Source: an uncultured archaeon (GTDB lineage Archaea > Asgardarchaeota > Thorarchaeia > Thorarchaeales > CAZPUN01). Taken from it: a stretch of 32,000 nt of DNA. A model generated the notes under the pieces. It was not told where the DNA came from and made no database searches. It saw only the letters and a list, made by a program, of their open reading frames with translations. Positions within the stretch are counted from its first letter, which is position 1. Every line of letters starts with the position of its first letter. The position numbers and the translations under genes were made by a program. Location: positions 60,001-92,000 of the forward strand of contig CAZPUN010000023.1 in NCBI GenBank assembly GCA_964589775.1. Direction: 5' to 3'. Positions 1-32,000 of the stretch are shown here, one piece after another.

Positions 1-1
1 A

Positions 2-382
2 ATTCCATTCCTACAAATTGGCATTCCTACATTGGCAACTGCATTGGTTGTGATCGGTGGTTTAGTTCCTGCATGGTGGCTGTACATTGCTAGAAAGAGT
101 GATCCTGCAAAATTCACAATTAAACCAATTCAAACATTCTTAGTCAACAGATGGTATATCGATGCATTCTACAAGAAAGTGTTTGTAGGTGGAACATTAA
201 AGATCGCCTCTGGAATTAATTATCTTGAGAAGCAGTTTAACAGGCTCAATGTTGCTGTTGGAAATGGTATGAGCCGTGTATCTAGGGGCTTTGCAAAGAC
301 ACAAACAGGAATCCTAAGCGTTAATATTCTTGGAATGCTGCTTGGGATTGTTCTATTCCTGTTGTTCTTGCTGTATCTGTAG
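2..382 (+). CDS. nuoL: NuoL/MrpA-like antiporter subunit, C-terminal fragment (5' truncated by window)
   Basis: Frame is open from base 2. 'NRWYIDAFYKKVFV', a long amphipathic helix and 'QTG..' before a final TM helix match the NuoL C-terminus. It precedes NuoM- and NuoN-like genes. Confidence 0.8.
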   Translation: MPFLQIGIPTLATALVVIGGLVPAWWLYIARKSDPAKFTIKPIQTFLVNRWYIDAFYKKVFVGGTLKIASGINYLEKQFNRLNVAVGNGMSRVSRGFAKTQTGILSVNILGMLLGIVLFLLFLLYL

Positions 383-393
383 GAGGTGCAGAG

Positions 394-1908
394 ATGGTTC
401 TATTTAACATACCCATTATTTCACAATATCCTTTGATGATTACTATTGCGTTACTGGTACTCGGTGCCATTCTTGCTGCGGTAAGCGGACGGAAATCCTC
501 AAAGAGTGCAGCATCGGTTTCAGCACTATTTATACTATTTGCGTTAATTATCAATTTCATACTGTTATATGATATATTGCAAGACCCCCAGACCGGATTT
601 CTTAGCGGCCCATATCCGTGGCTAAGTATTTTCGATGTAAATCTTGGCTTCTGGGCTGATGGCTTAAGTTTGCCTATAGTGGTTATGATTCTTGGTCTTA
701 GCTTTGTTGCAATACTTTACAGTCATATATTCATGAAGGAAATGAAGCGTCCTCAGACTTATTATAGTTTGATGATGCTCTTCATTGCAGCAATGATCGG
801 AACATTATACTCTACAAACTTGTTGCAATTTTTCGCATTCTATGAATTCATGCTCTTTCCAAGTACTGCAATATTGATCTGGTATGGTACATCCGAGAAT
901 TATGAAGAACGTAAAAAGAATGGTTTGAAGTTCTTTGTTTGGACCAATTTTGGTGCATTAGCCTTAATGGTTGGATTAGCTGCAATCATTCTTGTTACGG
1001 GTTCTACAGACTTACTTTCTATTGCATGGAGTCTCGGTACAGTTCCCGCAAATCTTATGGGTCTTGTACAAATTGGAGCATTACTAATTGTTCTCGGATT
1101 TGGTGTAAAGATGGCAATATTCCCACTCCATATGTGGGCACCCACAACGTACAAAGAAGCACCATTACCGTTACTATTGCTTCTAAGTGCTGCAATGACA
1201 AAAACTGCAGCTTATGGAATTGCACGTATTGCTATTCCATTATTTGCACCAAACTTGGTATCATATACTAATGGATTACTTGTAGTTTCATTAATTACAA
1301 TGTATTATGGTGCTCTGGCAGCATTAGCGCAAAAGGACCTCAAAATGATGTTGGCTTACTCATCAATTTCTCAACTTGGGTATCTAATGTACGGTTATGC
1401 TACATTGAATATCTATGGTGTTGAAGGTGGTGTATTCCACATACTCAATCATGGTCTTTTGATGGGTATTATGTTTGTAGCTGCTGGAGTCATAAAAATG
1501 CAGACTGGAACACTTGAGTTTGATAAACTCGGTGGATTAGCAAAGAAAATGCCAGTTACTGCAGTAGCATTTGTAACTGCTGCATTAGCTTTAGCCGGAA
1601 CTCCCCCATTAAACGCATTCGCAAGTGAGTGGCTTATCTTTGAAGGGAGTGCTGCAGCAGGACACTTCTGGCTAACAGTATTTGCTATTATCGCAACTGG
1701 TCTGACCGCTGGATATTATCTATGGGCTGTCCGCCGTATATTCTTTGGTGTAGTTCCAGATGAGCTATCTGATGTCACTGATGGTCCCAAGCCATTATTA
1801 TACGCTATGTTAATACTGACAGCTGTGATTGTGCTGATCGGTATCTTTCCGAACAGCATATTACACTACATACAGCCGTTTCTAACGGCTATTGTCGGAG
1901 GAGGTTAA
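394..1908 (+). CDS. nuoM: NuoM-like proton-conducting membrane subunit (complex I / Mrp / group 4 hydrogenase family)
   Basis: About 14 TM helices; DGLS, FYEFM, GVKMAIFPLHMW, AYSSISQLG, NHGL, LAGTPP. The late-TM residue is Glu (AFASEW), as in NuoM. SD GGAGGT upstream. Confidence 0.85.
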   Translation: MVLFNIPIISQYPLMITIALLVLGAILAAVSGRKSSKSAASVSALFILFALIINFILLYDILQDPQTGFLSGPYPWLSIFDVNLGFWADGLSLPIVVMILGLSFVAILYSHIFMKEMKRPQTYYSLMMLFIAAMIGTLYSTNLLQFFAFYEFMLFPSTAILIWYGTSENYEERKKNGLKFFVWTNFGALALMVGLAAIILVTGSTDLLSIAWSLGTVPANLMGLVQIGALLIVLGFGVKMAIFPLHMWAPTTYKEAPLPLLLLLSAAMTKTAAYGIARIAIPLFAPNLVSYTNGLLVVSLITMYYGALAALAQKDLKMMLAYSSISQLGYLMYGYATLNIYGVEGGVFHILNHGLLMGIMFVAAGVIKMQTGTLEFDKLGGLAKKMPVTAVAFVTAALALAGTPPLNAFASEWLIFEGSAAAGHFWLTVFAIIATGLTAGYYLWAVRRIFFGVVPDELSDVTDGPKPLLYAMLILTAVIVLIGIFPNSILHYIQPFLTAIVGGG

Positions 1909-1912
1909 ATAA

Positions 1913-3442
1913 ATGTTCGAAGAATTATTCCCGGTTGAACTGCTCCCCGTACTTCCAATAATCATTCCATTAGTTGCAGCATTAATTGTAGCTCTTGTAG
2001 GGTCAATATCTCGCCGCTCATGTGTTGGTAATATTAGAAATGCCTTAGCGGTCCTCGGCTTCATTGTTACATTATATTCTGCATATCTACTTGCAAAGCG
2101 TGTAATCGACTATGGAATACAGACCTATGTCTATAATTCGAATGCGCCTCCTCTTGGAGTTGTATTTGTCGCAGATATGTTCTCTGTATTCCTTGTGGTT
2201 ATCTTTTCACTTATGGGTACTATAGTTTCAATTTATTCATTAGGCTATATGAAACATGATACCGGTCTAACACAATACTACACATTGCTCCTCGTACTTA
2301 TTGGGGCTATGAATGGTGTTGTTCTTGTTGGAGACTTATTCACACTATACGTATTCTATGAACTAATGTCAATTGCAAGTTACGTCTTAGTTGCCTTTAG
2401 AAAAGACAATTGGGAACCAATAGAAGCCGGATTCAAATATCTTGTAATGTCCTCTGCAGGTTCAACATTAGTGTTGCTTGCAATGAGCTACTTGTATGGT
2501 ATGATGGGATCATTGAATCTTGGCTATCTTGCAAATGCAATGCTTCACACGACACCACAACCAATCTTCTATGTGCTAATCGCTTTGATTATTGCAGGAT
2601 TTGGCGTGAAAGCCGCTATTGTTCCGTTCCATTTCTGGTTGGCTGATGCTCATCCTGCAGCTCCCAGCGGTATAAGTGCATTACTTTCCGGTATTGTAAT
2701 AAAAACTGGATTATACGGCATTATTCGTGTAGGTGTATTAGTATTTCCAATTGCACTTTACAACTGGCCATTATTGTTGTCAATATTTGCAGTAATTACA
2801 ATAACTTCTGGAAACCTATACGCGTTAATGCAGAAAGATCTTAAGCGATTGTTAGCATTTTCAAGTGTTGCACAGATCGGTTGGATTATGTTGGCATTTG
2901 GTACTGGAACACAATTTGGTTTTGCAGCAGGTATTTTCGGAATAGCAAATCACGCAATTGTCAAGGGACTTCTCTTCTTAAATGCTGGTGCAATTATCCA
3001 TGCCATTGGTTCAAGAAAACTTGATGATATGGCCGGTCTTGGTAAGAAATCGCCCATTATTGGAGCCTTTGTTGCGATTGGATTCCTTTCACTAATGGGT
3101 GTTCCACCGATGACTGGTTTCTGGACTAAACTATTGATGTTCTTATCTGTAGTTTCAGTAGGTGGCATATATCTAGTATTTGCAGTGATATTCCTTCTTA
3201 ACGCTGCAGTGGTTGTAGTATATTATCTCAGAGTTCTATTCAAAATCTGGTTCAGTGAGCCTGCAGAAACCATGGAGATTGAAGAAGGTCCAACTAAGAG
3301 CATGATATTTGCATTGGCAGCTCTATCTCTTCTAACAATTATTTTGGGTATCTATCCCGAGTTCCTATGGCACTTTGCAAATAGTGCAGCCAGTGCATTA
3401 ACAAATCTTACCCAATACATTAATTTAGTAATGTCCCCATAA
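1913..3442 (+). CDS. MrpD/NuoN-like proton-conducting membrane subunit
   Basis: DLFTLYVFYELM, EAGFKY, GVKAAIVPFHFWLADAHPAAP, KRLLAFSSVAQIG, GVPPMTGFWTK (Lys type). SD GGAGGT 7 nt upstream. Confidence 0.85.
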   Translation: MFEELFPVELLPVLPIIIPLVAALIVALVGSISRRSCVGNIRNALAVLGFIVTLYSAYLLAKRVIDYGIQTYVYNSNAPPLGVVFVADMFSVFLVVIFSLMGTIVSIYSLGYMKHDTGLTQYYTLLLVLIGAMNGVVLVGDLFTLYVFYELMSIASYVLVAFRKDNWEPIEAGFKYLVMSSAGSTLVLLAMSYLYGMMGSLNLGYLANAMLHTTPQPIFYVLIALIIAGFGVKAAIVPFHFWLADAHPAAPSGISALLSGIVIKTGLYGIIRVGVLVFPIALYNWPLLLSIFAVITITSGNLYALMQKDLKRLLAFSSVAQIGWIMLAFGTGTQFGFAAGIFGIANHAIVKGLLFLNAGAIIHAIGSRKLDDMAGLGKKSPIIGAFVAIGFLSLMGVPPMTGFWTKLLMFLSVVSVGGIYLVFAVIFLLNAAVVVVYYLRVLFKIWFSEPAETMEIEEGPTKSMIFALAALSLLTIILGIYPEFLWHFANSAASALTNLTQYINLVMSP

Positions 3443-3449
3443 CTGGGGA
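3434..3449 (+). terminator. Hairpin TCCCCA-TAAC-TGGGGA followed by T-rich tract
   Basis: 6-bp inverted repeat with the stop codon in the loop, at a convergent gene junction. Confidence 0.4.
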
Positions 3450-3456
3450 AAATTCT

Positions 3457-4491
3457 TTATTTTTTATTTTGTGTTTTATTGTACATATCCAGATACATTT
3501 CTATTATTTTCTTCCAAGTTTGTTGTTTTGCATAATTAAAATTAGTCGTGCCGATCCTAAATCGCAGAGTAGGATCTTCTAATAATCTCTTGATCATTTT
3601 TGCAATTTCATTTGCATTGTTCAAAATAATGAGTTTCTCCATGGGCATTGAATATAGATAATCGCGTTTCAAATCTGAGTTATATGCTGCAATAATCGGT
3701 TTCTTTAACATTGAAGCTTCTAATATTGATAAGTATCCATTTGCAAGAACTATTTTTCCTTTCGCCATTATTTTTTCTGGATTTGGTATTTTCCCATGTA
3801 TTGTGATGGATAATTCATTTTTCTTTGCGAAGGATTCTACAAAATGCCTTAATGTGCCATCACCAATTATATCCATTTGCACTTTGATGCTATATTTTTC
3901 TTTTAGTATCTTTAAACTTTGTAAATATAATTGTATATCCATGTCGGGTTCTAGTCTGCCAATGAAGACTATGTCGATTTCTTCTGTAATATCTTCATTA
4001 ATTGGTTCTACTGCTCCATAAGTTATATGATTACATCTTGTTCCATACCATTTCTGTATGTATTTACCAACACAAATGTGATCAGAGACTAGAGATTCAG
4101 TAATTTTTCGAAGTATGATTGCAGATTTTGGAATAGGTATTCCATCAAATCCATGGAATGTTACAAAAACAGGTTTCTTAGGAAAAATAAATCTGAATGG
4201 AAAATACCAAAGTACAAAGGATGTGAAATCATGTATTTGTATTACATCTGCCTGCCGTATTAAATTGATATTTTTCAATAAGAATAGAAATCGTGAAATC
4301 ACACTTGGTCTTATTCTATATATCTTAATGCCTTTATATATCTCATAATTTTTAGCAGTTCTTTTTCTTTTTTCAGTTAAAATTGTAATTGAATGGCCTT
4401 CTTTGATAAGTTCCATTGAAATTTTTAATACATGGCGTTCGACGCCACCAATGTTTGGATAGAATGAAGGTGTAAGCATTAATATTCTCAT
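3457..4491 (-). CDS. Glycosyltransferase family 4 (GT-B)
   Basis: N-terminal MRILMLTPSFYPNIGGVERHV, TFHG, FIGRL, IIGDG, LEAS...KP motifs. Confidence 0.9.
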   Translation of the reverse strand: MRILMLTPSFYPNIGGVERHVLKISMELIKEGHSITILTEKRKRTAKNYEIYKGIKIYRIRPSVISRFLFLLKNINLIRQADVIQIHDFTSFVLWYFPFRFIFPKKPVFVTFHGFDGIPIPKSAIILRKITESLVSDHICVGKYIQKWYGTRCNHITYGAVEPINEDITEEIDIVFIGRLEPDMDIQLYLQSLKILKEKYSIKVQMDIIGDGTLRHFVESFAKKNELSITIHGKIPNPEKIMAKGKIVLANGYLSILEASMLKKPIIAAYNSDLKRDYLYSMPMEKLIILNNANEIAKMIKRLLEDPTLRFRIGTTNFNYAKQQTWKKIIEMYLDMYNKTQNKK

Positions 4492-4563
4492 TTTATATCA
4501 CGATGATGTATAAGCATAGAATATATTAAGATATTTATGTTCTATTGGTTCGTGGTGTTTGCT

Positions 4564-6105
4564 ATGAATTATGTTATGGCAATTGATGCGGGTACAACTG
4601 GAATTCGTACGTTGATTTTTGATGATACGGGTAATATTCTTGGGCAAGGATACCGTGAATTTCCGAGTATCTTTCCTGAGCCATCATGGGTTGAACAGGA
4701 TGCTGAATCATGGTGGCAAACGCTTGCGTATACTACAAAAGAAGCTCTTAATAAGGCACAATTATCTCCCTCCAATATTTTAGCAATTAGTGTAACAAAT
4801 CAAAGAGAAACAATTGTTCCATGTGATGAAACTGGCAAACCATTAAGAAACGCTATTGTATGGCAAGATCGGCGTACTGTTCCGCAATGTGATTGGATCA
4901 AAAAGAATATTGGAATGGATAAAATTTACTTTACTACTGGATTGACTGTTGATCCATACTTTTCGGCTCCTAAAATTTTATGGATTAAAGAGAATGAGCC
5001 TGAAATTTATGAACGCACATACAAGTTTCTTTTAGTGCATGATTTTCTGGTTATGAAAATGAGCGGTAAATGGATAACCGACTATTCAAATGCTTCACGA
5101 ACAATGTTATTCGATTTAGAAACCGGTGAATGGTCTGAAGATTTGTTAGACGCAATGGAGATACCTGCCGATAAACTTCCAACTCCAGTACCAAGTGGTG
5201 TTAAAATTGGTGAATTGACTGAAGATGCAGCAAAGCATCTTGGGCTCGTGCCTGGCATTACGATTGTCTCAGGCGGTGGAGACCAACAATGTGCAGCGTT
5301 AGGTGTTGGGGTATCTTCACCTGGAAAAGTCAAAGCTACAACTGGAACCGGAACTTTTGTTCTTGCATATCTTGATAGACCTGTACGCGATTCAAAGCTT
5401 CGTGTTCTTTGTAGTCGGCACGTGATTAAGGATAAATTTGTGATGGAAGCTAGTATATTTACTACAGGTTCTACACTTAAATGGTACCGTGATCAATTTG
5501 GTTTATCTGAAATTGAAGAAGCCAAGAAAAAGAATGTTGATCCGTATGATATATTGACCCAAGAAGCGAGTGAAGTACCACCTGGTTCTGAAGGTGTTAT
5601 TGTTTTGCCTCACTTTATGGGTGCAGGAGCACCATATTGGAATCCTAAAGCACGTGGTGTTATCTCTGGATTGGCATTGGGGCATTCAAAGAAACACATT
5701 ATTCGTGCAATACTTGAAAGTGTTGGATATGAAATTAGAGCAAATATTGAGATTATGAAAGAGCGCGGAATAAATATCTCAGAGCTTCGTATTACTGGTG
5801 GGGCTTCTCGTTCAGATGTGTGGAATCAGATTCAAGCTGATATTGTTGGCACTAAAATCGTCAAAACAAAAGTTGAAGAAGCCACTGCTATGGGCGCAGC
5901 TATTCTTGCATTTATTGGTGCAGGTCGTTTCAGAGATGTAGAAGAAGCTACTGAACACATGATTTCTGTTGATAAACATTATATGCCTGATGAACATGCT
6001 CAGAAAATATATGATAATATGTTTCAGGCTTATACAAAATTATACGAAGCACTATCTAATAGTGACTTTTATGAAATAATTTCCGAATATGATAAATATA
6101 ATTGA
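4564..6105 (+). CDS. FGGY-family carbohydrate kinase, glycerol-kinase-like
   Basis: DAGTTG, WVEQD, TNQRET, WQDRRT, YFSAPK, TDYSNASRT, GDQQ, TGTG, GAPYW. Start placed at ATG 4564 after GTGGTG; the ORF track starts at 4537. Confidence 0.88.
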   Translation: MNYVMAIDAGTTGIRTLIFDDTGNILGQGYREFPSIFPEPSWVEQDAESWWQTLAYTTKEALNKAQLSPSNILAISVTNQRETIVPCDETGKPLRNAIVWQDRRTVPQCDWIKKNIGMDKIYFTTGLTVDPYFSAPKILWIKENEPEIYERTYKFLLVHDFLVMKMSGKWITDYSNASRTMLFDLETGEWSEDLLDAMEIPADKLPTPVPSGVKIGELTEDAAKHLGLVPGITIVSGGGDQQCAALGVGVSSPGKVKATTGTGTFVLAYLDRPVRDSKLRVLCSRHVIKDKFVMEASIFTTGSTLKWYRDQFGLSEIEEAKKKNVDPYDILTQEASEVPPGSEGVIVLPHFMGAGAPYWNPKARGVISGLALGHSKKHIIRAILESVGYEIRANIEIMKERGINISELRITGGASRSDVWNQIQADIVGTKIVKTKVEEATAMGAAILAFIGAGRFRDVEEATEHMISVDKHYMPDEHAQKIYDNMFQAYTKLYEALSNSDFYEIISEYDKYN

Positions 6106-6124
6106 GGAAGTCTTGTACTTCCTC
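6104..6124. terminator. Hairpin GAGGAAGT-CTTGT-ACTTCCTC between convergent genes
   Basis: Perfect 8-bp inverted repeat filling the gap between the two stop codons. Confidence 0.5.
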
Positions 6125-7408
6125 TTATTTTGCGTAAATAGTTAATTTGCTGGCTTTATCAAAAACTAATATTTTTACATCCGGATTTTCCTTTATCCAT
6201 TTATCAATTACATCCTGTGGGTCTTCAGCTTTGTAAAGATGAATGCGCTCAACATCTTCTTTTGATAGTGTGGTATACATCCATATTTTATTGACTTTTT
6301 GAATTAACCGAGCAAATTTGTACGCTTTATGTGTATATAACTTATATTTCTGGGAAATATCTTCAATAACCTTTGGTATCGGTTGAGTAAGCTTATCATA
6401 AAATAGTTCTTTTGCTTCTTGATTTGGTGCGATACCGTCTCTACACTCTGCTAAGAATAATATTTCCCCATTTTCTTTTATTGCGTTTTTTGTCAATTCT
6501 AAAGCACGTTGGCTTGCGTATATGCTTAGATCAAATGGATAGCCACCTGGCGAAACTATAATCCTATCAACAGGTTCTACAGTAAAGCTTGCTATTTCAT
6601 CCAAAACATCAAATGCCTCTGTTGAGACTTGATTTATATCTCCGGCTTTGGCCCATATAATTTTCTTATTGCTTGTTATTACGCCTAGCACAAAGACTGG
6701 GGATTGGTTTATTATCAAATTCATTGCTTCAACCATGTCTTCTGCAACCGGATTGCTTCGTCGATGAATGTCTGAATGCATTGGGTGTCTTCCAAATGTA
6801 GCGTTATCATGAATTGCAAAACTATGATTATGCTCTATTGTTTCAAAAGCACAGATTCCTGGAAGAAAGTCCTTAACTGGAGCCGAATATCCTGCGAAAT
6901 AATGAGCTTTCATATCTGCTGCTACAACATATACATCGTGCCCTATGCACTTTTTATCTACCAATACTTTTGTACCAAAACTAGTAGTTCCTACTTCTTC
7001 AAAATCTCCATTTAGGCCGTCATGAATATATGCGTCGTAGTTTAAGTTATATTTCTTTGCAGATTGATTGATCATATTCAAAATCTCTATATTTTCTGGG
7101 TGTTCAACTTCATGGGTTCCTGTAGCTATTACAAATTGGATAAAATCCGCATTTTTTAGATTCGCAGATAGTGTTTCAATCAATTCTTTGTGTGGCTCTG
7201 ATCTTGTATGGTCTTCAATCATTACACATACGGATTTTCCTTTCGTTATTTCAAATAATTTTATTTCGCTATTATTCATTGCATCTTGTAAAACTTGTAA
7301 TGTGTTCTCTTTAATTTTGAGTGCTTTCGGAATGATTTTCCCTGCAAAATTCTTATCCGGGATTTCTAATTCGATAGGTGAATCACCATAATTTATCTTG
7401 ACTTTCAT
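6125..7408 (-). CDS. larA: LarA-family nickel-pincer racemase/epimerase (DUF2088)
   Basis: DHTR, ATGTH, HD, GTTSFGT, HYFAGYS..K..LPG, HNH, GGYPFD..Y, AECRDG motifs. Confidence 0.85.
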   Translation of the reverse strand: MKVKINYGDSPIELEIPDKNFAGKIIPKALKIKENTLQVLQDAMNNSEIKLFEITKGKSVCVMIEDHTRSEPHKELIETLSANLKNADFIQFVIATGTHEVEHPENIEILNMINQSAKKYNLNYDAYIHDGLNGDFEEVGTTSFGTKVLVDKKCIGHDVYVVAADMKAHYFAGYSAPVKDFLPGICAFETIEHNHSFAIHDNATFGRHPMHSDIHRRSNPVAEDMVEAMNLIINQSPVFVLGVITSNKKIIWAKAGDINQVSTEAFDVLDEIASFTVEPVDRIIVSPGGYPFDLSIYASQRALELTKNAIKENGEILFLAECRDGIAPNQEAKELFYDKLTQPIPKVIEDISQKYKLYTHKAYKFARLIQKVNKIWMYTTLSKEDVERIHLYKAEDPQDVIDKWIKENPDVKILVFDKASKLTIYAK

Positions 7409-7506
7409 TACAAGTCGCCTTTTTCTATTCTTCTTCTTATGTGAATAATTAATTTTAATAACTAATCCATTATTGCATTTAAATAAAAATATATTTGGTG
7501 GTATAT

Positions 7507-7785
7507 ATGTCTCAGTCTAATCGTAAATATGAAAATTCATTTCGTTATATTGGCTTGGGAACTGAAATTCCCTGTATGGTAATCGTAGGCGTATTTGTTG
7601 GTAATTTATTAGGTCAACAGTTTGGCGGATTTTGGAGTACATGGGGCGTTATACTTGGTGCAATATTTGGATTTTTGTTGGGTGTATTTAATATATACCA
7701 AATTATAAATCAAGAAGAAAAGGAGCGAAATATGCGAAAACTTCAGACTATTCAGAAAAAAGAACAAGAAGCTGAAAGTGACTAA
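7507..7785 (+). CDS. AtpZ/AtpI-like (ATPase_gene1) two-TM protein
   Basis: GLGTEIPCMVIVGVFVGNLLG..FG...WGVILGAIFGFLLGVFNIY pattern with a charged tail. ATG 7507 follows GGTGGT. Confidence 0.6.
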   Translation: MSQSNRKYENSFRYIGLGTEIPCMVIVGVFVGNLLGQQFGGFWSTWGVILGAIFGFLLGVFNIYQIINQEEKERNMRKLQTIQKKEQEAESD

Positions 7786-7790
7786 TCTAA

Positions 7791-8366
7791 TTATTTTTCT
7801 ACGCTATCAGCTTCTTCTTGTAGTATCTCTTCAACAATTCTACTAGCAGTTCTGCCAACGATTGCTATTACAATTTGGATCAATACACTTACATAAAGAA
7901 TTCCAAATCCTAGAAACATAAATGTTAATGACAATGAACCTGCAGTAATTGCTATGATGAAATTCTTGTAAATAATATAATAGCTGTAAATTGCCGCAGC
8001 GAACATAAAGAATATTCCGCCACCGTATAAAGCTAAAACTGTTCTAACATTCTTACCGTTAATATCTACAATACCAATTCCTTTTCCAATAACAAAATTC
8101 TGGATTTTTGCGTGGAATCGCATGAATGCACCGATAGCCAATAAGAATATAAATAATGTTAAACCGCCACCAATTAAGAGTAGTAATATTGCAGTATCAA
8201 AATCGATTGCTGTAATAATTCCTGTAGTGTTTAGAATATATGATACTAATGAGCCCAATACTATGATTATTGAAAATATTTCTAATATGAATGTAATTGT
8301 TGTTGAGTTTTTAAAGACTCTTCCTAAATTAAATGGAATAATTTGAGCCTTTTTTTCTTCAGTCAT
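7791..8366 (-). CDS. Hypothetical 4-TM membrane protein
   Basis: Four hydrophobic segments. ATG at 8366 is preceded by GGTGA; the ORF track starts at GTG 8375. Confidence 0.7.
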   Translation of the reverse strand: MTEEKKAQIIPFNLGRVFKNSTTITFILEIFSIIIVLGSLVSYILNTTGIITAIDFDTAILLLLIGGGLTLFIFLLAIGAFMRFHAKIQNFVIGKGIGIVDINGKNVRTVLALYGGGIFFMFAAAIYSYYIIYKNFIIAITAGSLSLTFMFLGFGILYVSVLIQIVIAIVGRTASRIVEEILQEEADSVEK

Positions 8367-8472
8367 TTCAATCACCCATTTACATATTATGATTTTAATT
8401 GCTTATTACATTTTGTTATTACAATATGCTTAAATTGGATTTAATAATTTCTTTCAGTGGAGAGTTCAGATT

Positions 8473-9558
8473 ATGAAAATAATGATTGTAATTGGGACCA
8501 GACCTGAAATTGTAAAAATGGCACCTATTATTGATTATGTAGAAAAAATAGGTATTGATTTTGTTGTTATTCATTCAGGGCAGCATTATAGTAACTTTAT
8601 GTCCGATGCATTTATTTCAGATCTCGAATTACCTCCTCCTGATGAAAATTTGGGCATTGGTTCTGGAACACAAGCCGAGCAGACTGCAAAAGGGCTTGTT
8701 GAATTTGAGAAATCTATTTTTAGAAATATGCCAGATGTGGTTCTTGTACAAGGCGATACAAATTCTGCTTTTGCTGCTGGTCTTGCAGGTGCAAAGATCC
8801 ACGATGTAAAGGTAGGTCACGTGGAAGCAGGTCTTCGTAGCTATGACCTTCGCATGCCGGAAGAATACAATCGCCGATTATTAGATCATTTAAGTGATTT
8901 CCTATTTGCTCCTACGCAAATGAATTATGAAATATTGATGCGTGAAAATGTTTTTGGAAAAGTATATGTGACTGGAAATACAGTTATTGATGCCTGTATT
9001 CGGCATTTACCTATTGCTGAGAAAAAATCCGACATATTAAGTAAGTTAAATATATCAGACTATGTTCTATTAACTCTTCACAGAGCCGAAAATGTTGATG
9101 ACCCGAAAACTTTGAAATCAATATTAGATGCGCTATTTGAATTAGATGAACAAATTCTCTTTCCTGCGCACCCTCGTACAGTTAATAGATTTTATGAATT
9201 TAATTTTATGGAGCGAATAAAGAAGTCGAATATACGCTTAATACAACCTGTATCATATCTTGATTTTCTCGTTTTAATGAAGAATTCAAAATATATTATT
9301 ACAGATTCTGGAGGTATTCAAGAGGAGGCTACTGCTCCCAACATTAGGAAAAGGGTCTTTGTTGTTCGTGATTCTACAGAACGCCAAGAAGCAGCTGAAG
9401 CTGGATTTGCAGTGGTGGTTGGGACACAAAAAGACAAAATTCTTGAGGAGATACGTACCACGCTTGAAAATCAACCTCCGCTACCTTCTAAGTCGCCATT
9501 TGGCGATGGAAGATCTGCCGAACGAATCATAGAATTTCTATTAAAACATTATGATTAA
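8473..9558 (+). CDS. wecB: UDP-N-acetylglucosamine 2-epimerase (non-hydrolysing)
   Basis: GTRPEIVK, GQHY, VQGDT, HVEAGLRS, MPEEYNR, GNTVID, LHRAEN, DSGGIQEEA, FGDG. Confidence 0.95.
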   Translation: MKIMIVIGTRPEIVKMAPIIDYVEKIGIDFVVIHSGQHYSNFMSDAFISDLELPPPDENLGIGSGTQAEQTAKGLVEFEKSIFRNMPDVVLVQGDTNSAFAAGLAGAKIHDVKVGHVEAGLRSYDLRMPEEYNRRLLDHLSDFLFAPTQMNYEILMRENVFGKVYVTGNTVIDACIRHLPIAEKKSDILSKLNISDYVLLTLHRAENVDDPKTLKSILDALFELDEQILFPAHPRTVNRFYEFNFMERIKKSNIRLIQPVSYLDFLVLMKNSKYIITDSGGIQEEATAPNIRKRVFVVRDSTERQEAAEAGFAVVVGTQKDKILEEIRTTLENQPPLPSKSPFGDGRSAERIIEFLLKHYD

Positions 9559-9640
9559 CATTAACATGTGGGTAATACTAATACTTTTCTCATATTTTTT
9601 TTCTATACTATTATGAGTCCACTAATCATTTTATGGAGGA

Positions 9641-11173
9641 TTGTATTTGAATTATAGTGTAAATAACGAAACATTGTGTGAGGTTTGTCATAGACGTTCA
9701 GCTACACATATTTGTAACGACTGTGGGCTCGTTTTCTGTGAGGATTGTATAAAAAAGACAATGTCACAGTTTGTATTTTGCGCCGATTGCGGTTCGGAGG
9801 TTATTGGTAAGAAAGAAACAAAGGACGGTCCGGTTTATTATTGTCTTGAATGTGGCTCACAAAATCTTAAAGCTGGGCGTCGTATTAATGCAACATGTCC
9901 TAAATGTGGTTCCAAAAATATTTCTACAATTGATTCAATAAAAAGTGATTTATCTAATCGAATTAAAGAAGAAATTTATCAACTCCGCTATGGTGGAAAA
10001 TTATTAGTGGACTTGGCTAAAAAAATCAATGCTACTAAACGAAATCTTGTATCTTTGAGAATGTCTAATTTTGTTGAAAATCGAGAATTAGAGGATATCT
10101 TAAATAAAATTTATGCAGCATGGTCTGCATTAAAAGTTCAAATAGAATCGCAAACAAAATCCGCCGCAAAAGAAATTATTGGACTTACTAAAGGACGGCT
10201 TGATTCTGAAAAGTGGACTCCATCTGATTTTCATACACTTGAAGGTATTCTCTCTAGGATCGAAATTGTTATTGATAATTATCTCGAAACTGTAAACAGC
10301 AATTCAGAACAAATTAAAAAAGATCTAGACCTGCTAATTGAAAAAATAAAAGAATTAGAATCCTTCAGATTGAAGTTTGATGCGTTTTGGAGACATTGTA
10401 GATTAAATCTAAATGAATTTCCTGTTGCTGCTGTGGATGACTTAACTCTTACAGATAGCTCATTTCTTAAAGTCGACAAATGTGATGGTATATTATATTT
10501 CACAAATCAACGAATATTGTTTATTGCAATTAAGGGATTATTCTCCAAGAAAGAAACTATAGAATTTGAAATTGAATTAAAAGAAATTGCAGGTGTTCAA
10601 ATATCTGGTCGGTTAAGAAAACGTATAGATCTAATTACTCGTCAAGGAACAATTCAATTTATTTATTTTGATGATATCGATAGTGTTCTTGAATCTTATA
10701 TTTCTCGTGCAAAAGAATTCAATAGAAATGCTCAATTGAATCTTGATTATATCCGACAATTAGATAAGAGAAACATTGAAACCTCACAAATTATGGATGC
10801 GGTGGAAAAAATATTGAAAATCATCCTTAAAGCAGGATATCATCCTGCAATTTCGAACAAAGGTTTTCATAATTTCGAGCGTTCGCAAATCTCTCCTGCA
10901 CTTAACATTCCGATAGTAACAGAAGCCCCTCCTCGATCCGTACCCGTAGCAAATACTGATATTATTGTTGAGAAGCGCATACGTGATCGAATAAATCAAC
11001 TTGAACAGAATAAATTTTCAATTGAGCAGATGACTCAAGAATTAAAAGAAATGCATAGGGGCGGTCAAATCTCAATTGAGCAATTTACAAAGCAATATAT
11101 GGCACTAATGAAAGAGCTATACGTTATTAATAGTGAATTAGAAAAAATAAGGAATTTTGCAGGTAATATCTAA
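9641..11173 (+). CDS. Multidomain protein: six CxxC Zn-finger region, coiled coil, PH-like (GRAM/GLUE) domain, Pro-rich linker, steadiness-box/SHOCT-like C-terminus
   Basis: CEVC, CNDC, CEDC, CADC, CLEC, CPKC; DGILYFTNQRILF; C-terminal SIEQMTQELKEMHRGGQISIEQFTKQYMALMKELY. TTG start after GGAGGA. Confidence 0.7.
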   Translation: MYLNYSVNNETLCEVCHRRSATHICNDCGLVFCEDCIKKTMSQFVFCADCGSEVIGKKETKDGPVYYCLECGSQNLKAGRRINATCPKCGSKNISTIDSIKSDLSNRIKEEIYQLRYGGKLLVDLAKKINATKRNLVSLRMSNFVENRELEDILNKIYAAWSALKVQIESQTKSAAKEIIGLTKGRLDSEKWTPSDFHTLEGILSRIEIVIDNYLETVNSNSEQIKKDLDLLIEKIKELESFRLKFDAFWRHCRLNLNEFPVAAVDDLTLTDSSFLKVDKCDGILYFTNQRILFIAIKGLFSKKETIEFEIELKEIAGVQISGRLRKRIDLITRQGTIQFIYFDDIDSVLESYISRAKEFNRNAQLNLDYIRQLDKRNIETSQIMDAVEKILKIILKAGYHPAISNKGFHNFERSQISPALNIPIVTEAPPRSVPVANTDIIVEKRIRDRINQLEQNKFSIEQMTQELKEMHRGGQISIEQFTKQYMALMKELYVINSELEKIRNFAGNI

Positions 11174-11778
11174 GATTTTTCTTTCTCTTTCTCTATTTCA
11201 CGTCTTAGTAATTCTAATTCATCCAATACTTCTTCATCAGACTCTTTTGATGTTTCTTTCTTGGGTATTTCTGGGAATTCCTTCTCTAGTGCAACTTCCA
11301 TGCTTAATCTTTCTAATTCATCATCAACGCTCAATTCATCAATACCTGAATCTATGCTCTCCGCCGATATATCGCCCGCCATTTCTATTGTGCTCATATG
11401 GTCTGAAATATCACTCATTGTAGCTCCAATTTTCTCGGGGCTTACTTCGGCGGCTGTTTCTCTTAAGAGTGATTCGGCTTCTTTGAGTGTATCGGTTTGA
11501 ACTTTCAAATCTTCACCTATTTCAATGTGAGTACTTATAGCTTCTAGGTTTGACAGCATTCCATCATATTTTTTGGCTTGACGTATATAGTACTTACTTC
11601 TTAACAGTAGACTTCGAGCCTTATCTTTCTGACCATGAATTAAAGCATCTTTTGCTTTTCGTCTTAGTTCTTCTGCCTTATTTTCAAAGTTTCTTTTTCT
11701 TGCCTTTAATATTGTAATCGTTCGTCTTATTTTCATTTCTTTTGCTTGTTTGTCCTTTTTCTTTTTGAAAAATGGCAT
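11170..11778 (-). CDS. ESCRT-III subunit, Snf7 (Vps20/32/60)-like class
   Basis: Basic N-half and acidic C-half; GQKDKARSLLLRSKYYIRQAKKYDGMLSNLE resembles Snf7 helix 2; VDDELERL; FPEIP (MIM2-like); N-terminal PFFKKKK. Confidence 0.85.
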   Translation of the reverse strand: MPFFKKKKDKQAKEMKIRRTITILKARKRNFENKAEELRRKAKDALIHGQKDKARSLLLRSKYYIRQAKKYDGMLSNLEAISTHIEIGEDLKVQTDTLKEAESLLRETAAEVSPEKIGATMSDISDHMSTIEMAGDISAESIDSGIDELSVDDELERLSMEVALEKEFPEIPKKETSKESDEEVLDELELLRREIEKEKEKS

Positions 11779-11796
11779 ATTTTCACCAGCTGTGTT

Positions 11797-12393
11797 TTAT
11801 CCCGTGCCTAATTTCTTTTCGAGTTCTTTTACCTCTTTTTCTAAACTGTCTTCAGCTGATATTTCAACAGGCTCGCCCTTAGCTGCTGCAGTTATTTCTT
11901 TCAATGCGGCATCTAATTCATCAGGTGAAACTTCTGGTGATGATGCTTCAATTGCGGAACCTGATATTTCTCCCTCAATTTCAAATTCGCGGATTTTTCG
12001 TGCGATCATATCTGCATTTTTCGCGATTTCCTCAGCATCAATGGCTGCGCTTATACCATCAAGAGTGCCTGCAACTTCTGCTAAAACTGCATTCATTCTT
12101 CCTGTCATTTGAGCACGTTTTATTTGTGCAATTAATTTGACAATATGTAACCGATATCTATCTGCCATAAGTGCGGATTTTCTGAATTTTACCATTTCTG
12201 CTGCATACATTCGTGCAGCTTCATCCTTGCCTTGCTTCTTGTATTTTATCGCTTGCATTCTGGTCTGGCGTTCTTCCCGTTCGAGCATTCTTACTTGAAA
12301 TTTCAGACTGTTTGCAAGGCTTTGTAATCGGTAAATTAAATCGTCTACATTATCTTTCTTGAACCATCTCATGAATTTTTTTAGGGTTCCCAA
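11797..12393 (-). CDS. ESCRT-III subunit, Vps2/24/46-like class
   Basis: GKDEAARMYAAEMVKFRK resembles CHMP1/2/3 helix 2; N-terminal amphipathic LKKFMRWFKK; C-terminal MIM1-like DSLEKEVKELEKKL. TTG start. Confidence 0.85.
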   Translation of the reverse strand: MGTLKKFMRWFKKDNVDDLIYRLQSLANSLKFQVRMLEREERQTRMQAIKYKKQGKDEAARMYAAEMVKFRKSALMADRYRLHIVKLIAQIKRAQMTGRMNAVLAEVAGTLDGISAAIDAEEIAKNADMIARKIREFEIEGEISGSAIEASSPEVSPDELDAALKEITAAAKGEPVEISAEDSLEKEVKELEKKLGTG

Positions 12394-12533
12394 TATTGCT
12401 CCGTCCCATTAGTTCTTATTAACTATATATACGATATTGCCTAAATAATTCTTTGGTATCATTGCATAGTCTTTAGAATATACTTTATTAATATAATTTG
12501 ATATATATCTATATAGTCCGAGGTGAATTCTTT

Positions 12534-13013
12534 ATGTTAAGCAAAATTGGTCCGCTAATTGGTCTAGCAATAGCATTCGTATTGGTCTGGGCATTAATGG
12601 CATATGCGCCATTACCTGCAAGTTATCTTGATCCAAGTATAGTGAATCATTTCAATACAGCTCCAGATCTTGAAAGAAAGCTCTTAGTCATAATCGATGA
12701 AGTGTTGTATCCGCCATCAGGTATTTCTACAGTAGCCATGCTATCTTGGGGTGCTGGTGGTTTAGTAACCGGATTAGTAACCCAGGGACCCGGACGTGGT
12801 CTAATGGCTGCAATCATGTCTGTTATTCTTGGTGTTGTTTTAGTGTGGTTGTTTTATGTAGCTCTTTTTGGTTCTATTGATACTATCTTGAGTTCAGCAT
12901 CTTTGATTCAATTAGATAACTATTTTATGCATTCCATGTGGGGCGCAGTATCCTCTGGATTTGGTGGTTTACTTGGTGGCGCAATAAATCGTGAGAGCCT
13001 TGAATATGAATAA
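12534..13013 (+). CDS. Gly-rich small membrane protein (about 4 TM)
   Basis: GAGGLVTGLVTQGPGRG and GFGGLLGGA glycine-zipper helices. ATG 12534 follows GAGGTGA. Confidence 0.75.
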   Translation: MLSKIGPLIGLAIAFVLVWALMAYAPLPASYLDPSIVNHFNTAPDLERKLLVIIDEVLYPPSGISTVAMLSWGAGGLVTGLVTQGPGRGLMAAIMSVILGVVLVWLFYVALFGSIDTILSSASLIQLDNYFMHSMWGAVSSGFGGLLGGAINRESLEYE

Positions 13014-13021
13014 ATGGCTCT

Positions 13022-13627
13022 CTAATCTATAATTTTTTCATTATTTGTATAATTTCTCAATTTTCGACCACAAACAACACAGATCTCTGGATTTGATTTA
13101 TAAACCGCTCCACATTCGCATATTGTAATAATTTTTGGATGCTCTTTCTTTTCTAAGAATGCCTGGTGGGTCTCTCTAATTTTTTGTATTATAAAAGCTG
13201 ATACTATCCCAATGTTAAAAATAATTAACGTTACAAAAATGTCTTGAATCATAATTATATTTTTGGTAAATCTGTCTAATGAATTCCATGAATTTATATC
13301 TTGCAGTATTTTTATAGTAATAGAAATGAATGCGAAATATGCTCCTGATTTTGAAATAAATAATGCTGCATCTGAAATAGAACGACTTGATAATGCTGCA
13401 ATTAATCCGAATAATAAACTTGAAATTATTATAACAAAAACGCTTTGTAGATTATTAAATGAATAATTACCTATTTCGGTGACTTGTTGTATAATGTGTT
13501 TAATTGAATCTATATTCAAAAATATATTTCCTGTGTATAATGTACTTCCAATTAATGCGGCTACACTATTTACAAATATCGCATATATTATCGGCGTTAT
13601 TATGAATATTATTATACGTTTTTGCAC
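13022..13627 (-). CDS. Membrane protein with C-terminal Zn ribbon
   Basis: About 4 hydrophobic segments, then CECG-x8-CVVCG. Confidence 0.75.
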   Translation of the reverse strand: MQKRIIIFIITPIIYAIFVNSVAALIGSTLYTGNIFLNIDSIKHIIQQVTEIGNYSFNNLQSVFVIIISSLLFGLIAALSSRSISDAALFISKSGAYFAFISITIKILQDINSWNSLDRFTKNIIMIQDIFVTLIIFNIGIVSAFIIQKIRETHQAFLEKKEHPKIITICECGAVYKSNPEICVVCGRKLRNYTNNEKIID

Positions 13628-13729
13628 TTATTGTCACCAGAACTATTCTATACAAGTCAAGTTTCTGCGTATAAACTTAAAAAAGATGTTTATATAGGTG
13701 TATTCAGAAAAAATCATATGTAAATATTT

Positions 13730-14677
13730 ATGGGGATTGACACATTGGCAGAAAAGAAACAGGACGAATTAAAACTACGTACATACAAAGTATCTGTTGC
13801 AGGTCTTGTTATACTTTCAATAATCTTATCGTTAGTTACGATATACTTTTGGAATCCAACACCTGAAACTATAACTTCTATGCTATTCATTTTAATAGTT
13901 CTTCATAGTATTTTTGCTGTTGGGTTTGTTGTTGCATATGTTGAAGTTTCTGAGCATCCCGCGGAAAAGCGTTCTATCGATCGTCTTATGAATTTATATA
14001 CACAGCTTCGTGATGCTTATGAGGCTGCTGAACCGGATCTTGATTTTCTATCCTCACGATTTTACAATCTTCTCAACTATCTTATGAATATCTATACTAA
14101 GGAACCCGATCCTGCAAAGAGAGATCGTGCTTTTAATATTACTAATATTGTTAAAAGTATCAATGAACCTCTGGCAGCATCACGTGACTTTCTTACTAAT
14201 AATGAAACCATATATGATATTATCACAAATTTGGATGATATGACTGATATTCCCCTAGACAAAATTAAAGCTGCAATTGATGGTGCTAAGAACGTGGGCG
14301 AATCCGTTTTAAAAGCAATTCCCCCTCGAGCGCGTTCAAGAAATGCACTTTTTCTAAAGAAAAATGCTTCTGATGCAGTATCAACGTCTCATCAATTAGA
14401 GGATCTATTGAATCCTAATATTATTAAGCTTGATCGTGTTTTGCGTCAATTCCGTAATGAAGCAGAACTGATTAGTAAAGAAATGCCGTTATTCACAAAG
14501 AAGAATTTAGAGAATGCTTCTCTAATAAGCTTAATTTCATTAATTCCCTCTTTAAATGCAATATTCTTTATAGAAGCAACAAAATTCCATGTCTTACTTG
14601 AACTTATGTTTGTTAACTTTGCTTTGTTCTTTACAATATATGGTGTCTTTAGAAAAGTCAAAAAGGATGAGGAGTAA
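13730..14677 (+). CDS. Hypothetical membrane protein (2 TM + large helical loop + 2 TM)
   Basis: 315-aa ORF; hydropathy read by eye. Confidence 0.75.
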   Translation: MGIDTLAEKKQDELKLRTYKVSVAGLVILSIILSLVTIYFWNPTPETITSMLFILIVLHSIFAVGFVVAYVEVSEHPAEKRSIDRLMNLYTQLRDAYEAAEPDLDFLSSRFYNLLNYLMNIYTKEPDPAKRDRAFNITNIVKSINEPLAASRDFLTNNETIYDIITNLDDMTDIPLDKIKAAIDGAKNVGESVLKAIPPRARSRNALFLKKNASDAVSTSHQLEDLLNPNIIKLDRVLRQFRNEAELISKEMPLFTKKNLENASLISLISLIPSLNAIFFIEATKFHVLLELMFVNFALFFTIYGVFRKVKKDEE

Positions 14678-14686
14678 TCCCTCATC
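14666..14686. terminator. Hairpin GATGAGG-AGTAATC-CCTCATC at convergent junction
   Basis: 7-bp inverted repeat with stop TAA (14675-14677) in the loop. Confidence 0.4.
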
Positions 14687-14688
14687 TT

Positions 14689-15555
14689 CTATAAAATTTC
14701 CCGCATTATTTCTGCAATATCTCTAGGTTTAGCTGCAACACGTACTCCTGCTTTTTCTAATGCCTCGATTTTGCTTTTTGCTGTGCCTGCTGTTCCACTA
14801 ATAATAGCTCCTGCGTGTCCCATTCTTTTACCGGGTGGAGCTGTTTTTCCTGCAATAAATGCAACGACGGGTTTATCGAATTCTTTCTTTATATATTCTG
14901 CAGCTTGTTCTTCAGCGTTTCCTCCAATTTCACCAATGAGCACAACTGCTTTTGTTTCTTTATCTTGTTTGAACATTTCCAATATGTCTATAAAATTGGT
15001 TCCTGTTACAGGATCACCACCAATTCCGACAGCTGTTGATTGACCTAAGCCTGCGTTTGTTAATCCTGATGCAATTTCGTATGTCAATGTTCCACTTCGG
15101 GAAATTACACCAACCTTGCCTTTCTTGAATATATGTCCTGGCATGATACCCATTTTTGATTCTTCAGGACTTATTACTCCAGGCGTGTTTGGACCAATTA
15201 CAATTAATCCTTTTTGCTTAGCTGCATGGATCATCTTAATTTCATCTTTAACTGGAACATGTTCGGTAATTACAACAATAGGACTCAACTCAGCCTCAAT
15301 TGCTTCAAAAGTTGCATCCATTGTAAATGGTGCTGGTACAAAGATTATAGATGCAGTTGCGCCATATTCCTCTTTTGCCTCTCTAATAGTGTCCACTACT
15401 GGTATTCCATGTACTTCTTGGCCACCTTTTCCGGGGGTGACTCCAGCTACAATTTTGGTTCCATATGCTTTCATTGCTTCGGTATGATATGAACCTTGAT
15501 GTCCAGTAATTCCTTGGACTACTACTTTGGTATTTTTATCAATTAGAATTGTCAT
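14689..15555 (-). CDS. sucD: Succinyl-CoA synthetase alpha subunit
   Basis: VQGITG, GVTPGKGG, IGPNTPG, SRSGTLTYE, GIGGD, GEIGG, MGHAGA (phospho-His). Confidence 0.97.
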   Translation of the reverse strand: MTILIDKNTKVVVQGITGHQGSYHTEAMKAYGTKIVAGVTPGKGGQEVHGIPVVDTIREAKEEYGATASIIFVPAPFTMDATFEAIEAELSPIVVITEHVPVKDEIKMIHAAKQKGLIVIGPNTPGVISPEESKMGIMPGHIFKKGKVGVISRSGTLTYEIASGLTNAGLGQSTAVGIGGDPVTGTNFIDILEMFKQDKETKAVVLIGEIGGNAEEQAAEYIKKEFDKPVVAFIAGKTAPPGKRMGHAGAIISGTAGTAKSKIEALEKAGVRVAAKPRDIAEIMREIL

Positions 15556-15558
15556 TAT

Positions 15559-16704
15559 TTATTCACCCGCCTTTGCCAGTTCTACAGCTTTCATAGCTGC
15601 ATCATCAAGTGTTGTCAGAACTTCAATTCCTGCATCTTTCAGGATCTTCTGACCTTCTTCCTCATTAGTTCCTACAAGTCGAATGACCATTGGTTTTTTA
15701 ATTCCCACCCTATCTCTTGCGGCAATAATACCTTTTGCCATTTCGTCACATTTTGTAATACCGCCAAGAATGTTAATGAACAATACCTTTGTCTTTGGAT
15801 TTGACAGAACGATTCTGATTGCAATTTCCATTCGGTCTGCCTCAGCTCCGCCTCCAACATCTAAGAAATTCGCGGGCTTACCTCCATACATACTAACAGC
15901 ATCCAAAGTTGCCATGACCAGCCCTGCACCATTTCCTATGATTCCAACATCGCCGTCTAATTCGACATATGACATGTCATGTTCTAAGGCTTCTAATTCG
16001 CGTTCATTTAATTCAGTTGTACCCTTTTCAAGACGCTCTTCAAAACTCTTATGTCTAAATAATGAATTATCATCAATTAGCAATCTTGCATCTGCCGCGT
16101 AGAACTTATTATCTTTGGTAATGATTAGTGGATTTATTTCAATTAATTCCGCATCATAATTATCTGCAATTTTCCATAGGGTTGACAAGAAATTCGATAG
16201 TGCATTGATTTGTTTGCCTTTCAGTCCAATTGCTTTTGCCATTTCTCTCGAAATATATGGTAGCAATCCCCATTCTGGTGGGATTTCACGCTTTATTATT
16301 TTCTCAGGTGCAGTTGCGGCAACTTCTTCAATGTTTACCCCGCCTTCAGCACTTGTGATTGCTACATATTTTCGGCGAGCCCTATCGACTGTAATTCCTG
16401 CATAAATTTCATCCGCAACATCTAATTTCTGTTCGACTAATACAGCTTCAACTGGCAGTCCTTTTATCTTCATCTTTAATAATTGTTCGGCGACTTTTTT
16501 TGCTTCTTCGGGTGTATCTGCAAATTTGATACCCCCTGATTTACCTCTGCCGCCTACTAATACTTGGCTTTTGACGACAACAGGTCCACCAATTGCACGA
16601 GCTGCCTCTTCAGCCTCATCTGGCGTTTTCGCAACAATTCCTTTAGGAATTGGAAGCCCATTCTGGCTAAAGATCTGTTTTGCTTCATACTCAAATAATT
16701 TCAT
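15559..16704 (-). CDS. sucC: Succinyl-CoA synthetase beta subunit
   Basis: MKLFEYEAK, KSQVLVGGRGKSGG, EGGVNIE, EINPL, GNGAGLVMAT, NFLDVGGG, RLVGTN. Confidence 0.97.
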   Translation of the reverse strand: MKLFEYEAKQIFSQNGLPIPKGIVAKTPDEAEEAARAIGGPVVVKSQVLVGGRGKSGGIKFADTPEEAKKVAEQLLKMKIKGLPVEAVLVEQKLDVADEIYAGITVDRARRKYVAITSAEGGVNIEEVAATAPEKIIKREIPPEWGLLPYISREMAKAIGLKGKQINALSNFLSTLWKIADNYDAELIEINPLIITKDNKFYAADARLLIDDNSLFRHKSFEERLEKGTTELNERELEALEHDMSYVELDGDVGIIGNGAGLVMATLDAVSMYGGKPANFLDVGGGAEADRMEIAIRIVLSNPKTKVLFINILGGITKCDEMAKGIIAARDRVGIKKPMVIRLVGTNEEEGQKILKDAGIEVLTTLDDAAMKAVELAKAGE

Positions 16705-16781
16705 TTTACGTTCCCCTTCGTCTTTAAACGAATGTATGTCGCAATATATTTTTTAAATAGTTAAATTTGTCGGATTGCGAA

Positions 16782-17246
16782 TCAAAAATCTTCTATAGAT
16801 ACATATGTTGATGTTTTTTCAACTCCCTCTAGTTTTAGTACCGTTTTCAAAAGTTCATCTAGCTTTTTCTGACTGGTTTGGATAATGAGATCATATTCAC
16901 CGGTAACACGGTACACTTGCCCGTCATTTATTTCCTTAATTTTGTTATATATGTTGTCCAGATTTTGCGGTCTGACTTTTATTAATACGAATGTTGGCGG
17001 TCCTGAACGCCCAAGAAGTTCGAAAGCTTTTTCCGTGATATCTATAAACCCTCTTCCAGTCCGTATTAGTCCCATTTCTCTTAGCTTTCTTAAATGATTG
17101 CTAAGTGCTTGTCTGGTGACTCCTAGCTCTCTTGCAAGCTCCGATTGTGTTTTTCTTACTGAGCATACAACCCGCGTTTCTCCGGCTTTTTGCAGTCTTC
17201 TCAAAATTTCCATTTGTTTTTCGGAAACTTGTAAAATTTCGCTCAA
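16782..17246 (-). CDS. Lrp/AsnC-family transcriptional regulator (wHTH + RAM domain)
   Basis: TQSELARELGVTRQALSNHLRKL HTH; VYRVTGEYDLI and GVEKTST ligand-binding motifs. TTG start after GAAGGG. Confidence 0.88.
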   Translation of the reverse strand: MSEILQVSEKQMEILRRLQKAGETRVVCSVRKTQSELARELGVTRQALSNHLRKLREMGLIRTGRGFIDITEKAFELLGRSGPPTFVLIKVRPQNLDNIYNKIKEINDGQVYRVTGEYDLIIQTSQKKLDELLKTVLKLEGVEKTSTYVSIEDF

Positions 17247-17280
17247 TTCTTTTACCCTTCCCTTTTGTTTGATTCATGTC

Positions 17281-17294
17281 GCAAGTATACTTGC
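17281..17294. promoter_or_regulatory. Perfect 14-bp palindrome GCAAGTATACTTGC, candidate operator
   Basis: Self-complementary, about 35 nt upstream of the Lrp start and directly abutting TTTAAA (17295-17300). Confidence 0.5.
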
Positions 17295-17472
17295 TTTAAA
17301 ATTTTACGTTTGTATCATCGCATCTTTACATATTAAAGTTTTACATTTATGATGCTTAACATAAAAATTCTTAAAATGGTTTATGCATATATTAATATTC
17401 GTCTACAAAATATTATTATGGATAATTGAGTATATAGATTAATTGTAGTGGGACAAAAAATAATAGTGAGAT

Positions 17473-20400
17473 TTGATAATTATGAGTTCCAGCATGACAC
17501 GAAAGAAACGAATGTCACTTGTTGCTATATTGAGTACGCTAATCTTAATTGCTTCTATTGGGTATGGTGCATATACACTAATAATATCCCAAACTCCTTT
17601 AGCTAGGAGTACGGACCCCGCAGATCCTCCTGATTCTAATTTGTATTGGAATAGAACTATTAACTGGACAGGTGGAAATGCTGGAATTTATGATAATATG
17701 TCTTATGAGAATTTACCTATGGGAGAGAATTTCAGTCTTGACGATTTTATGGATAGTTTGAATCAGACAGTATTTACGGTATATCCTATAGATCCTCCAC
17801 AATATTGGAAGAAGGATTCATATGATCGATATACAGGTAGTAATTGGCAAAAATCGACTACTTCGACTTCTCCGTTAAATCTGATTACAAGAGATGAAGT
17901 TCCTAGTTCAAGTAATATATATACAATTAGAATTAATGTAACTGCAGATGCGCCATATGGCAATATTACCCTACCCACAATTTCACCATACGCCATGATT
18001 ATTGCTGATTCACTTAGGACCGATCCTCCTAATGCACTTACGAGTTATCATTTTGAAACTGATATTTATGGTTCTGCAATTTTAGTTATGGCATTTAATA
18101 CCCGCGGTCTTATTCAGATAGCTTATAATGTTACATTTTATCCTATCGATTTATCATACATAAGTGCTCATGCTTTAGAACCCACATATACCCCAACATC
18201 TATTTCAAATCTTTTTGCGGCGCTTCCATCTGATTTACCCACTCGTGTTCGTGATAATGCAACAAATAGCAATCTTGAAGGTGATAATGCATATGAGACA
18301 GCTGTAAATGTCATGAACTATTTGCAGACTAGATTTAAATTAATTCTTTCTGGAGAACGACCTCCCGAAGGCACTGATGTTGTGGAATGGTTCTTAGACC
18401 GTGGTGGTGGTTTGGATCTTGATTTTGCAACTGCACATGTAGTATTTCTACGCTGCTTGGGTGTATCTGCACGTGTGGTTATTGGATACGGTGCTGGCGA
18501 AGTTGTGGATGGTGTAAGACAAGTAAAGATTATGCATATGCATGCGTGGTCTGAAGTTTACATTCCCTTATTCACGAATGGGACTGGCGAATGGGTTCAA
18601 TTTGAACCTACACCAATTGGTGAAATACCCTATATTTCAGATTGGGATTTACCTGAAGATGGTTTGGAAAACTCATTAAATGCAACTTTAATTGTTTCTA
18701 CAAGTTCCTTTATAGTTAGGCGTTATACTCCATTTAATATCAGTGCAACATTAAAAGTTGGAATCACTCCAATTTCTGGCCAGAACGTTGTATTTTGGGA
18801 CTATAATTCTTCACGAATTTTAGGTAGTGCAATTACCAATAGCGAAGGAGTAGCTGAAATTACAACTCAATTAACTTCTTCTGAACCATTAGGGGTTCAA
18901 TTTCTTGTTGCAAATATTAGCAATGAACAAGGAACCATTTATAATTACACGATTGTATTATTACAAGGTAGTACTAATCTTACAGACACGCCTGGCGTTA
19001 TATGGGATGCAAGTCTACCACCCTTGATTGAACCGACTTCTGGTGATGAATCTCCTGATTATTCAATTCCTGCTTCATTAGTTCCAATCGATCTCAGATT
19101 AGGTGAAAAAGGTATTCCTGTTTATCGTGGTTTAGATACTCTGAAAATCTTTGGTGTACTACAAGATTCTGATGGAAATAATATCTCTTCAGATACTACT
19201 ACAAATGATGAAATCGAAATATATTATGATGGTGTGCTTCTCGGTACAACTACGTTTGACACTAATGGATACTACGAATACATTTATGTGGTACCCAGTA
19301 ATGAGGCATTAGGCAACCATACGATTTATTCATATTATGATGGAGATTATTATACATTACCCAATGGCACTCAAGTACCTGTTATTCTCCCTACAACCTC
19401 AAAAACTACGATCATTACTGTAATGGGCGCAAATACTCTTACACTTTATTCATCATCACAATTTGTTTATATTAATGAAAATGTGACCTTTTACGGCACT
19501 TTATCTTTCGACAATGGAACACCTATGGTTGGATATCCTGTCTCTATATGGATTAATAATGGTTCATGGTATAAAATTGCTGATGTTGTAACTGATTCCA
19601 ATGGAAATTATACTTATGACTATTATATACCCATTGGTTATCCTCTAGGAACAATTTACGTATATTCCCAATTCAATTCTTCAGATCCTGCAATATCTAA
19701 TGCAACTTCACCAACTATTTCAGTGCTTGTTACAAAACACAATACAACATTTTCGATTTTCGCTGCTAATCGAGTAATTGTGGGTGAAAATCTAACTATT
19801 CAAGGGACTTTGTATTCTGATACTGGAATCCCGATTAGTAATGTACCTATTACGCTCTATTGGAACAATGGCACTGAATATCCTATTGCTACTGTAACTA
19901 CAAATTCTACTGGAGGTTATTATTTCAATTACACCGTTCCATATAATCATACCTTTGGGAACGTGTATGTTTATGCACTTTACTCAGGAAATGAAACAAT
20001 TTTTAATAATCATACTGAAATTTTGACAGTACTTGTGGATTATATTCATGTAAGTCTTACATTATATACACAATCTGATGTAGGATCCAATCGAGTAATA
20101 ATTGGACGGAACATCACAATATATGGGCATATTGAATATGAAAATGGCACAAGTATTGCATACGTAAAAATAGAAATATATTGGAATAATGGCTCCTCAT
20201 ATTATACTAATGGAACCGAATATCTTCTCGCGGCAGTCTATACAAATTCTACTGGTGATTACGTTTTCAACTATACTGTTCCATATGATCATGATTTTGG
20301 TTATGTTCAAGTTTATACGAAATATTACTCGACGGTTCGAAATGTTGGTAATGCGACTTCACCAACGTCCAATGTACTTGTTGATTACATTCATGTAAAT

Positions 20401-23031
20401 CTGACTATATCTGCCATTAGTGATTGGAGTATTAATACAACACGTGCTATTGTCAGTCATAACGTAACAATTTCTGGTATTCTGACATATGAAAATGGGA
20501 CACCCATCACTAATGCATATGTTGCAATTTATTGGAATAATGGAACTACATGGAAAATTGCAAATATAACTACTAATTCAACAGGTGGATATATTTTCAA
20601 CTATACGGTGCCTTATAATCATGCATATGTGCTTGTAAGTATCTATTCTTCTTATTTATCGCATGTGCATGTCATAGGCAATGGCACATCTACAACCGTT
20701 CAGATTCAGGTTGATTATATTCATGTAATTATCTCTCAAAATGTTGAGCCCGCATGGGGCTATACCGATACTGCAATAATAAATACGACTGTAAAGATAT
20801 CTGGCATAATTTCATTAGAAAATGGTACAGTTCTAACTGGAGTAAGTGTGAAAATCTACTGGAATAATGGAACTGATGTATTAATTTCTACTGAAACTAC
20901 CAACTTTACTGGTGGTTATTCTTTCATTTATACTGTACCATATTACCATGACTTTACAACAATCTATATCTTTACAAATTATTCTAGTTCTGATAGAATC
21001 ATAGGTAATGGTACTTCGTCATCCAAGGCTCTTACGATTGATAATTTACACACTCAAATAGATTGGAATATTAATACATTAATCACGTCAAACATCGCTC
21101 CTATTACAAGCTATGTTAATATTAGTGGTACTTTAAGTTTAACAAATGGTACAATACTATCAAATAAGCCAATCCAAATTTGTTGGAATAATGGAACTGA
21201 AGTTGTAATTCAAACAATTTATACAGAATCTGATGGCAGTTTCTCATATGATTACAAAATTCCATATGATCATACTTTTAGTAATGTTCAAGTATATGTT
21301 CGTTTTGTTTCTTATGATCGACTATATGCAAATGTATCTTCATCAAGCTCAACAGTATTTGTTAGAAATTATCAAACACAAGTCACATTAAGCATATCTG
21401 AATCTACTGTTTATCCTAGTGATTCAATTTACTTTACAGGACGTTTATTGCTTAGTTATAATAGCAGTCCGCTTTCTAATATGCTTGTTCGCATTTATGC
21501 CGGTGATACGAGTTCTCCACACTTGCTTGCCAGCGGGTATACTAATAGTACTGGATATTATACCATATCATTTACAATACCTACTAGTGTAACAAGGGGT
21601 GATTATAACATTTGGGCAAACTTTACTTCAAGTGATCGCTTATATAATGCAACCCTAAGTTCATTAAATGTATTAACAATAAGAAAGCAAGCCACACTAA
21701 CTTTAACAATTAAAGATACGGCTCTTCGTAATTCTGTATTTTATATTGCGGGCCAAATTTTAGATTCCAATGGGAATCCAGAAGCGTACGCTCATGTTGA
21801 ATTAAGTATTCAACCCATGGGCTGGACCGGTTCTGCTACTACAGATTCTACTGGTTCATTCAATATTTCGTTAAATATACCAGATACTGCCAGTGGTCTT
21901 CAAACAGTCGAAGGATATGTTCCACCATCTACATATCTTGACGTATCCAATGTAACCAAAACATTTCAAATAGTTATTGCGACCACATTAAATGTTGAAA
22001 TAGATTCATCTCATTCATATTATTCTCAGGAGAATTTACAAATTTCTGGTGTTTTACGCGATGAAGACGGTAATTCTATAGCATCAAAACAAATTTATGT
22101 ATATATTGGGTCTTCAATAAGTGTAACAGCAAATACAAATAGTTCTGGTGGATTTAATTTTGATATTTCCCTATCTAGTATTACTGAAAATGGAATCTAC
22201 ACAATTACCGTTTCATTTGCTGGTGACACGAATTATATTGAAGCCAATTATACTGTTCAAATTCATATCTTCATTGCAGCACAAATATCAATGGAATCTG
22301 TTCCAAACAGTAATTTACAAACCGGCGAGCCTGTTGTGTTTATGGGACGTCTTCTTGATACTAGTTCAAATCCCATTGTGAATCGTGAAGTATCTTTCTA
22401 TGTAAACAATTCACTTATTCATTCGGTATACACGAATAGTTCTGGATACTTTACGTTTTCGTACACAGTACCCACTACATTAGAAAGTGGACACGTACTT
22501 GTTGATATACGCTCAGTTGCTAATACACAATATGAAGCAACCTTTAATATTGTTTCAAACAATAATAATAATAATACAACCCCTGGGGGTGGATCAATCC
22601 TGCAAATAAGTAATTTATTACCCTATATTGGACTTGGAGCTTTCATAGTTGTCCTCTTAATATATTACTTTATGGTTTATAGAACTGCAAAGCCAAAGGA
22701 AGTTGTACTTGACATTCCTGCAAAGCTAAGAAACATTAAGCGGCTGGCAGATGCAGGTCAATATTCAGAGGCTATCTCATTGGCATATCAGACTTTCGAG
22801 TTAATGGCTGAACGTACAACCGGAATTAAGCGTGCATCTCATCAGACAGCACGTGAATATCTTGAAACTGTTCTAAAAGAACTGCCAATTTCGAAAGACA
22901 TGATTATGCCGTTTCTCTCATACTATGAAGAGGCTCGATTTAGTAATCATACCATTACAAAAGAGCACTATGATAACGCTATTAGATTATTCACAGAAAT
23001 ATATCCACGTATTTCGGGAGGCACTGCATAG
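17473..23031 (+). CDS. Giant surface protein: N-terminal signal/TM, transglutaminase-like domain (Cys->Asp), ~12 Ig-like repeats, TM, DUF4129-like tail
   Basis: YWKKDSYDRYTGSNW; GLDLDFATA..LR.LG..AR.V.GY; HAWSEVY; WVQFEPTP; C-terminal QTAREY...YEEARFS.H. The start may instead be ATG 17482. Confidence 0.85.
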   Translation: MIIMSSSMTRKKRMSLVAILSTLILIASIGYGAYTLIISQTPLARSTDPADPPDSNLYWNRTINWTGGNAGIYDNMSYENLPMGENFSLDDFMDSLNQTVFTVYPIDPPQYWKKDSYDRYTGSNWQKSTTSTSPLNLITRDEVPSSSNIYTIRINVTADAPYGNITLPTISPYAMIIADSLRTDPPNALTSYHFETDIYGSAILVMAFNTRGLIQIAYNVTFYPIDLSYISAHALEPTYTPTSISNLFAALPSDLPTRVRDNATNSNLEGDNAYETAVNVMNYLQTRFKLILSGERPPEGTDVVEWFLDRGGGLDLDFATAHVVFLRCLGVSARVVIGYGAGEVVDGVRQVKIMHMHAWSEVYIPLFTNGTGEWVQFEPTPIGEIPYISDWDLPEDGLENSLNATLIVSTSSFIVRRYTPFNISATLKVGITPISGQNVVFWDYNSSRILGSAITNSEGVAEITTQLTSSEPLGVQFLVANISNEQGTIYNYTIVLLQGSTNLTDTPGVIWDASLPPLIEPTSGDESPDYSIPASLVPIDLRLGEKGIPVYRGLDTLKIFGVLQDSDGNNISSDTTTNDEIEIYYDGVLLGTTTFDTNGYYEYIYVVPSNEALGNHTIYSYYDGDYYTLPNGTQVPVILPTTSKTTIITVMGANTLTLYSSSQFVYINENVTFYGTLSFDNGTPMVGYPVSIWINNGSWYKIADVVTDSNGNYTYDYYIPIGYPLGTIYVYSQFNSSDPAISNATSPTISVLVTKHNTTFSIFAANRVIVGENLTIQGTLYSDTGIPISNVPITLYWNNGTEYPIATVTTNSTGGYYFNYTVPYNHTFGNVYVYALYSGNETIFNNHTEILTVLVDYIHVSLTLYTQSDVGSNRVIIGRNITIYGHIEYENGTSIAYVKIEIYWNNGSSYYTNGTEYLLAAVYTNSTGDYVFNYTVPYDHDFGYVQVYTKYYSTVRNVGNATSPTSNVLVDYIHVNLTISAISDWSINTTRAIVSHNVTISGILTYENGTPITNAYVAIYWNNGTTWKIANITTNSTGGYIFNYTVPYNHAYVLVSIYSSYLSHVHVIGNGTSTTVQIQVDYIHVIISQNVEPAWGYTDTAIINTTVKISGIISLENGTVLTGVSVKIYWNNGTDVLISTETTNFTGGYSFIYTVPYYHDFTTIYIFTNYSSSDRIIGNGTSSSKALTIDNLHTQIDWNINTLITSNIAPITSYVNISGTLSLTNGTILSNKPIQICWNNGTEVVIQTIYTESDGSFSYDYKIPYDHTFSNVQVYVRFVSYDRLYANVSSSSSTVFVRNYQTQVTLSISESTVYPSDSIYFTGRLLLSYNSSPLSNMLVRIYAGDTSSPHLLASGYTNSTGYYTISFTIPTSVTRGDYNIWANFTSSDRLYNATLSSLNVLTIRKQATLTLTIKDTALRNSVFYIAGQILDSNGNPEAYAHVELSIQPMGWTGSATTDSTGSFNISLNIPDTASGLQTVEGYVPPSTYLDVSNVTKTFQIVIATTLNVEIDSSHSYYSQENLQISGVLRDEDGNSIASKQIYVYIGSSISVTANTNSSGGFNFDISLSSITENGIYTITVSFAGDTNYIEANYTVQIHIFIAAQISMESVPNSNLQTGEPVVFMGRLLDTSSNPIVNREVSFYVNNSLIHSVYTNSSGYFTFSYTVPTTLESGHVLVDIRSVANTQYEATFNIVSNNNNNNTTPGGGSILQISNLLPYIGLGAFIVVLLIYYFMVYRTAKPKEVVLDIPAKLRNIKRLADAGQYSEAISLAYQTFELMAERTTGIKRASHQTAREYLETVLKELPISKDMIMPFLSYYEEARFSNHTITKEHYDNAIRLFTEIYPRISGGTA
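18715..22550 (+). repeat. About 12 degenerate ~100-110-aa beta-rich intragenic repeats
   Basis: Consensus xIxGxL..xNGTPI....V.IYWNNGT...TTNSTG.Y.FNYTVP. WNNG codons start at 19861, 20182, 20533, 20860 and 21184 (spacing 321-351 nt). Boundaries approximate. Confidence 0.8.
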
Positions 23032-24386
23032 TGAATATAAAAGGCGTCGCGCAATTGTTAATCTTTATGCTATCTTGGCTACCAATTATCATGATTGCGA
23101 CAGGTGTAAATGTCACTCCAACATTTCCATACTCAATTTACAATTCGCAATGGAACGGTTTGAGTGATTTCAAAACTGAGCTTGAAAATGAAGGCTACAC
23201 TGTACGGCCAATCTTTTCAACAATTGATATTGCGAGTCGATACCATGGCGACGCCGTATTAGTAATTATCGGCCCTGTCATGCCCTTTGTTGAATCCGCT
23301 ACGTTAGGTTTATGGGCGCATCTTTCTCAAGGTGGCGGTGTTCTTATTGCGGATGATTTCGGGAGTGCCAATAATTCGTTGGCTCCGCTTAATGCTTTAT
23401 TCATGAGTGCTGCAAGCGCCCATGGTGGATTACCAAGTGGGATCAAGTCTCTCATTTCATTCGAAGGCGGAATACTTTATGATATTGATTCATATGACGA
23501 ATATCCAACACATCCTGTAATTACAAATATTGCCTCTGATAATCCCATTATGCAAGGTGTAACTTCAATAGAATTAAATCGAGCTACGGCACTTAAACAC
23601 AATTCATTAATTAACCTAAATGGTATTGCACGTACGACTCAAAGGTCCTGGTGTGATAGGAACGGTGATGAGTTTCCGAATGAAAACGAAGTTGCAGGTC
23701 TTCTTTCTGTTGTAGGTGTTATTCCTCGAATGGCACCCCTACTAAATGGTTCTATTGTTGTAACATCTGACCCCGACATCTTTACTAATGATGGTCTTAC
23801 TAAAGCTGATAATAATAGATTTGCACTGAATGTAATTGATTATCTTGCTGATTATAATCATAGTAAGACAATACTATTCGCAGAAAATCTATTACAGTGG
23901 CCACCCTATTCTCCTGAATATATCTATGGTGCGATTTTAGGTAAAGTAACTGGATTCTCGACAAATGCTATCATAGCTCCATTATTTCCAATTCTTGCAG
24001 CGTTTACTGTTAAACGCTGGATTCCCGAGGTTAAGCCACCTGAAGTAAAACGAATGACTGAAATATTCCAAACAAAAAGTGAGACATTCTTCACTACAAC
24101 ATTAGAAGCGTATAAACTTAGTAAAGACTATGTAAAAGCAATTAAAATGTTAGTTCGAAAGCTCAAGCGTGATCTAATGCGGCGAAGGTCTATAGATGTG
24201 TTTAAAGCTGCTGAAATCTACACGATCTTACAAGACAAAGGTCCATCAATGGATGAAAAGCAATTTAATAAATTATGGGAAAAGCTTATGGACGTTCTAA
24301 ATAATAAAGTTTCGAAGTTAGAAGATGACGATTTCCTTGAATTGTTCTTCTTTATTAAAAATATTGAATATGCTCTATATGCATAA
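23031..24386 (+). CDS. DUF4350-like membrane-anchored protein
   Basis: YSIYNSQWNGLS, GGGVLIADDFG, IVVTSDPDIFTN...N..FA. GTG start overlaps the upstream TAG; typical MoxR-operon context. Confidence 0.75.
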   Translation: MNIKGVAQLLIFMLSWLPIIMIATGVNVTPTFPYSIYNSQWNGLSDFKTELENEGYTVRPIFSTIDIASRYHGDAVLVIIGPVMPFVESATLGLWAHLSQGGGVLIADDFGSANNSLAPLNALFMSAASAHGGLPSGIKSLISFEGGILYDIDSYDEYPTHPVITNIASDNPIMQGVTSIELNRATALKHNSLINLNGIARTTQRSWCDRNGDEFPNENEVAGLLSVVGVIPRMAPLLNGSIVVTSDPDIFTNDGLTKADNNRFALNVIDYLADYNHSKTILFAENLLQWPPYSPEYIYGAILGKVTGFSTNAIIAPLFPILAAFTVKRWIPEVKPPEVKRMTEIFQTKSETFFTTTLEAYKLSKDYVKAIKMLVRKLKRDLMRRRSIDVFKAAEIYTILQDKGPSMDEKQFNKLWEKLMDVLNNKVSKLEDDDFLELFFFIKNIEYALYA

Positions 24387-24425
24387 AAAATACTGGAGGT
24401 ACCCAAACTGAGTGATTCGGATATA

Positions 24426-25394
24426 ATGAGCCCAAAAGAAGCTGCATCACTTGAACTTGATGTAAAAGAAGTTCAAAGACGCGGCCAAGAAATTATAAGT
24501 GAAGTTCAAAGACTAATTGTTGGAAAAAGCAACATACTTAATGATATTTTAATTGCGCTACTTGCGAAGGGGCATGTAGTGCTTGAAGGTGTTCCAGGAC
24601 TTGCAAAGACATACATGGCAAACACATTTGCAAAGATTCTGGGATGTGCTTTTAAGAGAATTCAAATGACTGTAGACACATTACCTGCAGACATTGTAGG
24701 TTCAAATGTTTACAACCAAGCAACTGGTGAGTTCTGGTTTAGAGAAGGCCCAGTGTTTGCAAATATCGTTCTAGCGGATGAAATTAATCGAGCACCACCC
24801 AAAACACAATCTGCACTTCTAGAAGTCATGGAAGAAAAGCAAGTAAGTATCGAAGGTGTAACCCGTAAATTACCGCGCCCGTTCATTGTCATTGCTACTA
24901 TGAACCCTGTCGAGCAGGAAGGTACTTATCCTCTGCCAGAGGCACAACTTGACCGATTCATGTATCGTTTGATACTTGATTATCCCAAACCCGAAGAAGA
25001 GGTTGAAATCTTAAGACGCAAAGACATGGGAACCAGATTGTCCGTACGTGTATTGGCAAATCCTGAAATTATTATTGCAATGCAAAAAACAGTTGAAAAC
25101 GTATTTATTGATGATGATGTCAAAGAGTACATTCGAGATTTGATCGTACGTACTCGAAATGATGCCCAAATAATACTTGGTGGCAGTCCTCGTGCGTCAA
25201 TTGTTCTAATGAATGGTGGAAAAGCTCATGCTGCTTTAGAAGGTCGCGATTATGTTATACCTGAAGATATTCGCGCTTTGGCTGTACAAGCATTGAATCA
25301 TAGATTGATTTTGAAGCCTGAAGCCGAACTTGAAGGAATTACTGTACGAAAGGTGATTGAACGTATACTTAGAGAAATTGATGTTCCTAAATGA
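24426..25394 (+). CDS. moxR: MoxR-family AAA+ ATPase
   Basis: GHVVLEGVPGLAKT (Walker A), RIQMT.D.LP.DI.G, ADEINRAPPKTQSALLE, NPVEQEGTYPLPEAQLDRF, SPRA. Confidence 0.95.
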   Translation: MSPKEAASLELDVKEVQRRGQEIISEVQRLIVGKSNILNDILIALLAKGHVVLEGVPGLAKTYMANTFAKILGCAFKRIQMTVDTLPADIVGSNVYNQATGEFWFREGPVFANIVLADEINRAPPKTQSALLEVMEEKQVSIEGVTRKLPRPFIVIATMNPVEQEGTYPLPEAQLDRFMYRLILDYPKPEEEVEILRRKDMGTRLSVRVLANPEIIIAMQKTVENVFIDDDVKEYIRDLIVRTRNDAQIILGGSPRASIVLMNGGKAHAALEGRDYVIPEDIRALAVQALNHRLILKPEAELEGITVRKVIERILREIDVPK

Positions 25395-25409
25395 TCGGAG
25401 GTTAAATAA

Positions 25410-26729
25410 ATGTTAACGCGAAGAGGCGCATTTGTAGCATTAGCTGGCTCTACATTACTAGCATCTGGATTTGCGTTTGTGAACTATTACATGTTGTTGA
25501 TTGGAACTTTTTTGATATTTGGACTAGTGTTTAGTCTTCCACTCTTCGCGTTAACAGCGCATGTAAGTGGAATTGAAGTAGAACGAATCCTAGATAAAAA
25601 CAAGGTCTTTGCTGGAGACTTTATTCACGTAAAGGTCAAGGTGAAAAACAAATCCCATAGAATGTTTGACTTCATAGAAATCTATGATGCATATCCAGAA
25701 GTGTGGGTGCTTGCATTAGGCGATAATGGAATTGCAACACGACTGGAGCCTGGTAAGGAATCATCTTTCTCATATATTGTCCAGTGTCGTGTTAGAGGCG
25801 AATATAAAATTGGTCCAACCACTGTAATACTAAAAGATCGTATGGGCTTCCATTATTACAAGAGAGAGATTCGTGCACATACTGAGGTTCTCGTTTACCC
25901 AACCTACAAGGATGTCAGAAAGATGCAAGCTTTGGGACCAAAGAGACAGTTGGGTATATTGTTTGGTGCTCATAGAACTCGTGTAGTTGGTATGGGTAGT
26001 GACTTCTATGGATTCAAACTTTACACAGTTGGCGATCCATTTAGGCTGATTGACTGGAAAGTCTCAGCAAAGCGTGGTAAGGCATATGTCAAGCAATTTG
26101 AATCTGAAAAGAATGTACGTGTTGTTATTTTTGTTGATAGTAGTGGATCTATGGGTAATGGTTATCCTGAAAATACGAAACTAGAATATGCAATACGTGC
26201 AGCGGTTCTTCTAGCACATTTTGCTATTGAGCGTCGCGATCCTGTTGGTGTTGTTGTATTCTCTGATACTGTACATCAATGGGTACCTCCATCTTATGTT
26301 CGAGACCATATTTACAAAATATTAGACGCACTTGCAATGGCAAAAGCTAGAGGTGGTTCTGATTATGTATCTGCTGTCGAATATGTAAACAAAAAGTTAA
26401 CAAAGCGTGCATTCTTTATGTTTCTAACTGACCTTGAAGAATCTACTTCTGACATTGCCGATGCTATCAAGAAATCTATTGCATTTGGGCATCATGCAAT
26501 TGTAATTTCGCCATTTGGTCCGTGGTTTGAAGTTCCTATTGGTGAATTTGATCCCGTAGATAAGGCGCTTGCAGAGGCTGTGTCTGAAGAATTATATCAA
26601 CGTAGAATGGAGATCGCGCGTATTTTATCCAATTTTGGGGTTCCTACGATAAATGTTGGTCCCGAGGACTTTCTGCCTACGGTTCTAAAAGAGTTCTTGA
26701 AGGCAAAACAAAGAGGAGTGGTAATGTAA
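25410..26729 (+). CDS. DUF58 / vWA-domain protein with two N-terminal TM helices
   Basis: RGEY..GP....D..G, VYP, Y..GD..R.IDWK.SA, MIDAS DSSGSM, KLEYA, LTD. Confidence 0.9.
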   Translation: MLTRRGAFVALAGSTLLASGFAFVNYYMLLIGTFLIFGLVFSLPLFALTAHVSGIEVERILDKNKVFAGDFIHVKVKVKNKSHRMFDFIEIYDAYPEVWVLALGDNGIATRLEPGKESSFSYIVQCRVRGEYKIGPTTVILKDRMGFHYYKREIRAHTEVLVYPTYKDVRKMQALGPKRQLGILFGAHRTRVVGMGSDFYGFKLYTVGDPFRLIDWKVSAKRGKAYVKQFESEKNVRVVIFVDSSGSMGNGYPENTKLEYAIRAAVLLAHFAIERRDPVGVVVFSDTVHQWVPPSYVRDHIYKILDALAMAKARGGSDYVSAVEYVNKKLTKRAFFMFLTDLEESTSDIADAIKKSIAFGHHAIVISPFGPWFEVPIGEFDPVDKALAEAVSEELYQRRMEIARILSNFGVPTINVGPEDFLPTVLKEFLKAKQRGVVM

Positions 26730-28042
26730 TGCGAATAACTTCGTATATTCTTAGATTTCTTTCAATTGGCTTATATGGATACATGATGTACACAATCTAT
26801 CGCTTAATAAATCCTGAAATTTGGAACTTATCATCGCCCTATTTGTTTTTTGTAAACGTTTTTCATTTATTCAGCTATTTTATGCTATTCTTGGCGGGAG
26901 TATTTGCTTATCAAATCGGAGTTGGCCTATCATCTATGACTGGCAGTGCATTAGGTTCTGATCAACTTTTATTAGGTCTTCTACGAGATATTTACGGTAA
27001 ATTATGGTATCTCACTCCTCTTCCAAACTTTGCATCATTTGATGAATTCTTTGCATATATCTTTCAAAAATCCCTTGAATCTATAGATTTGATAAAGTAT
27101 TTTGCAGTATTTTTCGCAGCTGCAGTTTCCGTGCTTTCCGTTATATTTTTCTTTTTCACTTCAAATTCTAGATATGCAAATATTTCATTTTTTGGTGCGC
27201 AAGGCGCATTAATTCTAAGTACATATTTCGGATACTCATCATTTGGTGAAACATCATATCCTTATTCCGCATTGGCATTCCTGTTTTCACAATTGTTCTT
27301 ATTATCTATTGCATCTTTTGGATTCTTGGAAATTAGCTATCAAGCTTCATATGCACATCTTGTTGGGGAGCCTGTTTTAGAACGTAAGAAGAAGATTGAA
27401 AAGCAACTTCAAACTCTTGATGCTGAAGCCAGACGACTTGAGCGCAAAAGTGAGGAACTTGCATCTGGAAAATCATCAGCTCGTGTATTAAGAACTGAAT
27501 CTGGAACAATTGGTACATTTATTCGTGAAGCAATGGAACGTTCTCAAGTTAAAAAAGAAATGTTAAGAACTTTGGATGCAATCGGTGACGTCCGCAGATT
27601 GCAAGCTTATGTTGATAACTTGTTTAATAGTGACAAAGAAGCTAAAGAATTATTAACAGCAACTGCCTCTGCCCCCTCAGAAGGCTATGTTGCATTATCA
27701 ACTTTCTTAGGCACTATTATGCGATTTATCGGTGTTAGTCTATTAGTATATATAGCTGTGACACCACATCTTGTATTATCTTTGATATCTAAATTAACAC
27801 CTCTTGCAGAAAGTGCTGAAGCTTCACAGCCTGAAATCTTGTTGATCATCATGGTTCCATTAGTCCTAACAATACCCTTCATAGCGTTTGTTATCGGACA
27901 AATATATGGTGAAGAAGTTTCTGAAGAAGAGCTCAAAAAGAAATCACACGGTAAAATAAAGAAGCGAATTAAAAAGAAAGTACCCCTTAAGAAAGTACCA
28001 AAGAAACTTAAAAAGTCCGTGAAATCTTCATCAACTACCTAA
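26729..28042 (+). CDS. Hypothetical polytopic membrane protein with central coiled coil and Lys-rich tail
   Basis: TAATG coupling to the DUF58 gene; about 7 hydrophobic segments; charged helical insert; tail KKKSHGKIKKRIKKK. Confidence 0.75.
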   Translation: MRITSYILRFLSIGLYGYMMYTIYRLINPEIWNLSSPYLFFVNVFHLFSYFMLFLAGVFAYQIGVGLSSMTGSALGSDQLLLGLLRDIYGKLWYLTPLPNFASFDEFFAYIFQKSLESIDLIKYFAVFFAAAVSVLSVIFFFFTSNSRYANISFFGAQGALILSTYFGYSSFGETSYPYSALAFLFSQLFLLSIASFGFLEISYQASYAHLVGEPVLERKKKIEKQLQTLDAEARRLERKSEELASGKSSARVLRTESGTIGTFIREAMERSQVKKEMLRTLDAIGDVRRLQAYVDNLFNSDKEAKELLTATASAPSEGYVALSTFLGTIMRFIGVSLLVYIAVTPHLVLSLISKLTPLAESAEASQPEILLIIMVPLVLTIPFIAFVIGQIYGEEVSEEELKKKSHGKIKKRIKKKVPLKKVPKKLKKSVKSSSTT

Positions 28043-29829
28043 AACATTATCATTATGGCTTGCGATAGCATGATTATTGCAATTATGATACCTTCACCTG
28101 CGACAATTCCACTCATAATTCTTTCTGTTTTCTCTCTTCTTTTGATTTCGAATTCTGTATTATTTCTCACTTGGGTCTTATAATCAACAATTCCCCCAAT
28201 GAGCATAATCATCGCGTATGCGGGAGGAACTAACAGTCCTACTGCAAGACTCATTGCGCTCCATCCCCTTTTATCGAGTTCCCTAGCAATAAGCCCTGAA
28301 ATAACACCAAATAAGATCAAATACCATATCGGATGATTTTCCATTCCGGGTAGTCTCATATCTCGTAGTTCTTGTAAGCTTTTAATCATAAAGCCTAAGA
28401 GCTGAGCTGCAGGTGATGGAAAATCCGTTGTACCAAAGCCATATTCTCGTAAAATCATATGGATTAGTAAACTACCTACAATACTTCCAGTAATTATTCC
28501 AATTAATGTTGCCTTGAAAATATCTCTACCTCGAACGCGTGTTAATGTTCCTAATTTCAGTTGACCTAGTAATGCAATTGCAGCATCTTGAAGACCACCC
28601 AATGTTGTCATAAATATTACTATTCCTTGGAATGTTACATGAAAGAATAATATTGCAGGTATTGAAACCGCATCGGATATATATCCTGCAATGATTCCAG
28701 TTTCACTCATTGATTTTGCAGTAAAGTGAGCTGAAACTAAAGCTAGTGGCGAACCAAATAAAATCAATAGCCATGGGATTTCAAGTCCAGGAAATGGTTT
28801 TATGAATGAATACAATAGCATACTTATTACAGTATAAATCGCTAATGATACAAGCGGGATCCAATTGGGGAGTCTCCCTTGTCTCCTTCTTAGGTATCCT
28901 CGTGGATCTGTAAGTATTTCATGTATTTCTTGCATAATTAATTCTTTTGTATATGCTTCTACAACTTTGATTTTTTGTTCTTGTTCTTCTTCTTTATCGT
29001 CTTTAGGTTGTGATTTGTCTTTTCGTGGTAGTTTTACATCCTTTAGCATTACAGCTATGAGAACGCCTAATGCACTGTACAATATTTCTGGTCTTTCCAA
29101 ATGTGCATTAAATGGTACTAAAGGCATTCCTTCTACAAGGAACCAAATAAACATCGAGTATACTGCTCCAAGTACCATGATAAATGTTCTTTTCCAGCCT
29201 GCAAAAAACCCTATAGCACCCATCATGGGACTTGTGGAAAATCCAATCCAATCCGGTACTGATTGAACAATTGCATTCGGTATTGATTCGATTCTGTGAT
29301 GATAGTATTGTTCTGCGAATTTTAAGCCCGCGTTATATGCTCCTGAAGCCGACAGTCCAATCAATACATCCCCTTTTGCATGTCGATCTGAACCAAGTGT
29401 GTTAATCATTTTAGCTTGGGGCGCAATTGTGGGCCATGGATCATTTTCAAATTGTTTTCTAAGTGGTAGCAGCATTAAGATTCCTAAAATTCCAGGTATA
29501 AATATAACCGATGCAATTAAGGGCATTGTTAATATTTCAAGAGCTAGAGCCTTTCCCGGGCTGGTATCAAAAATATATAGCGCTGGAAATGCAACTAAAA
29601 CCCCAACGGTTAACAACGCGGATCCTGATGCAATTGAAACAACTATTGTATTTTCTTTAGGACTATATTTTCCTATTGCGCTTAGTATTATAAAGCCAAC
29701 AAGTTCGACTCCTGCCATAAACATTAATCCTGTTTTAAGAGACATGTAGATTCCTAAAAATGTATACAGAATTGCCACAAATATGCCGATTATTATTGTT
29801 TTTGCATTTATCGGTGATTTCTCTGGCAC
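28039..29829 (-). CDS. OPT/YSL-family oligopeptide transporter
   Basis: Y.SLKTG, KEN.IV..IAS, PLRKQ....WP, FPSPAAQ, SGIVAGEG; many TM helices. GTG start after GGAGGA. Confidence 0.82.
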   Translation of the reverse strand: MPEKSPINAKTIIIGIFVAILYTFLGIYMSLKTGLMFMAGVELVGFIILSAIGKYSPKENTIVVSIASGSALLTVGVLVAFPALYIFDTSPGKALALEILTMPLIASVIFIPGILGILMLLPLRKQFENDPWPTIAPQAKMINTLGSDRHAKGDVLIGLSASGAYNAGLKFAEQYYHHRIESIPNAIVQSVPDWIGFSTSPMMGAIGFFAGWKRTFIMVLGAVYSMFIWFLVEGMPLVPFNAHLERPEILYSALGVLIAVMLKDVKLPRKDKSQPKDDKEEEQEQKIKVVEAYTKELIMQEIHEILTDPRGYLRRRQGRLPNWIPLVSLAIYTVISMLLYSFIKPFPGLEIPWLLILFGSPLALVSAHFTAKSMSETGIIAGYISDAVSIPAILFFHVTFQGIVIFMTTLGGLQDAAIALLGQLKLGTLTRVRGRDIFKATLIGIITGSIVGSLLIHMILREYGFGTTDFPSPAAQLLGFMIKSLQELRDMRLPGMENHPIWYLILFGVISGLIARELDKRGWSAMSLAVGLLVPPAYAMIMLIGGIVDYKTQVRNNTEFEIKRREKTERIMSGIVAGEGIIIAIIMLSQAIMIMF

Positions 29830-30025
29830 GTAGTTGTCCTCCGCGTGTCTATGGGGTTAAAGATTTTTATTATATGACGAAAATGATTAAATCACATCTT
29901 TTAATAATTTTGGCATTGACTTTTTTTATTTAATTTGTAAGATCAATTTATGATTTTATCTGTCATCGTTTAGTCTTAAATGGGAATATTTATTGGCTAT
30001 CAAGTAACAAAATTTTACGATTAGA

Positions 30026-30532
30026 ATGAGATTTAGGCGAAAAAGTCCCGAGGATGAAGAATTTCAGCTTGGTGCCGTTGCGTTATCAAAAAAAGATTCA
30101 GCCAAGGCTGCGCGACATTTTAGAAAGGCATTATCCATAAATCCCAATCATGTTGATTCATTGGTTGGATTAGGAATTGCATTATCAACTATGAATGCAC
30201 AACCTGACATTGAAGCGTTGCAGAGATCTATTGAAGAGTTTGATAAGGCCCTTGCTATAAAAAAGAAAAATCCCATTGCATGGTATAATCGAGGGCTATC
30301 TTTCTTTAAAATGGGAAAATTCGAGAAAGCAATAGAAAGCTTTAGAATGGCTTTAAAATACAATCAAAAGTTCTCTATCGTATGGGCTTATCTAGGTGAA
30401 GCATATTATCACGTCGGAAACTACGACGAAGCGTCATTTTGTGCATCTCGTGCTATAAAATTAAATCCAACACTTACTGAAAAAGTTTCAAGTTGGTATA
30501 CTGAGATGCAGAAAAAAATTAATAAAGAATAA
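30026..30532 (+). CDS. Tetratricopeptide repeat protein
   Basis: About four TPR-like units (FRKALSINP, AWYNRG, WAYLG..Y, AIKLNP). Confidence 0.88.
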   Translation: MRFRRKSPEDEEFQLGAVALSKKDSAKAARHFRKALSINPNHVDSLVGLGIALSTMNAQPDIEALQRSIEEFDKALAIKKKNPIAWYNRGLSFFKMGKFEKAIESFRMALKYNQKFSIVWAYLGEAYYHVGNYDEASFCASRAIKLNPTLTEKVSSWYTEMQKKINKE

Positions 30533-30600
30533 ACCTATCAAAAGCTTTAAATTCAATCATATAAAAAATCATCATGTCACTTTTATATTTGGTGAGTATC

Positions 30601-31008
30601 ATGTCAAGGCGTTTCATAGGCTATCGTGGATATTCATTTGAAGAATTATCCAAAATGTCAATGGAAGAATTTATAGAACTACTTCCATCCAAGAGGAGAA
30701 GAGCACTAAGCAGAGGACTTACTCATCAGCAAAAGAAGCTCCTTCAGAAAGTTAGAGCTGCAAAGCGTGCTCTCAAAGAAGGTAAGACTGTAACCATTAG
30801 AACACACGCCCGTGACATGACAATTTTACCTGAAATGGTTGGATTGACAATTGGTGTATATAACGGAAAGCAATTTATCGACGTTAAGATCCAGCCAAGT
30901 ATGATTGGACATGTACTTGGAGAATTTGCATCTCCAATGAAGCGTGTTATACACGGAGATCCCGGTATCGGTGCTACAAAGTCAAGTGCTTATGTACCAC
31001 TCAAATAG
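30601..31008 (+). CDS. rps19p: 30S ribosomal protein uS19 (archaeal S19P / eukaryotic S15 type)
   Basis: [51 protein letters not shown] 30601 follows GGTGA. Confidence 0.95.
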
Positions 31009-31040
31009 AATGGACATCTATCCATTCTTTTCTTCTCTTC
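31007..31040 (+). terminator. Hairpin AGAATGGA-CATCTA-TCCATTCT plus pyrimidine tract
   Basis: 8-bp inverted repeat overlapping the uS19 stop, followed by a T/C-rich run. Confidence 0.5.
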
Positions 31041-31076
31041 TTGGAATTCTATTTTTAAAAAATAAAAAAAAATGAT

Positions 31077-32000
31077 TTATAGTGTATTTAATGCCTCTTT
31101 ATACAAGTTCTCGCCGAAATCACAGAGTTCTTTTGCTTTATCTTGTGATGTTGATTCTGCAAAAATTCTAAAAATAGGTTCTGTTCCCGACGGTCTGATT
31201 AGTACCCATCCTTCATCTTTGTATATTTTTATCCCATCAATTGTAACCGTACGGTAATCTTTAGTTTTTTCTTTTAATATTTCTAGGACTTTTATTTTCA
31301 TATCATTTGGACATTCTACACGCTTCTTATAATTGTAATATTTCGGTAGTTCTGATATAATTTCTGATAACGTTTTCTCTCGTTCGGATATTATGTTTGC
31401 AATGAATGCTGTGGTCATTGCGCCATCTCGTACGGGTTGATGTTGTGGAAGGAACACGCCTCCGTTCTCTTCTCCACCCACTATTGCGTGTGTTTGTAGT
31501 ATTGCTCTTGATACATTAATGCTCCCTACTTTTGTCCAATGAATTTTCGCATTATGTTTCTGGGAAATTTCTTCTATTAATTTGCCACTACTTACTGGAG
31601 TTACTAAGATTTCACCATTTGTACCTTCTAATATATAATCTGCAATCATTGCAAAAGACTTATCACCCCAAATGTAATTGCCCTTCTCATCTATGAAAAT
31701 GGCTCGATCTGCATCTCCGTCGTGAGCGACTCCAAAATCTGCACCAGTTGCCTTTACGCTTCTAATAAGGTCTTGCAAATGTTCAGGAGTTGGCTCTGGA
31801 TTTCGTCCGGGAAATGTTCCATCCAAATGACTGTTTATTGTAATGACTGTAGCTCCTAATTTTCTCATTACATATGGTGTGACTAACGATCCTACACTAT
31901 TGCTACAATCTATGACAACTTTTAGCTTACGTTTTCTAATCTTTTCAACATCTACATTTTCTAAAATTCCCTCAATATATACGGCATTTGCATTTTTATC
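31077..32000 (-). CDS. glmM: Archaeal phosphohexomutase (phosphoglucosamine mutase / PMM-PGM), 5' truncated
   Basis: Frame open to the window end (..KLKVVIDCSNSVGS..); FPGRNPEP, DGDADR, GEENGG, RDG, RPSGTEP. Substrate specificity uncertain. Confidence 0.85.
   Translation of the reverse strand, partial: DKNANAVYIEGILENVDVEKIRKRKLKVVIDCSNSVGSLVTPYVMRKLGATVITINSHLDGTFPGRNPEPTPEHLQDLIRSVKATGADFGVAHDGDADRAIFIDEKGNYIWGDKSFAMIADYILEGTNGEILVTPVSSGKLIEEISQKHNAKIHWTKVGSINVSRAILQTHAIVGGEENGGVFLPQHQPVRDGAMTTAFIANIISEREKTLSEIISELPKYYNYKKRVECPNDMKIKVLEILKEKTKDYRTVTIDGIKIYKDEGWVLIRPSGTEPIFRIFAESTSQDKAKELCDFGENLYKEALNTL

Follow-up and report, generated by a model that had tools for sequence, protein, structure and literature searches.

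Three adjoining genes in the 32 000 nucleotide stretch of thorarchaeal DNA analysed here (the window) encode two ESCRT-III proteins and a 510 aa protein that combines zinc fingers with a PH domain and a steadiness box (SB). The original prediction saw in them a compact, non-canonical locus and a separate membrane-remodelling module, and the question is whether they are such a module or belong to the ordinary ESCRT machinery of Asgard archaea. In our view, the locus is probably one of two halves of the canonical Asgard ESCRT cluster of the Thorarchaeota type, parted from the other by a rearrangement.

The gene content and the positions of the three genes in Table 1 agree exactly with those in the original prediction, as do the 18 nt gap between the ESCRT-III genes and the 4 nt convergent overlap. 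This overlap consists of stop codons only, TAA at 11171–11173 on the forward strand and TAG at 11170–11172 on the reverse strand. From the sequence, the ESCRT-III genes are probably transcribed as one operon, and the AT-rich region beyond ESCRT-IIIA is likely to be a promoter region; Vps4 in relatives is found on this side of ESCRT-IIIA. In Pfam scans of the 31 largest ORFs of the window, the genes surrounding the trio proved to be metabolic or otherwise unrelated. Genome-wide profile searches also bore out the statement that no Vps4, Vps25, Vps22/36, Vps28 or ubiquitin gene is inside the window, and the profile matches for these genes were confined to other contigs, or to the same contig beyond the window.

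Table 1. Features of the ESCRT locus, with positions numbered from the first nucleotide of the window
Feature	Position	Strand	Details
Znr_CC_PH_SB gene	9641..11173	+	510 aa, TTG start; database form is 508 aa
Three zinc ribbons	9668..9928	+	residues about 10–96; conservation and AF2 model
Coiled-coil region	9929..10387	+	AF2 helices 97–141, 149–183 and 194–249; pLDDT about 90–97
PH domain, GRAM/GLUE type	10421..10714	+	residues 261–358; Foldseek; small helical part, 360–398, next to it
Disordered linker	10847..10954	+	residues 403–438; pLDDT <50 (AF2 model)
Vps23-type SB helical hairpin	10955..11167	+	residues 439–509; profile and Pfam
ESCRT-IIIB (Vps20/32/60-like) gene	11170..11778	-	202 aa
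Spacer between ESCRT-III genes	11779..11796	-	18 nt; GGTGA Shine-Dalgarno-like motif before the downstream ATG
ESCRT-IIIA (Vps2/24/46-like) gene	11797..12393	-	198 aa, TTG start
AT-rich divergent intergenic region	12394..12497	.	TATA-like runs; between ESCRT-IIIA and a gene for a 171 aa membrane protein

The zinc finger, PH and SB make-up proposed for the 510 aa protein was confirmed by conservation, an AF2 model (pLDDT 88), Foldseek and an SB profile. The zinc ribbons contain 12 Cys in six CxxC pairs (C13/16, C25/28, C33/36, C47/50, C68/71 and C86/89), all of them invariant or at least 90 % conserved among 33 homologues, and the modules are modelled as β-hairpins with pLDDT >94. B-box, RING, FYVE and zf-UBP were rejected as identities for this region because their Pfam matches were all below the cut-offs. 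The PH domain matched many PH domains with a Foldseek probability of 1.0. Its domain-sized matches included the PH-like domain of Lam6 (5yqr), the GLUE domain of Vps36 (2cay; TM 0.58 on the target, 17–20 % identity) and BBS5, and Pfam bPH_3 reached 17.9 bits, below its cut-off. A likeness of the whole model to DH-PH RhoGEFs and dynamin, also returned by Foldseek, has an rmsd of about 20 Å and was set aside as a coincidence of helix bundle plus PH domain.

For the C-terminal hairpin, a profile made from 20 members of the family matched the yeast Vps23 core (2p22_A, E 2e-7; also 2f66_A and 2caz_A), TSG101 (6vme_B, E 7e-5) and VPS37B (E 0.019), and Pfam Vps23_core matched 13 of the 20 family members (best E 4e-7). 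The hairpin of the 510 aa protein itself scored 21.8 bits (E 2e-4) with Pfam CdvA (PF18822), below the 30 bit cut-off. Pfam found neither a UEV domain nor an EAP30/winged-helix core in this protein. These domains, with an SB of the Vps23/TSG101 type, support the view of the protein as an ESCRT-I-like adaptor that combines zinc fingers, PH domain and steadiness box, and it is referred to below as the adaptor.

A family with this architecture, Znr_CC_PH_SB or Znr_PH_CC_SB (asCOG cog.011556), has been described by Makarova et al. (2024, mBio; PMC10936438). The label of cog.011556 in the asCOGs had previously been 'Steadiness/Vps23 box', and a supplementary table of the same study lists a Lokiarchaeum member in convergent orientation to Vps20 and separated from it by one gene (PMC10936438). 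As the adaptor has the zinc ribbons, coiled coil, PH domain and C-terminal SB of this family, together with its Asgard range and ESCRT neighbourhood, it matches the family by its published description, on the sequence and model evidence used here. A word-based homologue search with the adaptor found only a 100 % identical record and one relative that is 75 % identical, and an exhaustive HMMER search found 91 family representatives at E≤1e-3. The family profile recognizes the adaptor with an E value of about 1e-142, and has matches at E≤1e-5 in 289 of the 301 genomes of the phylum, many of the weaker ones partial. The genome carries a single full-length copy of the adaptor gene, and one orthologue is likewise present in 39 of the 40 same-order genomes. 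In the literature, we found no experiment on the adaptor or a close orthologue.

The class assignments proposed for the two ESCRT-III proteins also held. Snf7 (PF03357, gathering cut-off 27.3 bits) matched the 202 aa protein with 73.4 bits and the 198 aa protein with 35.4 bits. The best PDB matches of the 198 aa protein were CHMP1B (E 2e-4), CHMP1A and CHMP3, and those of the 202 aa protein were 9fn1, an Asgard 'Vps20/32/60-like' protein (E 3e-11), and 9ftl, a Heimdall ESCRT-IIIB. In a quick IQ-TREE run, the former lies in the Vps2/24/46 (IIIA) clade and the latter in the IIIB clade, with SH-aLRT 100 for the split between the clades; in this quick tree, the 202 aa protein is on a long branch (length 1.47) and is placed only approximately, near the root of the IIIB clade. 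The N-terminus of the 198 aa protein, MGTLKKFMRWFKK, aligns with MGTFKKAWSWGRKK of its orthologues, which supports the TTG start, and its C-terminal LEKEVKELEKKLG fits the LExxIKxLExELG helix conserved in the orthologues. At the C-terminus, both ESCRT-III proteins have acidic, Leu-rich amphipathic helices, conserved in orthologues, which appear MIM1-like when judged by eye against the consensus in the literature. A further IIIB paralogue is encoded on contig C20. However, because the 198 aa gene is the only Vps2/24/46-class gene detected in the genome, the pair in the window is, on gene content, the core ESCRT-III set and not a second module.

As the adaptor and ESCRT-III genes are convergent, they cannot be co-transcribed, and their linkage had been regarded as perhaps due to chance. 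This was examined using genome searches and inspection of the regions around the matches. An ESCRT-III gene is convergent with the adaptor gene in all 38 informative loci, which cover 18 genomes of related Thorarchaeota together with six further Asgard families. In the 18 loci extracted from the same order, the neighbour is always the IIIA orthologue, and the stop-to-stop gap is −4 to +4 nt in 16 of them. When coordinates were compared by hand, a convergent Snf7 gene was found beside the adaptor gene in 37 of 39 same-order genomes, the other two being contig ends. In the other six families, ESCRT-III is convergent downstream of the adaptor gene in 20 of 20 loci, usually as IIIB followed by IIIA, which is exactly the order in the window, where the 202 aa IIIB occupies what appears to be the ancestral position beside the adaptor gene. 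Three of these loci read Vps25-Vps4 <> IIIA-IIIB >< Znr. The idea that the convergent genes lie together by chance and are functionally unconnected would agree with the unrelated functions of the other flanking genes, but the same pairing across seven Asgard families, whose adaptors are down to about 20–30 % identical, refutes it, and we regard its probability as negligible. The linkage of the adaptor gene to ESCRT-III in relatives, where the original prediction proposed a check by synteny, is established.

The remaining ESCRT genes were located elsewhere in the genome. Vps22SB, Vps25 and Vps4 are adjacent on contig C64, with no ESCRT-III gene nearby; Vps22SB (C64:32106-32903) is a Vps22-like ESCRT-II subunit with a Vps28-type SB fused at its N-terminus, and genes for EAP30 proteins are present on both C64 and C21. 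The searches found a single Vps4. A second Vps4_C match lies in a 739 aa frame; what its equivalents in relatives have in common with it is limited to the AAA region (46 % identity). In four near-complete Thorarchaeota genomes, a stretch of about 5 kb reads Vps22SB >< Vps25-Vps4 <> IIIA >< Znr, and the single IIIB gene of these cluster-keeping relatives sits elsewhere. The close relative with the 75 % identical adaptor has the same split arrangement as the genome studied here, and the same flanking genes. The locus and the Thorarchaeota cluster (Vps22SB, Vps25, Vps4, ESCRT-IIIA and Znr_CC_PH_SB) thus share orthologous genes and the same junction at the 3′-end of the adaptor gene, with the short gaps noted above. 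They differ in that IIIB here lies between IIIA and the adaptor gene, as in other Asgard classes, and that the Vps4 side is now on a different contig. The terms 'non-canonical' and 'separate' were not borne out, since the tail-to-tail layout is standard for Asgard archaea and the sister family, Thorarchaeota, has a single cluster. Because it is half of a standard cluster, and the adaptor family was described in 2024, the trio is not a new, separate machine. Relative to the Znr_CC_PH_SB family as described, which is Asgard-specific and encoded near ESCRT genes, in convergent orientation to Vps20-class ESCRT-III, there is no difference in kind; what is particular to this lineage is that Vps4, Vps25 and Vps22SB no longer adjoin the adaptor gene and the ESCRT-III pair.

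Pairing between products of the two halves was examined by co-folding. Residues 1–100 of Vps22SB co-folded with the adaptor SB scored 0.83, compared with 0.37 for the best control. For comparison, 58 of 80 solved complexes attained the pass mark, as did 2 of 110 mismatched pairs; however, the co-fold resembles the solved Vps23–Vps28 headpiece, and the pass may reflect only this likeness. At least 81 % of the contacts were common to the runs, with a partner pLDDT of at least 85. The modelling gives tentative support to pairing of the adaptor SB with the Vps28-like SB of Vps22SB, and this predicted pairing, together with the Vps23 type of the adaptor SB, would favour a route coupled to ESCRT-II. 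The ESCRT-II-independent route originally envisaged is not supported, as docking on Vps22SB would point the other way. In yeast two-hybrid experiments on Loki- and Thorarchaeota, their 'freestanding steadiness box protein', which likely belongs to Znr_CC_PH_SB, was found to be a possible interactor of Vps28 (Hatano 2022; PMC9192718). However, we note that the conserved neighbour of the adaptor gene is ESCRT-III and not Vps22SB, which could equally indicate a direct contact between adaptor and ESCRT-III. Several other SB-hairpin proteins are encoded in the genome, at C26:9658-10170, C23:133379-134758 and C21:16306-17106, and could be competing partners.

The zinc fingers of the adaptor had also been linked to ubiquitin. 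Genome-wide profile searches found no match for ubiquitin or E2, and no significant match for UEV, the only one being a sub-threshold match elsewhere in the genome (E 0.06). A ubiquitin-related role for the zinc fingers is doubtful for this reason, and the absence agrees with the literature on Thorarchaeota (PMC9192718).

Eukaryotic Vps23/TSG101 has the same general plan as the adaptor, with a recognition module at the N-terminus, then a helical stalk and a flexible stretch, and an SB hairpin at the C-terminus; by the co-fold, the hairpin of the adaptor may also pair with a Vps28-type SB. However, the adaptor has zinc ribbons and a PH domain in place of the UEV domain, and its genome has no detected ubiquitin system. 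Yeast Vps36, with its GLUE and NZF domains, also combines a GLUE/GRAM-like PH domain and small zinc modules in one ESCRT subunit, here of ESCRT-II. The adaptor differs from Vps36 in lacking the EAP30/winged-helix core, and its zinc modules lie at the N-terminus, not within the PH domain, and by score are faintly B-box-like and not NZF.

Two other readings need to be weighed against that of a detached half-cluster. The trio would be a self-contained second membrane-remodelling module if the adaptor recruited its own ESCRT-III pair without ESCRT-II. The position of the trio apart from Vps4, Vps25 and Vps22SB, both in this genome and in the close relative, is in keeping with this, as are the extra IIIB paralogue on C20 and the possible contacts from ESCRT-I/II to ESCRT-III that bypass Vps25 in Thorarchaeota (Hatano 2022; PMC9192718). 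However, there are not two complete sets, as the one IIIA-class gene is that in the window, and there is a single Vps4. In addition, the sister family has the same genes clustered with Vps4, Vps25 and Vps22SB, and the predicted docking site of the adaptor SB is the SB of Vps22. We consider a second module very unlikely.

In Crenarchaeota, CdvA recruits CdvB, and the cdvA, cdvB and cdvC genes are linked. The adaptor might act in a similar way, with its PH domain on the membrane and direct recruitment of the adjoining ESCRT-III, any SB–SB contact with ESCRT-II being secondary. The phylum-wide, invariant convergent neighbourhood with ESCRT-III recalls the cdvA-cdvB-cdvC linkage, and, like CdvA, the adaptor is a (predicted) membrane-binding protein with a helical hairpin encoded beside ESCRT-III/Vps4. 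The similarity of the hairpins is weak, consisting of the sub-threshold Pfam CdvA match, though SB and the CdvA hairpin have been linked in published work (PMC10936438; bioRxiv 10.1101/2023.07.25.550441). Against this, the N-terminus of the adaptor has zinc ribbons and no PRC-barrel was seen, the hairpin profile fits Vps23/TSG101 much better than CdvA, and neither ESCRT-III protein, both being about 200 aa and mostly Snf7, has the winged-helix extension bound by CdvA. Such a recruiter is unlikely as the main explanation. Recruitment of this kind could also hold together with the half-cluster reading.

Returning to the half-cluster reading, the analysis shows which genes these are, how the adaptor is built and that the linkage is conserved, and we infer the following membrane or cargo targeting and order of assembly. 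The PH domain, with or without the zinc ribbons, would bring the adaptor to a membrane, a cargo protein or a partner protein, by analogy with the GLUE domain of Vps36; ubiquitin is an unlikely ligand here, and the difference between archaeal lipids and the phosphoinositides bound by Vps36 counts against the analogy. The flexible linker would then present the Vps23-type SB, whose predicted partner is the Vps28-type SB of the Vps22SB encoded on C64. Vps22SB and Vps25 may nucleate ESCRT-IIIB, as suggested by the eukaryotic Vps25–Vps20 pair and by Asgard Vps25–ESCRT-IIIB contacts in yeast two-hybrid experiments (Hatano 2022; PMC9192718). ESCRT-IIIA would co-assemble, and Vps4 would remodel the polymer through the MIM-like C-terminal helices.

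As a tentative extension, in Asgard archaea of the Thorarchaeota type, where ubiquitin, E2 and a Vps23 with UEV are not detectable, Znr_CC_PH_SB may be the sole Vps23-type subunit, docked by its SB on Vps22SB in a hard-wired, ubiquitin-independent ESCRT-I/II that is targeted by the PH domain and zinc ribbons. Such targeting is possibly the ancestral way in which Asgard archaea aimed ESCRT-III before ubiquitin was taken into the system. The near gap-free convergent junction, kept across the order, might also couple expression of the adaptor and ESCRT-III through antisense transcription at the 3′-ends.

The main value of this analysis is that it corrects the first reading, as the locus appears to be the detached half of an ordinary Asgard cluster and its adaptor family has been known since 2024. 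For research on the origin of ESCRT it makes modest additions, namely that the adaptor SB is specifically Vps23-like and is paired, in co-folding, with the Vps28-like box of Vps22, and that the convergent junction between adaptor and ESCRT-III is conserved throughout the phylum and almost gap-free within the order. Because the whole set is kept in a lineage with no detectable ubiquitin system, the adaptor is a good candidate for research on ubiquitin-independent targeting of ESCRT in Asgard archaea.

The window covers positions 60001-92000 of contig C23. Its genome (2.16 Mb, 64 contigs, estimated completeness 96.75 %) has 'Candidatus Thorarchaeota' as its order-level relatives, according to the names carried by homologues. 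The ORFs found for the three ESCRT genes (see table) have exactly the coordinates originally predicted, and the overlap, the spacer and the ESCRT-III pair were likewise confirmed. On reading the sequence, the 4 nt shared by the genes for the adaptor and the facing ESCRT-III protein (IIIB, Vps20/32/60-like) are just the two stop codons. In the 18-nt spacer between this gene and that for the second ESCRT-III protein (IIIA, Vps2/24/46-like), a GGTGA motif precedes the downstream ATG, and the two minus-strand genes are therefore probably one operon. The proposed division into two ESCRT-III classes was supported by comparison with solved structures, the closest being CHMP1B, CHMP1A and CHMP3 for IIIA, and 9fn1 (Asgard 'Vps20/32/60-like protein') and 9ftl (Heimdall ESCRT-IIIB) for IIIB. 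It was also supported by a tree of 69 ESCRT-III proteins drawn from the extracted loci, which has an IIIA and an IIIB clade (SH-aLRT 100), with the 198-aa protein inside the former and the long-branched 202-aa protein basal in the latter.

Positions of ESCRT-related features. Coordinates without a prefix refer to the window; C21, C23, C26 and C64 are contigs of the same genome; residues are those of the adaptor.
Feature	Position	Strand	Basis
Adaptor gene, 510 aa	9641-11173	+	ORF
IIIB gene, 202 aa	11170-11778	-	ORF; Pfam Snf7 above threshold
IIIA gene, 198 aa	11797-12393	-	ORF; Pfam Snf7 above threshold
Zn-binding hairpins	residues ~10-96		AF2 model
Three long helices	residues 97-249		AF2 model
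PH-type beta-sandwich, then small helical part	residues 261-358 (sandwich)		AF2 model
Disordered linker	residues 403-438		AF2 model
C-terminal helical hairpin	residues 439-509		AF2 model
Vps22SB, N-terminal Vps28/Vps23-core-like SB	C64:32106-32903
Vps25	C64:32900-33574
Vps4	C64:33577-34782
Other SB-hairpin proteins	C26:9658-10170, C23:133379-134758, C21:16306-17106, C23:151896-152231		adaptor SB profile

Synteny across Asgard genomes was examined, and the linkage is kept. One adaptor orthologue (~30 % identity) was found in 39 of 40 genomes of the same order, and, when coordinates of adaptor and Snf7 matches were compared by hand, a convergent Snf7 gene adjoined it in 37 of the 39, the other two being at contig ends. 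The neighbour is an orthologue of the IIIA gene in all 18 extracted same-order loci. The stop codons of the two genes lie -4 to +4 nt apart in 16 of these 18 (L015-L033) and -4 nt apart in the window (11170-11173), and therefore, judging from sequence, the 3′ ends of the transcripts must overlap or lie within the opposite gene. A convergent ESCRT-III gene is also downstream of the adaptor in 20/20 loci from six other Asgard families, where the usual order after the adaptor is IIIB then IIIA, as in the window. Three of these loci read Vps25-Vps4 <> IIIA-IIIB >< adaptor (<>, divergent; ><, convergent), and four near-complete Thorarchaeota genomes carry Vps22SB >< Vps25-Vps4 <> IIIA >< adaptor within ~5 kb, Vps22SB being a Vps22-like ESCRT-II subunit with a fused N-terminal steadiness box (SB). 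The arrangement in the window is thus the standard one rather than 'non-canonical', and its peculiarity is the missing Vps4 side (Vps22SB, Vps25 and Vps4), which in the Thorarchaeota cluster is joined to IIIA and the adaptor.

The Vps4/ESCRT-II cluster of this genome, sought as a check, was found on C64, where Vps22SB, Vps25 and Vps4 directly follow one another and ESCRT-III genes are absent from their flanks. The window's own trio (adaptor, IIIB and IIIA) is not a 'separate' module but belongs to the standard Asgard cluster, with the remainder on C64. In a close relative whose sequence comes from a public run (adaptor 75 % identical), the window's trio recurs between the same flanking genes (LarA, UDP-GlcNAc 2-epimerase and small unknown genes), so that the split characterizes the lineage and is not an artefact of assembly. 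Stand-alone Vps28, ubiquitin and a significant UEV were not found in this genome, in agreement with the reported lack of ubiquitin and UEV-Vps23 in Thorarchaeota (PMC9192718; bioRxiv 10.1101/2023.07.25.550441); E2 was also not found, a weak negative because the E2 control matched none of the control genomes. The three-gene stretch C21:19461-25989 (L013:7461-13989) begins with a second ESCRT-II-like gene, whose 805-aa product ends in an EAP30 (Vps22/36) domain. Its context is unusual, as the next two genes encode 235 aa and 1139 aa, the latter with a GCS2-type ligase match.

One further Snf7 gene (C20:59817-60503; L012:9817-10503; 228 aa) is of the IIIB class, so the window holds the only IIIA gene detected in the genome. 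This C20 gene is solitary, adjoining a HAD hydrolase gene close to a contig end, and is the orthologue of the dispersed single IIIB gene of Thorarchaeota relatives, which keep IIIA beside the adaptor. Other Asgard classes have the order adaptor, IIIB, IIIA. The 202-aa IIIB is most simply read as descending, with fast evolution, from the ancestral copy in the cluster, which the sister family would have lost; it could also be a secondary insertion. In two other Asgard genomes, the adaptor-side IIIB gene appears broken: at L062:7584-8452 it is divided between two ORFs (117 and 171 aa), and at L057:7574-7816 just 80 aa of it are left, an intact IIIB gene lying at a distance of 2.2 kb.

On the IIIA side, where relatives carry Vps4, are three genes (12498-14677; 171, 201 and 315 aa) with hydrophobic N-termini, no Pfam match and no homologues in the extracted loci of other Asgard families; the close relative has, at the matching position, a pair of unnamed genes for proteins of comparable length (159 and 198 aa). 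Further along, a co-directional block (17473-28042, + strand) has the appearance of a MoxR-DUF58-transglutaminase operon that includes an unusually large surface protein. Its first gene encodes 1852 aa, with a transglutaminase core, DUF4129 and many macroglobulin/Ig/CarboxypepD_reg-type domains, and is followed by genes for DUF4350, a MoxR-type AAA ATPase, a DUF58/VWA protein and a 437-aa protein without a Pfam match.

Twelve Cys of the adaptor, arranged as six CxxC pairs, are conserved in an alignment of 33 homologues, and the AF2 model of the protein has a mean pLDDT of 88.4. Foldseek returned PH domains at probability 1.0, the domain-sized matches including the Vps36 GLUE domain (2cay, TM 0.58 on target) and the Lam6 PH-like domain. 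A hairpin profile built from 20 family members matched the yeast Vps23 core (E 2e-7), TSG101 (E 7e-5) and VPS37B (E 0.019), and 13 of the 20 hairpins matched Pfam Vps23_core; similarity to CdvA is faint. The predicted Zn-finger/PH/SB architecture is therefore borne out, and is the published Znr_PH_CC_SB or Znr_CC_PH_SB (asCOG cog.011556), considered by its authors a likely ESCRT-I component without eukaryotic members, probably ancestral in Asgard archaea (PMC10936438). In Lokiarchaeum, a single gene separates the family member from a convergent Vps20 gene (supplementary table, PMC10936438).

The same profile matched the N-terminal SB of Vps22SB (E 0.003) and four more SB-hairpin proteins of this genome (E 8e-9 to 1e-4), which, by sequence, could possibly be extra headpiece partners. 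Co-folding residues 1-100 of Vps22SB with the adaptor hairpin scored 0.83 (best control, 0.37), with at least 81 % of contacts common to the runs and partner pLDDT of at least 85; among solved complexes 58 of 80 reached that mark, and among mismatched pairs 2 of 110. The interface comprises Vps22SB residues 14-51 and residues 34-63 of the 75-residue hairpin fragment (~469-498 of the full adaptor). The model suggests that the adaptor SB may pair with Vps22SB, but, because the Vps23-Vps28 headpiece is a solved structure, the pass may reflect likeness to it rather than prove binding. Published yeast two-hybrid assays report a possible interaction of Vps28 with a 'freestanding steadiness box protein' of Loki- and Thorarchaeota, which is likely to belong to this family, and contacts of Vps25 with ESCRT-IIIB (PMC9192718). 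The most economical model is therefore a chain in which the adaptor, targeted through its PH/Zn module, would dock on Vps22SB by SB-SB pairing, with Vps25, IIIB, IIIA and lastly Vps4 following. Direct contact between adaptor and ESCRT-III is possible, and would fit the invariant ESCRT-III gene neighbour, the CdvA similarity and the 'bypass' hints in the literature (PMC9192718). The chain through Vps22SB and Vps25 is the more economical, and the 'ESCRT-II-independent' route of the original prediction was not borne out; what stands of that interpretation is the adaptor itself and its architecture. The adaptor family and its convergent ESCRT-III arrangement are of an already known kind, to which the window adds another member.

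Follow-up and report, generated by a model that had tools for sequence, protein, structure and literature searches.

This locus raises the question of whether the protein encoded at positions 9641-11173 of the window (the whole 32,000-nucleotide stretch of DNA that was analysed) has a novel architecture, as an earlier note on the sequence had proposed, and what part it might play beside the ESCRT-III genes that adjoin it. We found that the domain combination exists but is not novel, having been published in 2024 under the name Znr_CC_PH_SB (cog.011556; PMC10936438). We put at about 0.7 the probability that the gene is an ortholog of this Asgard-specific family in a Thorarchaeota-related Asgard archaeon and that its product acts as a membrane-proximal ESCRT adaptor.

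The open reading frame at 9641-11173 was present on the plus strand as previously described, with two TTG codons as possible starts. Because both the database protein (P0002) and a 75%-identical relative (P0003) begin with MNYSV, which corresponds to the TTG at 9647, and because GGAGG at 9635-9639 lies 7 nt upstream of this codon, a gene of 9647-11173 encoding 508 amino acids is more likely. No NCBIfam model was found for the window protein. The gene, its parts and the two adjoining genes are arranged as follows.

9647..11173, plus strand: Znr_CC_PH_SB gene, 508 aa; TTG start at 9647 preferred over TTG at 9641; stop codon TAA at 11171-11173.
9668..9928, plus strand: N-terminal zinc module, residues ~8-94; six CxxC pairs making up three four-cysteine sites.
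9929..10387, plus strand: region of four long helices, residues 95-247, N-terminal to the PH domain; helices at 95-111, 114-139, 147-181 and 192-247.
10394..10738, plus strand: GRAM/GLUE-like PH domain, residues 250-364; motif GILYFTNQRILF and basic stretch GRLRKR.
10742..10891, plus strand: short segment C-terminal to the PH domain, residues 366-415; AF2 helices 366-374, 380-398 and 400-415.
10892..10951, plus strand: disordered Pro-rich linker, residues 416-435; the one stretch besides the N-terminus with pLDDT below 50.
10955..11167, plus strand: C-terminal steadiness-box hairpin, residues 437-507; Vps23 / CdvA-hairpin type.
11170..11778, minus strand: first ESCRT-III gene, ESCRT-IIIB (Vps20/32/60 type); Pfam Snf7, E 2.3e-20; convergent.
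11797..12393, minus strand: second ESCRT-III gene, CHMP1-like; Pfam Snf7, E 1.1e-8; co-directional with the ESCRT-IIIB gene.

Makarova et al. (2024, mBio 15:e00335-24; PMC10936438) described the Asgard family Znr_CC_PH_SB (asCOG cog.011556) as a likely component of Asgard ESCRT-I, with a domain order of three zinc modules, coiled coil, PH domain and C-terminal steadiness box (SB). The features of membership are present in the window protein, namely the zinc sites, the helical region, the PH domain, the SB, homology and Asgard-wide occurrence. BLASTP aligned the window protein with a counterpart at locus L070:8973-10961 (E 5e-21 over residues 1-409), the tail being aligned separately. The order of genes at that locus (L35Ae, the family gene, MetE and, on the opposite strand, Vps20) agrees gene for gene with that listed for Lokiarchaeum GC14_75 in Table S2 of PMC10936438; homology to a published member was judged through this counterpart, identified by gene order, and not through the published sequence itself.

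A word-indexed search for homologues returned one relative alone, at 75% identity, and neither a conserved 7-10-mer in the family alignment nor a tblastn-confirmed related locus with the single protein was found. The family was revealed by an exhaustive profile search, which gave 62 representatives at E <= 1e-10 and 88 hits in all. The family profile also matched 384 of 400 genomes of the Asgard phylum at E <= 1e-5, organisms outside the phylum being covered by the exhaustive library search only. Many of these matches were full-length; those in several families were weak and probably partial. All named members were Asgard (Thor-, Jord-, Prometh- and Sigynarchaeal). The earlier note had taken a SHOCT tail and a bacterial bPH domain, together with homologues widespread in ESCRT-lacking organisms, as evidence that would speak against its own reading; the full-length relatives proved to be Asgard only.

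An AF2 model built from the single sequence was useless (pLDDT 46.8), which was remedied by use of a 54-sequence alignment (pLDDT 90.9, pTM 0.73). The roughly 160 helical residues read earlier from the sequence were recovered as the helices of residues 95-247, with pLDDT above 90 throughout, and these were modelled as an intramolecular bundle together with the PH domain. DH-PH proteins prevailed among the Foldseek matches to the full model, but their global superposition was poor (TM ~0.2) and a DH domain was rejected. Alignments over the helices plus PH domain (residues 89-359) were to DH-PH proteins and to a Chloroflexota cluster, which has the helix-plus-PH module in common with the window protein (TM 0.83/0.76). 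The DH-PH matches reflect this arrangement and not RhoGEF homology.

The motif reported at residue 282, DGILYFTNQRILF, lies within a beta-sandwich plus C-terminal helix, and the family consensus there is GxLxxTxKRLxF. VIA-align of the PH domain (residues 246-363) gave MTMR2 GRAM-PH at Z 12.7, Lam6 at Z 12.1 and EAP45 GLUE at Z 10.2, such that GRAM-PH domains outscored GLUE, and Foldseek matched the domain to the Vps36 PH domain 2cay. Among the 54 family members, Pfam assigned bPH_3 to 29, GRAM to 11 and Vps36_ESCRT-II to 6. Four of the six PDB profile matches were Vps36 chains, with marginal similarity (E 0.1-0.9), and bacterial clusters of bPH_3 plus SHOCT were found among the structural neighbours of this part. 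These results bear out the assignment of a GRAM/GLUE-like PH domain.

Pfam gave no match of note for the segment of residues 366-415. The Pro-rich stretch noted earlier falls within the disordered segment 416-435, a linker whose length is highly variable in the family (up to ~350 residues), with long low-complexity inserts in Lokiarchaeial members. The tail described from residue 460 lies within a hairpin of two helices (437-471 and 477-507). A profile of the family tail retrieved the yeast Vps23 core (E 2.2e-8), TSG101 (7.8e-4) and Vps37B (7.3e-3) from the PDB, and Pfam Vps23_core matched 16 of the 54 members and 7 of 10 isolated tails, one of these above the curated cut-off. SHOCT, the alternative offered for the tail, was rejected: it was found in 1 of the 10 isolated tails (E 0.04 over 19 residues), the window's tail was not matched, and this family was outside the 25 most frequent Pfam families over the 54 members. 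Helical hairpins are generic as a fold, and matches of the tail to CHMP4B and CHMP2A/3 hairpins were treated as generic helical-hairpin similarity. On the profile evidence, the tail is a Vps23-type steadiness box.

In the window, the stop codons of the Znr_CC_PH_SB gene and the ESCRT-IIIB gene overlap. The best PDB matches of the ESCRT-IIIB protein were 9fn1, which is a Vps20/32/60-like protein of Asgard origin (E 3.2e-11), and 9ftl, which is Heimdall ESCRT-IIIB. CHMP1B and CHMP1A (E 2.4e-4 and weaker) were the sole PDB matches of the second ESCRT-III protein, which we tentatively assign to the Vps2/24/46 type. Of 20 genomes sampled, 12 had a convergent Snf7 gene at <=150 bp and 16 had one at <=4 kb, the linkage recurring in 10 GTDB families; it was missing in the other four genomes, which included three families with weaker matches to the family gene. 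The tail-to-tail arrangement was identical in the 75%-identical relative. The linkage is convergent and not operonic. Within the window's genome, the family tail profile matched four other ORFs, and Vps22 carries an N-terminal SB-like segment and adjoins Vps25 and Vps4. The Vps4 locus is without an ESCRT-III gene, and the EAP30 proteins are encoded elsewhere.

What is known of the published family is extended modestly by the matches, some of them weak, of its profile to 384 of 400 Asgard genomes, by the deeply conserved convergent pairing with an ESCRT-IIIB gene, by the spacing of zinc sites one and two, which resembles that of a B-box and is described below, and, beyond the family itself, by the similar helix-plus-PH module in Chloroflexota proteins.

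Most likely, Znr_CC_PH_SB would sit on the membrane as an adaptor, entering steadiness-box assemblies and feeding ESCRT-III. The PH domain, in which basic residues are conserved, may anchor the protein to the membrane on its cytoplasmic side or may bind ubiquitin as GLUE does, and the zinc module may recognise another protein, which could be ubiquitin or ubiquitinated cargo. Phosphoinositides, which are often bound by GLUE and GRAM domains, are not known to occur in archaeal membranes, and this counts against the lipid-binding proposal. The tethered SB hairpin would bundle with the SB hairpins of SB-Vps22 and of Vps23/Vps28-like Asgard ESCRT proteins. The protein would thus be a membrane-proximal subunit of an early, ESCRT-I/II-like complex whose signal is passed to Vps25 and ESCRT-IIIB, and it could provide in trans what the PH domain and zinc fingers of Vps36 do in cis in eukaryotes.

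We consider it unlikely that the protein goes further and constitutes a self-sufficient early-ESCRT module that replaces eukaryotic ESCRT-0/I and Vps36, with the PH domain binding the membrane, a cross-brace finger binding or ligating ubiquitin, and the SB directly seeding a Vps20/32/60-type filament as an ancestral state. If this were true, the convergent pair with overlapping stops would represent coupled expression of recruiter and filament subunit, and the ancestral state would be the later source of the PH domain and zinc finger of Vps36 and of the SB of Vps23 in eukaryotes.

A direct recruiter resembling CdvA is likewise improbable. Such a protein would bind the membrane through its PH domain, where CdvA has a PRC barrel, polymerize through its hairpin and recruit ESCRT-III directly without ESCRT-I/II. 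Among Pfam families, the CdvA coiled-coil hairpin gave the best score with the isolated tail of the window protein (E 2.1e-4), and the tail superposed on the hairpin of the CdvA filament from S. islandicus (9s9g) with Z 10.5 and an rmsd of 0.7 A over 68 residues; structurally, the CdvA and CHMP4B (Z 10.1) hairpins match the tail as well as any SB. The family gene is found beside ESCRT-III genes across the phylum, as cdvA is beside cdvB, and a common ancestor of the SB and the CdvA hairpin has been argued (bioRxiv 10.1101/2023.07.25.550441; Fig. S4 of PMC10936438). However, the family tail profile favoured Vps23, with no CdvA chain listed, Pfam gave no PRC match, and the gene pair is convergent rather than co-directional. 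The C-terminal peptide of CdvA binds the winged-helix domain of CdvB. This domain is not known from Asgard ESCRT-III generally, and the ESCRT-III proteins of the window gave Snf7 alone in Pfam, with no sign of a winged-helix domain. Moreover, recruitment could be mediated by the full Vps22/Vps25/Vps4 set in the genome.

The zinc module bears on whether the protein might instead be a TRIM-like E3 ligase, a reading that we regard as very unlikely, in which a cross-brace RING/B-box would recruit an Asgard E2, the helices would dimerize like the TRIM coiled coil, and cargo or ESCRT subunits would be ubiquitinated at the membrane. The six CxxC pairs reported at residues ~13-89, in the numbering of the earlier note, are present, and they are not due to chance because all 12 cysteines are invariant across 48 aligned homologues. 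With the strand pattern read from the AF2 model, pairs 5-6 form a classic two-knuckle zinc ribbon and pairs 1-4 resemble B-box1 or RING; the spacing of the first two sites (C-x2-C-x8-C-x2-C-x4-C-x2-C-x10-C-x2-C) fits either of these. Pfam assigned zf-B_box to 19 of the 54 members (best 2.4e-5), ANCHR-like BBOX to 13, DZR to 9 and zf-C3HC4_3 to 6, and the zinc-module profile retrieved the RNF4 RING (5.5e-7) and the TRIM2 B-box (7.6e-5) from the PDB. One family member carries the NCBI name 'B-box zinc finger protein', and E1, E2 and RING-E3 cascades in Asgard archaea modify an SB. Against this, Cys-rich profiles draw pattern-driven matches, as seen from the LIM, PHD and ribosomal zinc ribbons in the same PDB list, and a whole-protein sequence search of the PDB returned weak matches only, driven by the Cys pattern. 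The window protein's own Pfam B-box/RING matches all fell below the curated cut-off, the family authors describe three zinc ribbons (PMC10936438), and AF2 bundles the helices with the PH domain of the same chain; the Cys pairs may share zinc in either a cross-brace or a sequential manner.

A bacterial-type protein with a generic bPH domain, a SHOCT oligomerization tail and a coincidental ESCRT neighbourhood would accord with bPH_3 as the commonest Pfam match of the PH domain, with the bPH_3 plus SHOCT clusters near it in structure and with the helix-plus-PH module of the Chloroflexota cluster, but on sequence evidence this reading appears in effect refuted by Pfam (SHOCT in 1 of 10 tails versus Vps23_core in 7 of 10, and not in the top 25 families), by the tail profile, which retrieves Vps23, TSG101 and Vps37B, and by the recurrent ESCRT-III linkage, and the named full-length homologues are all Asgard.

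Asgard ESCRT proteins inform on the origin of eukaryotic membrane trafficking, and a single Znr_CC_PH_SB chain unites modules that in eukaryotes are split between Vps36 (PH, zinc finger) and Vps23 (steadiness box). With profile matches in almost every Asgard genome searched and a function that is predicted only, the family is a reasonable target for study.

Among known systems, TRIM/RBCC and B-box proteins such as ANCHR/ZFYVE19 share with the window protein a Cys-rich B-box/RING-like finger followed by ~150 helical residues. In the window protein, however, the ligands are all Cys, a third, zinc-ribbon site follows, and a PH domain and SB replace the PRY-SPRY or similar C-terminus of TRIM proteins. 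Crenarchaeal CdvA is similarly a candidate membrane-binding recruiter near ESCRT-III genes and has a comparable hairpin (Pfam CdvA E 2.1e-4; 9s9g Z 10.5), whereas its N-terminal PRC barrel and C-terminal CdvB-binding peptide are absent here, as judged from Pfam and the model, and the window genes are convergent and do not form one operon.

Yeast Vps36 has a GLUE domain with NZF zinc fingers, and tandem winged-helix (EAP30) domains form the ESCRT-II core and define Vps36. Like Vps36/EAP45, the window protein combines a GRAM-like PH domain and zinc fingers in one ESCRT-linked chain, with structural matches to EAP45 GLUE (Z 10.2) and to the Vps36 PH domain 2cay. In contrast to Vps36, its zinc fingers are N-terminal and not within the PH domain, and it has an ESCRT-I-type SB in place of EAP30 domains; Pfam gave no EAP30 match in the window protein even at E <= 1, and the model after the PH domain consists of helices and the hairpin. 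With Vps23/TSG101 it shares a C-terminal steadiness-box hairpin after helices (tail profile E 2.2e-8 for Vps23 and 7.8e-4 for TSG101). The UEV of Vps23/TSG101 and of Asgard UEV-Vps23 is replaced by the zinc module, which makes up the N-terminus, and the PH domain (no Pfam match to UEV or UQ_con in the window protein), and in the model the helices that precede the PH domain bundle within the chain and do not form an ESCRT-I stalk. Of the earlier proposal that a TRIM-like N-terminus is fused to Vps36-like and Vps23-like modules, the PH and SB modules thus stand, while the TRIM-like matches are sub-threshold and driven by the Cys pattern; because the window protein is without EAP30 and without UEV, it shares modules with Vps36 and Vps23 and is not a fusion of them.

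The closest counterpart is Asgard Znr_CC_PH_SB itself. The window protein is a short form (508 aa), whereas a long low-complexity linker ahead of the SB brings Lokiarchaeial members to 620-740 aa or more, and at the window both the ESCRT-IIIB gene, with its overlapping stop codon, and a second ESCRT-III gene adjoin. The order of the parts and the restriction to Asgard archaea are the same, as is the Vps20-type ESCRT-III neighbour found in Lokiarchaeum GC14_75, with homology to the counterpart identified there by gene order (E 5e-21).

The TTG-started open reading frame at 9641-11173 (+) comprises 510 codons. A further TTG is present at 9647, with GGAGG upstream at a 7-nt spacing, and both the database copy of the protein (P0002, 508 aa) and its sole close relative (P0003, 75% identity) start with MNYSV, which corresponds to TTG 9647. 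We therefore took 9647-11173 as the gene; the frame described in the earlier note exists, with the preferred start moved to 9647.

Makarova et al. (PMC10936438) named the family Znr_CC_PH_SB (asCOG cog.011556), judged it likely ancestral in Asgardarchaeota and a likely ESCRT-I component, and expected it to associate with membranes via its PH domain. An earlier preprint had listed cog.011556 as a 'Steadiness/Vps23 box' group (bioRxiv 10.1101/2023.07.25.550441). In Table S2 of the former study, the Lokiarchaeum GC14_75 member lies between the L35Ae and MetE genes, and a Vps20-family ESCRT-III gene follows shortly after them on the other strand (PMC10936438). We found a locus (L070) with the same gene order and sizes as this entry, and Pfam confirmed L35Ae, Meth_synt_2 and Snf7 there. 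The window protein aligned with the L070 family protein over residues 1-409 (E 5e-21), and the two tails aligned separately. Because L070 reproduces the GC14_75 locus, this alignment makes the window protein an ordinary short-linker member of the family. Its membership in Znr_CC_PH_SB, with the published counterpart identified via gene order, is thus nearly certain. The earlier note had named the modules correctly, but its claim of a novel architecture was wrong, as the family was published in 2024; Znr_CC_PH_SB is already known, and roles have been predicted for it.

An exhaustive profile search covering 1.84 billion representatives gave 88 matches, 62 of them at E <= 1e-10. The family profile matched 384 of 400 same-phylum genomes at E <= 1e-5, including 87 of the 90 high-quality ones. 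Many of these matches were full-length (E 1e-70 to 1e-167), and several families had weak, probably partial matches only (about 1e-6 to 1e-11). All named cluster members were Asgard (Thorarchaeota, Jordarchaeales, Promethearchaeota and Sigynarchaeum), annotated as 'hypothetical', 'PH domain-containing' or 'B-box zinc finger protein'; the nearest named relative beyond the genus was a Thorarchaeota protein, encoded in a genome that belongs to the same order. Members were about 520-530 aa long in the window's order and 620-740 aa or more in Lokiarchaeial genomes, owing to a long low-complexity linker before the steadiness box (SB).

AlphaFold2 was uninformative from the single sequence, whereas a 54-sequence family alignment gave a confident model (mean pLDDT 90.9, pTM 0.73). 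All of the sequence features in the earlier note were found in this model and in an alignment of 48 homologues. The model contains:

Residues 21-94, beta-hairpin zinc knuckles
Residues 95-247, four long helices
Residues 259-356, beta-sandwich and C-terminal helix
Onward to residue 415, shorter helices
Residues 416-435, Pro-rich segment, the sole disordered stretch
Residues 437-471 and 477-507, C-terminal two-helix hairpin

The tail had been read as steadiness-box-like, and this reading held. A tail profile built from 52 sequences matched the yeast Vps23 C-terminal core in the PDB over nearly its entire length (E 2.2e-8), followed by TSG101 (7.8e-4) and Vps37B (7.3e-3). Vps23_core matched seven of ten isolated tails, one above the Pfam cut-off. 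The window's own tail scored best with a CdvA hairpin model (E 2.1e-4), and it superposed on the filament hairpin of S. islandicus CdvA at 0.7 A. This likeness agrees with the common origin argued for steadiness boxes and the CdvA hairpin (bioRxiv 10.1101/2023.07.25.550441). That the protein is instead a CdvA-like direct recruiter of ESCRT-III seems unlikely, though it is the best of the alternatives. The SB profile also matched two stretches of PDB 8whn, the OST1/ribophorin I cytoplasmic domain of Promethearchaeum syntrophicum (E 3.6e-5), which superposed on the modeled hairpin (Z 10.8, rmsd 1.6). These matches suggest that a subunit of an Asgard oligosaccharyltransferase bears SB-like hairpins.

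All 12 Cys residues of the six CxxC pairs were invariant among the 48 homologues, compared with a mean column identity of 36%, indicating that the pairs are no chance pattern. Pairs 5 and 6 lie in the turns of consecutive beta-hairpins, as in a classic zinc ribbon according to the model. The first four have B-box1-like spacing (C-x2-C-x8-C-x2-C-x4-C-x2-C-x10-C-x2-C). The B-box and RING matches of these four pairs, while recurrent, stayed below threshold; a TRIM-like E3 ligase is unlikely, somewhat less probable than a CdvA-like recruiter. Finger topology, cross-brace or sequential ligation, is a point of remaining interest in the family.

In an exhaustive structural comparison, residues 246-363 were closest to the MTMR2 GRAM-PH domain (Z 12.7, rmsd 2.9, 108 aligned) and next to the GRAM-type PH domain of Lam6 (Z 12.1); further PH/PTB matches included the EAP45 GLUE domain (Z 10.2). 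The yeast Vps36 PH domain was among the Foldseek matches of the whole model. Pfam matches among 54 family members were to bPH_3 (29), GRAM (11) and Vps36_ESCRT-II (6). A PH-only profile matched no more than six PDB sequences, of which four were Vps36/EAP45 chains, and every E-value was weak. Together, the structural and Pfam matches uphold a GRAM/GLUE-like PH domain, against which the helical bundle packs in the model. Basic positions are conserved in the motifs TxKRL and GRxxK (here R289, R322 and K325). SHOCT, the earlier note's main alternative for the tail, matched one of the ten isolated tails (E 0.04, 19 residues) and was ruled out given the Vps23 and Vps23_core matches; an unrelated bPH-SHOCT-type protein is in effect refuted.

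A cluster of Chloroflexota proteins 295 aa long (ESM Atlas) has the whole four-helix-plus-PH module, P0002 residues 96-365 (9932-10741); over 255 residues, the TM was 0.83 by query and 0.76 by target, with a feature score of 0.89. GRAM and Vps36_ESCRT-II Pfam matches were present in another, related cluster from Chloroflexota. These proteins were not detected by sequence in the HMM search, and the likeness may stem from common descent, from gene transfer or from contigs binned in error.

The 3' end of the gene meets an ESCRT-III gene:

11171-11173 (+), TAA stop codon of the Znr_CC_PH_SB gene, overlapping the convergent gene's stop codon at 11170-11172 (-)
11170-11778 (-), convergent Snf7-family gene, closest to Asgard Vps20/32/60-like ESCRT-IIIB proteins of known structure (9fn1, E 3.2e-11)
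11797-12393, second ESCRT-III gene, weakly closest to CHMP1

The P0003 locus has an identical arrangement. We compared open reading frames in a stretch of about 20 kb surrounding the family gene with an ESCRT-III profile in 20 genomes from 13 GTDB families. A convergent ESCRT-III gene lay no more than 150 bp from the 3' end of the family gene in 12 genomes and no more than 4 kb from it in 16, and the linked genomes covered 10 families. None was found within 4 kb in the other four, which included three weak-match families. Given about three Snf7 genes in each genome, this proximity exceeds chance expectation, although related genomes are non-independent samples. A conserved pair that is convergent rather than co-directional is unusual. 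The pairing with ESCRT-IIIB, which the main text of Makarova et al. 2024 (PMC10936438) does not discuss, is, like the finger topology, a point of interest beyond the published family. Beyond the ESCRT-III pair, 12498-14677 encodes three predicted membrane proteins without a family match, one of which (13022-13627, -) has a zinc-ribbon-like motif, CxxC...CxxC, at its end. On the P0003 contig, two open reading frames flank the pair with position and strand as in the window, matched by location only; the contig ends before the third.

The canonical ESCRT core of this genome lies on contig 64 (26000-40000, about 6107-8783 of the fetched locus L050), where SB-Vps22 (265 aa; EAP30, VPS28 and Vps23_core matches) faces Vps25 (224 aa) and Vps4 (401 aa). 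Vps4 has no neighboring ESCRT-III gene at this locus; the genome's ESCRT-III genes are the two in the window and one on contig 20. Candidate SB partners are encoded by four other open reading frames of the genome that the tail profile matched. Directly upstream of SB-Vps22, a 239-aa frame (L050:5282-6001, -) with a weak bPH_3 match (E 0.04) may encode a second PH-type protein. A second trafficking-like cluster (contig 21, 12000-26000) encodes a SNAP-like protein, a 290-aa Arf/Roc-type small GTPase, a 266-aa protein whose C-terminal hairpin is of the CdvA/SB type and whose N-terminus is weakly syntaxin-like, a winged-helix S25 protein, a 256-aa protein that matched an ANCHR-like B-box, and an 805-aa protein that has an EAP30 domain at its end. 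Outside the window, a 459-aa protein (contig 23, 133380-134759; L052:2380-3759, +) matched the IFT52 GIFT domain (E 1.7e-24) and DUF4350, and its C-terminal part matched the SB profile (E 4.2e-6) and, weakly, Vps23_core (E 0.0098), a predicted GIFT-plus-SB-like combination.

From the domains and gene linkage, we favor a membrane-proximal early ESCRT adaptor, with a probability of about 0.5-0.6 for the mechanism as a whole. The PH domain, with its conserved basic positions, would keep the protein at the membrane or else bind ubiquitin, the zinc module would serve to bind ubiquitin or some other partner, and the tethered SB hairpin would bundle with those of SB-Vps22 and Vps23/Vps28-like proteins, placing the protein as an early subunit upstream of Vps25 and ESCRT-IIIB. 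Functions that lie in cis in Vps36 would be supplied in trans by the window protein.
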